Shown one piece after another: positions 1 to 64,000 of a stretch of DNA of 64,000 nt. The position numbers were made by a program, and so were the translations under genes. Origin of the DNA: Pavona decussata. Its lineage: Eukaryota. Under the pieces are notes generated by a model. The model searched no databases, had not been told where the DNA came from, and was given only the letters and a program-made list of their open reading frames with translations. The stretch is taken from positions 744,001 through 808,000 of the forward strand of contig CDRNST010000144.1 in assembly GCA_977016875.1 (NCBI GenBank), read 5' to 3'. Numbering within the stretch: position 1 is the first letter of the stretch; each line of letters begins with the position of its first letter.

Positions 1-189
1 TCTTCTGTTCTTCTCGTGAATGTAAATTATCGTGCCTGATCTGATGTTCGGTCGTGAAGCACGGAAGGCACTTCGGGCGACCGCTTTGAGTTTCATCAAA
101 TACATATTTATACTAAGAGCCTTTTTTTAGCGTAGAGAAGAATCATATTTAGATGCTGATTTTTTACCAAGCATTCTGATTTGCTCATT

Positions 190-452
190 TATTAGGTGTT
201 CCCTAAACCCTTACCTTATTTATGACTAAAATCTGCGATTTTCCCTACATTATTTATGACCTGAAGTAGCTTGTTCTAAAACAAAACATTGAACCAAGGA
301 CTAGAGTGCTAAAATCTATACCCTATTTATTACCAAAATGGTGGCAAAATGGCTAAAAACGATACGCTATTTATTACCAAAACAGCAGAAAACCGTACCC
401 TTTTGCGCCGCACATATCTATATAGCCAATATAAGGGATTACCCACCCACTT
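190..452. mobile_element. Non-autonomous DNA transposon/MITE end with repeated CCCTATTTATKACCAAAA motifs
   Basis: Four to five degenerate copies of ccctatttat(g/t)acc between about 215 and 380, ending in the terminus-like ...gccgcacatatctatatagccaatataagggattaccc. Confidence 0.55.
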
Positions 453-1171
453 TTCAAAACATTTTCTTTCGCTTTCATGACATGGCTGTCAAACCACTGA
501 CTATCAGGTAAGTCACAAAATTGTGTACTGTTCATGCAAGGCTGCAAGCGAGTCAACTCATGTTCATTTCTGCTTGCGCTGTGATTGGTTTTCTCATTGG
601 CTGAAATCGTTCAATATGTTATTGTTTTAGATTTTCGAAAGACTAATTTTGTTGCAATTTTCGTAACAGCAAAATTAAATAAACAAACAAACAATTAAAT
701 CGCTAAATCAACGCAAAAAAAAATGTTCTTGCAGAAATAAACGACGCGAAGTTTTTTGTCTGGTTCAAAAAGTGCACCCCTCTGTGCTTGAAATATGCCT
801 TTATACATTTCTTATGCATTAAAGATTTGAACAAATAAAACAGAGAAGAGACATCTTGTAAAATCCGACCTGTGTAGTATCACGTTAGAATCACTTGTAA
901 AATGTGTAAAAATTTAAAAAATTATCTCAAAGTCTTGGCTAAAACATACCCAATCAAGAAAGACCGAGATGCGGTGTATCATGATGGGGAGTTACTTCTA
1001 GAATGCTCTTTTGTTATGCTGAAGGTCATACGTGCGCAATGCGCTGACATATTTCAGCCATCTTTACTATTTAGATATTTTTCCGGTTTCCCCCGGTTAA
1101 TATATTTAAGTGTCCCTGTAGACTCAAACAAAGGCACCAAATAATTCGCTGCACTAAAAACATTCAGACCT

Positions 1172-2200
1172 ATGGCGTCCAAAGAAAGCAGCCAAACTGG
1201 AGAATGCGCCTACGTAGGCGAACTGGATTTAACCCGTCTGGTGTACCGTTTTGAAAGAGAAAATCCTTGGCAATATTTCCAAGATGGTGTTTTTTTGTCC
1301 AGCTCTGTTGAAAGAGGACGAAAAAGAACAAGTGCTATGATGAAGAAAATATATGTACGCAGGAGTTACAGAGTTCAAGTAAGAAAAAATCGTCCTTACG
1401 CGAACCTTGCCAGGTTATCTCTGGTGTGTCCCTGCAGCCAAGGGTGTTTGATGAAACATGGTGCGGCTCAGGTTCGGCAAGTCATAAGGCAGCAGAGACA
1501 AAAAGTGTTCCAAAAAAGTTATAATGAGCAGAATTATATGCTTTCAAAGCTTTTGGAAGTCAAAATCTGTTTCAGTGGCAAAAGACGTATCACTTATCGA
1601 ATATCACCCTTGGGAAAGGTATGCAAAGGTGCCTTCAAAAAGTGTTATGGGATATCAGACAAGAAAGTGGAAATTTTGCTTAAAAAATGGACGGCGATGG
1701 TGTCTCAGTGGAAGTTGACATTCGAGGCAAACATCATAATATGACCAGAAACCTTTCATCGCATTATCGAAGAGCACAAACGGCAAAAAGATACTTTGAA
1801 TCTCACAAGTCAATGCAATAAATGTGGCTTGGGTTCATTGCTAGAAATTCTAGTTTTAAAACAAAACGTTCTGACAGAAAGAATAGAGGCCCAGTGATAA
1901 GCTATTCTACATTTTGGAACATTTTTAAACAGGATTTAAGAGTCCTATTCAGTTTTAGAAGATCTAGGGAAGATACTTGCCAGGTCTGTGACCCACTCAG
2001 AAAAAAATAGAACACACTGAAGCTGAATTAAGAGGCGACATCATTTCCAGGCAAAGTCGTCAAAAATTACAGCAGACTCTAAGGCAATATATAGAGGAAC
2101 ATCAAGAACATAAACAGGAGAACAAAGCGAGATTTGCTGCACTCAAACATGACATGCTCATCCTGACGAAACAACAGAGCATTGAAAAGTAGAGACTTGA
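1172..2200 (+). pseudogene. Sola-like transposase N-terminal region, frameshifted, catalytic domain absent
   Basis: ORF 1172-1744 has CPCSQGC...QNYML..LL...YRI...VCKGAFKKCYGIS. ORF 1822-2010 continues ISYSTFWNIFKQD..FSFRRSREDTCQVCD. These match the VCK..F....GIS and F.....DTC..CD motifs of Sola1-type transposases. Stops and frameshifts follow. Confidence 0.55.
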
Positions 2201-2716
2201 CAAGTAGAAAAAGTAGACAATGACAGCACCATTTCTAATAGAAACGTTAACCTGAAAAGTGTTTCCTGGAAGATATAAACTCTTCATGAAATTAATGCGA
2301 TTTTTTCAATTCGTGTTAATTTTGTTTATGTTAATTTCCACATTAATTTCCGCGACCTTAATTTCCGCCCCAAATTCTCGATACATTCCCCAAGGAATAG
2401 GATATCTTTATCAGGGTGGAGATCCGCCGGTACCATACGCTTAATCCCTACGTTAAGTGACAATTTTACGAACATTAATTTTGCATTCCGGATTTTACAC
2501 TAAGAGTTAAAATAAATTTATTCATGTTAAACAACTCATTGGAATTAGAAATTAGACTATACTGACTAACTGGAATAAAAGGGTTAGCGAGGCCAAGCAG
2601 TCAGGTATTTAAAGTATTAAATAAGTATGTCAAAGGGAGGCAACATTCAAATAAACAAAGAACGAGGAGCAACTTTGGTCTCTCACGCAAACTTTTCTTT
2701 TTATGCCTACTTTAAG

Positions 2717-3705
2717 ATGGCGGGGAACATCTGACATTCAAAACTAAGCTTCCTTACTGTTTCTATCTGGAGTTGAAAAGGTAACAACGAATTACTGGTC
2801 AATGAGGCATAGGAAACGAAAAGAGTTCATATATTACCAAGATGCCACGAGAAGCACGCTAAAAAGGCCGGTTTGATAGAGGAAAAAGGCGTCTCGGTAA
2901 TGTAAATAAACAGACACAGTATGGAATGGGATTGCAATTAATCATAATCATCATTATTATCATCGTCATCGTCGTCACCATCTTCACATACATGTAAAAA
3001 GAAAGAAAAGTTTATCTTTTCCAGCTCGCAGTATACGAATGCCTTTTCCACATTATTTTCTTTCATAATTAACGGTTAATTTCCTTATTTTAATCTTAGT
3101 TGCATGCTGTCCTCGCCGATTCAAGAGGGGCGGGGATATGTGCATTCGCAAGCAAAGATATTGAGGGGGGAAGTCATCCTGTAGTATGAAGGGGAGGTGA
3201 TTTCACTGGAGGAGGCCGGAGAAAGAGAGAAACGTTACCAGAGGGAGGGGAAATCCTGTACAATGATGGTGCTAGAGAGTACAGGAAACCAAATAGCGTG
3301 AGTACTGTACTTAATGTAAAAAGAAAAATGAGAGAAACAAACTAGTGTTGCAAAGTTTGCTCATTACAATACAATACAATACTTTATTGACACTCCCCTG
3401 GTGGGGCTCTTCAGTGACAATATCTTTTCCAATTCAGACAGTCCCAAAATTATTTTTTATTCTTAAAAAACAATTTCTTTTTGTTTTAGGATCGATCCTT
3501 ACAGAGGAAACACTTCCAATGAATTGACTTGGGCAGCCACCATTAACCAATCAAGAAGGCTTGCCAATCTGAGACCATTCATTTCCAGTCTTAACTCGTC
3601 TTTCCCCATAGTATTTCTGATTGCTTTAATGACATCCCAGAAACGGTGGAGTTCCTGTGGGATTACAGTCGTGACTTCCACTGGAACAGCCAAACAATAC
3701 CATAA
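2717..3705 (+). pseudogene. Spliced SET-domain (SETD8/PR-Set7-like) lysine methyltransferase pseudogene
   Basis: Exon 3100-3297 reads GAGICAFASKDI..EVIL*YEGEVISLEEAGEREKRY. A GT-AG intron joins it in frame to exon 3490-3705, IDPY...WAATINQSRRLANLRP...PIVFLIA..DIPETVEFLWDY (SET NHS and ELxxDY motifs). A possible first exon at 2717-2896 is uncertain. Confidence 0.75.
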
Positions 3706-5443
3706 ATTGTAAATGGTTTGAACCTAAATTTTTTTCATTTGCGAAAAGAATGTAAAGAACACTCTTTTGCTTGTATAAGGGCGCTAATGATTATCAACAA
3801 AATTGTATTGGTTGTTCATTGATGCTATTGACTGTTTAGCCATGGTTTAAAATTTTATTGAATATATTGTTCACTAAAATGAATGTCCAATCACGCAAAA
3901 GAATATTATTTTGATGTTATTAAATTTACAATGCGTGCAATTGAAAGTTGCTTTGACGAATTTGAATTTCACATTAATGAAAGTCTTGAAACTTAATTGA
4001 ATGTTAACAATTATGCAGATATCCTTGTGGAATGCCGATTGGTGCAAATGAACATATTTTTGCATTATTGTCTGACTTTTAGTGCAAATGATTGCGTATT
4101 TTCTCTAAATGAACAGCAAAAGGTGTAGTAAATTACTTTTCTAAGTATTATTACCCAATCATGTAAGCTTGTACTCTTTGAAATTGTTCACAGACGCATG
4201 CTCATATGGTTGCACATTCGACTTGAGGTTGATGGAGGAGCTTCTCCATCTGAATGGAGTGCTACAAGGAATTTTACCCTTATGTTTGGCACCTTCGCAG
4301 GTATGTGTTAGTCGCTGCATACACAAGGATATGTTGTTTAATGGAAGTGGTAATCTGAGTCACCTTTCTGTAAAAAGTCATCATTTCATACACTGTACAT
4401 CATAGGTTTGATTACAGAGTCATTATGACGCACTCTGGTCTGTATCCTAAGATACAAGCCAACCAAAGAGGCAGCAGAAATTTTAAGGTAGGCATAGAAG
4501 GGCTTATTATAAATATTATAGATTTATTGTATTGTGTAAGGGAGTGAGAAGGGTACTAGCTCTGTTTTGGCTTCTTCACAGAACATTAAGATCCATGTCT
4601 CTAAACTAATGAAAAAGACATAAGGGCTTCAAATAAACTCTAAATAAGCTGCAAAAGAAAAACTATTAGAAAAAAGAAATTCCAGATTTTTTCTTCTTTT
4701 CACATAAACATATACTATGAAAACAGAACTTCCTGTTGTTTCTTGCTCTTAGTAAGTACAAAAGAGCAGTTGCTGGAATTCCATGCAATGTGAGAAGGGC
4801 CATACCATCATGTACCTGAATGGAACAGCTGGTAGACGTTAATGAGAAGAGATAATAAATTCATTGTTTTTGGTAACCCAATTTGAGAATTGTTCTGGTT
4901 CAAAGGTAAACCAAGAAAATCCAGTGCATGATTGTGACTTCCCTGTCCACTCGTATAGAATCTTTCTTTTCCCTGCTCATTTTGTTCATATGCCAAGACT
5001 GATTGCCTATTTGAGGCTGATGAGTTGTTGTTATTTGAACTTGTGAACGTAAACTGCATGACTTGATACTTTCAACAAGAACTTACTAACTTCTTTATAC
5101 ATCTTTTATTGACAGAGAACTGATGTCAGAGCGTATTGACGTTTTAAGCCGGTACCACATACATGTGGCACTCAAAGGCTCACAATTCGACAATGAAGGT
5201 ACTGTGAGATAAATGTATCTACGCTTCTGCAACAATTCCAGACTTTCATTATCACTTTGGGCCTGCAAATAACATCTATTTTGTAACAAGGCACTAGACT
5301 TGTTTTCAGTAATTAAATGGTAACACATTTTGCCTGTGGTGAATGAGCATATTAAAAAAACATAACATTTTCCATTTTATTGTTGCTAGAGCGAATAGGA
5401 AAAGACAAAAACAAACCTTAATGTTAATTCAGCTTGTGCTGTA

Positions 5444-5758
5444 CAGTCAACTCTCACTAAGACTGACACCTTTGAGACCAGTACTATGTGTCCGTCTTTA
5501 AGAGAAGTCCATCTTATAGAGAGTCAAATAAGGGGAGTACAGTCAACTCTCCCTGAGACGGACACCTTTGGGACAAGTCCTATGTGTCCGTCTTAGAGAG
5601 AAGTCCGTCTCATAGAGTCAAATAAGGGAAGTAAAGAAAAGCAGGGACCAACTCTAGGTGTCTGTTTTACAGGCGTCCGTGTAATGGAGGTGTCCATTAA
5701 GAGAGAGTTGACTGTAAAGAAAAACAGGGACCAAATGCAGGTATCCGTTTTACAGGTT
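5444..5758. mobile_element. Tc1/mariner-type MITE nested in a copy of the same family
   Basis: Inner copy 5540-5714 has TIRs CAGTCAACTCTC...GAGAGTTGACTG flanked by TA. The outer copy starts TA|CAGTCAACTCTC at 5444 and resumes after 5716. Confidence 0.85.
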
Positions 5759-6381
5759 ATAATTTCTTTCAATTTTATATTTCCTTCAAAAGCTTGTTAT
5801 CAGAGTTCCCATAACTGGAAACAAAACATATATAACAGCAAATAAACATAGGTAACGGCTGGCGATATCACTTATATTTTATAAATTTCCCTTGTAGATT
5901 TTGATATTTCAGTGGTCTTAGATGTTGCTTTGCAAATAAACAGGCTAAAGACCTAATTATGAATTCCTGGGCCAAAACTTCACATTTTGAACTTGATATA
6001 CAATATCTTATTACGTAGTGTGTGGAAAATAAATTTAGAAAAGTTTTCTGACAAACTTTAGCGTATTAGCGTAGCGGAAAAAGTCATTGCTTCAAAAACA
6101 ATGAAATCACCTAATTTAATTGATTTCTTATTCTAAGTTTGAAATGTGAACTTTGCACTCTTCAAAATCGCAAAATCATCATGCCGAAAAGAAAAAAAAT
6201 AATGAAATTAAAAGATAATAATAATTATAATAGTAATATTAAAAATAATATCAAGTTGGTATTCACTATAGTCATAATAGAATGCACCCCACCCCGCTCG
6301 AAGCGCTGTTGAAGTGAGCTCTTGTCTGGGGCAATGGGAAGCAAGAAGACTCAATAATTAGAGTCATGAAAGTGTACTCAC

Positions 6382-7034
6382 GCTAAAGAAACTTGAAAGA
6401 GGCAAAGACTTCTTTCCATGAACACTTTGTCACTGGCCTCAACACAAGGTCGTTCTTCTTTATAAAAATGATAACCTTCTTGGATGTTGCCAAACATGGA
6501 ATATCCATAGTTCAGTTTACAATCTTTACATTGAAGTGATAGCTTCATGGCAGTCCTCGCACTCTCCCCCGAAAACACAGTCACTGTGCAGACTTTGTTC
6601 TGTGCTACAAGCAAGGATTCACAATTGCAACAGTTGGTGACTGGTGGAATGAGGATTTCGATTTCTCTAACTTCATTGCACGAACTTCGCGGCAGATCAG
6701 CTGTGCAAAACAGAAGGACATTAGCCAGCTGTTCGATGTCAATATCCCCAACCAGACCTAACTTGAAGTAATAGGCCAGCAACGTATCTTTTGTTACCTT
6801 TGGAATAGCTGAAGGGAAGGCACATATGATTTCTGCTAGCCAAATAGCATTTGACAATTTTGCTTGCACAACCATAAGAATATCTTTTTTGTCAAGCGCC
6901 AAGCATAAATCGTGTAAATCTCAAATCGGAAGATTTCTTAACCTCTGCAATCCTTCTTTGATGTCACAACTCTTTCTTTTTCTTTCGGCGACACCAGATA
7001 CATGTAGGAACGCTTTTTCGGATGGCGAAGCCAT
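6382..7034 (-). pseudogene. CxC5 cysteine-cluster exon of a KDZ transposon gene
   Basis: ATG at 7034, one in-frame TGA, then ORF 6902-6378 with LIPPVTNCCNC..L...TVFS......SLQCKDCKLNYGY...VFMERSL. Ends at a splice donor GC|GTGAGT at 6381. Confidence 0.7.
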
Positions 7035-7128
7035 GACACAGTCATGTCCAATATAGACAAACTGATACGGTCTGAAAAAACAGCCTCACAATCCGTAGGG
7101 ATTGTAAAGACAATTTTTGGTCCATATG

Positions 7129-7816
7129 CAGTCTGACAATTGCATCTCATTACCTGAGCGACGGGTGAACTTTTTGACAATCCGTACGGTTTGTATAGAT
7201 CGTAAAGGCACTTTTCAGTTCCTATACGTCCCATAAAACGTATACAGTCTGACAATTGCATCTCATTACCTGACAAGACGAGTGAACGGTTTGACGATCT
7301 GTATGGTTTGTACAGATCGTAAATTTAAACGTTCTAAATTTGAAAGGCAAGAAACTGCGTATAACCTAAGAGACTCTGATAATAAGCTCAATGTTCCATT
7401 GCCGCCCACAAACTACTATAAGAATAGCTTCAGCTATAGTGGCGCCACCCTTTGGAACAGTCTTCCGTGTGACATAAGACAAGCAGAGTCCTTTGGGCTA
7501 TTTTAGCGCTTAATTAAAGAAGTACCTTGAGGCACAGCATTTGTGGAAAGCAGCTTCAGTGAGGTTTAGGTTTCAAGTATAGTTTTTACAATTGTATCTT
7601 ATCGATTCAATGCATGTTGATACTGATATATATTTCAATGTTTTATTTGTAGCTGATGAATTGTCCGTGGATAAATAAAGATTATCCAAAGGCACTTTTC
7701 GGTCCGTAATACAGCCTGACAATTGCATCTCATTACCTGAGCAACGGGTGAATGGTTTGATGATCCGTACGGTTTGTACAGATCATAAAGACACTTTTTG
7801 GTTCGTATACGGTCTA
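7129..7816. repeat. Three ~105-116 bp tandem subterminal repeat units, the second split by a LINE
   Basis: Unit cagtctgacaattgcatctcattacctga...gtacggtttgtacagatcgtaaaggcacttttc at about 7129, 7245 and 7712. Confidence 0.85.
7324..7688 (+). mobile_element. 5'-truncated CR1/L2-group LINE (ORF2 C-terminus and 3' UTR)
   Basis: YNLRDSDNKLNVPLPPTNYYKNSFSYSGATLWNSLP is a typical C-terminus of these LINEs. The tail is AATAAATAAAGATT. It interrupts a repeat unit at ...gatcgtaaa|ggcacttttc. Confidence 0.8.
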
Positions 7817-8072
7817 TAATCAGAATGTAAGTTGAAAAGTAAACAAAATATAAACTAGGGGCTGATGCTGTAAAATACAACAACTATGTTTTCTTCGTTC
7901 TTTAGTGTGAAAAACCAAATGATGCATTTCTTACAAAACAAAACATTACAATCGGCTGGAGTTAGGGAACATGTTTTCCTGACGACTAATGCAGAATACT
8001 ATAGAGTAAAATTAGTATTTTATGGAAAAAGTAGACTGTACAGTAGTACTGGTCAATAAGTTTAGTGACATT

Positions 8073-8097
8073 TGGTGGCTCCTAAAGGAGCCGTTGT
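8073..8097 (-). terminator. Replication-dependent histone-type 3' stem-loop
   Basis: The minus strand reads ACAAC-GGCTCC-TTTA-GGAGCC-ACCA: a 6-bp stem, a 4-nt U-rich loop and the typical flanks, 32 nt after the ORF stop codon. Confidence 0.75.
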
Positions 8098-8124
8098 GAG
8101 AGATCATTTTGTAATGACTCTCTT

Positions 8125-8554
8125 TTACTTCGGTAACCCACTCAGGTACAGAAATTTGTTGTAGTCTACATCATAGTAGAACCACAGATGGCTTTTCTGC
8201 TCGCCATTGTTGAGGACAAAATCGACTTGTCTTGCCCTCTTTTCTACTTTAACTGTTGATTCCGCCCAGTGCTACGCCAGCATTATCCATCTTCTGATAA
8301 GGCTTGGCTCACAACCGTTACTGATGAGAAAGAGAACCACCTTGAAGGTTTAGGTATCACCCATGCATAGGTTTTTTCCAGAATATGAGCCGCATTTCCT
8401 TTGGCCCCGATTTTAATGGAGAGAATGCGTCCCAGTCAATTACTCTGGTCAACTGCCTTCTTTCCTCTACTACTGCTGCTCGTGACAGTAAACGAGTTTC
8501 TTTCATATCCTGAAGACACCTTACAGAAACCTCTGAATTTCCATTCTTTTTCAT
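8125..8554 (-). pseudogene. Small intronless ORF (~140 aa), possibly primase large-subunit CTD/PriX-like; frameshifted
   Basis: Reconstructed as MKKNG...DAFSPLKSGPKEMRLIFWKKPM/GDT*TFKVV/LFLISNGCEPSLIRRWIMLA*HWAE...KRARQVDFVL...HLWFYYDVDYNKFLYLSGLPK*. Clearly homologous to the ORF at 34818-35087. Confidence 0.6.
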
Positions 8555-9725
8555 TTTTCTTTCCTTTTATTTAATAAGCAAAGGACTCGCGTTGCCTGGT
8601 TGTCAATAATAAGTTGTTACAGTTGACATCAAACACCTCCTATGTCTTAAAATGATTTCTAATTTCATCTCACCTTTCTATCGGTCAAGTTCAATTCCTT
8701 CCCCACATTGAAAACAGGGAGAGCTTCAGTTTTCACTTGTGACCAAACGCGCAACAACAAAACATAATTTCAATCCTCCAAAATGGCAAATCGACTAAAC
8801 CGTCTTGTTCTGGACCTGCAGACTTGCTACAAGTACGATTTAGACTGGTCCCGGTTATCAGTAAAGCTCCGTGAGGTATGTTCTGAACTTTAATTTTCTT
8901 TTTTGCTTTTCGTAAGCTGTCTTGTTGAAGCAATATCTTTCGTTGTTTCTGAGGTAAACAATAAATCGGTGAAAGCGGGCATTATGTTATAACTTTAGCT
9001 TGGCTCGTGCTTGGTTGTCATGGCCTTGGTTTTGATTTTCGTAACACGATATGTATGTTATTTCGACAGATATGTCAACTTTTCGGAAAAGAAATGAAGG
9101 AGCGAGAAACAACTGTCCTCCTTGGGTTCCTCATGGTAATTTCCTTTTCCTTGGGGCACGCCAGTCTTTCCCTGAACAACTTTTAGACAGAACCGATCAT
9201 CACGTGGATGGCCATCGTGCTTCCAACAGGTAAGGCTTCTTTAAATACTTGTCGCAGGCTCTTGTCACCATTTAAGAAACTAGTTTCCTTTAAAGATTGC
9301 GCCTGGTTCTCGGTCAGTGGGGACAAACCCAAAAATGGGTGAGCAACTGAGATAAACAGGGAAGGTTTCGTACAAAATTCAGTTCCTCGAGTTCCCGGGC
9401 TCAAGTTAGAAGTTACATTTTTTTCGACCCAGGTGTATGCACACATGCATGACTTACTCCAGCACCCATCAATGCAGAACCTAGGTAAGACATTACTGAA
9501 CTCTTTAATTAAGCCATTTGCCAATAATAAAATATTCATATTTAATACAATCTATCAGTAAATTACCTAATCAAGTATTTAGCTTTGTAAAAACCGAAAT
9601 ACAGTTTATCTTCAAAATTTTAATTTACACTTCTGACAGGCAAATATGTCAATGTTTCCCAGTCTGTAATTATATAACTAAATAAGTTATTCGCTTTCAT
9701 TGCAGTTACTTTATCCTTTCAACAG

Positions 9726-10493
9726 ACACCATTTGTTATGACGATGCCTGCCATTTGAAAAAATTTGCCCAGAACACCAAACGTAGCCACCTGACCCCCA
9801 CAGCGATGAGGATATGGGATATGGAAATTGTGTGTGACCGATTTCATTTCCTAAATCATGTGGATAAATGGTGTAGAAAAAACTGCAACCCACACAATAC
9901 ACAAAATCTAAAGGTAATAAACTAGCACAATTCAATTGCTCTATAACAGAACTTCTGTTATCTACTTTTTTATGTAGATAAATCAGTCAAGACAATCAAC
10001 TATTTGACATTGTGCTGTTCCAATGAAACAACTGGTTTTTAGCCTAGTGATCACAAATAATCAACCCCTCAATCACTTTTGGTGGTTTTTTTTTTTAACC
10101 TCTATGTTATATTTTGAAAATCCCTCTCCCTTTTGGTTACATGTAGTTTATTTCAATATTGATATATTTAAACAACAATATCTTACACTATCATCTCCTT
10201 GATTAATGTTTCTATTTCATCAACAGAATATCAACTCCGAAGTGTGCGAACAACTATTCTCCTGGTTGTCAAGATATGCCAAAATTACAAACCATATGAA
10301 CTGGTGGAGGTTCATGTTTTTAATGCTTTTCCTTTTGGACAACCAGAGCAATGATGTAGATCAAAAGAAAACTCAGTGGTCATCACATTTGTGGATTAAA
10401 CGCTTTATTTCCCCATTACTCAAATTTGACCTATTAGATTTAAGACAACACGTTCAAAAAAGTACATGTACAACATTTTGCCAATATCATTAA
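9726..10493 (+). mobile_element. KDZ transposase C-terminal exons (9726-9913 and 10227-10493)
   Basis: TICYDDACHLKKFA...IVCDRFHFLNHVDKWCRKNCNP is joined in frame by a GT-AG intron to NINSEVCEQLFSWLSRYAKITNHMN..RFMF. These are the YDxxC, DxFHxxxH and NxExxEQ hallmarks of KDZ transposases. Confidence 0.85.
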
Positions 10494-10854
10494 TTAATCA
10501 CAACACGATCATACTCGGTTTTTAACCCCTGGAAACAATGAGAACTGTACCAACAGTGACTTAGATATCGCTTTTCCATCCTTTACTGCCAGTCACGTCA
10601 CTTATTTCAGTTGTTAATCCTAACCAGGTAATTTTGACTGAATATACAGCTGTATATCTTTCAACTGAAGCCAATAGACAGACCATTAAAGTTAAAAATA
10701 ATAGATATTTCTTGACTGCCATATCAGTGACTTGGTCTTATACCCTTAGCTTACGCACTTACAACTGCGAAAATCAAGGACCCAACTTTCCTTTAATTAT
10801 TCTAAAATTCCAACCGACCATGCTAAACTGTATAGGCCTCTCACCAAGTATCAT

Positions 10855-11003
10855 ACGGACATCCAAGGACTGTATACGGACCGAAAAGTGCCTTTACGGT
10901 CTGTACAAACCGTACAAGCCCCTCTCTCAGATAAGACGTGGAAATATTTTAAGTGTCCCTAATAAGATACGGGCTGAAAGGAGTCTTTACAATCTGTACA
11001 GAC
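10855..11003. repeat. Copies of the 7.1-7.8 kb subterminal motif, inverted relative to those
   Basis: tatacggaccgaaaagtgcctttacggtctgtacaaaccgtac is the reverse complement of the 7.2/7.8 kb unit core. A second degenerate copy lies near 10968-11003. Confidence 0.75.
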
Positions 11004-11005
11004 CA

Positions 11006-11341
11006 GGCAGTTTGCTCAGCTCTTTCATCAAGTGTGCGGCAGGCCTTAAGGATTCTGTAATTGTGAAGCCAGCCGCATAGTTGAGCAAAGAGCTGGGCAA
11101 ACTGCCTCGCGACGCGATTAGCTCAGTCGTTTCATCACGTGTGCAGTTGTGTTTTCTTGAGTTTTTCGCCTTGCGAGTCTGACGAAAATATCTGTCGCGT
11201 TGGATATTTGAGATTTCGCCTCGCGAGGTGAAATTCTCACGAAAACTCAACCACACGCTTGAGGAAACGCTGTGCTTCGCGATGTCTCGTAAGGCAGTGC
11301 AGTTTGCTCAGCTCTTTCCTCAAGTGTGCGGCAGGCTTTTA
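11006..11341. mobile_element. Small repeat element with direct and inverted copies of a ~40-bp motif
   Basis: gcagtttgctcagctcttt..tcaagtgtgcggcaggc at about 11007 and 11300, with an inverted copy at about 11072-11106. Confidence 0.55.
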
Positions 11342-11429
11342 GGAGGCAAACATTGCAAGGAAGAAATGTAAGGCGCAAAGTACCTTCTTCGTCAAGACAA
11401 AGAAAGAAAAAATAAAATGCCTGCAACTT

Positions 11430-11620
11430 AGGCCTGGTTCATATGTCGAATTTCTGCTGTGTCGAATTCAATTAAACTAATTAAATTCGACAGAAATTCG
11501 AAGTCTGAATGAGCTGCTGAATTTCTGCGAACGTTCGACTGGTCTTGTCACATTATCAGGCAGCAATGCGGCACCGCTTCAAACGTTGCATTTCTGCAGT
11601 GTTGAATCAAATTCACACAT
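11430..11620. mobile_element. Harbinger-like MITE fragment
   Basis: Starts tta|ggcctggttcatatgtcgaatttc and carries repeated tcgaatt motifs and their inverses. Confidence 0.35.
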
Positions 11621-12211
11621 TTACATACATTATGTTAATGTATGAGCATGCGTAAATCAAGGCTGACCATCAATAATGGCGTCATGGCACACGCGCGATT
11701 CCATCGAAGAAGAAAGCTCATCTAAAGTAGAGAAAATCTTCGCAGAAAACTACATGGAAGTACTGCAGGAGAGCTATTGCAGCTCTGATGATGACGTTGA
11801 TGAAGAAGTGCACAGTAAGGAGAATATTTTGGTCACGCGTATATTCATCCACCATGATGGAAACTCTAGCTTTATAATAGGTATAAGTATAAAGTTCTGA
11901 CAGTGTTGTATTCCCAGACAATCGGGGATTTCACTATTTCCATTCCGTCCCAGATTTTGCCAAGATGGGAAAAAGTGAAATCCGCGATCCTCTGGGATTT
12001 AGCCCACAGATAAAAACTAGACTTTGTTACAATACCAAAGTGTGTAAATGTTACTTATTTCTTTCTTTCTTCCTTTCGTTCTCTCTTTCTTGTTTGTTTT
12101 TTTGTTTTGTTTTTGGTTCTCTGTGTTGTTAACAAGCTTATATTTGTTTGTTCACCTGTTCCTTTCTGTTTCTAATTTTCCAAAAGGGAGTTCTTCTATC
12201 CAAAAGGAGGT

Positions 12212-12636
12212 ATGCCAAGAACAAAGGTGGACCACTTTATTTCGTTGCTTAATATTGACAAAGAATGTGACTTTTTCAAGCGTTTTAGTCTCCAGATGAC
12301 CAGCATTCAATTAGATACTCTTCTGATGGCACTGGAAACTGCGGTGGAAATCCTGTCCTCATTCCAAGGGCTGTGTCGATTGTTGGCAAGAACATCAACG
12401 CAGCAAGTGAAGAAATCTGGGCCCTTAAATGTGATCAACTTATAGATGCCAGAGGCCGCTTAGCAGATCCGCGCAATCACAGTATATGCTGGATAGGGTA
12501 TCTGGTCAAGGACCCAGGGAGCAAAATCGCGAACGAAGATCGAAGTGCAGATGTGCATCTTCCCTTGACAATGAAGTATTTTGACCTTCCTTGCCACTTG
12601 TTGTGGGGAGATAGTGACTCAAACATTCCCGTCTGA
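12212..12636 (+). pseudogene. Frameshifted ORF of unknown function
   Basis: ORFs 12212-12445 and 12373-12636 overlap in different frames and read as one protein with a shift near 12372. Confidence 0.35.
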
Positions 12637-12699
12637 AATTAAGCGTAAAACACGTTTTAACAACCACTTTTTTGTCGCTTAAGTATTCAGACTGGGAAA

Positions 12700-13650
12700 A
12701 TGCAGAAAGGAAAATTAGAAGGGAGCAGCACCAGCACCAACACATCAACCCAAACACTCTCCGTCACAAGCACTTCACTTGATGGTGTCATAATGGACTT
12801 TTTCACAGGCATAAGGCCCCACCTACGCCCATTTATCCAACTTTCACCCGCCCCGTACACCCCACCCCATATGCATCATGTCCACCCCACCCCGTACGCA
12901 TCACGTCCTCAAACGACATCCACTACCACCCACGCCACTCCAGGTCCATCAACCACTTCTACTACCACCCACTCCACCCCATCTTCACCTATCCGTTTCC
13001 TTTCCCATTATCACACACTAGTCACTTTCACTCCCATCATGCCACCTGCAATGTCGCCTCTCCCTCCCCCTGGCCCCATCCCCAAGAAACGTCGCCGGAC
13101 ATCACCCTGCCCTTCTATTATCTACCCTAACCCTAACCCTCCTCCTTGCCGTATAGAGCCTCGCCCCAACATGTCCACCATCACCCACCTTCCCATTATC
13201 TACCCAAGACCTACCCCTCCTCTTTTCATTCTTTCAAGTTCAGCCCTACGACCATTTACCCAAGCCCACCCTATGCGCCATCCCATCCCAAGATCATCTA
13301 CTCCTCCTCTTCGCCATATACAGCCTTGCCCCACGGCTTCCACAATCACAGGCCCCACCAATACTGCCCCTATGCCCGCATCACCTGGGATGCATTCGAC
13401 CCCCCACACCTCACAACCATTCCCCAGCACCTATTCGCTGGTTTGGAGTACCCATTACAGCGCATTCACCGTCACAAGCACCTACTTGTCACAACACACA
13501 CTTCAATCCAAATGTCGTTTATTCTTGACGCATATGCTGTCGACCCTCCCCCCAACAAGATCAAGAACAGTGGGGACCCACACCCAGCCACGACGCACTC
13601 GCCGCCATTCCATTGAGATGTTACCTGTTGTGGCCGACAAATGTATATAA
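12700..13650 (+). CDS. Pro/Thr/His-rich ORF of unknown function; the true C-terminus is probably in the 13146-13616 frame
   Basis: 316-codon open frame in strongly C/A-skewed DNA with an NLS-like PKKRRR. The alternative frame gives more globular text (YCPYARITWDAFDPPHL...SFILDAY). Confidence 0.35.
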   Translation: MQKGKLEGSSTSTNTSTQTLSVTSTSLDGVIMDFFTGIRPHLRPFIQLSPAPYTPPHMHHVHPTPYASRPQTTSTTTHATPGPSTTSTTTHSTPSSPIRFLSHYHTLVTFTPIMPPAMSPLPPPGPIPKKRRRTSPCPSIIYPNPNPPPCRIEPRPNMSTITHLPIIYPRPTPPLFILSSSALRPFTQAHPMRHPIPRSSTPPLRHIQPCPTASTITGPTNTAPMPASPGMHSTPHTSQPFPSTYSLVWSTHYSAFTVTSTYLSQHTLQSKCRLFLTHMLSTLPPTRSRTVGTHTQPRRTRRHSIEMLPVVADKCI

Positions 13651-14119
13651 ACGTGCTCTAAGATGTTGAGTTTACAAGAAAAGAACAAGAAAAGGAAGAA
13701 AAAAAGGTAAAAAAAAGAAAAACAAGAAAAAGTTGAGTTGATAGAATTCACTGAACACAGTTGAAGTGATGTAACATGTGAACGTATATAGAATTGTAAA
13801 TATTGTTATAATTTATTGCATAATTTATTGTACATACAGCCATGTAGATAAAATTGTAAATATTTTAACTTCTTTGGAAATAGTCAAATGTCTTCGTTTC
13901 TGTGCCATAAGTCTCGGCCCCTGTTCATTCTAGTTAGGGATAAAACACGAGCTGGGGTAACCAACCCCTGGGGAGTGCCCCACTTGAAAGCAACAGGTGT
14001 GCCATATATTCCTGGCTACAATGAGTCAAGCTGCTCACTTGATGAAACCCCCTGAATTACCTTTGATACTACCATTTAAGTATCAGGTATCAGGATAATA
14101 CTCTCAATGATTCCATCGA

Positions 14120-16225
14120 AGTGAGGGGGGGTGGGGACCAGGAAACCAATCTATCTACACCATGCCTGAAACTTGATAGACACACCAATATTGCCCTTCT
14201 GAATTCAACGGTGTTGTCAAATTCACTAAATTGATGCTGAGTCAGCATTTTTTAAGCGTTGAATTATGAGCCATTAGGAAAAGTTGCTCCCTCATTATCA
14301 TGTTTTCTCTTATTCAAAGGTAATAGTGAAAACGGTCACTGCTCAGAAATGATAATAGCTGGAGACCTGTAACTTGTATAGATGAATGAAAAGGACACGT
14401 ACATTCCATAGATTATTTCATTATAACTAAGTAACATTAAAAAGTGGTTACCAATACCAAGAAGACAGTTAGATTTTATGGGTGATTTCCCTACAATTTT
14501 GGAGAAAATCACTTAAATCTCCAAGGAATTGCCGGGTTAAGCAAAAACATCAAACGAGAGTCACTTTAAAATGTACATTCTACCACATACTCCTTTTTTG
14601 GAAGTAAAGGTGAAATAACTTATGTTTAATGTTTACTAAGATAATAAAGATATGTTTAGGTCATGGGTGATTTCCCTACACAAAAAAACCTAAATTAACA
14701 AACTTTGCTTTGACGTATCTTGATAATGCTACACTAAAAAAATGTAAAAAAAAATTCTCTACCTTCCAGTTGATAGGGTTAAGGTATGTTGTATTTCGCT
14801 TTTCTTAACCTTTCAACCCTGTGCGATAAGAATTATTAAACATAAGCAAGAGCACTAGTCAAACATTTTGCTTAGTCTTCCCGTTATTCATATTGATGTA
14901 ACTCTTTGTATTTTTCTCTTTTTTTTTTATGTACCTTTTCAGCAGCCTATGCTTTGATACATTGTTAATTCTGTGTGAAAACGGTTTTGCGTAAGGTTAT
15001 AGTTTTAAGAAGATTGAGGTGTTTGAATCAAAGGTGGTTTTCTGGTGCTTGGCAAGAAAAAGTTGGGTTTTTGAAGGACATAAAATTAGCTAAGTTTAGA
15101 CATTCCAAAAGGAGCCATGCTGTCTAGATATCAATTTGAAAATTTCAGAACTACTAAACTAGTCTTTGATCAATACAAAAACAATAAAAATGTCTCAAAA
15201 GCAATTCATTTGAATTTTTAACAAATTTTTGAAGTTTGTAAGGTTTGACAGTTGCAACTGGCACGATTTTTGTAGTTAACTAAGAGTTTAAATTTCTTAG
15301 AAATGACGCCATCAAGAGCACAAAAAAACCACACCACTTTGTTAACAGGACATCAAACTTTCTACCAAAACTAATTTATCGACGTGAAATACGTTTTCAA
15401 GGTGTTCTAGCCTTTACAAAACAATGTACGAAAAAGGTCGATTATGGGTGATTTCCCTACAATTTTTGTATTTAAACGTTAATAAAAGGCTATAAGTAGG
15501 AGGTTAGCACTACAAAATTTGCCAGTTTGTTTCTTAAGATGTTTTGCCTACGTTAGTATAAGCAACAAGTCCAAAAGCCGAACATGAAAGTGTTTTTCAA
15601 CGTCAAACTCATGGCTGATTTCCTGACATCATTTTCAGAACCACTGGAAAGACAAAGATAATTTTATTTTTATAAGTTTAAAATAACGAAACCCAATCTT
15701 TTGGCATGTTGTTCTCGTTCATGTATACAACTCTATAGTTTTTTTTTTTAAGCTTTACCTCTTATTACTGAGGAGATATTACAATTAAAAAATGATTTCT
15801 AGGTGTCACAGAAATGAAACCGACTTTTCTGAATTTGTGTCTAGTACAAGACTTGCAACTTTTCTGGACTTTTGTCAAAATTCGAAAAACGAGCTTTAGA
15901 AAATACGGGGTTATCCCGGGGTATTACCAAGGTGTTGCTCAGTACAGAAGACAACTTAAAATTCCGAAAACCTCAGGATTTTAGGGTTTTTCCTGTCCAA
16001 TTCCCCATTTTTGGGTGGTTTCCTGACACTTTTAGCTTGTGAAGTTAAAAAACAAGAAAATACAAAATTCCCCGGAAAATTCACACATCTCATTCGAAAG
16101 AGAAGCTTTAAAGCTACAAATGCTGAAAGTTTCAGCTTCAGAAACCCAACTGGTGATTTTTTACAAATTTTCGAAAAAACCGGATTTAAGAGTAGGGGAC
16201 TTTGTGGACCGGGAACCTAATTATT
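14120..16225. mobile_element. Long non-coding transposon-like segment with repeated ATGGGTGATTTCCCTACA motifs
   Basis: The motif occurs at about 14478, 14663 and 15443, with a variant at 15611. The segment is bounded by gtggggaccaggaaacc (14132) and gtggaccgggaacc (16204). Confidence 0.5.
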
Positions 16226-16949
16226 ACAATTAATATTACCAAATTTCCTTACAAAAAAATGCGAATCTGAAGGGTTCGCTTGTTCTAAAAAATTGCATTG
16301 ATTATCTAAGTATGCAAAGGTTAATTTTAGAAGAAAAACGTTCTTCTGGTCTAATGAATTTTTAGGCTCAATATGCGAGCTATCGAAAGAATATGAGACA
16401 GAAGTCGACACGAATAAAGCTATAAATAATGATTATCAAGTTGAAACTATGTTAACCAAAATACACTTTACTGAACCTTCAGTTTTTAAGAACGGATTGC
16501 AAGACCTCAAGATTATCCGCAGATGGCAGTCAGGAGGCAGTGATCGCCATAAGAGGGGAGCAATTTCAGGAAAGATGCCTGGAAGGGGATATAACGCCCA
16601 TCAAACCCAAAGATTTATATACCTGCTCTTTTAGTGATTTCTCTGCAACAGACTCGACCTTAGCTACCAGGCGACTCATAAAATGTTCTTTTCCCTGAGA
16701 GGACGGCTGGCTAGATGGTGTAGCTACTCCGTACTTTGCATGAAGGTTTCTGAAATCTCATTACATGGGGCACAATAACGTTCATGAAAAAATTAATGAT
16801 TGCCTCCTCTGAAACTGCTGTTGTTCGCTTCTGCATCTGTTGAACAAAAACAGCATCACAGTATCAATGCAACATTCGAAAACTAATTTATACAGTGCAT
16901 ACGTTAGCAAGAAGAGTAAAGGACACTAAAAGTTTTTTGCAATAGTAAA

Positions 16950-18688
16950 GAATGGAACCTTAGTATGTGGGCTTGATTTCGCACAAGAAAGAACTAACAA
17001 GGAAAGTGCTAAAATTCGCCTGGACTAGCTATAGACGACCCTCGATTACCTTTAAAGTTGCCATGAGAGCAATGGCCCACATTTATGTGAAACGTGTGCC
17101 CTTTCCTTCTTCTCCCAAGCCTTGCACCACAATCGCCAGACAGTTGTTTAACTTCTGACGACCCTCGTTCGATGTTAGCCACTTTCCTACAGACATAACT
17201 TGTCTGAGAACTGCGCAGACTTTAGATAGTAAGTTAAATTTGCTGCCATAGGGCTGATTGCTCTTCTGTGATCACTTACTGGACACTTGCAAATAAAATG
17301 AAAATTATTCGGGACAGCAACCTGCAAAAAGAAATTTGAAAGTTGACAAGAGAAATTATTTGACAAGGTTTCGAACAGAAATGTCCAGAGGAGTGCTGCC
17401 TTTGTAAGGACAATACAATGACGGAACACACTATCCTGTCACTGTAAAGTTGTGTGTTCCCACACATGATGTGATAAGGCAGCAGACTACGTGATCTGTC
17501 ATGTATTGAGATCGTATATTTTATAAAATCAAGTGAAAATGCCATTTTCACGGGTGCGATGCTCTGAACGCCTTGGTTCGCACAAATATTCTCGAGCCTT
17601 GATATTTCCTGCGTATGGCTACATTTAGTTCAGATATCACTGCCATAGACAACGTTAATTATGTTTCATCCTGTCAACTTCATACAAGTACCTCTGTCTT
17701 TCTGGCTTGGATAACCAGTCCAGAACATGGTTATTAATGGAAAAGAGGGGACAGCACTTGGGGCTCCAGTCCGGCAGTTAATGTTAGTGCCATCGTTAAA
17801 AAATCTCTTGCCGCTTCCCCTACATCCTGGGGCCTAGGTCATCTATCACAAATCCCATCAGTCTGACTTGCGACGTTTCGAGTAACCTATAAGAGACAAA
17901 TTAAATTAATAATGACAGAACATTGAGATGTGATGATTCTATTATACCACTGATGAAAAGTTGATTTAAACTAGTGGACAAGGAAAAAAATTCAGTAATA
18001 CGCGTGTTACAATATTTATACTTCACAGACTTGTCCGAAACCAGAAACTGCACTTGAAAATTCTATGAGATGGCCCAGGGTAACAAAAGAAAGAGAAGCA
18101 AGGAATTTATATTTGGAGATTCTTTCCTTGTAGCAGCTTTTACACTGCTAGGAAGACGTTAAATAAGAAACTTTCCCTTTTGTAGGGAGGTGTACAAGAA
18201 ACCCTAATGACAAAAGGACATATTTAAGAAGGAGCTTCTATAATGCTTGTAAATACTTGACCTGTGTTCCCATGTCAACTGGCGGAATATAAAGGAACAT
18301 CAGGCCTGGAATGTGAGAACGAATCTTACTCTAGCTGCCAAGGGGAGAAATGACAGGAAAAACATACTTATACTGCTTGGTCAAGATACGTTTCCCATAA
18401 AAAGAAGTCCATTTCATCTCTGGCCCATTCACACGGAAGAGACTGATGATAGCCTCTTAAGTTGTACTGTGCTTTAGGATTCATGAACTGGTATGGTTTA
18501 TTGTTATCACTCACCTTGTCATAATGAATAATAATCAGGCTCATCACAACAGTATAAAATGAGGACAGGAAGTTTCCATTTTCCACAGTGTCATCATGAG
18601 CTGTTAAACTATATCGATTTATTCCGGCATTTCTTAAAACATCTAAACTCTGCGATAGGGTGTCGCCTTTATCAGCAGCATTGAACAT
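16950..18688 (-). pseudogene. Decayed multi-exon gene of unknown function
   Basis: ORF 18368-18688 ends near a donor-like GTATGT. Further protein-like stretches with stops follow acceptor-like sites near 17885 and 17320. Confidence 0.3.
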
Positions 18689-18691
18689 ATT

Positions 18692-19640
18692 GCGAGTTCC
18701 ACCATATCTCCAAAAAAATAAATCGGATCGATGAAGTTAAAGTCTTTCTGAACTCAGAAAAGCCTACACTCTAAAATGAAAAAAAATTAGTAGTGTACGA
18801 CTAATATTTACCGAGATATCAGCAAAAGTTTCCATCCACATTGTAACTGAAAACATGTTTTGAGCTTAATTTCCGACGGGAATGTTTGAATCACTATTCC
18901 GAGTTCCACCATATCTCCCAAAAAAATAAATCAGATTGATAACGTTAAAGTCTTTCTGAACTTGGAAAAGCCTACACTCTAAAATAAAAAAATTAGCAGT
19001 GTACGACTAATGTTTACCAAGATATCAGCAAAAGTTTACATCCACATTACAACTTAAAACGTGTTTTACGCTTAATTTTCGACCGGAATATTTCAAGAAT
19101 ATTAATTGGATTGATAACGTTAAAGTATTCCTGAACTTGGAAAAGCCTACACTCTACAATAAAAAAAAAATTAGCAGTCTACTACAAGTATTGACAGAGA
19201 TATCAGCGAAAGTTTACATCATTGTGGTAACTTAAAACGTGTTTTACGCTTAATTTTTGACCGGAATATTTCGATTACTTGTGCGCTTTCCATTAAAACT
19301 CCTACAATATAGATCAGACTTACAATGTTAAACTATCCCTGTATTTGAAAAACTTTTCACTGTGCAATAAAAGAAAATCAGCTCTGTACAGCAAATATTT
19401 CATTAGACATTACTCAAAAATCACTCAATGTAAGGAAATCACCCAAAAATGTCGGGAATTCACTTAAAGTGTAAGGAAATCACCTAAAGTGTAGGGGATT
19501 CACCTAAAGTGTAGGGAGGTCATGTCGTCCGCAATGAACCCTAACTCACTTAAAATCATTCTTACAATGTTAAACTATTCCTGTATTCGGAAAACTATTT
19601 ACTGTGCAATGAAAAACAAAGCAGCACTGTACGGCAAAGG
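18692..19640. repeat. Degenerate ~200-bp tandem repeat (4-5 units) containing an array of ~21-bp TGTAGGGAAATCACC-like units
   Basis: Units start near 18692, 18901, 19105, 19290 and 19561 (gttaaagtctttctgaacttggaaaagcctacactct...). Five short units lie at 19428-19522. Confidence 0.8.
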
Positions 19641-19802
19641 TAGTTAATGATAAACTAAAGCACTATAAAAGCTTCTGAAACACGAGCCTCTCCCTCTTGT
19701 TTTGTTTGTTTCGGCAATCAAGAGTTTCCTCGTGGATTGCTACAAGCTACAACTTTGCTTGAATTTCATCTTGCGCTGTGTTTAGCTTTGTGTTCAGCTT
19801 CA

Positions 19803-21464
19803 ATGGTGAGTTTTCAAAATTTGTTTACATAGTTACTTCTTAACGTAATTGAAACGCAATGACTAAATGTACTTTGAGGCCAAATGTTAACTTACACAAT
19901 TGTTTAGCTGCAATGACTTAAATGTTTCCCGTTTCCTTTTAGATTCTTCGAATTTTCATCAATCTATTTGTTCATCTTCATTAATTATCAACGGATTAAG
20001 GTATGTTTCATTCCTTATTCTATTTAAGCATATTTCCTTTAGTTTCGAACGATATCGAATATTGCAAAATGCTACACATTTTACATTTTTAAAGACACGG
20101 TGACAAATTCTTCCAGTTTTCAGCAAACCTGAAATTCCGTTTATGCTTGCGGCGCAACACAAATCTTTCCATATTTGAATTCTACACTTCATTAGCTTTA
20201 CATAGAGACCAAAATGGAATTCATAGGACATATATTTATTGAGATACGAATTTTTGAGCTTTTACCTCGGTTTCGATAACGAACTAGATTAACTAATTGC
20301 AGTGACTTCTGCATACGCAGTTTGAATTTGAAAGTGTTTTCCTCCAAAGCACATGGATAAATCAACTTTAATTGAACACTACAATATCTATAGAAGTAAT
20401 TGAGTAAATGAAACGTTTCTTTGACGGCGAATTGGTCGAAAAATAATTTTTGGACCTTTCAAAACAGCAGGCGCTTACATTTTTAAAGACACAGGGACAA
20501 ATTCTTCCAGTTTTCCGCAAACCTGAAATTCCATTTACACTTGTGGCGCTACAAAAATCTTTCAATATTTGAATTTTACACTTCTTTAGCTTTTCATAGA
20601 GACCAAAATCGAATTGATAGGACATATATTTATCGAGATACGAATTTTGGAGTTTTTAACTTCGGTTTTCATAACAACCAGATTAGCTAATTGCAGTGAA
20701 CCCTAATGCGCACTTGAATTTTAAAGTGTTTTTCTCCAAAGCACATGGTTAAATAAACTTTAATTGAAAACTACAATATCATTGGCTTGGTTATTTTTCC
20801 AGAGGAAAATGTCAGACACCACCGAGACCTTGGCAGAATCTTATCAAAATTTAAGGCTGGCTAAGGAGCAGTGACTTCTGGCCTCCCCTCGGCCAGATTC
20901 TTTGGCCTTGGCCCCTAGGCCAGACAATGCAGTCGCGCCGATGAAAATTGAGGAAAGGGAACACAGGGATAGAAGCGAGAGTAGAAGGCGCCATGAAGAA
21001 AGAAATGAGCGGGAGAGGCGACTGGAGACTGAGGAACACAGGGAAAGGGAACGAGGGAGGGATAGAAATGAGAGTAGGAGGCGCCGTGAAGAAAGCAATG
21101 AGCGGGAGAGGCTATACCGGATAAGAAGATGGGAGGAGAGAGAGGAGAGAGAGGAAAGAGAGAGGAGAAGAAGACGCGATGAAAGAAAAGAAAGATATGA
21201 GAGAGAGAGAACTGAAGAACGAGACAGAAGAGAAAGGGAGCGGAATCAACATGGTAAGAACATCTAGATTTGATTTAATTTGTACGGAAGTATTTGCATT
21301 CATGTTATTCTCTTTTAGTGCAATGCTACATTTGTGGGCAAATGGGCCACAAGAAGGCGGAATGCTGAAATTCACGGAAAAGACGCAAGCCGCAGACCTC
21401 CAGAAACACATACATCTTCAATGGGCAAAACATTACTTTTAGAAATAAATTAAAGAAGGGGTAA
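19803..21464 (+). pseudogene. Three-exon Arg/Glu-rich CCHC zinc-knuckle gene with two premature TGA codons
   Basis: TATAAAA near 19664. Exon 1 ends ATG|GTGAGT at 19805. Exon 2 (20803-21253) is in frame and R/E-rich. A phase-1 intron (21254-21318) leads to exon 3, VQCYICGQMGHKKAEC* (CX2CX4HX4C). Confidence 0.75.
20081..20780. repeat. ~310-bp direct duplication (period ~394 bp) in intron 1 of the zinc-knuckle gene
   Basis: ttacatttttaaagacac...ctacaatatc at 20081-20388 and 20475-20780. Confidence 0.85.
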
Positions 21465-23273
21465 AAATAAAAAAAAATTAACAAAGAGGTGGCTTTGAAA
21501 AATGCTACAATAAAGTAAAGAACATGTCCCGCCCAAAAAGCAAGTAAAGCAATCTGTGGACTGCAAAACGCTGAAACTGTGAAAAAACAAGTAAAGTAAT
21601 TGGTGGATCCTGAAAGGATGCCAACAACGAGTCGTTCTCCTGGGTTATCAGTAGAGAGGTACGATCGTTGGTGCAGATAACTTGGAGAGAATGGGACAGA
21701 AATCAACGTGGTAAGAACATCTAGTTTCCTTGTATTTGTATTCTTTTTTCTGCTTGGCAACAATGAGTCCAGTTGATGAGTGGATGATACCCTCTGGTAG
21801 ATATCCTGTATACAATTGTTTAATTACCATTGCACACAAGATATCTAACACAGACTAATAATGGAGTAAAGAACTTCGTGGGGACCAGGAAACCTGAAAA
21901 AAAACCAACAAATAACGACTGACGATGACTATACATATTGTGCATTTTAACTGATGTTGCAATTTCCCAACAGGTAAACGAGAAAATGTGATAACGAGGA
22001 AAGTGTTTAACATATAACAGATGCCAAGAAGAAACTGCACAGACATTTTATAAGGCAAACGCCATAACAAAAATGCAAGTGAAAAAAAAAACAAAATTAT
22101 TATATTAAAGAGAAAATAATAAAGAAATAAAAAAAAGGACAAACATTCACTTGACTGCAATAAGTATTATAAAGTACACTTATTCCTATTACTAATAAGG
22201 GGTAAAAAGTGGAAAAAAAGCATATAACACCTCCAGAATAAAGTTAATTAAATTTTAGATTTTGCCCCCAAACCATGGGTGAACCATCAGAAGGTAGGCA
22301 AATCACCCACTAACTTTTGTGTCAATTAAAAAGTTAAAAATATGAGGTTAAACAGATATTAACCCATGAATCGTTTCAGTGCTTTGCTCTGATACGCTCT
22401 GTGCAAAAATGTTTTCAAAAAACTTAATCGGGATTTTTTTACCAACTTTTTTCTGTACAGTGGTAACGCATGACTTTTCGTGACCACTACATGATGATCC
22501 TTTCCAGCAAGTCCTCAATTGGTATGTACACGCATTTTCTAGCTCTAATAATTAATTATATTTTTGTCCTTATTTGACTAAACTCAAGCAATTCAAGTGT
22601 TGGAAAAGGTTTATAAGGTTCCAGAGGACCCTTAGAGTACATTTACTACCAACAAATAGCAGTTGCTATGCCGTAAAAAGACGTTAAAAGTTAAGGGTGC
22701 TCTGTGCCATATGAACTGTTAGCATAAGTGCTTGTAGAGTAGCTTACAAAACTTTTTATGGGGTTTCATGCCCTTAGTAACTCGAAGCACATAGAAAGGA
22801 ACTCCCCAGAAAAAGTTTTGGACTAAGACAGTAGTTATGACGTCATTTATGTTCAAAATTGAACCGTTAATAACTCTGTTAATTATTAAATTAACTTCAA
22901 TGAAACTGTTGATGTTTGTCCACCTTGCTGCAAAGATTAATCGTGCCAACACTCAAAGCAATCGGATGAAAACAAGCAGAGTTATTAACAGTTTAGTTTA
23001 ATTCCAATATGGCGGATAATATAAGTAGGTGCTAGTATCCTATTACCACGTTGACCTGAAATCGAGGAAAAACTTTGAAGGCTTATAAAACAAAGGCATT
23101 TTAACGGATTTTATTCAAATTCGAGAATTAGGTCCTCCTATGTAAGAACTCTTCATAAACTGGTACCTGCTTCACCTTACTAACCTTAACTTTATGTAAG
23201 ATGCACCGAAATAAATCCACTAACCAAGGTGGTTCTTTTAGGAAAAAACAAGAAAACAAAGATAAAACCAACA

Positions 23274-24160
23274 TGGATGCTCTGCTGCAACTTTGCTAGA
23301 AGGCCACAGAAAACGACCTTGAAGCCATAGCCGCTCTTGGCCTCAGTAATGCTGACATCAGACAGCCAGACGATAACGAAGAATTTAGCGTGGAAGGCTT
23401 GCACCAGGACTACATAACAGCCTGCAAACATTACGATGTGGGGGTGGAGCTAGGAAGAGAATTGCAGACGGAATCGAGCAAAACTATGCTAAGCCTGGTG
23501 GATTTTGCTTTTCGGACCAAATTTAATAAAAGGGCCAGCATCAAATTAAAGGCTGACACAACCCTAAAAGTTGTGCAGTCTGCCATCCAAGACATCCAAT
23601 CTTGGATGGAGAAGCATTACGTTGTCGAGATCACCCATATTAGAAACCTAGCCAGCATTATCCAAAATGCCTTAGATGGTAACGACCAGGCATGAAACGT
23701 CTTGGCGATGACGTCCAACCCAGAGATCGACTTTCCTCGCCAAAAATCTTCGCCCTCAGGTCAGGACTTAACCCTGACCTACATGACCGCAAAGGAGTTA
23801 GAGCTGGTTGGTCACATCATGGATGACAGCGGTTTAACCACCATCAACCATGGTGTGAAGAGGTATGCAAAGTGACTCAATCGTCAAAGACCTAACAACG
23901 AGCTTGAGCTACCATTTCATCCAGATGACGCTTGCCATTCCTTGGAGAGGGCCATCCAAGAGCTAAAGAAAGTCTCCATTAACGCAGAGCTGAAATACCG
24001 CAAGCTGAACCAAAGAGGAACAGCCAGGGCGGTAGATGACATCCAAGACGAGGTCAAACACCCAAATTTTAATCCTGACAATGAACATGACACCTCATCG
24101 GGGTCAGAAAGCGACACCACCTCATCTGAGTCCACTAGTGAGGACGGTTCATCACGTTGA
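23274..24160 (+). pseudogene. Intronless ~295-aa ORF, helical with an acidic/Ser-rich tail, with in-frame stops
   Basis: MDALLQLC*KATEND... runs in one frame through ORFs 23390-23695 and 23942-24160 with three stops. Confidence 0.55.
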
Positions 24161-24197
24161 GCAACAAAAAAAAAAGAAAAAAAACCTGACCCTAAAC

Positions 24198-25096
24198 ATG
24201 GCCTTTAACCAACAACATCAAAACAACGAAAACCCGACCCAGCTACTCCTGGCCCCTCTTCCTCTAAGAGAAGAAAGAGCCTCTCAAGGAGAAACTTCGG
24301 AGCAATTCCTGGCCCTTCCACCTCGAAGGGAAACAGGGTACACTACACAAACCGAAGGTGTGCCCTCTGTCTCAAAGAGGTCGTTAATATTAGGCGACAT
24401 GTTATCGAAGTGCACACCAGGAAGAACGAGAGAATCTCCATGGCTCGTGCTGACGCTCTTATTCAGATGTCGATCCATGGAGACAAAACTCGTGGAACTC
24501 GGAGAATAGAGAAGAAGGGAGACAAGAAAATAGAATTTGCAGGTCGGCGCAAGGAAATCTGCCCTTTGTGTGACAGAGTTCAGCAGTATCTAAGTACACA
24601 CCTCCGTCGGTATCACCGACTGGACGACTCAGAGCAGTACAAAACCGCAATTCGTATCGCCAGGCCATACCAGGGAGTACACAGCGAAATCCAATGGGAT
24701 TTTCATCTAAATGCCATCACCAACAAGACAAGGCGGACCCAAGGAGCAGAGTGAGATGAATCTGACTTTGTACCTTCAAAACAAGCAAAAGACGACAACA
24801 CGCCTCATCCTATCAAACAGCTGCTTGCGGAACTCCAAAGCAGCGATAGTGATGAGGACTACAAGCGTCCTCAAGAAAAAGAATTGGAAAATATTATACC
24901 TCCATCCCCAGAAAAAATCCCTTTGTCAAGAACCCTTCCCCTAACAAGGAGCAATGACATCGCACAACAGGAAGGTGAAACCTCCAATGCAGAGCTCCTT
25001 GCAGATGATCACCATCAAGAATCGGCAGGGAGCAGTGACGACGAAGAGGATGTAGAGGAAGAGGATGAAGAGGAAGACGAAGACTGGAGCAAAAGA
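24198..25096 (+). pseudogene. Double C2H2 zinc-finger plus acidic ORF, 3'-truncated
   Basis: CALCLKEVVNIRRHVIEVH and CPLCDRVQQYLSTHLRRYH, then SSDDEEDVEEEDEEEDEDW. It is cut where the 25096 duplication begins. Confidence 0.65.
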
Positions 25097-28000
25097 CCGG
25101 ACTACAATTTGAAAAACATTAACTAACTGCATCAGAGAGGCAATTTCTGTCTGTGTTCTTCTGCTTCTGATATGTTTTGTCGAGTGCAAAGGAGAGCGTT
25201 TTCTTTTTCCTCTAATCCTTTTTCAGTCTGAACCAACTCGTCTTGGAACTTGGTTTGCACGGTGTTAAGGAGGGTGTGGAATAAATGCAAGCCTATTTTG
25301 AGATGCATTACTTTGTTTTTCAGTTGGAGCCTGTGTACTGAAAATACTTAATAACTGGGGCTTGTGTAACAGTAGTTTTGGAGACTGGAAGGCAAATTGG
25401 GGTGATCCATCTTTGTACGGTCGAGTTCCTTACTTCTAACTTTCTTTAATGAGATTGAATCTTCCAACTTATCTTTAGTAATGTTATAGTGTGTTTTTGG
25501 ATAGTACAGGAGAAAACCAATAATTGTTGCTGTTAGCGCTCATTCCTTAGTAAGCTGTACAGAAGGCGTTGACATATTGGGCAGATGCGACTGCCAAGCA
25601 GCAAATGTTCGCTGCATCATCATCATCATCATCATCATCATCGTCATTATCGTCAAATGTCAACTTTTCCTTTAACATGCGTTTTGGACTACTTCCGTTT
25701 TCTGACAACTTGTTTAAAAGAACCCCGCACATTTTTTCCTGTATGTAAAAGTGGCACTTGTTTGCTGATACGGTTGTAGTAGTTGGTTTGTTTGTACTTT
25801 TGCTTTATCAGCTTGTCATTCACATCTGTTTGGATCTTTTGTTTTAACAACGAACTGCTGGTAAGGTGAAGAAGTTCTCGACGAAGCTTTCCAATTTATC
25901 AATACGGTACTCTTCCGCCAAAAGGGGGCTCCTGTAGCGTTTGGCCAATAGACTACCGTTGCGTAGCCAAGAGGCTTTTTCATAACTTTTCGATGAGGAA
26001 ACAGGTTTGAAAGCTGATCCAATACGACGGAGTTTTGGATCAAAATTTTTCGTTCAGGTATCCTGGTTTGCTGCAATTTCTGCCTGCATCACATGTTCGT
26101 CTCGTGTATTTGCTATAATTTGGTTGCAGGTCTCTTCAAGTTGTTTCAATAACCTTTGTCTTCTTTCTTCTCCTTCTGATATTCGCTGTCAAGTGCGAAA
26201 GGGGCGTTCTCTTTCTCCTCTAAACCCCTCTCAGAGGAAGAAAACATATTAGACAGATGCCACTGCCAAGCAGCAAAATCAATCCATATCCGAGAAGGTT
26301 TGAGTAGTTCTTTGGGGCGTTCATCGTTCCATATTCTTCTATTCTTCGTCATCATTTATCATCGTCATTATAATCGTCATCATTATCATCAAAACGGCAC
26401 TTTATAAATTGATGAACGGATAATTACAAGATACATCTTTTTAGTATTAAATCATGATTGGTTTCTTGACTTATTTTGAAATGTACAGAAGAAAACAAAT
26501 CAAAATATACAGAATACAATCTAAATACTGTAAGAAGCCACCAAATAAAAGCTAACACGTATGTTATAAATTTTTATATGAACAGTAGAACAACTTACTA
26601 ATTATTAAAGCAGTTATAATTTTTCTGAATTTTTACCTATTAACTAAATGCTTAACAGGATTTAATTGATATAAGCTACTTGTATATTTTAATATTAAGT
26701 TAGCTATTTGTTCATCGAAAGTTGCATGTGAATAAGCCCCAATTTTTTTCCAGAAAGGGATTAAGTATTGGTATTAATTCAATGTCGTACAGAGAGTTGA
26801 TATAGATCTTGTTTCTGCGAGTAGCATTGGATCTGTTTTATGGACTAAAAATGCTGGATGTTATTTGGGATTATTTTGGATGAAGTTGGTTCAACTGTTG
26901 TGGGTGATGTGCCCGTCTACTTGTCTTGGGGTTGCACTACCGATGTGGTTTCGGCCACCTAAGCAAATGGTTTCTTGTACTTATGAAGATGTTTACGATT
27001 TCTTGTGTACAGTTTGCCATTTCAGTCCGTAGTTTATATGAGGAAATGTCAATTTTTCCTTTAACATGGGTTTTGAACCACCTCCGTTTTCTGACAACTT
27101 GTTTAAAGGAACTGCGCAAATTTTTTCCTTACTGTAAAAGTGGCACTTGTTTGATGATATGGTTGTAGCAGTTGGTTTGTTTGTACTTCTGCTTTATCAA
27201 CTTTTTTTCACATTTGCTTGGATCTTTTGTTTTAACAACGAACTGCTGGTTGGAAGCAGTGTTCTTGTTTGCAGTTATCTTGTTCAGCGACCGAAGATTT
27301 TTTGTGTCTGCTGCTGTTTGTCTGAATGCCTTTTGGACTACTTCCGTTTTCTGACAACCTGTTTAAAAGAACCGCGCACATTTTTTCCTGTTTATAAAAG
27401 TGGCACTTGTTTGCTGATATGGTTGTAGCAGTTGGTTTGTTTGTACTTCTGCTTTATCAACTTTTTTTCACATTTGCTTGGATCTTTTGTTTTAACAACG
27501 AACTGCTGGTGGGAAGCAGTGTTCTTGTTTGCAGTTATCTTGTTCAGCGACCGAAGATTTTTTGTGTCTTCTGCTGTCGAAAGAAATACAACATCTTTTG
27601 GAAGGGTTTTCACGATTGACAAAAAGACGATGACACACTCCAAACGCAAACTAAAAGACCTACCGTTTGGGAAGTTTATTTTGGTGTTTTATAATGTGTG
27701 CCTCTATAACCGGACTACAATTTGAAAAACATTAACTAACTGCATCAGAGAGGCAATTTCTGTCTGTTTTCTTCTCCTTCTGATATGTTTTGTCGAGTGC
27801 AAAGGAGAGCGTTTTCTTTTTCCTCTAATCCTTTTTCAGTCTGAACCAACTCGTCTTGGAACTTGGTTTGCACGGTGTTAAGGAGGGTGTGTTAATAAAT
27901 GCAAGCCTATTTTGAGGTGCATTACTTTGTTTTTCAGTTTGAGCCTGTGTACTGAAAATACTTAATAACTGGGGCTTGTGTAAAAGCCGTTTTGGAGACT

Positions 28001-29390
28001 GCAAGGCAAATTGGGGTGATTCATCTTTGTACGGTCGAGTTCCTTACTTTTAACTTTCTTTAATGAGATTGAATCTTCCAACTTATCTTTAGTAATGTTA
28101 TATTGTCTTTTTGGATAGTACAGGAGAAAACCAATAATTGTTGCTGTTAGCACTCATCCTTAGTAAGCTGTACAGAAGGCGTCGACATATTGCGCAGATG
28201 CGACTGCCAAGCAGCAAATGTTCGCTGCATCATCATCATCATCATCGTCATTATCGTCAAATGTCAACTTTTCCTTTAACATGCGTTTTGGACTACTTCC
28301 GTTTTCTGACAACTTGTTTAAAAGAACCGCGCACATTATTTCCTGTTTGTAAAAGTGGCACTTGTTTGTTGATACGGTTGTAGTAGTTGGTTTGTTTGTA
28401 CTTTTGCTTTATCAGCTTGTCATTCACATCTGTTTGGATCTTTGGTTTTAACAACGAACTGCTGGTGGGGTGAAGAAGTTCTCGACGAAGCTTTCCAATT
28501 TATCAATACGGTACTCTTCCGCCAAAAGGGGGCTCCTGTAGCGTTTGGCCAATAGACTACCGTTGCGTAGCCAAGAGGTTGCTTCATAACTTTTCGACGA
28601 TAAAACGGGTTTGAAAGCTGATCCAATACGACGGAGTTTTGGATCAAAATTTTTCGTTCAGGTATCCTGGTTTGCTGCAATTTCTGCCTGCATCACATGT
28701 TCGTCTTGTGTATTTGCTATAATTTGGTTGCAGGTCTCCTCAAGTTGTTTCAATAGCCTTTGTCTTCTTTCTTCTCCTTCTGATATCCGCTGTCGAGTGC
28801 GAAGGGGGCGTTCTCTTTCTCCTCTAATCCCCTCTCAGAGGAAGAAAACATATTAGGCAGATGCCACTGCCAAGCAGCAAAATCAATCCATATCCGAGAA
28901 GGTTTGAGTAGTTCTTTGGGGCGTTCATCGTTCCATATTCTTCTATATTTTTTTATATTCTTCCATATCTTACTATATTCTGCTATATCCTTTATATTCT
29001 AAAAATCGTTCTTCTTGGTAACTTGCAATAAATTTGTAAAGACGCAACGCAAAATGGAATCTATTTGTTAATTATTGTTGTTGATGCATTAATGTTCAAC
29101 ACTTACCCTTTGGGAATCTGATTTTGGTCTTTTATAATTTTTGCCTCTATAAGTGGACTACAATTCGAAAAAACATCAGTTAACTCCTTGGCTGTAGTTT
29201 GCAATTAAAGCAAATAACACTTGTCAAAATTATTCGTCCTTGTAACTTGCAATAAATCTGTGCATTATCATGTGTTTCTGTTAGCGCTCATTCCTTAGTA
29301 AGCTGTACAGAAGGTGTCGACATATTGGGCAGATGTGACTGTCAAGCAGCAAATGTTCACTGCATCATCAACATCATCGTCATCATTCAT
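25096..29390. repeat. Complex segmental tandem duplication
   Basis: A ~1.25-kb unit at 25096-26340 is nearly identical to 27709-28945 (paired ORFs 25816/28420 and 26007/28611). A ~260-bp internal tandem lies at 27080-27580, with partial third copies near 29155 and 29280-29385. Confidence 0.9.
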
Positions 29391-29785
29391 GATGCCTGTT
29401 CAGTAAATAACCGCAAACTGATTTTGGCAACAGTTCAAATACATACTGAGAACTGCGAACATAACGTGTCAATCAACGTCATCCCTGATTCCAAAAGGTA
29501 CCGGGATTCATAAAAGCTGCGCTGCACACGTGTGATAGAGCATTCATAACAGTCATCCATGGGACATTTAGTTTGGAAGTTTATGCCTCGCCAAAAAGAT
29601 TCCTACGCCAAGTGGCATTTTGAAAAGCAGGGTGAAATTGTTAGAATATTAAGAAAAGTATGGTCTACAAAATAACCTGATGGTCAGGAGTACGGAGGGT
29701 TGATCAAAATCGCAGTCCAAAAATCAGAAGTGGAAAATGACAAATTGAAGGTAGTCTTAACTTCTATGGTCTATTTGTGACCATA

Positions 29786-31413
29786 CACGGGAAAACGTAC
29801 TTTAACGCTTATCCGTTAAACGGGCAAAACCGTTAACCATCCGTTAGCTGCCCGTTAGAAAGCTCTTTCAAAAGCGTTAGAGGCGTTAACAAAACCGTTA
29901 GCTTTAAACGTTTAGCGTTAGAACGAAAAGTTTACCCGTTAGCCGAAGTTCTGTATCCGTTAGCCGTTAGAATTAGAGCGTTAGAGCGGACAGCGTAGGC
30001 GTTAATACAAAATTTGTATCCGTTAGAACGCCTGACAGAGGCGTTAGAAAAAATTACCTTCCGTTAAACGGGTAAATCAACTGTTTACTATCTGCCGTTA
30101 GAATTGCGTGAGTTTCACTGCTCCGTACTTAAAGAAAGATTTCGCCGAAGCGACCTTTTTAGGTCATGAAGCAGACGAGCGAGCGAAATTCTCGTTCGCA
30201 GGCGTATCCTTAAAACAAATTCATTATAACTTCTGCGAAAGAAACTGACCGTGAGTGAGCGACATAGTCGCAAGAGGGAAAAAGACGAATCGAATGATTT
30301 TATTGTACGTCTAGCGAAAGTTTTGACGATTGGTTTGTGCTGTTGACTGATAATGTTGTTTATGTCGTAATTCAAGTGGTAAGTCTTTGTCAAGTCAGGT
30401 CGCGACTTTGATTTCGTGTGCTCTTTCGAGCGGAAAGTTGTTTACATAAATATGTCCAGCACGAACGCTTTTTGCTATAAAGTGGTTGTTGTCTTGTATT
30501 TGGTTTAAGCTTTCATGGCGATAAACCCTCTTTAGCTTGACGACATCCTGAAATTGGCATCGGAATAAATTATTCTGATATTGAACAGGAATTAAGCCGT
30601 CAAACTCCTCGGTGGAATCATTTGACATCCGTGACTATATAAAATGAAATTTTAAACATTACTTTCATTCAAGTCTTTTATATTTCTGATAGCAGTATAA
30701 ACGAAGCAAGCAGAGCGTGTGAATGCGCAAGTTCACGTCAACTCCGTCGTAAACAAAATGTAAAATAATGTTGACGCTAAAAATAGACGCGGCAAGAAAT
30801 TGTGTGAACAGTTTGTTTTTATTTTGCGCTCGTTGACTATGTTTACATGAAAATATTTCAAGCTTTTATGCCTATACCGATCCGGCCATTTCGCTCCACG
30901 ACAACCTAAAAATTAATTTGCTTCAGACTTTATTCAGATCTTGTCAAACGCTCCTCAGTGAAAACATTTGACATTCGCGACTATGCAAAATGAAATTTAA
31001 ATTTTCGTGTGTGGTTTTTTATACTTCACATCGTGCAACGTGATTGTGAGATATTCAGCAGTTCGTGAAAATCTTGTCGGTACACTAGACTGTATCTACC
31101 GTTTCTAACGCTCATGCAAGTCGTTAATTTAAGCGTTAGATTTTTTCTCGGCCGTTTAACGCCTCCAGCTAAGCGTTAGAACAGGTTGCGTAAGCGTTAG
31201 AAAGTTTTCATGAGCCGTTAGACAGAATTAGTTAGGCGTTAGAGCGTTAGTGTTAAACGTTAGAACGCTCAAATGATCCGTTTGCCATGACCAGTTTGCC
31301 GTTAGACCGTTAGGACAAACCGTTAGAACGCTTTCAAGGCCGTTAACTACCCGTTAACTACCTGTTAGTTTTTAGCCGTTTAACGGATAAGCGTTAAAGT
31401 ACGTTTTCCCGTG
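29786..31413. mobile_element. Non-autonomous TIR DNA transposon (CACGG termini, TA TSD; EnSpm/CMC-like) with CGTTAG subterminal arrays
   Basis: TA|CACGGGAAAACGTACTTTAACGCTTATCCGTTAAACGG ... CCGTTTAACGGATAAGCGTTAAAGTACGTTTTCCCGTG|TA is a ~38-bp perfect TIR. Dozens of (C/G)CGTTA(G/A) motifs lie in both arms. Confidence 0.9.
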
Positions 31414-31684
31414 TACGGTCACATTTTTATTTATATACAATATGCGCAAAATGCATGCTTGGCAGAATGCGGTTTCTTTCTGGATAGTGAGCTAAGATAA
31501 CGTTGCTACCTTCTAGTAAATTCATGTGCGAGGAATTGGTGACAGCGTTACAAGTGTGGTAAAGAAACCTTCATACCATGATAACTCACACATCGATTTT
31601 CTTAAAACCTGAGCTCAGGGCAAAATGTTTTGCCCACATCAAATTTGTACCAAACACAATGAGGTTATCAATTCAAGGGCCAAA

Positions 31685-31968
31685 TAGGATGAACTGACAC
31701 ATTAAAATCAACTATACAGTCATGGAAATTGCTCACGTGATTTCATTGATCCACTGGTAGATTAATTCCTACAAACCGACCATGGTGTGAGAACAGCGTC
31801 ACCAACAGGGTTTATAGGAAAAACCTGAGCAAAATCCTAAATCGATCAGCTTTGGTGGCTTTTTTATTTATTGCACACTAAGTTTACAAGAGTGAAAAAA
31901 TCCAAAATTTGTCGGATTTAAGATAGGAAGCATACGCAGCTGGTTGCTGTTTATTATTGTTGTTGTTA

Positions 31969-32041
<73 letters not shown>

Positions 32042-32140
32042 CCGGCGTATCCTTGTAGCTTTCTTTTCAAGACGCCTTCATATGTATTATTTTTACATAA
32101 ATAAGGCATCTTAAATAAGGTGTGTCAGTTCATCTTATCG
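31685..32140. mobile_element. Small MITE containing an (ATT)n/(ATCATT)n microsatellite
   Basis: The inverted pair gatgaactgacaca / tgtgtcagttcatc flanks the segment. The microsatellite spans about 31953-32042. Confidence 0.55.
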
Positions 32141-33841
32141 GAACGCAAATTAGTGTTTCGCCAATGAGAATGTGGATTTCAAGTAACAAGTATTATAGCC
32201 CAATCATGTTAAAATCACCAGTTGTGACAAAAAATGTCAACTATTAAACAACAAAAGTAACGTGATTAACGTACTTTCGAGTTTGACTTATGATTGTGCA
32301 GTAAATGATTCTTCTTTCCGTTTTCATGTTCAGGTTGTGTGCGATAACAAGACTCAAGGAATTTGATGAAAGGTATCTTTATTTGACTTTACTACCAACG
32401 ATTTCTCTGCCCAGTTCAAGTCTTGCTATGCAGCAAACACTTTTGTTAAGTGCTATGAGGAAATACTATGCCGTAGAAGCGCAGAATCAATTATTCAGGA
32501 GAACAGTTTGCCAAAAGAAGACCTGGAAGAGCTGCCGCATAAGAAAGCACGTACTTCAACAACTGATGAAGTAAGTGGGAATCCGCTTGTTCCAACGAGG
32601 AAACCGTCACCAGTGCAAGTCACTCCGAAAGTAAAAGTGACAGCAAGGACACTAAATTCAGCAAGAAAAGAACGAGACTTGGTGAAGCAACCGAATAAGA
32701 GAGTACGTTCTTCTGCTACTGATGAAAAAAGTGAGAGTTCACCTGTTCCAGACAGAGTAGTTACTGGTACAAGTCATGACTCAAAAAGTGAAAATGAAGA
32801 GGACACAAGTTCATAGGATGGTGCATTTCTGAGTGAGATTACCGAGTATGCGGTTCACGGTAAGTTATAAGACATTATCGTTTGTGGTTTGAACAAAAGT
32901 CAGAGTGACTAACAATGCATGTCGAATTGAAGTGCTGATATGCTATTTTAGTTCAAAATTTGATGGGATATTGCAGCGACAAATCGCCCTCAAATCGCAC
33001 TGAGAAAACACCTCCATGGTACATTCTTCATTGCTAGGTTTAGCCCACTTAAGTCCATATTTTTAGTTTTTCTGCTATGTTATGAACCCAAATATGCAGT
33101 ATTTTGTTGCTGTTGTTATTGTTGTTGTTAGCTTAAGCTCACGATGAAATAATTGCCCAAATTCACTCTACCGTGAACTTTTGTTTCAACGCTTAAGAAT
33201 GCTGAAGGCGCCAAAGTATATTTTATTTCATAGTTTTCATACCCAAGACTTGCAAGACTTGGGGATAATCCATGAGTTGCAAACATAATCCGGTCATTCT
33301 CTAAAGAACCCTGAATGTGGGATTATAGAAAAAATGAAAAAAAAAAACAAGAGAGAAACAGTGAAAATATCACCTGTCGAGGTAGTTAAATTTCATCACT
33401 TGACTACCTTACCCTGCCTTCTTACCATTTGTTCTCGAGGTTAAATTGGTCAACCTAAAGTACACGCAATTGTTTGACTTTTTTGTACTGCAAACATGAG
33501 GTGGCTTATGAATAATGTGTTATTTGTTGTAGGAATGCATAGAGTACTGGCGACATCACTTGTTTCGCCTCAACCAGACAGTCATGTACAATACTTTCAA
33601 CAACATTCCAGTGGACAAGACCTGGAGTCCAATGGAGTCCAGTTGTGCAATAGAACCGTTAGTACAGTCGAGTCTACTTGAATCATCGGAAGTCTAGTCA
33701 TAAGATGAAACCGGAAGTGTAAACAATACAATGAGGAGGGTTGGAAAGTCGTCCGATGTACTCTATTGGATCCATTGGAAATACATCAATTCAAATGGAA
33801 TCTCCGGAAGTCTAGTCGTGCCATGAGCCAAAACTAGCCCA

Positions 33842-34240
33842 CTACACATGTAACATAACTCGTTCTTAAAGCAGTGAATCGATACAAGCATACTACACAC
33901 CTAACGTAACTGGTTCTAAAAACCGTGAGTCAATACAAGCATGCTACAGTTGTAACCTAACTCGTTCTTTAAGCCGTGAGTCGATACAGGCACGCTAAAG
34001 ACTAAGTCGAGACTAGCACACTACACATAGGTAACATAACCCATTCCTAAAGCGATGAATCGAAACAAGCGCGCTACACATGACTTAACTCGTTCTTAAG
34101 TCATGATACCATACAAGCAAGCTACGTGCATGAAATACGACTAGTTTTCTTTTTAAGCGCCCTGTGTCCCCCAAGCCAGAAGTCGAGACTGGCCACTCCA
34201 CATAATAGCTGAATCGAACAATCACACTACACATGTAAAA
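33842..34240. repeat. Degenerate ~51-bp tandem repeat (5-6 units)
   Basis: ctacacatgtaacataactcgttcttaaagcagtgaatcgatacaagcata-like units start near 33843, 33893, 33944, 34021, 34075 and 34227. Confidence 0.8.
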
Positions 34241-34859
34241 TAAGTCCTATTTAAAATTCATAACTGGTTTGTCAATGATCGGTAAGGGTACAAATTCAAG
34301 TTGTTAAAACAGCGGCTTTCGCTGTGGGGTATCATTATTTTTTATCAGCCAGTATTTCTATTCTTTGGATACCTGAGATTGGTATGAAATGCAAATCGTG
34401 AATAGACCCTTCTCACTCGGCGGCCATGTTGAGTCTCAGGAGAATAAAAAGCTTTGTTTTTTGCAAGGCAACCCTCGCACTGAATTCGCCTGTGATTCAA
34501 CATGGTTGCGAGTGAGTGCAAAGGTTGCAGGAGCATGGGTACAGCAATTGATCTGTGCACATTCATGAAGTTGTCATCAACGAGACCATCAACGATTGTT
34601 TGTATCAGCCATACTTGTTGATACCATTTCGCTTTGTAAAAATGTTGCTTTTCAAAATGATTACCTACGCTTATTTTGATTGAATTTTGTATTTCACACT
34701 GTAGGGTTTTTTTTAACGTTAGTAGTTTTGCTGCTATCATTAAAAAAGTTTGTTTATGGAAGCAGGAAGATTCGCCCGTAAATGGCATGGAGTCTTTTAT
34801 CGCCATGTGCAAAAATATCAGTTTCTTAGACCCGGAATTAATGTCTGCGATGACCAAAC

Positions 34860-35087
34860 AAGCAGCTGTGGTGCACAACCGTTCCCAAAGCCAAATAACA
34901 CCAGTTTAAATGTATCCTTGTCGCCAATAGGTTTGGCCAAAAATATCCTCTGGTATTCTTGTGGCCAAGCTTTTAAAGTAAAAAATGCATCACCGTTGAT
35001 GGTTTCAAACAAGTTCCTTCCTTCCGTCATAACTTCGTGTTTGCTAAGCAAACGGAACTTCCTACAATACTCATTCAAAGTTGCCAT
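34860..35087 (-). pseudogene. Second, truncated copy of the small primase-CTD-like ORF
   Basis: GDAFFTLKAWPQEYQRIFLAKPIGDKDTFKLVLFGFGNGCAPQL aligns with the 8.1-8.5 kb ORF. Homology is lost after about 34860. Confidence 0.65.
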
Positions 35088-36601
35088 TTCAATGGATACC
35101 TCACGAGCGTGTGCATGATTGTTGTCTTATAACGTTTCATTGTTTAAAAAATCGCATGTTCTTTGTTTTATCATATCAATGCCACAGTACAGTTCTTGCT
35201 GGGTCACTCAACATGGCTTCTAATCATCTCCATCATCTAGATAAAAATCTGAGCCATTGCCATAAACGCGATATTGATTGGGACGTTCTACCTCAATCTA
35301 TATGGCAGGTTAGTTGGAAATAAATTTTCACATAAATGTTTTTTTTTTTTTTTTTTTCACAAATAGTAATACATTGCTTACGAATTCCATGTATCATTCT
35401 TCTAGGCAAGCAAACTCTTGGGAAAAGGAATGAAGCAACGAGACACTTCAATCCTCTTTGGAGACCTTATCCTCGTGGCATTTAGCATGGGACATGCCTG
35501 TATGAAATGTTCATGCCTTCTGGACGAAACCGGTGATTCTGTGGGTGGCCTGTGTCATAACTACAGGTATTTACACATTTTATCTATCAAAAAGAACTAC
35601 TAACCCTCACAAAACGCCTCAAAACAATTGTCAAAAAATATTTTAACCTACGATTTTTCAAACTTCTTCCAGTTCACAAACCATACCTGCTAAAAGAAGA
35701 CAACATAAATATACACTTAGGTACCCAACTACCCAACATCTTTATTTACAACCATCTATTGCATTATTGTTTGAAGGGCGTTGTAAATCTATGTCCCACA
35801 AACACCTCGTCGAAATCCTAGAGCTGGTGGCAGACCGTGTGATTGTTTGTGATGTCTCACCAAAGTCTATGATTCTATCCCATTGCACATGGGATAAATT
35901 TGGTGAGATTCTAGCTGATGGGGGAGGAAGATCGCTTGGCTTGTTTGATGAGTAAATGTCATTTGTAACTACAATGAACATGTACTCATCAAACAAGATG
36001 CAAGTCTCAGATACACGGGAGTATCAGGATTTTCTACAACCGTTTACAGGAAAAGTCTACAACAAGAGAGTCAGGTAAAACCACATCCTTAAGTTTATGG
36101 TGATTATTGTAATATTGAACACAATTTAATGTTGCATTCCAATTTTATACTCCCCCTTTTTCTTTTCAATGCATCTTAAGAGTTCTGCCACTAAAATCTA
36201 CCATCAATTTATTGTTTACAAAATATCACATAGATTTTAGGAATAAAGAAAGTAATAATAAGAATAAAAAAGGAAAAAGACAGGAACAAAATGAGAAGAA
36301 CAAGAAAAATATAAATTATAGCCTGCAGAGCAGGCATATTTTTAGTGGGCAAGCGTTAAAGGCTAGGATACAGGAAACAAATACTCTATGCCGCCATCTT
36401 GGATGATAAAGCTGACAGAGGGTTGGGGCAAGCCCAAAAAGGATTCCGAGGAAGAGATTTAACAAAGAAGAGGGGAAGGGGAAATGCCCCTCATCTACTA
36501 GTCCCAATTCTCTACAAGCTGTGCATTTAAAATAGCGGCCTCTTAACAAGCGTTCAAATAAATGAGTGTTCCTACACCAAAATGCCTGCTCCGCCATATA
36601 A

Positions 36602-36633
<32 letters not shown>

Positions 36634-37663
36634 TCCCTCAACAAATGAAAAATATACATGTTATTATTTACGACCTGAATTAATTGTGCTATTTTCCAAT
36701 CAACAGTCACCAGCAATGCAAATTTCAATATGCAAAGAACCTCATCTAACTTTGTGGGCTTTACACAACCATACACAGCATTCTCAGTGACAGAGGATGC
36801 CTCAAACAATGCCAAGGGATTTTCTTCCCGTATTCTGTGGTATTTTCTAAAACCAGTATTTGCCACCCTCAGAGAACCCATTTTAGCTCCAGACGAATGC
36901 GAAATCGGGACCACATTTAAAGAGAAATTGGGTAAGTTTTTACATCCTACAACATCTTTTTGATTCCATATCTACCATGTAATTCTCTACATTTCTTAAA
37001 AATAATCAAGTCATACCATTGCAAAAAAATTCCAATTAGACAACTTCATCTTGCTTTCCACAATTCAGCCACATTATTTCTTAAATATATTTGTTGTGTT
37101 TTTAAATTTTAAAACTCAATACAACCTGTTACCGCCATAAAATCGACAGACTTTATTTTGATTGCTTACATCTTAATGACATTTCGTGTAATCGGACATG
37201 ATTTTGTTTTTTGTTTTTTGTACCCGGATGAGAGCACATGGCATGGTTTTTGGAGAAATGTACTACGGATTGAAAGTTTTTTTACAGCTGGTGTAAAAAT
37301 GCTTGTAGTCATTATGTGGAGAACGTTAAACGGACATTAGGACTTTGTTTGTTTTGTCATCTTTAAGCTATTATCTGATTTTCGTGTTGATTAAATGTTG
37401 TTGATTAAGTTATTAATAGGGCGATTCATAGGGTTCATTGTTTTACATAGAACATTCTAGAACATTCCAGAAGGACTCAAAATATCTTGTAATCAAACCT
37501 TTTCCGGTACGCGTGAGTTTTATTGACAGATGAGTTGTTGTGCACTCTAGGTTTTAGTTGATCGACAGAGAAATACAGATCGTGTAAAAATCATACTTGT
37601 GAGTCTTCAGTGTCACTGGGAATTAGGGACAGGGAAACTAGGAAAATTCCCCACACTGAATGG

Positions 37664-37680
37664 TGGCGACCCTGCCAGGA
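37664..37680 (+). promoter_or_regulatory. Primer-binding site, probably tRNA-Arg
   Basis: TGGCGACCCTGCCAGGA just after the 5' LTR is complementary to a ...TCCTGGCAGGGTCGCCA tRNA 3' end resembling metazoan tRNA-Arg(ACG). Confidence 0.7.
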
Positions 37681-37802
37681 CAGTATTGGATCAGCCTTTA
37701 CAGACTTCTTCACACAGACTTCAACGTGGACAATAGCTGACAATAGGTACACTGTAAATTCCTTTCTTGCGTAATAAGCTGAGTAGCAAAATCATCAGAA
37801 AT

Positions 37803-38645
37803 ATGGCTTTCACAGAGGACAAATTTAACAAGCAACTAGAGGTAGCTAAACTCAAACTCGAGGAAATAAGGAAACTGTCGTTGAGTGAGCATATGGAGGA
37901 TATTTCACTAGCTCATGACCAAATTGGAGCATTAATCACGACGCATGAGAAATCGAAGGAAGGGACAGTTGAATATTTGATAGAGTCAGATAAGGACTTA
38001 GAGTACATCAAAATGTGGCAAACAGAAAACAAGGGGGCCTTCCAGCCGTTTCGAGATGCTCATCTCGACATTAAAAAAAAATTAGACGAATTTATTAGGG
38101 CAGAACACCAAGCGCAAAAGATAAATGAAGAGCAAACAAGGCTCAAATTACGTCAACAAAAGGAAATCGAGAACGCGGTAATGGAACAGCCACAACGGGA
38201 AGAAGAATGGTATCTCCGAAAACTGGACTTCGAAAAACAAATTGGGCAAAGTCATGCGGAACACGCTAAAGGGGCGGATTTCGGAAAACCTGACAAATCA
38301 TCGCCACAGTCAGTAAAATTGCAAAAATACACCATTACACCCTTCAATGGAGACTACAAAGATTCGCTACGGTTTTGGAACCAATTCTCGGTAGAAGTAG
38401 AGGGCTCGACAATATCGGAAATTAGCAAATTTAATTACTTACTGGAGCTCGTGAAGGGGAAACCTAAAGATGATATCTTAGGACTTCCACATAGCGAAGA
38501 TGGTTACAAGGAGGCCAAGCGGATCCTAGAGCCGACCTATGGGAAGGACACCAAGGTGCAAAGGGCACTCATCAAGGAACTCGAAGATCTCGCCGGAATC
38601 ACAAGTATCCACAGGCTCAGCAATATCCACGACTTCTACAACAAG
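37803..38645 (+). CDS. gag: BEL/Pao Gag (DUF1759-type), truncated
   Basis: VKLQKYTITPFNGDYKDSLRFWNQF...KFNYLLELVKG...GYKEAKRILE..YG. Confidence 0.85.
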
Positions 38646-41424
38646 CGATGTTTAATCAAGTTGCTGTCCCGCCAGAGGATCAAGTTGCCCTTCGTTTTCT
38701 GTGGCGTCAATCACCTGGATCTGAAGCAGAAGTCTATCAACACCAGCATCACATCTTTGGAGCCAAGTGCGCACCAACTTGTTCTAACTATGCGCTTCTC
38801 AGAAGTGCAGAAGAAAATAAACTGCAGCCCTTGCAGTAAAGCGAAACTTCTACATGGATGACTTTTTCAAGTCCGTGGAATCGAGCAGCGAAGCTCTGGA
38901 ACTGCAACAGCAACTGGTTGCAATGCTGAAGTTTGCAGCATTTAACTTGACCAAATGGATCTCAAATGAAAAGGAAATGATCGAGCGTATAACAGTATCA
39001 GAGAGAGCTCCCTCTGTAAAGGTGGTTGAAGAAGAAACTGTCATGCCTGTGGAACGTGCTCTTGGTGTCATTTGGGACACTAACTCTGACTGTTTTGTCT
39101 ACAAGGTGGTTAAAAGGGACTTGGCAGACACGCAATGCAAAATTTTGAGTCTGATAGCATCATTGTTCGATCCAATTGGGCTCCTGGCTCCATTCCTGGT
39201 GCGAGCAAAAATCTTTCTTCGACAAGTGTGGCAGTTTGGTATTGGCTGGGACGATGCACCACCAGCAGAATTCCTCATAGAGTGGTCCAAATGGCAGGAG
39301 GAACTGGAGGGGCTTTCAGAATTCTTTGTTCCCCGGTTTTATCGTCATGTTGTGGACACTCCATCTGTTATTGAGCTCCATGTATTTGGAGATGCCAGTG
39401 AACTGGCATTCTGCTTAGTAGCTTACTTTAGATTCAGCTATGCTAGTGGAGCTGTGAGATGTGCCTTTGTTACAGCTAAGATGCAAGTAGCACCCAAGAA
39501 GCCATTGAGCATTCCTAAGCTTGAACTGCAGGCCGTAGTATTCAGTGCGAAGTTATCTGCTGTAGTAATCAAGGAGCATGATTACAACATTGATTCTAAA
39601 TACCTTTGGACTGACATTAGCACTGTATTTCAGTGGATTCGTGGAGAGTCAAAGTGCTACCCTGCATTTATCGGTAATCAAATTGGTGAGATTCTGGACA
39701 TGACGGAACCCAGTCAATGGAACCACTGTCCAGGTCCATTAAACCTGCAGATGATGGTAGCAGGGGACTTCCGGTTAGGTCAATCGGGTCAGAGAGCAGG
39801 TGGCTAAATGGTCCTGCCTTCCTGCATCTCCCTGAAGAGAAGCGGCCAAAGGGGAATTTACAACTTGAAGCCTCCAACCAACCCATGAATGACCTGCAAA
39901 CCCAAGACATGGCAGTAAATTGGACTGGTGCAGTGCAAGATTCAAGGCGTAAATTCATTTCCTTGGATAAGTAGTCATCCTTGACGCGACTCCTCAGAGT
40001 AACTGCCAGCAGTTTTTGGTTTATTTACAACTGCAGACGCGCAGCGGCTGAACATCGAATTCGTCAGTTGTCAGTTGAAGAGTTGGAGCAAGCTCAGAAA
40101 TTCTGGAACCGCAAGGCTCAAGCAGAGTCCTTTCCCCAAGAAGTTGCCACTCTCAAGAAAATTCTACCCATTTCAAGCAAGAGCAAATTGGTTTCTCTTT
40201 CACCCTTCTTGGACGAAGAAGGAATGGTTCGTGTTGGTCGGATTGAGAGAGCCAATATACCATATTCTGGCCACCACCCTTTGGTGTTGTCACCTGAGCA
40301 TGAGCTGAGCCGTCTTATCTTCATAAACTGCCATGAAATGATTAAACATGAAGGCGTTGGACATGTCCGAAACGAATTAAGACAACAGTACTGGATTCTG
40401 CGCTGCCGTGCAACAGTCCGAAAGATTCTATATCAGTGTTCTTATTGCAGAAGGCGAAGAGCAAAACCAGAAGCACCATTGATGGCTGGCCTTCCCTCTG
40501 ATCGTCTACAAGTTGCACCGGCATTCTCGAAAGTTGGAGTAGATTTCTTTGGTCCACTGAAAGTGAAGCATCTCAGGAAACAAGAAAAGAGATATGGTTG
40601 CCTCTTTACTTGTCTCGTGACAAGACGTGTGCATTTGGAAGTTGAGCACTCTTTGTCTACTGACTCTTTCATCATGTGTCTTCGACGGTTTATAGCAAGA
40701 CGAGGTAAACCAACTGTCATCTACTCTAACAATGGAACAAACTTTGTGGGAGCCAACCGCGAGTTAAAAGAATGCCTTTGTGAGTGGAATCAAGATCGAA
40801 TTGCAAATACACTGAGTCAAGAAGGAATTCAGTGGGTATTCAATCCACCCGCCGCACCCCATATGGGGGGAGTATGGGAGCGTTTAGTGAGGTCCTGTAA
40901 GAAAGCCCTTGATGCTGTCCTGCAGAATCAAGTCCTCACGGATGAAGTATTAGTGACCGCCATTACTGAAGTTGAGTGGCTAGTCAACAGTCATCTTTTG
41001 ACTGAGGTGAGCTCTGATGTGGACGATCTTGGAGCGTTGACTCCGAATCATTTTATTATTGGTAGAGCATCTCCTAATCTGCCACCTGGTATTTTTGCTG
41101 ACAAAGAGATATCGTCTCAGAAGCGTTGGCGTCAGGCACAAGTTATCACCACCCATGACTGGAATCGATGGTTGCGAGAGTACCTGCCTGGTTTAGCTGT
41201 TTACAAGAAGTGGTTTCAGCCTATGGCGAATGTTAAGATTAGTGATTTGGTGCTGGTAGTAGACTATGGAACCCTGAGAGACTCCTGGCCTCTTGGCAGA
41301 ATTGTCAGAGTTTTTCGCTGGCCATGACAATGTCGTAAGATCAGCTGAAGTGAAGACCAAGTTTGGTTTGATGAAACGTCCTGTTGTGAAACTAGCCCTC
41401 CTAGAAGAGTGTTCGTCCATTTAA
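38646..41424 (+). pseudogene. pol: BEL/Pao Pol: RT C-terminal half, RNase H, integrase (frameshifts and stops)
   Basis: MFNQV...LRFLW, FGAKCAP, YMDDFF, ELHVFGDASE..F, SIPKLELQA, integrase H..H...CxxC, GVDFFGP, SNNGTNF, GGVWERLV. Confidence 0.9.
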
Positions 41425-42133
41425 CTCAGCCGAACACCGGGGGTGGATGTTACCGCCATAAAATCGTCAGACTTTATTTTGATTTACATCTTAATGACAT
41501 CTCATGTAATCGGACATGACGTTGTCTTCTGTTTTTTGTACCCGGATGAGAGCACATGGCATGGCTTTTGGAGAAATGTACTACGGATTGAAAGTTTTTT
41601 ACAGCTGGTGTAAAAATACTCGTAGTCATTGAAAAGTCATCAAAATGTTACCCGAGGTAAGAGATTTGGATTTGGGAGCCGCGGGAACACAACCTTTACA
41701 ATTAAATTGGAGCTATGATCAAAATGACTGTCATTTCATTTTCCAACACAATTTAATGAGATGCACTGTTTTTGAAAATATTTCAGTATTTAGCTATAAC
41801 TCACTTTAATTTAATACTTAATAGCACTATTTTAGAAGGCTAAATAACACATTTAACTGACAGTTTATCACAAAGCATACTGCCCTATTACCAACAACAT
41901 TATTATGCGATTTTTAAATCTCAATCCAAAACGCATTTTTCTTTTTAGCGGACTTGTATACTCATGGCAAGATGACATACAAAATAGAACAAAAAGGCAA
42001 ACAGAAATCAGTTACTGTCAACCGCACAGAGTATACATTGACCGAAGAAGCCCTTGAAGCATTTGAAAAAATCCAAGACTCATGAGAAAAGGACATGTAA
42101 AAAGAACCCAAATGACGCATTAATAGGAGGTAA

Positions 42134-42612
42134 TTAAGAGCGGCTGCCTGTAAGAATCGAGAACTGCATTTCAGCGACCCCTTGGTCGAATTTCTGATAT
42201 TTCGCCAGAGGATACCCTTGGATTAACTATTTTCGAAAATCATATTTTAAAGTTCTAAGGTATTTTATTTTTGAGAAAATTGCGGGAGTTTGAAATGCGG
42301 CCTAGGTGCGGTCGCGGGCCGATGAAAACCGCGAAAATTTAGGTCAAAGGACGAAGCCCCGTTCACGGTGTAAAATAACCCAATAAACTTGAAACTTTAC
42401 ACAAACCTAGACCAACCATCTCACAAGAAAATTAATACAATAAACATTCCAAACTCGCTGGCTGCTTTCTAAAGCATGCAGATTTGTGTGCGCTACTCAA
42501 AATGGCCTCGAAACTAATGCCAATTTTCATTAAAATAAAAGTGTTTCTGGTATGTAATTTTCTCTAAATTAAATCTCATATCTCGAAAGATGCCAATCAC
42601 CTGGTACGAGAC
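42134..42612. mobile_element. Non-autonomous DNA transposon fragment (Kolobok-like TTAA start)
   Basis: Starts ttaagagcggc just after an exon donor and contains typical non-coding TE text (aaacttgaaactttacacaaacc, atatctcgaaag). Confidence 0.35.
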
Positions 42613-45590
42613 GTAGAAGAAGGAGGGGGGCGGCCACCGCTGCCCCCTCAGATAATGTACGGCGTGGTGGCGCGGCGGCAGACGTGGGATCTGTCCCGAA
42701 TCCAAGAGAGCATTCAGGTTGGCGAGAGGTCTGTCCCAGCACCGGCGCCAGGTGCACCCCACTGAGTACCATGCAGAGAAAGTGCCCACTGCCAGGGTAA
42801 AGGCAAGTTTGGATCACGAGGAAATTGTTCTCCGGGTGTCGAGGGTGAGCAACACCAATCAACAATTGGTGAAAATCACCCCTGGCAGGACTCTCGAAGC
42901 CATCAAGGGAGTCCGTAAGAGTACGCGTTACCGGGAGCTGCTGGCCTCTTTACAGCCGGAGGTGGAGAGCAGCAAGTTCATTGAACACGAACCGGTCGGC
43001 CCCAACCCGGGGTCTCCGAATGACTTACCCGATGATACCACTCCCGACCCTAGCCCTTATCAATGGGCAGTGGAGGTACGGACGACCATTGAACAACTTG
43101 GCGTCCCTGATGGCATTGACATCGATGCCATCAACCCTGGACTAGTGATCAACCGTACCAGGGACATGCTGGATGCGGAATATGCCCGGTGGTTGCCTCC
43201 ACTGGCAGGACGTAAAAGGAGGCCACCCAGACGACGATCTGGAGCCCCCAGGGTACGGACTGGACTACCAGCAAGCACAGTGAGGGTGAGGCGTAGGACT
43301 TCCTACGTCCAAACGCGGCGATCTTTCAGACTATCAAGGAAGCGCTGCGCTCACAACGTCCTTTCTGGTACCTGGGAGGAGCAACCTTCCCCAGTACCGA
43401 TGGCTACACAAGAGCCGTACTGGTGTGGCGTATTCCAACCGGCATCCATGCATGACGATCACAGACCTCCACCAAAAGGGCCGGTTGAGTGGGACCTGGT
43501 CAATCCCATCACCATCAAGGAAGTGACCAAGGCTATCAGAGGGATCTCTGATGGGGCCCCAGGGCCGGATCGCTAATCCCTTAGCGGCTTGAAAGAGCTT
43601 CGGTGGGTAGAGGTAGCGGCCCACTTCAATGTGTGGCTGCTGACAGGCTATCCGCCTACGCCTCTCTGCCGCGGCGAGACTGTCCTGATCGCCAAAGAGC
43701 AGGATGCCACGACACCCGAGAAACACTGCCCGATTACATTATTAGACACCATCTTGCAGTGCTTCCATAAGATCCTTGCTTCCTAGTTTGAGGCAACGCT
43801 GCCATGGAACAGGCGCCAAAATGCATTTATGAAAGGGGATGGCATGGCTCATTCGATCTAGCTACTGCAGACGATCATTCGCTAAAATCAGCGGACGCTC
43901 AATCCGCTGAACATCGCCTTTCTTAACGTTAAGAAGGCCTTTGAGTCTGTCAGCCACCAGAGTCTCTTGCTCGCTGCTGGGAGGATGGGAGTGCCACCTC
44001 CATTGCTGGGCTATCTGGGCGAACTCTACAGAGACGCCTAAACATGCCTACTCATTGGCCCTGACCGCAGCGAGCCTATCAAAGTGTCGAGGGGATGAGA
44101 CAGGGCGATCCTCTCTCTGTCCACCTTTTTAACGCAACTATCGACTGGGCGCTGGGTTCTGGATCGTCTTGATCCTGAGCTTGGTGTAATGGTTGGGGAG
44201 ACGAGAGTGTATGCTGGAGCATTCAAAGACGACATTGCACTGATCGCAAGGACACCCGGCGGCCTCCAGCACTTGCTCAACGACCTTGCTGCTGAGTTTA
44301 GGTTCAGTGGCTTGGAAGTTAGTGCGGGGCTGGATGGAAAGTCAGCCAGTCTTCAGATTGTTGTTGATAGCAAGAGGAGAGGTTAGGGAACATATCCCGA
44401 GCCCCCCTTAAGCCCCAGCAGCGGCTGTTCATCTTCAACAACAATCTCATACCAGCCTTATATCACCAGTTGGTACTGACCTCGACAACTAAGAAGTACC
44501 TGAAGTGGCTTGACAGATCTGTCCGGGCGGCTGTACGATCCTGGTTGAACTTGCCGCGTGATACGCCCAAGGCCTTTTTCCATGCTAAGATCTTCGATGG
44601 TGGCCTTGGAATCTTCACCATTGAGCATCAGGTCCCGTTGATGAAGATCAAGCGCATCGACCGTCTCTGGGCCAGCAATGACCAGTGATTAGGGAGATGC
44701 TGTCAACGGACGGTGCTGAGTCCCTGCTGGCTAAGCGAAGGGAGCCTAGCCGATACGGTGGGTGGAGATCGCAAGCGGGTCCAGCCTTCTGGCTGCACTG
44801 GTGACTGACCTCCATTCCTCTGTTGACGGCAGGGGCTTGCGCGAGAGCGACCTTGTCCCACCACAACATCAGTGGGTTGCTGAAGGCACGAATCTGTTGT
44901 GCAGCGTCAATTATATTGGCGCGGTGAAGGTGCGAGGCAACCTTCTTCCCACAGCAGTTCGTACCTCCAGGGGTCGCACAGGTGTAAGCATCCTTTGTGG
45001 CGCTTGCCAGCGACCCGGATCACTTGGGCACATACTTCAAGTTTGCCCTAGGACTCATCGCTTGAGAGTTTTCAGACATGATAAGATTGTCTTCCTAGTG
45101 CAGTCAGCTGCGGGTAAAGCTGGGTGGTCTTGCATCAGAGAGCCTGCCATTCCAACAACGGCATGCCTGCGTAGACTGGGCCTGATTTTTCATCACGAAT
45201 CGTGGTCCACTCTTGTTCTGGATGTGACGATTGTTGCTGACAATGCGGTCCTTCACGAGGTGCATGCGCGTAAAGTCCAGTATTACGATGTCCCGGACAT
45301 CAGAAACGGGAACACGCGGAATATCTCTGACAAAGCTGTACAATTCTCTAATGTGTTGCTCAGCTGGAGGGGGCTGATGGCTCGTGCATCAGCCGAGACC
45401 TTGTGCTCATGACTGGGTCGGCAACGCTTAAGTCTCCTCACCGCGGTCACCTGCAAGAGGAGCCTGTGGATCTGGCAACATTTCCACAGAAGCAATTACA
45501 CGTTCCGTGGATGACGGGCACTATGTGCCCCGACTTTCCACTGTGCCTCCACGTCGGTATGTAGGGTCAAGCTCCCCATATAAAAGAGCA
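42613..45590 (+). mobile_element. R2-clade non-LTR retrotransposon, degenerate
   Basis: N-terminal zinc finger (ICPES..F...RGLSQHRRQVH) and Myb-like motif (NQQL...PGRTLEAIKGVRK); RT motifs APGPD, QGDPLS..LFN and AFKDD; CGAC...LGHILQVCPRTH..R..RHD and a restriction-like endonuclease (REP..., LDVTIV, KVQYYD). Many stops and a deletion. Confidence 0.9.
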
Positions 45591-46562
45591 ACGAACACTT
45601 ATTTACCACGACATTGTCAGTTAATGTTATCTTTGTGTCTAGTCTAGCCTGGGCGTAGTATATTGTGCAAAGGTAGTAGTTTTTACAGCCTCTCTTTATA
45701 TTAAACAGCCCTTAAAAATTTTGGATCAGCAGGATTGATTACAATTTGAAATCCCCAAAATACTTCAATTACCCGCTGGACAGTCATTGAAAACACAATA
45801 CGTACTACTCAATAGTAACACACATCCCTGCCAGTTAGCTGAGATGACTTTCTTTGCATGCTGCTCCTACATACTCTACATTAAACTGTATATAGTATAT
45901 ATTTTAGAATCTCTGTTTTGACACTTCACTTTTCTAGCATGGCAATGTTACCACTACTACTCAGCACACTAGATAGGATGACTGGTTCACACTAGTTCCG
46001 AAATTTTTTGACCTAATATTTATAATTAGTGATTTTTGTTTCAATAATTTATTTACTTTAACATGTTACTGTCAACATTACACTTATATCCTCAAAATGA
46101 CACCATAATGAAATATGTTTCAATAGCCCATCAAGTAACAGTGCTTCCAACTATTACCTTCTGTACAAATAAGTATCACCTTTTTCAAAATACTGTATGT
46201 CCATAATACCTAAGGTGCTTCTTTAGTAACACATTCAACATTCAACCGGACAATAACTTGTATACCCGATTTATTTGCTGTGCAGGTGTATTTCCTTTGC
46301 AAGCAAGCTCCACCGCAAAATCGGAAGAGGTGTGGGAGTTTTCAACAAAGTTAGCAGATCTTGGAATGTCCATACAGAAATAGATAGAATATTACAATAT
46401 GGAAAATGATCAAAGGTAAGATTATGATCCACAAGCTATAATTATTTAACAAATTTACCCAAAAACTCTTTCCAATAGAGTAATACAAAGCAAAAAAACA
46501 GGTATTAATCATTCTACCAAATTAATGAAATCATAAAGTGCAAAATAAATAAAAAAATAAAA

Positions 46563-46642
46563 TACAGTTGGATTTCTATTAAACGGCCACCCTGGCCTTT
46601 GAAACCTGGCTGCTTAATAGAGGTTGGCCGTTTAATAGAGGT
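46563..46642. mobile_element. Tc1/mariner-type MITE fragment
   Basis: TACAGT start, then ctattaaacggccacc and its inverse ggccgtttaatagagg. Confidence 0.55.
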
Positions 46643-46789
46643 ACAATATAAATTGGGTAGAAATGGCAGTCAACATAATTTTATTCCCTCCATTAGTATA
46701 TAGCAAAATGCTTGCTGAAAAGTGAACACATTTGAAGATAAATGCCAATATCATTTAAACAAATGATTAAGTGCCCTGTATTGGCGCAT

Positions 46790-48150
46790 TTCAAGTCCGT
46801 GCAAAGTGCGTGCAAAGCTCTAATACTAATCTGTCTGTCTGTCTGCCCCAGACTTGTCTTACGGTTAGCTACAAATGATCTTCAAACCATTTCTGCTGTT
46901 GAACCTGGCTCTACTCTTGAAGATCTAACTTGTTTGCTATATGAGTCATACGGTGTGCGGCTGGTCTGCAATTGCCAGACGACTTTTCGCAGGGATACTC
47001 CTCTTTTGAAAACCAAGTGAAGTTATTAACTAAGTATCTTAAGGTCGTATTGGAGCCGCTCCCTTACGTTGCTTATTGGCGACACCGAGGCTTCTGGAAT
47101 GGGATGGTGTTCACCTCAACTCCTTAGGTCACTACAAATTCTTTGGTAGCTTGGGAGGGGCAGTTTTTCATGCTTGTGGTCTGTACCAGCCAAAAATTGG
47201 TTTGATCCACTTCTTCAATTTGCATCTCTTGCCATTTCGGTCTTAAATGTTCGCCAGGCTAATGTGTTTTGTTTCATGCCAAGCCTATTGTTGACAAAGG
47301 GTGTTGTCCGTTGCCTGTCTGGCTTGGTGGATGTGTTCACCAACAGTGCAACACTGTATTGTCAGTCAGAGAAATATGTTCAAGTTGTGTTTATAACAAA
47401 CCATGCAATTAACAGCCTTGGCATTGTTATTTTTGTGCGATCAATTTGCCTTATCAGTGCACAACTAGTGATCACCCCATTAAGGGGTGTGTCCAACACA
47501 CTTCGCTTTTTGTGATTTAACACTTGTTTTGTTCAGATTCGTCTTGCCTTGCCAGCTTGGCACTTGACATGATTTTTTTTTCATAAAAACGCCTTTTGCA
47601 AGATCTATTCTGTTAGGTTTCCAGACAACAATACCAGGTGGCTACAGTTATTTTAGTGATCCCACGTCCTGGGTTGTTGTCTGCTTTCTCATATTTTATT
47701 ATCCATTGTATTCTGTAAGAAATGCCTCCCAAAAAAAGTGCCGCCGTTAAGACTTCCATGGCTTCAGCAACTTCCACACGAGCCAAAAGACCACGAGCCT
47801 CAACATTGAACTCTGTTTCTGAGAGGGTTAAAGTCCCTGTTGGCGAAACCTCTTCGACCTGAGGCACTGTTTCATTGGACGTTTCCGCCATTTCAGCGAC
47901 TGTATCTTCCGTGGTATCTTAAGCCATCAACACTTCCTTTTCGCCAGAAAATATGGCTGTTCTACTCAAAAGCAATCGAGCTCCTCAACCCGTTTTGCCT
48001 GAGTCTCCCAAGGATTCCTCTGGTGCTATTGATGATGCTGTCAGTGCTGAGGTCGTCGATATTATCCAGTACAACTCTCAGGGGAAGCACCTCTCTCCTT
48101 CAGTTTCATCCAATTCCGAACACAGACGACTTTCACAAGTATTTCTGTAC
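46790..48150 (-). pseudogene. Decayed long exon of an unknown gene
   Basis: ORF 47613-47891 plus flanking broken frames with Cys/His patches. No family recognised. Confidence 0.3.
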
Positions 48151-48998
48151 CTTTCAGTTCTAAGGTTAGCACTAAATTGAAAGCAAAAGTATTCGCCAAC
48201 CTATATTTATATTTTGGGGCGTTGTGTTCCTGTTTCCTTCCAGGAAATCAGCTAGTAACTGTGTTTTCAACAAAGGTTGCACTTTAACTGCACCTTATCT
48301 TTAGCGAGAACATGCCTCAATATAAAAACAAGTTACGACTTTTATCACGTCCTATTTTTCAACTTGTATGTAGGTTTAGAGAATAAAAGCAGCAGTTGTG
48401 TGAATATTATAGCTAAAACAAAATGGCATTGACGGATTCAACCGAAAATAAGGCACAGATGAGCCCTTTGCATTTTCAGGTGCCTGCCAACATGTCTTGT
48501 TTCGGACCAACCTGCGTGTCCTTCATGCATTGTTTCAAAAATAAGGGCTCGGTACCCATCAGTCACTAGAATTTATATGAGGTATCGCGAACATTTAACA
48601 GTTGAGAGAGCACTACTTGTTAGTTGGAGAACCAGTAAAAACCAGAACATGCAATTAAAATGGTAAGAGATCGAAATAACTGACCCTACTGGAACTATTA
48701 ATTTATCAGTCTGGGATAGCCACATCCAGCAGATTAAAGGGGAAAAATTCTACACTGTCACCAGCTGCAAACTCAAGCAGTATTTTGGAAATCGCCTTGC
48801 GACCATAGTAAACACAACAGTTACCAAAGCGAAGAGTAGGACATCTCCCATGCTGAGCCATCACAGAACCAACCAAACTGTGTGTGTCAGGAGTCAGCGG
48901 TAGTTGAAGGCGATGGACGTGTATTTTTCTGCTCTGTGACTTATGTTAGAAACTATGCGATTCTAAGAGGTTTTTTCAGCTTTACATCTGCTGCAATT

Positions 48999-49877
48999 AT
49001 GAATGAAGACCTGGATAACATGGATTCAAATGAAAGAAGGCCTACGCGTAAAAGACAACGTGATAATGGCTCTCAAACTGACGAGGAATCTATCGTGGAC
49101 AGCGGCCATTGTTGCGACGCCTCGATGAACATGCAGAGAATGGAGGCCAAAATCGATCAACTTTTGGCCTTACTGCCCGAATTTGAAGCTCTGAAAACCC
49201 GTTTAACAGAGGTAGAACTTGAAAACAAGGAATTGAGAAATACGTTGGATTTTAATGGAAGAGAGCTAGCTGAATTGAAAGCTACTGTGGCCTACACGTG
49301 CTCCCAGATAGCAGTAAACCGAGAGGATCAAAAGAAGCTGAAGGCTGAAGTCCATCAGCAAAAATGCCGGAATATCAAATTGGAGGCGTACACACGTAGA
49401 GAGAATATAAAGATCTTCAACCTTCCGGAAATTAGAGGTGAGACACCCAGTCATACAGAAGAATTAGTAAGATCAATGTTTGAAGAAAAAATGAGTATCT
49501 CGAAAGAAGATGTAGATGACATCCAATTTGAGCGTGTCCACCGTTTGCCGACTCGCAAAAACTCCGTTAATCCTGCCAAGCCTCGACCAATAATTGCTAA
49601 ACTCAGCTTTTACCAAGACAAACAGTTTGTTTGGTCTTCAGTCAAAAATTTGAAAAATACTGGAATTGGACTTTCTAATGATTATCCCAAAGAAATAGAT
49701 GACATTCATGGAAAGCTATACCCGGTTCTGAAAAATGATAAGCGAGAGAAACAACAAGCCTTCTTCAAGGTTGACAAATTAATAATAAATGGTCAAGTTT
49801 ACAGAGGAAAGGAAACAGAAAATCTTCCCTACTACGGTGAAATAATGAGCAGTGCTCACGCAGATGGAGAGCTGTAG
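48999..49877 (+). CDS. L1 ORF1 protein (coiled coil plus RRM-like/CTD)
   Basis: LEAYTRRENIKIFNLPE...IQFERVHRL...PRPIIAKL..YQDK...GLSNDYPKEI. First ATG at 48999. Confidence 0.9.
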   Translation: MNEDLDNMDSNERRPTRKRQRDNGSQTDEESIVDSGHCCDASMNMQRMEAKIDQLLALLPEFEALKTRLTEVELENKELRNTLDFNGRELAELKATVAYTCSQIAVNREDQKKLKAEVHQQKCRNIKLEAYTRRENIKIFNLPEIRGETPSHTEELVRSMFEEKMSISKEDVDDIQFERVHRLPTRKNSVNPAKPRPIIAKLSFYQDKQFVWSSVKNLKNTGIGLSNDYPKEIDDIHGKLYPVLKNDKREKQQAFFKVDKLIINGQVYRGKETENLPYYGEIMSSAHADGEL

Positions 49878-50203
49878 TAACTAAATGCGCGCCAGATGTT
49901 TGATTTCTGTATCTGTGTCTACTTTTTTTGTATTTTACTCAGTTCGTTTAATTAGTGTCGTACCATTCTCGCTTTTGTTAGTTGTACTTATTTTTAGGTG
50001 GAGTCTGTTCTATCAAGTGTTCGGGTTTAGTTGCATCTGTGAGGCATTTTTTTTCGTATCTGATTTGTTTTTGATCTTTCAATGTCCCCTGTTCTATGTT
50101 TTTGGATTTGCATTTACATTTACCACTTCGAATACTTCATTAGCACTTTTCCCTTTTTTTCCTTCTTCTGCGGTCTCATTAGTGACACCTTTGGGATTAT
50201 AAA

Positions 50204-53200
50204 ATGACTGAGGCGCTCAAATTACTATCGCTAAATGTAAGGGGCATAAGTAACTTTAAAAAAAGAAGAACAATTTTTACTTGGTGCCGGAAACGCGCAG
50301 ACATTTCTTTTCTGCAAGAAACCCATTCTACAGCAACAGCAGAAAATCAGTGGAAAAACGAATGGGGTGCAGAGCTCATTACTTGTCATGGCAGTTCAAA
50401 TTCCTGTGGTGTGGCAATTCTAATTAAGAAAGATGTTGATTGTACTATACACCAAAAAATTTTTGACCCTTTGGGACGCTATATTGTTCTAAAAGCTGAA
50501 ATCAAAGATAAGATGTATGTGCTCATAAATGTATACGCGCCAAACAAGGATAAAGATATTGTTGCCTTCCTCAACAAACTACTTATTACAGCACAAAATG
50601 AGGATCTAGATTGTGAAAGTAACATCATTATTGGAGGCGATTTTAACTGCCCCCTAAATCCTGCTATTGATAAGAAAGGTGGCATTCTCATTGAACGACA
50701 ATCCGTGACATCCTGTATCGATTGCTTGAAAAGTGAACTTGATTTAGAAGATATTTGGAGAATGAAAAACCCAGATACTAAGAGCTTCACATGGAGTAAA
50801 AAATCTCCTCGAATCTTTTGTCGTCTTGACTATTGGTTAATTTCGAATAACTTAACCGATTCGGTACAACTGACGGATATAATTCCAGCAATTAGAACAG
50901 ATCATGATGCGATCTTTTTAGAGATTGGCGGAAATCTTGATCATGTGGGTAGAGGACCAAGTTACTGGAAGTTGAATTGCTCTTTACTAGACGATGAAGA
51001 ATATATTAACAGTACAACCGAAATGATTCCAGTGTGGATTGCAGAAGGACGGGAAGAACTTTCCGACGATCGGTGTGTGTGGGAGTGGGTTAAATATAAT
51101 ATACGAGCTCATGCTATCCGTCACTCCGGTAGAAAGGCAAAGCAAAGAAAGGAAACGGAAACAAAACTCCAAAATGAACTAAACGTAACAAAGCAAGCTT
51201 TCGAAAGCAACCCTAGTGATTCTAATGCTACTTTGTTTGATGTTGCTCAGAAAGAACTAGAATATTTTTATGAAAAAAAAACCAAAGGAATCATTGTACG
51301 CGCACGTGCTAGATGGCACGAATACGGCGAGAAGAGTACAAAGTACTTCTTAAATTTAGAAAAGAGAAATCACGTCAAGAAGCACATACGTAAATTGTAT
51401 GTAAACAACGAAATTAAAACAAATCCACTCTGCATACTAAATGAGGTAGAACAATTTTACTGCGACTTGTACAAAAGTAAAAACAATCGTCCGGATATTG
51501 AAAATGAAATAGATTCCTTTTTAAATAATTTAAATATACCCAAACTCTCTGAAGAACAGAAAATTTCCTGTGAAGGTAAAATCACTTCAGAGGAATGTTT
51601 TCGTCTTCTTGATACCTTTCAAACTAACAAATCTCCAGGAAACGATGGAATTCCAATTGAATTTTATAAAAAATTCTGGCCTTTAATCAATGATTGCTTC
51701 ATAAGGTGTGCAAATGAATGTTTTGAGAAAGGGGAGTTGTCCCATTCTCAAAAGCGTGCGATTATCACGCTTATTGAGAAAAAAGGAAAAGATCGTTCTC
51801 TTATTGAAAACTGGCGCCCCATTTCTCTTGTGAACGTTGATGCAAAAATATTGTCTTAGGTAATTGCATCGAGATTAAAAAATGTTTTGCCTTATATCAT
51901 TCATCATAATCAAACAGGGTATATTAAAGATCGTTTCATAGGTGAAACCATCCGTTCCATCTATGACATTATGGATTGGACTGCCAACAAAAACATTCCC
52001 GGCTTAATGATCTTCATTGATTTCCAAAAGGCATTTGATAGCATTGAATGGGATTTCCTTTTTAAATGTATTGAAGCCTTCAATTTTGGTTCTGATTTTC
52101 TTCGCTGGGTAAAACTGTTCTACAACAAAGTACAAAGCTGTATTATGAACAACGGCATAATTTCAAAATCCTTTCAACTTGAGCGAGGTGTCAGACAGGG
52201 TGATCCTCTTTCTCCCTATCTTTTCATTGTAGCGGTGGAAACGCTAGCTATTACCATTCGTCAAAATCCAGCTATAAAGGGTATTACCATTGGGAAAGAA
52301 GAGACAAAATTGTTACAATACGCAGATGACACAACAGCAGTACTCGCTGACACCAACTCAGCCACGGTACTTTTTCAACTGCTGGATTTATTCAAAAATA
52401 TCTCAGGACTCAAGATCAATAGCACAAAAACCGAGGGTTTGCGGATTGGCTCTTCTAAAGGAAATAAAGCAAAACTGTTAGGCATTAAATGGCCAAATGA
52501 GCCGATAAAAGCCCTGGGGGTGTATTTCACGTATGATCCAAAATTACTGAAAGAAAAGAATTTTATTGAGCGATTAGATAGCATTAAAAAACTTATTAAT
52601 ATTTGGTCCTCAAGAGGTTTATCTGTCTATGGTAAGGTGACAATAATCAAATCCTTCCTTGTTCCAAAGTTTGTTTATGTGTGCTCGGTACTACCTACAC
52701 CTAACGAATTAGTGAAACAATTGAATCAACTGTTATTTAAATTCCTTTGGAATGGCACGGATAAGGTAACACGCGTTTCGGTAATAAATGAATACGAGGA
52801 AGGTGGATTAAAAATGATCAATTTAGATTGCATGATAAAGTCCTTAAGGCTGGCATGGTTAAAGCGTATTTTTGAAGGTCAGAATGGAACGTGGAAAACC
52901 TACCTACAGCACTTGCTAGAACCGATGGGAGGTTTTTTCTTCTTAAATTGTAACTATGATATTAAGGATTACAAAATCTCTTCTAAGTTTTATTGTGAAC
53001 TACTTTCTTGGTGGTCAGATTTTCGTGACTCTTTTGCCTCTCAGAGAGACTGGCAAAATGTTATTTGGAATAATAAAGAAATTCACATTGACAGAAGACC
53101 AGTTTTCTACAAAAATTATTTCATGGCAGGATTGATCTTTACTCAAGATCTACTTTTCAGTTTAAATATAGAAGACTCTTTTTGCCACTGGTCGCATAAG

Positions 53201-53926
53201 ATTTCCAAAACTAACTTTTTGCAATGGGCTGGCCTTCGACATTCAATACCTTCTTCTTTAAAAATTACTTCTCCCTGTCCATCTACAGCCTCTCCATTAT
53301 TTTCAATTGATGACAACATCTTTGATGTCACAAAAAAGAAATCAAAGGACTATTACTCATTACTTGCACGCAAAAAAGCACAGCCTCCTAATATCGTTCG
53401 TAAATCGCAGAATGATTTTAATTTTTCGTTTGATCAGCTGAGAGAAATCTTCACTCTGCCACATTCTGTTGTGCTTGAATCATACGTAAAAGGTTTTCAG
53501 TTTAAAGTGATCAACTCTATTTTATACACAAATTCTAAATTATATAAAATAGGCTTCAAAACGGATGATCTGTGCTCGTTTTGCAAGGCAGAATCTGAAA
53601 CCTTACACCACCTTTTGTATCAGTGTCCCTTTGTTAGACAGTTTTGGAATGATTTTCAAGATTACTGGCACCAACTCTCAAATCAGCAAATTCGTCTTAC
53701 TTTTCAAGATGTTTTATTTGGAATTATAACTAAACCATGCCCTTTACTTAACCTACTGAATTATTTTATAATAATTGGGAAACTGTTTCTATGGGACTGC
53801 ATAAGAACCCAGATTCGACCCAAAATCCAAGGATTTCAAAGTAAAATAGTCATAAAATATGAAACCGAAAGAAAGATCAATAACACAAAATTCTTTAAGA
53901 AAAAGTGGGTACTATCCCCAGTTTAA
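50204..53926 (+). pseudogene. L1 ORF2: APE endonuclease, reverse transcriptase and C-terminal zinc finger, with a single in-frame TAG at 51857-51859
   Basis: SLNVRG, LQETH, GGDFN, RLDYW, TDH; KSPGNDG, WRPISLVN, DFQKAFD, GVRQGDPLSP, QYADD; CSFC...HLLYQC. The two ORF pieces are in the same frame. Confidence 0.95.
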
Positions 53927-54193
53927 TGTGAAGAATTACATTACACAAACTTTTGTGTGGTATTTTCATTCATAAGTGCAACTGTAACCTATTGTAAGTC
54001 TCTTTTTTTTTTCTTACTTCGTTAGTAACAACTTTTAATTTAATTTTAATATTGCAACTATTGGTGACTGTATATTGTAAGTGTTAGTAGTAAGTATTGT
54101 TTCTATTATGATAGTATTAGTAGTAAATTTGAGTGAATTGTAATTCGTTGTAAGTCTAAAAAATAGTCATACCTTGTTAGTAGAAGAATTTAA

Positions 54194-54341
54194 NNNNNNN
54201 NNNNNNNNNNNNNNNNNNNNNNNNNNNNNNNNNNNNNNNNNNNNNNNNNNNNNNNNNNNNNNNNNNNNNNNNNNNNNNNNNNNNNNNNNNNNNNNNNNNN
54301 NNNNNNNNNNNNNNNNNNNNNNNNNNNNNNNNNNNNNNNNN
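54194..54341. other. Assembly gap (N run) in the L1 3' UTR
   Basis: Run of N bases. Confidence 0.99.
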
Positions 54342-56019
54342 TATCTTAAGTTGGTATGGTTAGTATTGTAAGTAAAGTTTAGTATTCTATAGTTAATAAA
54401 AAAAAAAAATAAAAAAAAAAAAAAACTGTGTGTGCTGTCCAGGAATCATGAAGGTTTAACCAAGTGTGTAACCAGTCTGCAACAAAGACTGTCGCAAAAA
54501 ATAAAGTGAAATCCTGGGTCTAAGATTGTCCGTTGTCTACATTGCAACAGAGCAATGCTTGTAAATAACATTAATTTTCATCTGGAAAAAAAGGACCAAC
54601 ACTTTCCAGTAACAGGGCTTCCGAAAATTGTGGGGAACTATCTTCGAGAGGCCAATTTTCAATACAAGGACAATATTGACGGCTTAACCGAGAAATCATT
54701 ATTGCTGAAAAATGTACATTTTGAGCTTTCTCAGAATAAGAAACTTGTTGTAAATATGAAAAGCCACACCTCATCTTCACAGCAAAAGTGAGCAATTGCC
54801 TGGTAAAAACAAACTAATGCCGCAAGTTAGACAGACACTGGTGATGATTTAACACCGTCAAGTGCTCAAGAAAAATACGTGAAATAATGTTTACTTAAAC
54901 TTCGAAACTCCTTTTTTCCCAATTCCAATACCATTATTATACTTGAGGAGATACCACATGTCTCAGTCAAACAAGGACTCTTAGTCTCTGTTAATTCCTG
55001 TTAACTATGTACACAACTAACCAGACATAAACGTACATGACATAAAGGCAATCATATTACATAACTCTCTAGGTCTTTATTTTGTTGAACAGTGACACTG
55101 GTCAATTTACAGCAATAATTTTCTTAAATGCCATAAGAGTGCGAAATACATTTTTAAGAAAAACATCCACTGAAGAGTTTATAAGTATAATGTTACAAAT
55201 GTTGCAACACTGTTTACTTCACATGCTACAGCAGACAGAAGAAAAGACGTTATCTATGTAAGGTACATTTTCCGCTTGATCTGATTTAAAATACAGCAGA
55301 TGCTCGTCTCTAAGGTCAAATTCTGGTGTAGTAAATTCTGCGTGTTCATTCGATGAAATGTAACAATTGACAATGTAACCTGACATGAAAATTGATGACG
55401 CGTTTACAAATACCTTTCACTCTTTTGCTTCCTGCAGAATCTTAAACACTGTCTGGAGGATATCTATCCTATACCATATCCAGCATATACTGTACATATC
55501 ATTTTACTGATTTATTACGTATGCAAAGAAGACGTTCTTGCTGTATTCTTGGACAGCTCACCATCTAATGACAAAGTTTTAACACTAAGCGTTCTTCAAT
55601 TCTTTCTTTTTCCTTCTTTTCTCTTTTTTCACCTCGTCCTTCTCCATGTTCTCATCGTCACTGTCAACGTCGCCCTTCCTCTTCTCCGAAGGTCTCATAA
55701 TTCCTCTCCTCCATTTTTTTCCTCTCCTGATGTCATTCTTCGATAGCTAGACAGATACAGACAGGTATCACCATTCTGATGCCCTTCCAGTCATCTTTAG
55801 AAAACTGGGCGTTGTTGAAGGCATAAAATAAAAAAAAATAAATTGACAAAAAGGTTCAGAATCGTGATTATTCAAATACCAAAAAAGTAAACTTTAAAAA
55901 CTACAAAAGCGGTGAACGAAGATCCTGCTTGCTTTTACAGTGGATCTCACAGGAGATCTATTCAGCCAAACTTAAAAAAAGACAATAAGAACCCCAAGGA
56001 CTACTACAAGGCTGAGACA

Positions 56020-56790
56020 GCATAATATTTAGTGGCAAGAGGATATCGTGAACGATTTTTGGGGGCACAGATAAGGTAAGCTATGTCTAAAACTAAGGAG
56101 GAGGCATTAACACCTCGATCTGCAAACAACAACACGTGAATTCCTATGGTGGTGACATACCATCCTACTCTACCTAATATTGGTGGTAACCTAAGAGACC
56201 TTCAACCACTTCTGCAATGCTCTGGCAAAATAAATGTAGAAAAGCAGTGCAGGGCGTACCCATGGTGGCATTCTGGAGACTCAAAAGTCTAGGAGACTAT
56301 CTTGTTCATGCAAAACTGAAACTATCACATCCTCAAGGGTGCAAACCACCGGAAACTGTTAAATGTGGGGGGGGGGGGGGGGGTAGACGCCGTCAGGTCT
56401 GCAATCATCCCACCACAGGGGACAGTTTCGCATCAAAAAAGACCTATTTAATCAATTATGAACTAAATTGTAATTCTAATGTTATCTATTTATTGAGTTG
56501 TAAAGTGTGTGGCATTAGTACATAAGATCAACCAGTACTAAGTTCTGTTTGTATTTCAATAATCATAGAAGCCGTATTAGAACACATTCGAGACTCTCAG
56601 TTAATGAGAAATTAAGAGACGATCTTACTTACCAACATTTTAAAAGCCCAGGCAACAATGACCTTGATGATAAACCCATGCAACTGAAAGACAGGGTGGC
56701 AATAAAAAGATCTACTTGAATGGAAGGGCAGTGGCCATATAGGCTTAAATGCCTAAGGCCCAATGGACTCAATGAAAGTAATATTTTTTA
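56020..56790 (+). mobile_element. Penelope-like element fragment (RT C-terminus/linker plus GIY-YIG endonuclease)
   Basis: IPMVVTYHPTLPNI, PMVAF.RLKSLGDYLVHAKL, LNCNSNVIYLLSCKVCGI*YI.ST...FNNHRSRI, L.CLRPNGLN. Confidence 0.85.
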
Positions 56791-58519
56791 TACTCTACAC
56801 GAGTGTGTAATTACTAAATGTTGAGTCTCATAAAACTGTATTGTTTTTTCTGAGTGCAACTTTTTGACTGACTTTTTCTATTCCACGAACACGCTCTTGC
56901 ACTTTACTTACATAAACATTTGAATGGCTATTTATTTTAACCTGTGTTACTGCTACTATTCTTTACCTCAAACTATCGTACATTTATAAATAAATTTAAT
57001 AGATCAGAGAAAGAAATAACTGCTGTTATGTTAATATAATTATGCGTGTACCTTGAGGGCTGAGAAAAAAGAATACTATCGTTGCTCTCTGATGGCTGAG
57101 AGCTAGCCCAAAATTATCATTTACAGTATGTAGAACAATCCAAAACCAATTCACCACATGCAACACAAACATCCAAGGTAAACTGGCCTTGTCAAAACTT
57201 TCATCGACTTTATACCTCCCTGGGTAACACTAGTGATGTGGAAACCGAACCTTTGTTGTTATTGCACTTTATAAAAACCCACGTCACTGGAGAAATTTCA
57301 CATGGCCATCAGAGAATGTTCACCTTTCTGTATCTCCTTCGCTGGCTGCACGACAGCAAACTGACGCTGGACATCCTCTTAAAGATCTTTGAAAAATTAG
57401 AAGACGTTCGTTTTATTTTTTAGATAAACCTTGCTAAAAAAGGCAACTTTATTATTTTACAGCCATTTTACATTATGATGCGATTATGTAATCATGCATA
57501 CTATATCAATAAAATATTACTTGGTTTTTACTTACCTTTAGGATGGGCGGATACCACCAACACTATTTTTGCAACAAGACAACTGCTATTGTGAATATAA
57601 AAATAAATACATCATGGCCTTTGCAGCATATCTGGTACACAAGGGAATTTTCAGAGGTATCTTCCTATTCATTTTCCGCTAACATTAAAACTGCACTCCT
57701 TTTGAGATGTATCTTTCATACCTTAGGGTTGGGCACCCCCATGAGGATATTGATCAAGTGAGGATGTTTAGATTATTTCAACATCAAAAATACTCATTAT
57801 TTATTAAGATTGTTTTAATTTGTTCTATTGGATTTTCGTGTATTTAACTATTTTACACAGATGTTCAGCAGAATAGCCCAATCGCTTCACTGTCACTCTG
57901 TTGTGAAACATATGCTTGCATAGTTAGGTGATAGACAGAAATAATAATGATTGATTGTAACAAGGAATAAACGGCAAATTGGGAAGAATCATTGGAATAT
58001 CCGGTCACGTGGGTGAATGTGTTAACAGTTCGTGTCATGAATACAGGGTGTGACAGACATTTGATTGTATTAGTCTCGGTTAATTAAAATAACTACAATG
58101 GACTTGCAATGTACCAAAGGGGTGTGTACTTCCAGAAAAGGTAGATAAATAGGAGCAATATTGTAAGAGTAGATTAGATTGCAAGATTGTACAACGGATC
58201 CTGAATAAAGGAGCGTGAAAGATACAGTCCTCAGTTTTGTTCAGTGCACCAGCGGACTGCTGAGATTTTCTGTGAGATTTCCGCAACACACTCTGCAATG
58301 ACAATTCCAGAAATAAAGGAAGGTAACAACAACCTGTTACAGTCCCTCTCCAAGCAGAGCCAGAGCAAGTTGAATTCTTGTAATTCAGTGGATTGCAACT
58401 CATATAGAAGATGTAAAGCAATCTATTTAACCACGTTCATTTAAGGTTTCTTATAGGGAAGGAAGGTCGAATTTTTCTCAAATAATTTTTTTCAGATAAT
58501 TGTTGAAACAAGAAAGGGA

Positions 58520-59229
58520 TGCAAAGTTTCATGAAAACAGGCGTTAGAAATCTTAAAAAGTTCACGAGCTATCTGAAAAACAAAGTTTTGTGGGAAAAGT
58601 GGTCAGCGAGTGAAGGTGTCATAATCCAACTTGTGCGGGACTGTGTTGAGATATTACGGGGCAAAATTTACCCGCAGTCTCGAATTACCGGCAAATTTGC
58701 ATATTTTTGTTTACATCGGCGGCGTTGTATGTCCAATTTTACTGTGAAACAGCGTTCCATTTTGGATTCAAGCATTGCATAAAAGCTTGTTATGAAGAAA
58801 GCGAAACTAGAAAAGTCGCCTTGGGTGACAGTTCAGAATACACCAGGCCCAAAGAAGCCAAAAAACTTCAGCTGGCGGAGAGCGACAAGGGTTCTTGCTA
58901 CCACCAGTCAGATTTTCTATAACTGCCTCGGCAGCAGAGAAATTCGAGGACGAGAACTCAGATAGTGGAAAGTCGAACATCAGTTCCAAGTCCGAAATCG
59001 AAGATGCCGGCGACAATCCAGGCACTTTCGCCATTGTTGACCGGCTGAAAATAAGCAGCGAACCAGCGAATGTCAGCGTGCAGCCTCGTGCACTGATAGC
59101 GGTGAGAAGTGCGTGTCTCGTGTCAACTCCGCTGGGGCTGCCAGTTTCATGTTCTGCGTCAATCTGACGTTTTCTTCTTTGTTTTGGTTTCGCCGGTGGG
59201 TTTCTCGCACCAGACTTACCTTTTCCCAT
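58520..59229 (-). pseudogene. First exon of an unknown gene, divergent from the Helitron-like gene
   Basis: ATG-initiated 140-aa ORF with an NLS-like KPKQRRKR and a CCAAT box near 59304. Further decayed minus-strand exon-like blocks occur at about 55.5-55.8 and 57.2-57.75 kb. Confidence 0.35.
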
Positions 59230-59924
59230 AAAGAAATCGCTTTACACTATTACAGTAACACTAAATGCTTACAGAACTCCCCAGGGAATGCTTCTTTCTG
59301 TTTGATTGGCCGGCGGCATGAGCACATTGACAAGTATTTTAATGAGGTGCAAAAACTCCGAAAATGTTTCAAGGCCTAAAACACGGCTTTTGTTTTAGCG
59401 CGAATTCCCCATTTTCAAATGAATTATAGGTTTTTTTATGTAGACTTGCCAGATTTTAACGAAATTTGGCCAAAATGGTCATCAGATATTAATGCATCAA
59501 AGTGTGTCACGCTTTCACGAAATTCAAAATATTTTTTCTGTGACGTGTTAACATCTGACGGGACTACAAAAACTTTCCATTGTTCATCTTTAGGATGGGT
59601 TTTCTCACAAACCAATAGGAATAAAGAAAAAGCCTGACACACTTTGTTAGCCTATTATCTCCTGATTGATATTGTACAGTCTGTTTGGTTGTGTGTCTAC
59701 GTGAGAGTGGGTAATTCAGTTAAGTACACGTCGCTAGTATTGAGTTTGCAGGCCTCTGAGCGCTTATGTATCCAGCAAAATAAAAAAACATTGATATTTT
59801 CGCAAACTTCAATTTATCAGCTTTACAGTGATAGATAGTTTTCCGTGGTTTTATCGAAAGCAGCGCGCGTAAGCTAGATTTCCCTTCAGGTTTAAGTTCT
59901 AAGGTCAAAACTTGAAAAAAGTTC

Positions 59925-61800
59925 ATGTCGCATGAAAACATACGAAACTGCTCGGTGGAGCAAGTTCCTGAAAGCAGAAGAAAGCTATCTCGGAAGATAA
60001 CCTGAAGACCATAGAAGCTGGCAATTGGCCTTTGTTAAGCGTTGGAAAACATTTCAATAGGAATGAGGGTGTGCAATCTGCAGACGCCAAGGAGCAACCC
60101 AAGAAGGAACAATTAAACAAGTTATTAAACAGACAATTACAGAGGAGTTATCACTTCCAGAAGGTTTGATTAAGTTTAATCAACAAACCTAATTATCAGA
60201 TTAAAAACACGAATTCTTCGTTTTCAAGGCGCATGAGCAAAACTATAATCAATGTATAGAGAATAATTTTACGATCATTTTAGTGCAAGAATGGTAAATT
60301 TTGGATAAAACTAGAGAGAATTAATGCCTTTCCGATCTTTTGACTAAGTTTACAAATATATTTAATTAGCAGATTCAATAATTCAAAATTCATTTTTTCA
60401 GGGGTCTCAGCAAAAGTATTATCAACGTACAGAGAATAATTTTACCATGACTTCAGTGCAACAACCAGGAATTTTGACAAAAATGAGGAGAAGTTATGAG
60501 TGTTTAATGTTCTGCAATACTTTTAACAAAAAAGGTAAGGACCACATGGACCGGATTGGCGGATTACCGGATTACGTATGCGTATATAACACATGCGCAA
60601 AATGGTTTTTACTGTATATAAGATATGTAGAGTACTATTTTCATATGTGAATAGTAATTTTTTGAGTCAAAAAATGCTACCCTTAAGACACTTTGCATAT
60701 TTTTACAGACATTACTTTGTTACAAATTTCTTTGCTGGATTAAAAAAATTCTTGCTTATTGATAATATGCAACAAGAGAGGTTTCCATAGGCAATAAGTA
60801 TTCATTAATCGTTTATGTTCTGAGAAAAAACAACACTGTTTTTGATAAATCTTTGTTCCTTTAGAGATGCCTGAAACGTGGTCAGAGACTAAATCTCGAC
60901 GTTTCTGGAAATTGCGCAATTTTTGTGCCGTAATGACACTAGGAATGCAAAATTCTCTGCTTTCAAAGCTGATTGTGAACGTTGTTCAGAACGTTTAGAA
61001 AAATAATAACCGGATTTTGATGAAAAGTTTAAACAGAAACTTGCTCATGAAAATGCCGAGCAATGGTTTTATGATTCACGGCAGTTGAACGTATTGTGAG
61101 CCATGTAAGAGGCTCATGGAATTAAAATTATTCTCTTGTTTTTCAGGGGCCAGTCGTGAAAACGGTCAAAACGTGCCAATGCATGAAGAATAGGTATACA
61201 GTACCTAGATACGAGAATGTACATGATTGATTAAAGAATCTCAGCCATAAAGAAATTATTGTCTTGCGACCTGTTGACATTCACATAGGCGAACGGCTAT
61301 AGGCAGAAGACAGATAAATTTTGTGTAACCTGGAGGACCAATAGATCAGTAGAATTGACAATGATGAAAGTAGAGACCACTGTCAAGAGGCTTATGACTT
61401 CTTGACGTCAGAATACAAGAGTTCGCACTCTAGGTTTATTCGAAAGCAAGAAATTGAAAAGCAGACTGGTAAACAACTTCTTTTACGACTACACGCCACG
61501 CAAAGGCCTAGAATGCACTTTATGGCCCCATTTGTATCCTTTCCAAGCTTGGTGTGAAACTAGTCTCGATGGGAGAGAGTCATTTGAGCAGTAAGGTGTC
61601 CTTCATGTATAAGGTCATTTCAGAGATAGCCGACTGTAGTATGGGTTACAAGTTGTTATACTTTCACTACGACTTGTGGTTGTGGCTAACTGTAACTGGT
61701 GCAATAGCAGCTGGCTGGAAAATGAAATGTTCTCCAGACAGAGCTTTGGAAACAAAGCCGTTTTCCAGTGAGTTCCTGGCGTTTGAAACAATATATCCCA
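59925..61800 (+). pseudogene. Helitron-like Rep(/helicase) N-terminal region, spliced, truncated before the HUH core
   Basis: Exons at about 59925-60163, 60402-60534 and 60865-61800. Motifs: YCEPCK...CQCMKNRYTVP..., LRPVDIH.G...GYRQK, AYDFL, LECTLWPHLYPFQAWCETSLDG...SSKVSFMYKV...LLYFHYDLWLW.TVTGAI. I recall these from divergent Rep-Pif1 proteins; this is unverified. Confidence 0.55.
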
Positions 61801-62159
61801 TTCGTTATCAGCCAAATAGGTTTTGTAGAGCGAAGGGTCATTTTTGTTTTATATTGAACGCAATTTGGGATATTGGCCGAATTGATGTCTCTCGTCATAA
61901 ACCCAACAGAATTCGGCCGTTATTAAAGTCAATGGGATAACAGGTGAGTTTCGTGTCATTCATCTAGGTTACACTAGTGACCCTATTGGTACAATTTGCT
62001 TGGGGGACTCACAAGTATGTCTGCAAAGCATCAGCGATTGATTCACTAGTTCATTTCGAGGAGATAAGACAAGATGTTGATTCTTATGTCACTCCGCTCT
62101 GCTCCTATACAAATTCTTTTTTTTTTGGGTCGCTCCAAAAAGCAATACCATAAAGATTT

Positions 62160-62235
62160 GAGTAAACGCCGCGGCGTTTATTACATTTTTGGCACTTAAG
62201 ATATGTCATTTATTCGAGGGCGGCATTTATTGCAA
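62160..62235. mobile_element. MITE fragment
   Basis: Palindrome taaacgccgcggcgttta and ttattcgagggcggcatttatt. Confidence 0.45.
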
Positions 62236-64000
62236 ACCTTGTAACAACAACTGTGAATTCATTGGCTTTTTAACGTCAATTTAACCAATATAATCAATCC
62301 CAAAAAAACTAAGAAAAGTTACGTCTTTTCAATTTATATGATTCTGGTATATGAAAATTTAACTGTCCACTGTCTTTTGTATAATGGCGAGACTAGTAAG
62401 TTTCAGACTTTCAGTCTATTTCAATGTGACTGTTTCCTTTGTGGTCCGAGTCTAACTGCTGAATAATCAGGCATGCCTCTTTAACATCAGAACACGTGTA
62501 TTATTCTTCGGTGTCGAAAGGGTTTGTTTCTGGCTCGTCGAGAATATCCAGTTGTGACTTCGGGACAGCTAGTCTGGTGTTGCAAGGCCGTCACGCCTTG
62601 AAACACGGACTACTGAGCCAAGAGTATTGATAGAGATTGGAAAAGGATTGACATGCTGAAACTGTATTCCTAAAGACTGACACCGTAACTTTCCCATTGA
62701 TGTTACAAAATGTTCAGCCGGTTTTTGAACAATACTTTCAACTCAGAGAATGTCATAATGCTGATTAATTTAAAAGCGTTGAAAGAGGAGCCGGTATTAT
62801 GGATGATTTAAATTTATAAAACCGCTCCATTGAGCATCACATCAAACTGTTCTTTTCCGAACCAAAAACTAAAGGAAAGTCATAGCCAACAAAATTTTTA
62901 TGTGAACGTTCTTTGTTGTTGTTGTTTTGCTTATTTTAGTGCTCGTTTGCTGATTTCGTGTCGAAAAATCAAAATGATCTTGAATCAGAAGAAGGGTCCA
63001 ATTGTAAAGCGTGCCAAGTGGTTACGCATCGGCTCGTCGACTTGAGCTAGCGAGGTCTGTTGCTTTCCTTTTCAGCAAATTTTCCTCTTTTATAAAATGA
63101 ACCCATGTTGAAATCCATCTTTGATTAATAAAGTTTTGTTTAGATTTCTGCGAAGTTCCCTTTTGCTCTGAACTGATATCTTTATACCTTCTTCATTACT
63201 ATTTTCCTTTTTTTTTCCGAAATTTGCCCAAAATTCTGCTAAAAAAAATTGGAATTTCTGCCGGCCGAAAGTAGTTAGTGATTTTTTATGCTCGCAATAT
63301 TATTCTGCCGGGGGAACACAAGACACAAGATAGTGGAGTCAAAGCCCATTTTGCCGTTGTTGTTCTAGCTGCAACTCAGTTGGGTTTGCAATTTTTAATG
63401 GCATTTCTTATTCAATTCCAGTTTCTATGGGAAATTTCTCAATACATTGTGAAAAAGTGAAACACAAATTTTTTTTGTACATCGTTTCTTTTGGCTGACA
63501 ATAAAAAAAAAAACGACTCACTCGCAAATGCTTTCTGCACATGAACTAAGAAGAGACCAAACAAGTTGGCATCTGAATCGGGCCTAACGGACTTGACAAT
63601 TGAACAGTACATCACAAAAGCACACAATACGTTATGGGGGGACTAAGTGGGACCCTTTCTCTCTCTTCTCTCGTAAAACTTACTTAGGCACTTAACTTTA
63701 ACTAAGTGCTTATGCTAGTTTACGCATGATTTAGGTGAAATTGTTTATGCCGTTCGAAGGTATACGTGCAGAGCCTTAGTTGGGCTTTTTTTTTCTTATC
63801 TATGTTCTCTTTTCGGGTTCTCCTTTTTTTTGCTTACCACATACATTTTTGTTAGATTTACAAGGTTTTAAATTTGCCCTTCGCAAAACGAAAAACGAAT
63901 GTTACATGAGAGGTCATCCCTGTAATAACCTCAGCCGTCTTGAAGCAAACAAAAGAAATAGTTTCCCAAGAGGTCCGCATGCTCCTCTCAATAAGTTCCC

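Follow-up and report, generated by a model that had tools for sequence, protein, structure and literature searches.

The window, by which we mean the whole 64-kb stretch of DNA analysed here, contains a short reading frame on the minus strand that is followed by a histone-type stem-loop, and a spliced gene that starts head-to-head with this reading frame and runs along the plus strand (Table 1). Histone3 (RF00032) was the sole Rfam model to match the window above its gathering score, with 34.7 bits (E = 2.6e-6) against a gathering score of 34 bits. The stem starts 32 nt past the stop codon of the upstream reading frame, its 5′ arm reads GGCTCC, the loop TTTA and the 3′ arm GGAGCC, and ACCA comes directly after it. 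As judged from shuffled sequence, 0.01 exact occurrences of the 16-mer of the core are expected by chance, and the 91 nt around the core fold far better than shuffles (z = -4.45). An earlier annotation made from the letters of the window (the sequence-only reading) had described a histone-type hairpin 32 nt past a stop codon, with C-G as the top pair instead of U-A, and had proposed the comparison with Histone3 as a check. Both the distance and the match bear it out, and the top pair is indeed C-G where the Rfam consensus has U-A.

Table 1. Features of the two-gene region and its surroundings, in positions of the window.
Feature	Positions	Strand	Basis
174-aa ORF with CxC5 cluster, downstream of the stem-loop and on the same strand	6381..6902	-	PF18718, 39.2 bits (cut-off 26.9)
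Left arm of the inverted repeats on either side of the two-gene unit; belongs to a ~117-nt tandem repeat found at 7088-7323 as well	7688..7814	.	repeat search I1, I7
HDE-like downstream element position, degenerate here, purine run broken up	8050..8066	-	alignment A2 and locus table
Full Histone3 match (A/C-rich 5′ flank, stem-loop, ACCA, downstream stretch)	8053..8097	-	Rfam
Core of the histone-type stem-loop, with a 6-bp stem, a 4-nt loop and C-G as the top pair	8077..8092	-	Rfam, 34.7 bits; fold; own covariance model R1, 48.1 bits
Second hairpin (8-9 bp) immediately 5′ of the stem-loop, taking up most of the 32-nt 3′ UTR	8098..8122	-	fold of 91-nt stretch
Broken copy of the ~131-aa family ORF, including stop codon; 1 frameshift and 2 in-frame stops	8125..8554	-	comparison with intact relatives
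Short head-to-head intergenic region between family ORF and partner gene	8555..8782	.	8525-8852 81% identical to L048
Divergent spliced partner gene, apparently shortened internally	8783..10493	+	exon-by-exon tblastn
Right arm of inverted repeats	10868..10915	.	I1: 48 nt, 88% complementary, 3053 nt between arms

The reading frame upstream of the stem-loop had been taken for an intronless ORF at 8073-8554. Its intact relatives are single-exon genes, in agreement with this, but the window copy is not one open frame, as it is split between two frames and contains two in-frame stops. The accompanying statement that the ORF is not a histone stands: no Pfam family matched it, and no histone appeared among the fold matches in PDB. 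Two paralogues of the window copy (L047 and L048) are present in another assembly; they share 87-89% DNA identity with it and are both broken as well. These two closest copies are also the only ones to have in common with it the 3′ arm of the second hairpin. A purine block downstream of the stem was not scored as present in the window; L047 and L048 retain theirs. Judged from its letters, the window copy is a pseudogene, with a dead ORF, a weakened downstream element and an intact stem-loop. On account of the damage to its ORF and its downstream element, we regard this copy as most likely a relic.

Searching with the first frame-piece of the window ORF by itself (65 aa) retrieved a family of intronless genes. 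Intact members encode proteins of about 131-160 aa, with which the three pieces of the window copy all line up collinearly. According to a profile search, the family comprises 353 protein clusters at 90% identity. Nearly all of these are nameless entries from assemblies of ENA, Logan or JGI. The sole member with a name comes from the stony coral Porites evermanni, where it is entered as an "unnamed protein product"; assembly GCA_942486025.1 of this species carries locus L053. Ten columns of the protein are invariant in the family. Nothing matched in Pfam or in PHROGs, nor in a sequence search of PDB with either the single protein or the profile. The AlphaFold model (pLDDT 85) consists of six helices and a C-terminal beta hairpin, and a fold search of PDB with this model gave no significant neighbour; in both Pfam and this structural comparison, the protein failed to show the identity of a histone fold or a linker histone. 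What we describe is a previously unannotated stony-coral family of a helical protein of ~131 aa.

A different picture was obtained when the model was compared with predicted viral structures using Foldseek, which returned some ten proteins, all of them uncharacterised, from CRESS-type or circular DNA viruses (probability 1.0; E between 8.6e-5 and 1.5e-2; TM about 0.5). Together with the lack of a PDB match, this modelled likeness would suit an endogenised gene of a CRESS-type ssDNA virus, whose histone-type end would be a viral adaptation to S phase. The likeness, however, is one of fold level only, at 15-24% identity, and the matched viral proteins are themselves without known function. Moreover, no Rep or capsid gene was found beside any copy, the neighbours being CxC5 genes (see below), and we consider a viral origin very unlikely. 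The idea that the ORF encodes a replication protein likewise gained no support, as the protein has no relative in Pfam or PDB and its sole likeness is to the fold of these uncharacterised proteins.

The stem-loop turned out to be a property of much of the family. Loci were sampled from metagenome contigs (44 loci) and by exact protein look-up (23 loci), and the counts are based on the 49 loci with at least 150 nt of downstream sequence, using a script window of 500 nt past the ORF end. A sense-strand hairpin of the same type followed the ORF in 28 of these 49 loci according to the script, and a covariance model built from 24 hairpins added two relics (L040 and L042), bringing the count to 30 of 49. 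When this model was run over 436.5 kb on both strands, it produced 35 strong matches, and all 35 were situated just downstream of ORFs in the sense orientation. Several relatives scored below the Rfam gathering score of 34 bits: L010 with 32.7, L016 with 30.3, L011 with 23.3 and L001 with 18.4 bits.

The window match itself lies just 0.7 bits above the Rfam cut-off, which is what might be expected of a chance hairpin or of the leftover 3′ end of a histone pseudogene. Such an origin was nevertheless rejected and has, in our judgement, next to no probability, since the same hairpin stands after the same non-histone ORF at about 30 independent loci, no histone-like coding sequence lies upstream, and the chance expectation is 0.01. 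No adjacent histone pseudogene, to which the hairpin might have owed its presence, is involved.

With regard to the structure of the stem, 99.3% of the cells were paired among 23 distinct sequences. Stem position 2 was G-C in 23 of 23, loop position 3 was U throughout, and the stem was followed by ACCA. These features are the diagnostic ones read by SLBP, and the same stem and loop positions were treated as diagnostic in a survey of 2,281 metazoans (bioRxiv 10.64898/2026.10.14.759114). Of the top pairs, 14 were C-G and 9 were U.G, and two U.G and one G.U were found elsewhere in the stem, which makes 12 wobble pairs in total. Read from the other strand, the 12 wobbles would become mismatches, which points to an RNA transcribed from the strand of the ORF. 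Covariation, which had been named as a check, gave no independent support: none of the double-sided kind was found among the 23 sequences with a four-nt loop, and the one compensatory pair (in L001) occurs together with a loop of 5 nt. The stem is thus maintained by sequence conservation, as it is in histone genes.

The degree of this conservation differed sharply between the signal and its surroundings. Pairwise identity between copies was 91% in the 16-nt core and 94% in ACCA, compared with 63% in the 5′ flank and 50% in the next four bases; the proteins of eight intact ORFs that bear the stem-loop were 54-75% identical. The recurrence of the stem-loop after homologous ORFs, proposed earlier as a check, was observed in 28-30 of the 49 loci, with the core conserved above its flanks, but it failed in the remaining 19-21. 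In 23 of the 28 loci, a purine block begins 12-13 nt past the stem, and another conserved stretch comes after the block. The sequence-only reading had found no clear purine-rich element downstream, which is correct for the window copy, where it is weak and interrupted, but does not apply to the family. At the level of sequence, these comparisons establish both the anatomy of the signal and the selective constraint on it.

The position of the stem-loop relative to the stop codon was less uniform. A distance of 21-37 nt was seen in many copies, and it extended up to 142 nt and, once, to 351 nt; in intact copies we recorded 31, 37, 56, 87, 101, 118, 142 and 351 nt. The fixed distance that had been put forward as a check was accordingly not found. 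In histone genes, the median distance from stop to stem is 30 nt (bioRxiv 10.64898/2026.10.14.759114), with which the 32 nt of the window copy agree.

The hairpin might also have been kept for another reason, for instance as an element acting on stability or translation, as a terminator-like structure or as a DNA palindrome bound by a protein of the element, with the mRNAs being polyadenylated further downstream. The long distances of 142-351 nt in some intact copies would agree with such a role, as would the absence of double-sided covariation, the near-perfect palindrome that the core forms at the DNA level and the use of AATAAA by members that have no hairpin. On the other hand, the 12 wobble pairs suit a sense-strand RNA only, the diagnostic SLBP positions are invariant, and the asymmetric flanks (A-rich on the 5′ side, ACCA on the 3′ side) combined with the purine block correspond to a histone signal and not to a symmetric DNA site. 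We consider a role of this kind improbable.

As indicated above, the stem-loop is not universal in the family. No hairpin was found in 19-21 of the 49 loci, seven of which have intact ORFs, and L002 retains what appears to be the 3′ half of a decayed hairpin. Simple clustering placed members with the stem-loop across most of the family and those without it interspersed among them, a distribution that fits an old signal lost several times. The P0197 subfamily, which is the most recently amplified one, lacks the hairpin and has AATAAA about 45 nt past the stop. It seems from these sequences that some lineages have swapped the stem-loop for a poly(A) signal. The absence of the hairpin from other copies had been named in advance as an observation that would tell against a histone-type end; it was encountered in some lineages, those with AATAAA, but not in the 28-30 loci that carry the hairpin.

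The P0197 subfamily also illustrates how repetitive the family can be. An identical 144-aa protein is encoded at no fewer than ten places (at least L058-L067) in assembly ERZ25071797, with 98-99.5% DNA identity over 1.5-3.3 kb. Some of these copies lie beside unrelated genes and others form 4.5-kb tandem arrays (L060/L061). The shared unit of 3.3 kb contains no other ORF and has a sharp right edge and no inverted termini. Broken copies are common among the loci of the family as a whole.

Three more stem-loops of the same variant were detected by the covariance model in the flank of one P0197 copy (L059:3310-4921), where they follow ORFs from outside the family. One of them lies 14 nt past the stop of a minus-strand ORF of 231 aa with a protein-kinase domain (Pkinase, 135.7 bits), and the two others lie about 21-22 nt past the stops of two small Cys-rich ORFs arranged in tandem on the plus strand. 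All three are accompanied by ACCA and by a downstream block of a similar kind, and the kinase ORF is placed head-to-head with the first of the small ORFs. A shared trans-acting machinery would give rise to just this situation, in which unrelated genes carry one and the same signal, and the finding suggests a wider occurrence of the phenomenon in that coral genome. Whether these non-histone, intronless, repeated coral gene families, meaning the family of the 131-aa protein and, from at least one locus, the kinase and Cys-rich ORFs, are true clients of SLBP and U7 is a question that we would answer with a tentative yes at best, the odds being slightly against it on the sequences at hand.

Further evidence concerning the nature of the family comes from its neighbours. 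In eight loci (L001, L006, L007, L012, L023, L024, L049 and L052), the opposite strand carries, upstream, a multi-exon gene with a CxC5 domain, and other exons of this partner gene were found in about 12 more loci. CxC5 (PF18718) is a cysteine-cluster domain described as KDZ-transposase-associated. In L052 it scored 29.6 bits, against a cut-off of 26.9. The partner gene in the window starts with an exon at 8783-8875 and has 3′ exons at about 9722-9913 and 10227-10493. The first exon recurs beside the family ORF in ten loci, and the 3′ exons recur in L016, L049, L050, L052 and L054-57 and are shared with the CxC5 gene of L049 and L052. The middle part of the CxC5 gene is missing from the partner gene of the window, and the exons present there gave no Pfam match when tested one by one. 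The view that this plus-strand gene represents the C-terminal portion of a KDZ transposase was accordingly left unconfirmed by Pfam, and CxC5 was verified only in the homologous partners. A KDZ catalytic domain was absent from the exons of the window, L049, L051 and L052 in an exon-wise Pfam search, which a split domain could escape, and none was found among the homologues of the CxC5 exon. A fixed linkage between family ORF and partner gene was rejected, as exon order and orientation differ between loci. The separate CxC5 ORF at 6381-6902 resembles the N-terminal part of another partner-type gene.

The two-gene unit of the window is flanked by inverted repeats (Table 1). These belong to a tandem repeat, and neither a target-site duplication nor exact ends were defined for the unit. 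The repeat has a length of ~117 nt and is present at 7088-7323 and 7688-7819 in tandem on one side and at 10868-11002 in inverted orientation on the other. It flanks the L048 copy too and also occurs in L011. The ~117-nt repeats may be subterminal repeats of an element.

The sequence-only reading had spoken of a mobile element or virus. What we observed is repeated, mobile-element-linked behaviour, as seen from the P0197 copies, the CxC5 neighbours and the 353 clusters, and in this form the claim is sustained. In our estimation the family is probably linked to mobile elements, as distinct from being a proven transposon, the CxC5 domain being the one feature from which a mobile nature is read.

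A rival possibility is that the family is a multi-copy cellular gene of the host, such as a chromatin or replication factor, that is co-regulated with the histones, has histone-type mRNA ends and is arranged in arrays and head-to-head pairs. The 4.5-kb tandem arrays of identical copies in L060/L061 are reminiscent of histone genes, as is the head-to-head pairing. The protein is under purifying selection, and at L059 a kinase ORF and two small ORFs, none of them related to the family, carry the same stem-loop and are again placed head-to-head. A host gene, however, does not readily account for the many broken copies or for the unrelated contexts in which copies are found (PKS, GPCR and kinase genes, retrotransposons). 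Nor does it explain the recurrent neighbour with CxC5, a KDZ-transposase-associated domain, or why a family of 353 clusters has almost no annotation. On balance, we find a host gene of this type rather unlikely.

Some of the loci derive from Logan contigs, which were considered as transcript evidence and rejected as such. Those that carry the gene are genomic, because the intron of the neighbouring gene is retained in them. The Logan contigs of four sequencing runs (L054-L057) begin at an identical base, 86 nt ahead of the called gene, which is probably a repeat boundary in the assembly graphs.

Elsewhere, the window contains remains of other elements. A BEL/Pao-type LTR retrotransposon has left DUF1759, Pao peptidase A17, an integrase zinc-binding domain and DUF5641 at 37767-41327 (+), and a LINE-type element at 50204-53926 (+) consists of two adjacent ORFs, the first for an endonuclease/exonuclease/phosphatase and the second for a reverse transcriptase with zf-RVT. 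A hairpin with 30-nt arms at 11912-11997 scored 34 bits on both strands with the mir-576 model, against a threshold of 99 bits, and is probably a small inverted-repeat element. At 12700-13650, a low-complexity ORF of 316 aa is rich in Pro, Thr and Ser and lies in a segment with a GC skew of -0.27 and a raised GC content. A run of 148 N occupies positions 54194-54341.

We favour the explanation that this is a multi-copy stony-coral gene which travels as the cargo of a mobile element with a borrowed histone mRNA end, and of which the window holds a dead copy; we put its probability at roughly 0.55. The family is read as the cargo of a DNA-transposon-like element because it is dispersed, repeated and usually located head-to-head with or near a CxC5 gene, and it would be this element that borrowed the histone mRNA end. 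In most lineages, a stem-loop that would be read by SLBP, the ACCA flank and a purine-rich element at the position of the U7 snRNP would make up a complete histone-type signal, and in some lineages a poly(A) signal would have replaced it. Given binding by SLBP and cleavage after ACCA directed by U7, the pre-mRNA would be cut a few bases past the stem by the SLBP/U7 machinery. The product would be a non-polyadenylated mRNA, coupled to S phase in that its abundance would follow this phase as in the case of the replication-dependent histones.

Compared with the 3′ ends of replication-dependent histone genes (RF00032), the coral signal has the same stem of 6 bp and loop of 4 nt, a G-C pair at the second stem position, and U at the first and third positions of the loop. 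It also has the A-rich flank on the 5′ side, ACCA on the 3′ side and a purine block about 12 nt downstream. The gene organisation is similar as well, as the stop codon of an intronless ORF precedes the stem-loop by tens of nt and genes occur in head-to-head pairs. In contrast to the histone genes, the coral gene does not encode a histone, its top pair is C-G or U.G compared with U-A in the Rfam consensus, its distance from the stop varies more, a poly(A) signal is used by part of the family, and the processing is a prediction. Cnidarian histone genes use a stem-loop and an HDE (PMC5011920), and in Hydractinia, H3.3.1/H3.3.2 and the H1 variants show that a stem-loop or poly(A) can be used within one family (PMC5011920), as we see here. 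The Hydractinia variants are histones, whereas the coral family is non-histone and repeated.

As far as mobile elements are concerned, the coral family resembles the KDZ (Kyakuja-Dileera-Zisupton) transposons in the CxC5 cluster of the partner gene and of the ORF at 6381-6902, in having a multi-exon partner and in the dispersal of its copies. It differs from them in that an exon-wise search detected no KDZ catalytic domain and in that its termini are undefined. Two-gene DNA transposons of the PIF/Harbinger type have a small accessory ORF beside a larger transposase-like gene. We take the coral protein to have no relation in sequence or fold to the Myb-like accessory protein of PIF/Harbinger, and the orientation of the coral pair is variable. 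A literature search found no description of a KDZ accessory gene with a histone-type 3′ end, and it gave nothing relevant that links histone stem-loops with transposons or with non-histone genes.

Histone mRNAs have been described as the sole mRNAs of the cell known to lack polyadenylation, and in human cells SLBP was found to have no genuine non-histone target (PMC4604434). The conserved histone-type stem-loop and downstream element that we find after non-histone genes represent a signal hitherto deemed exclusive to replication-dependent histone mRNAs. A non-histone family that keeps the stem-loop, its flanks and the downstream element over deep divergence would be a natural exception to this. 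If the coral genes are true clients of SLBP and U7, their transcripts would be the first non-histone mRNAs in nature with a histone stem-loop end, and a mobile or virus-derived element would have hijacked the histone pathway, with its expression confined to S phase. The family would then serve as a test case of the features by which a transcript becomes a substrate for U7 and SLBP outside the histone locus, and it would suggest a simple route by which a mobile or virus-derived element could couple its expression to DNA replication. For the corals, the analysis brings to notice an unannotated gene family with hundreds of members.
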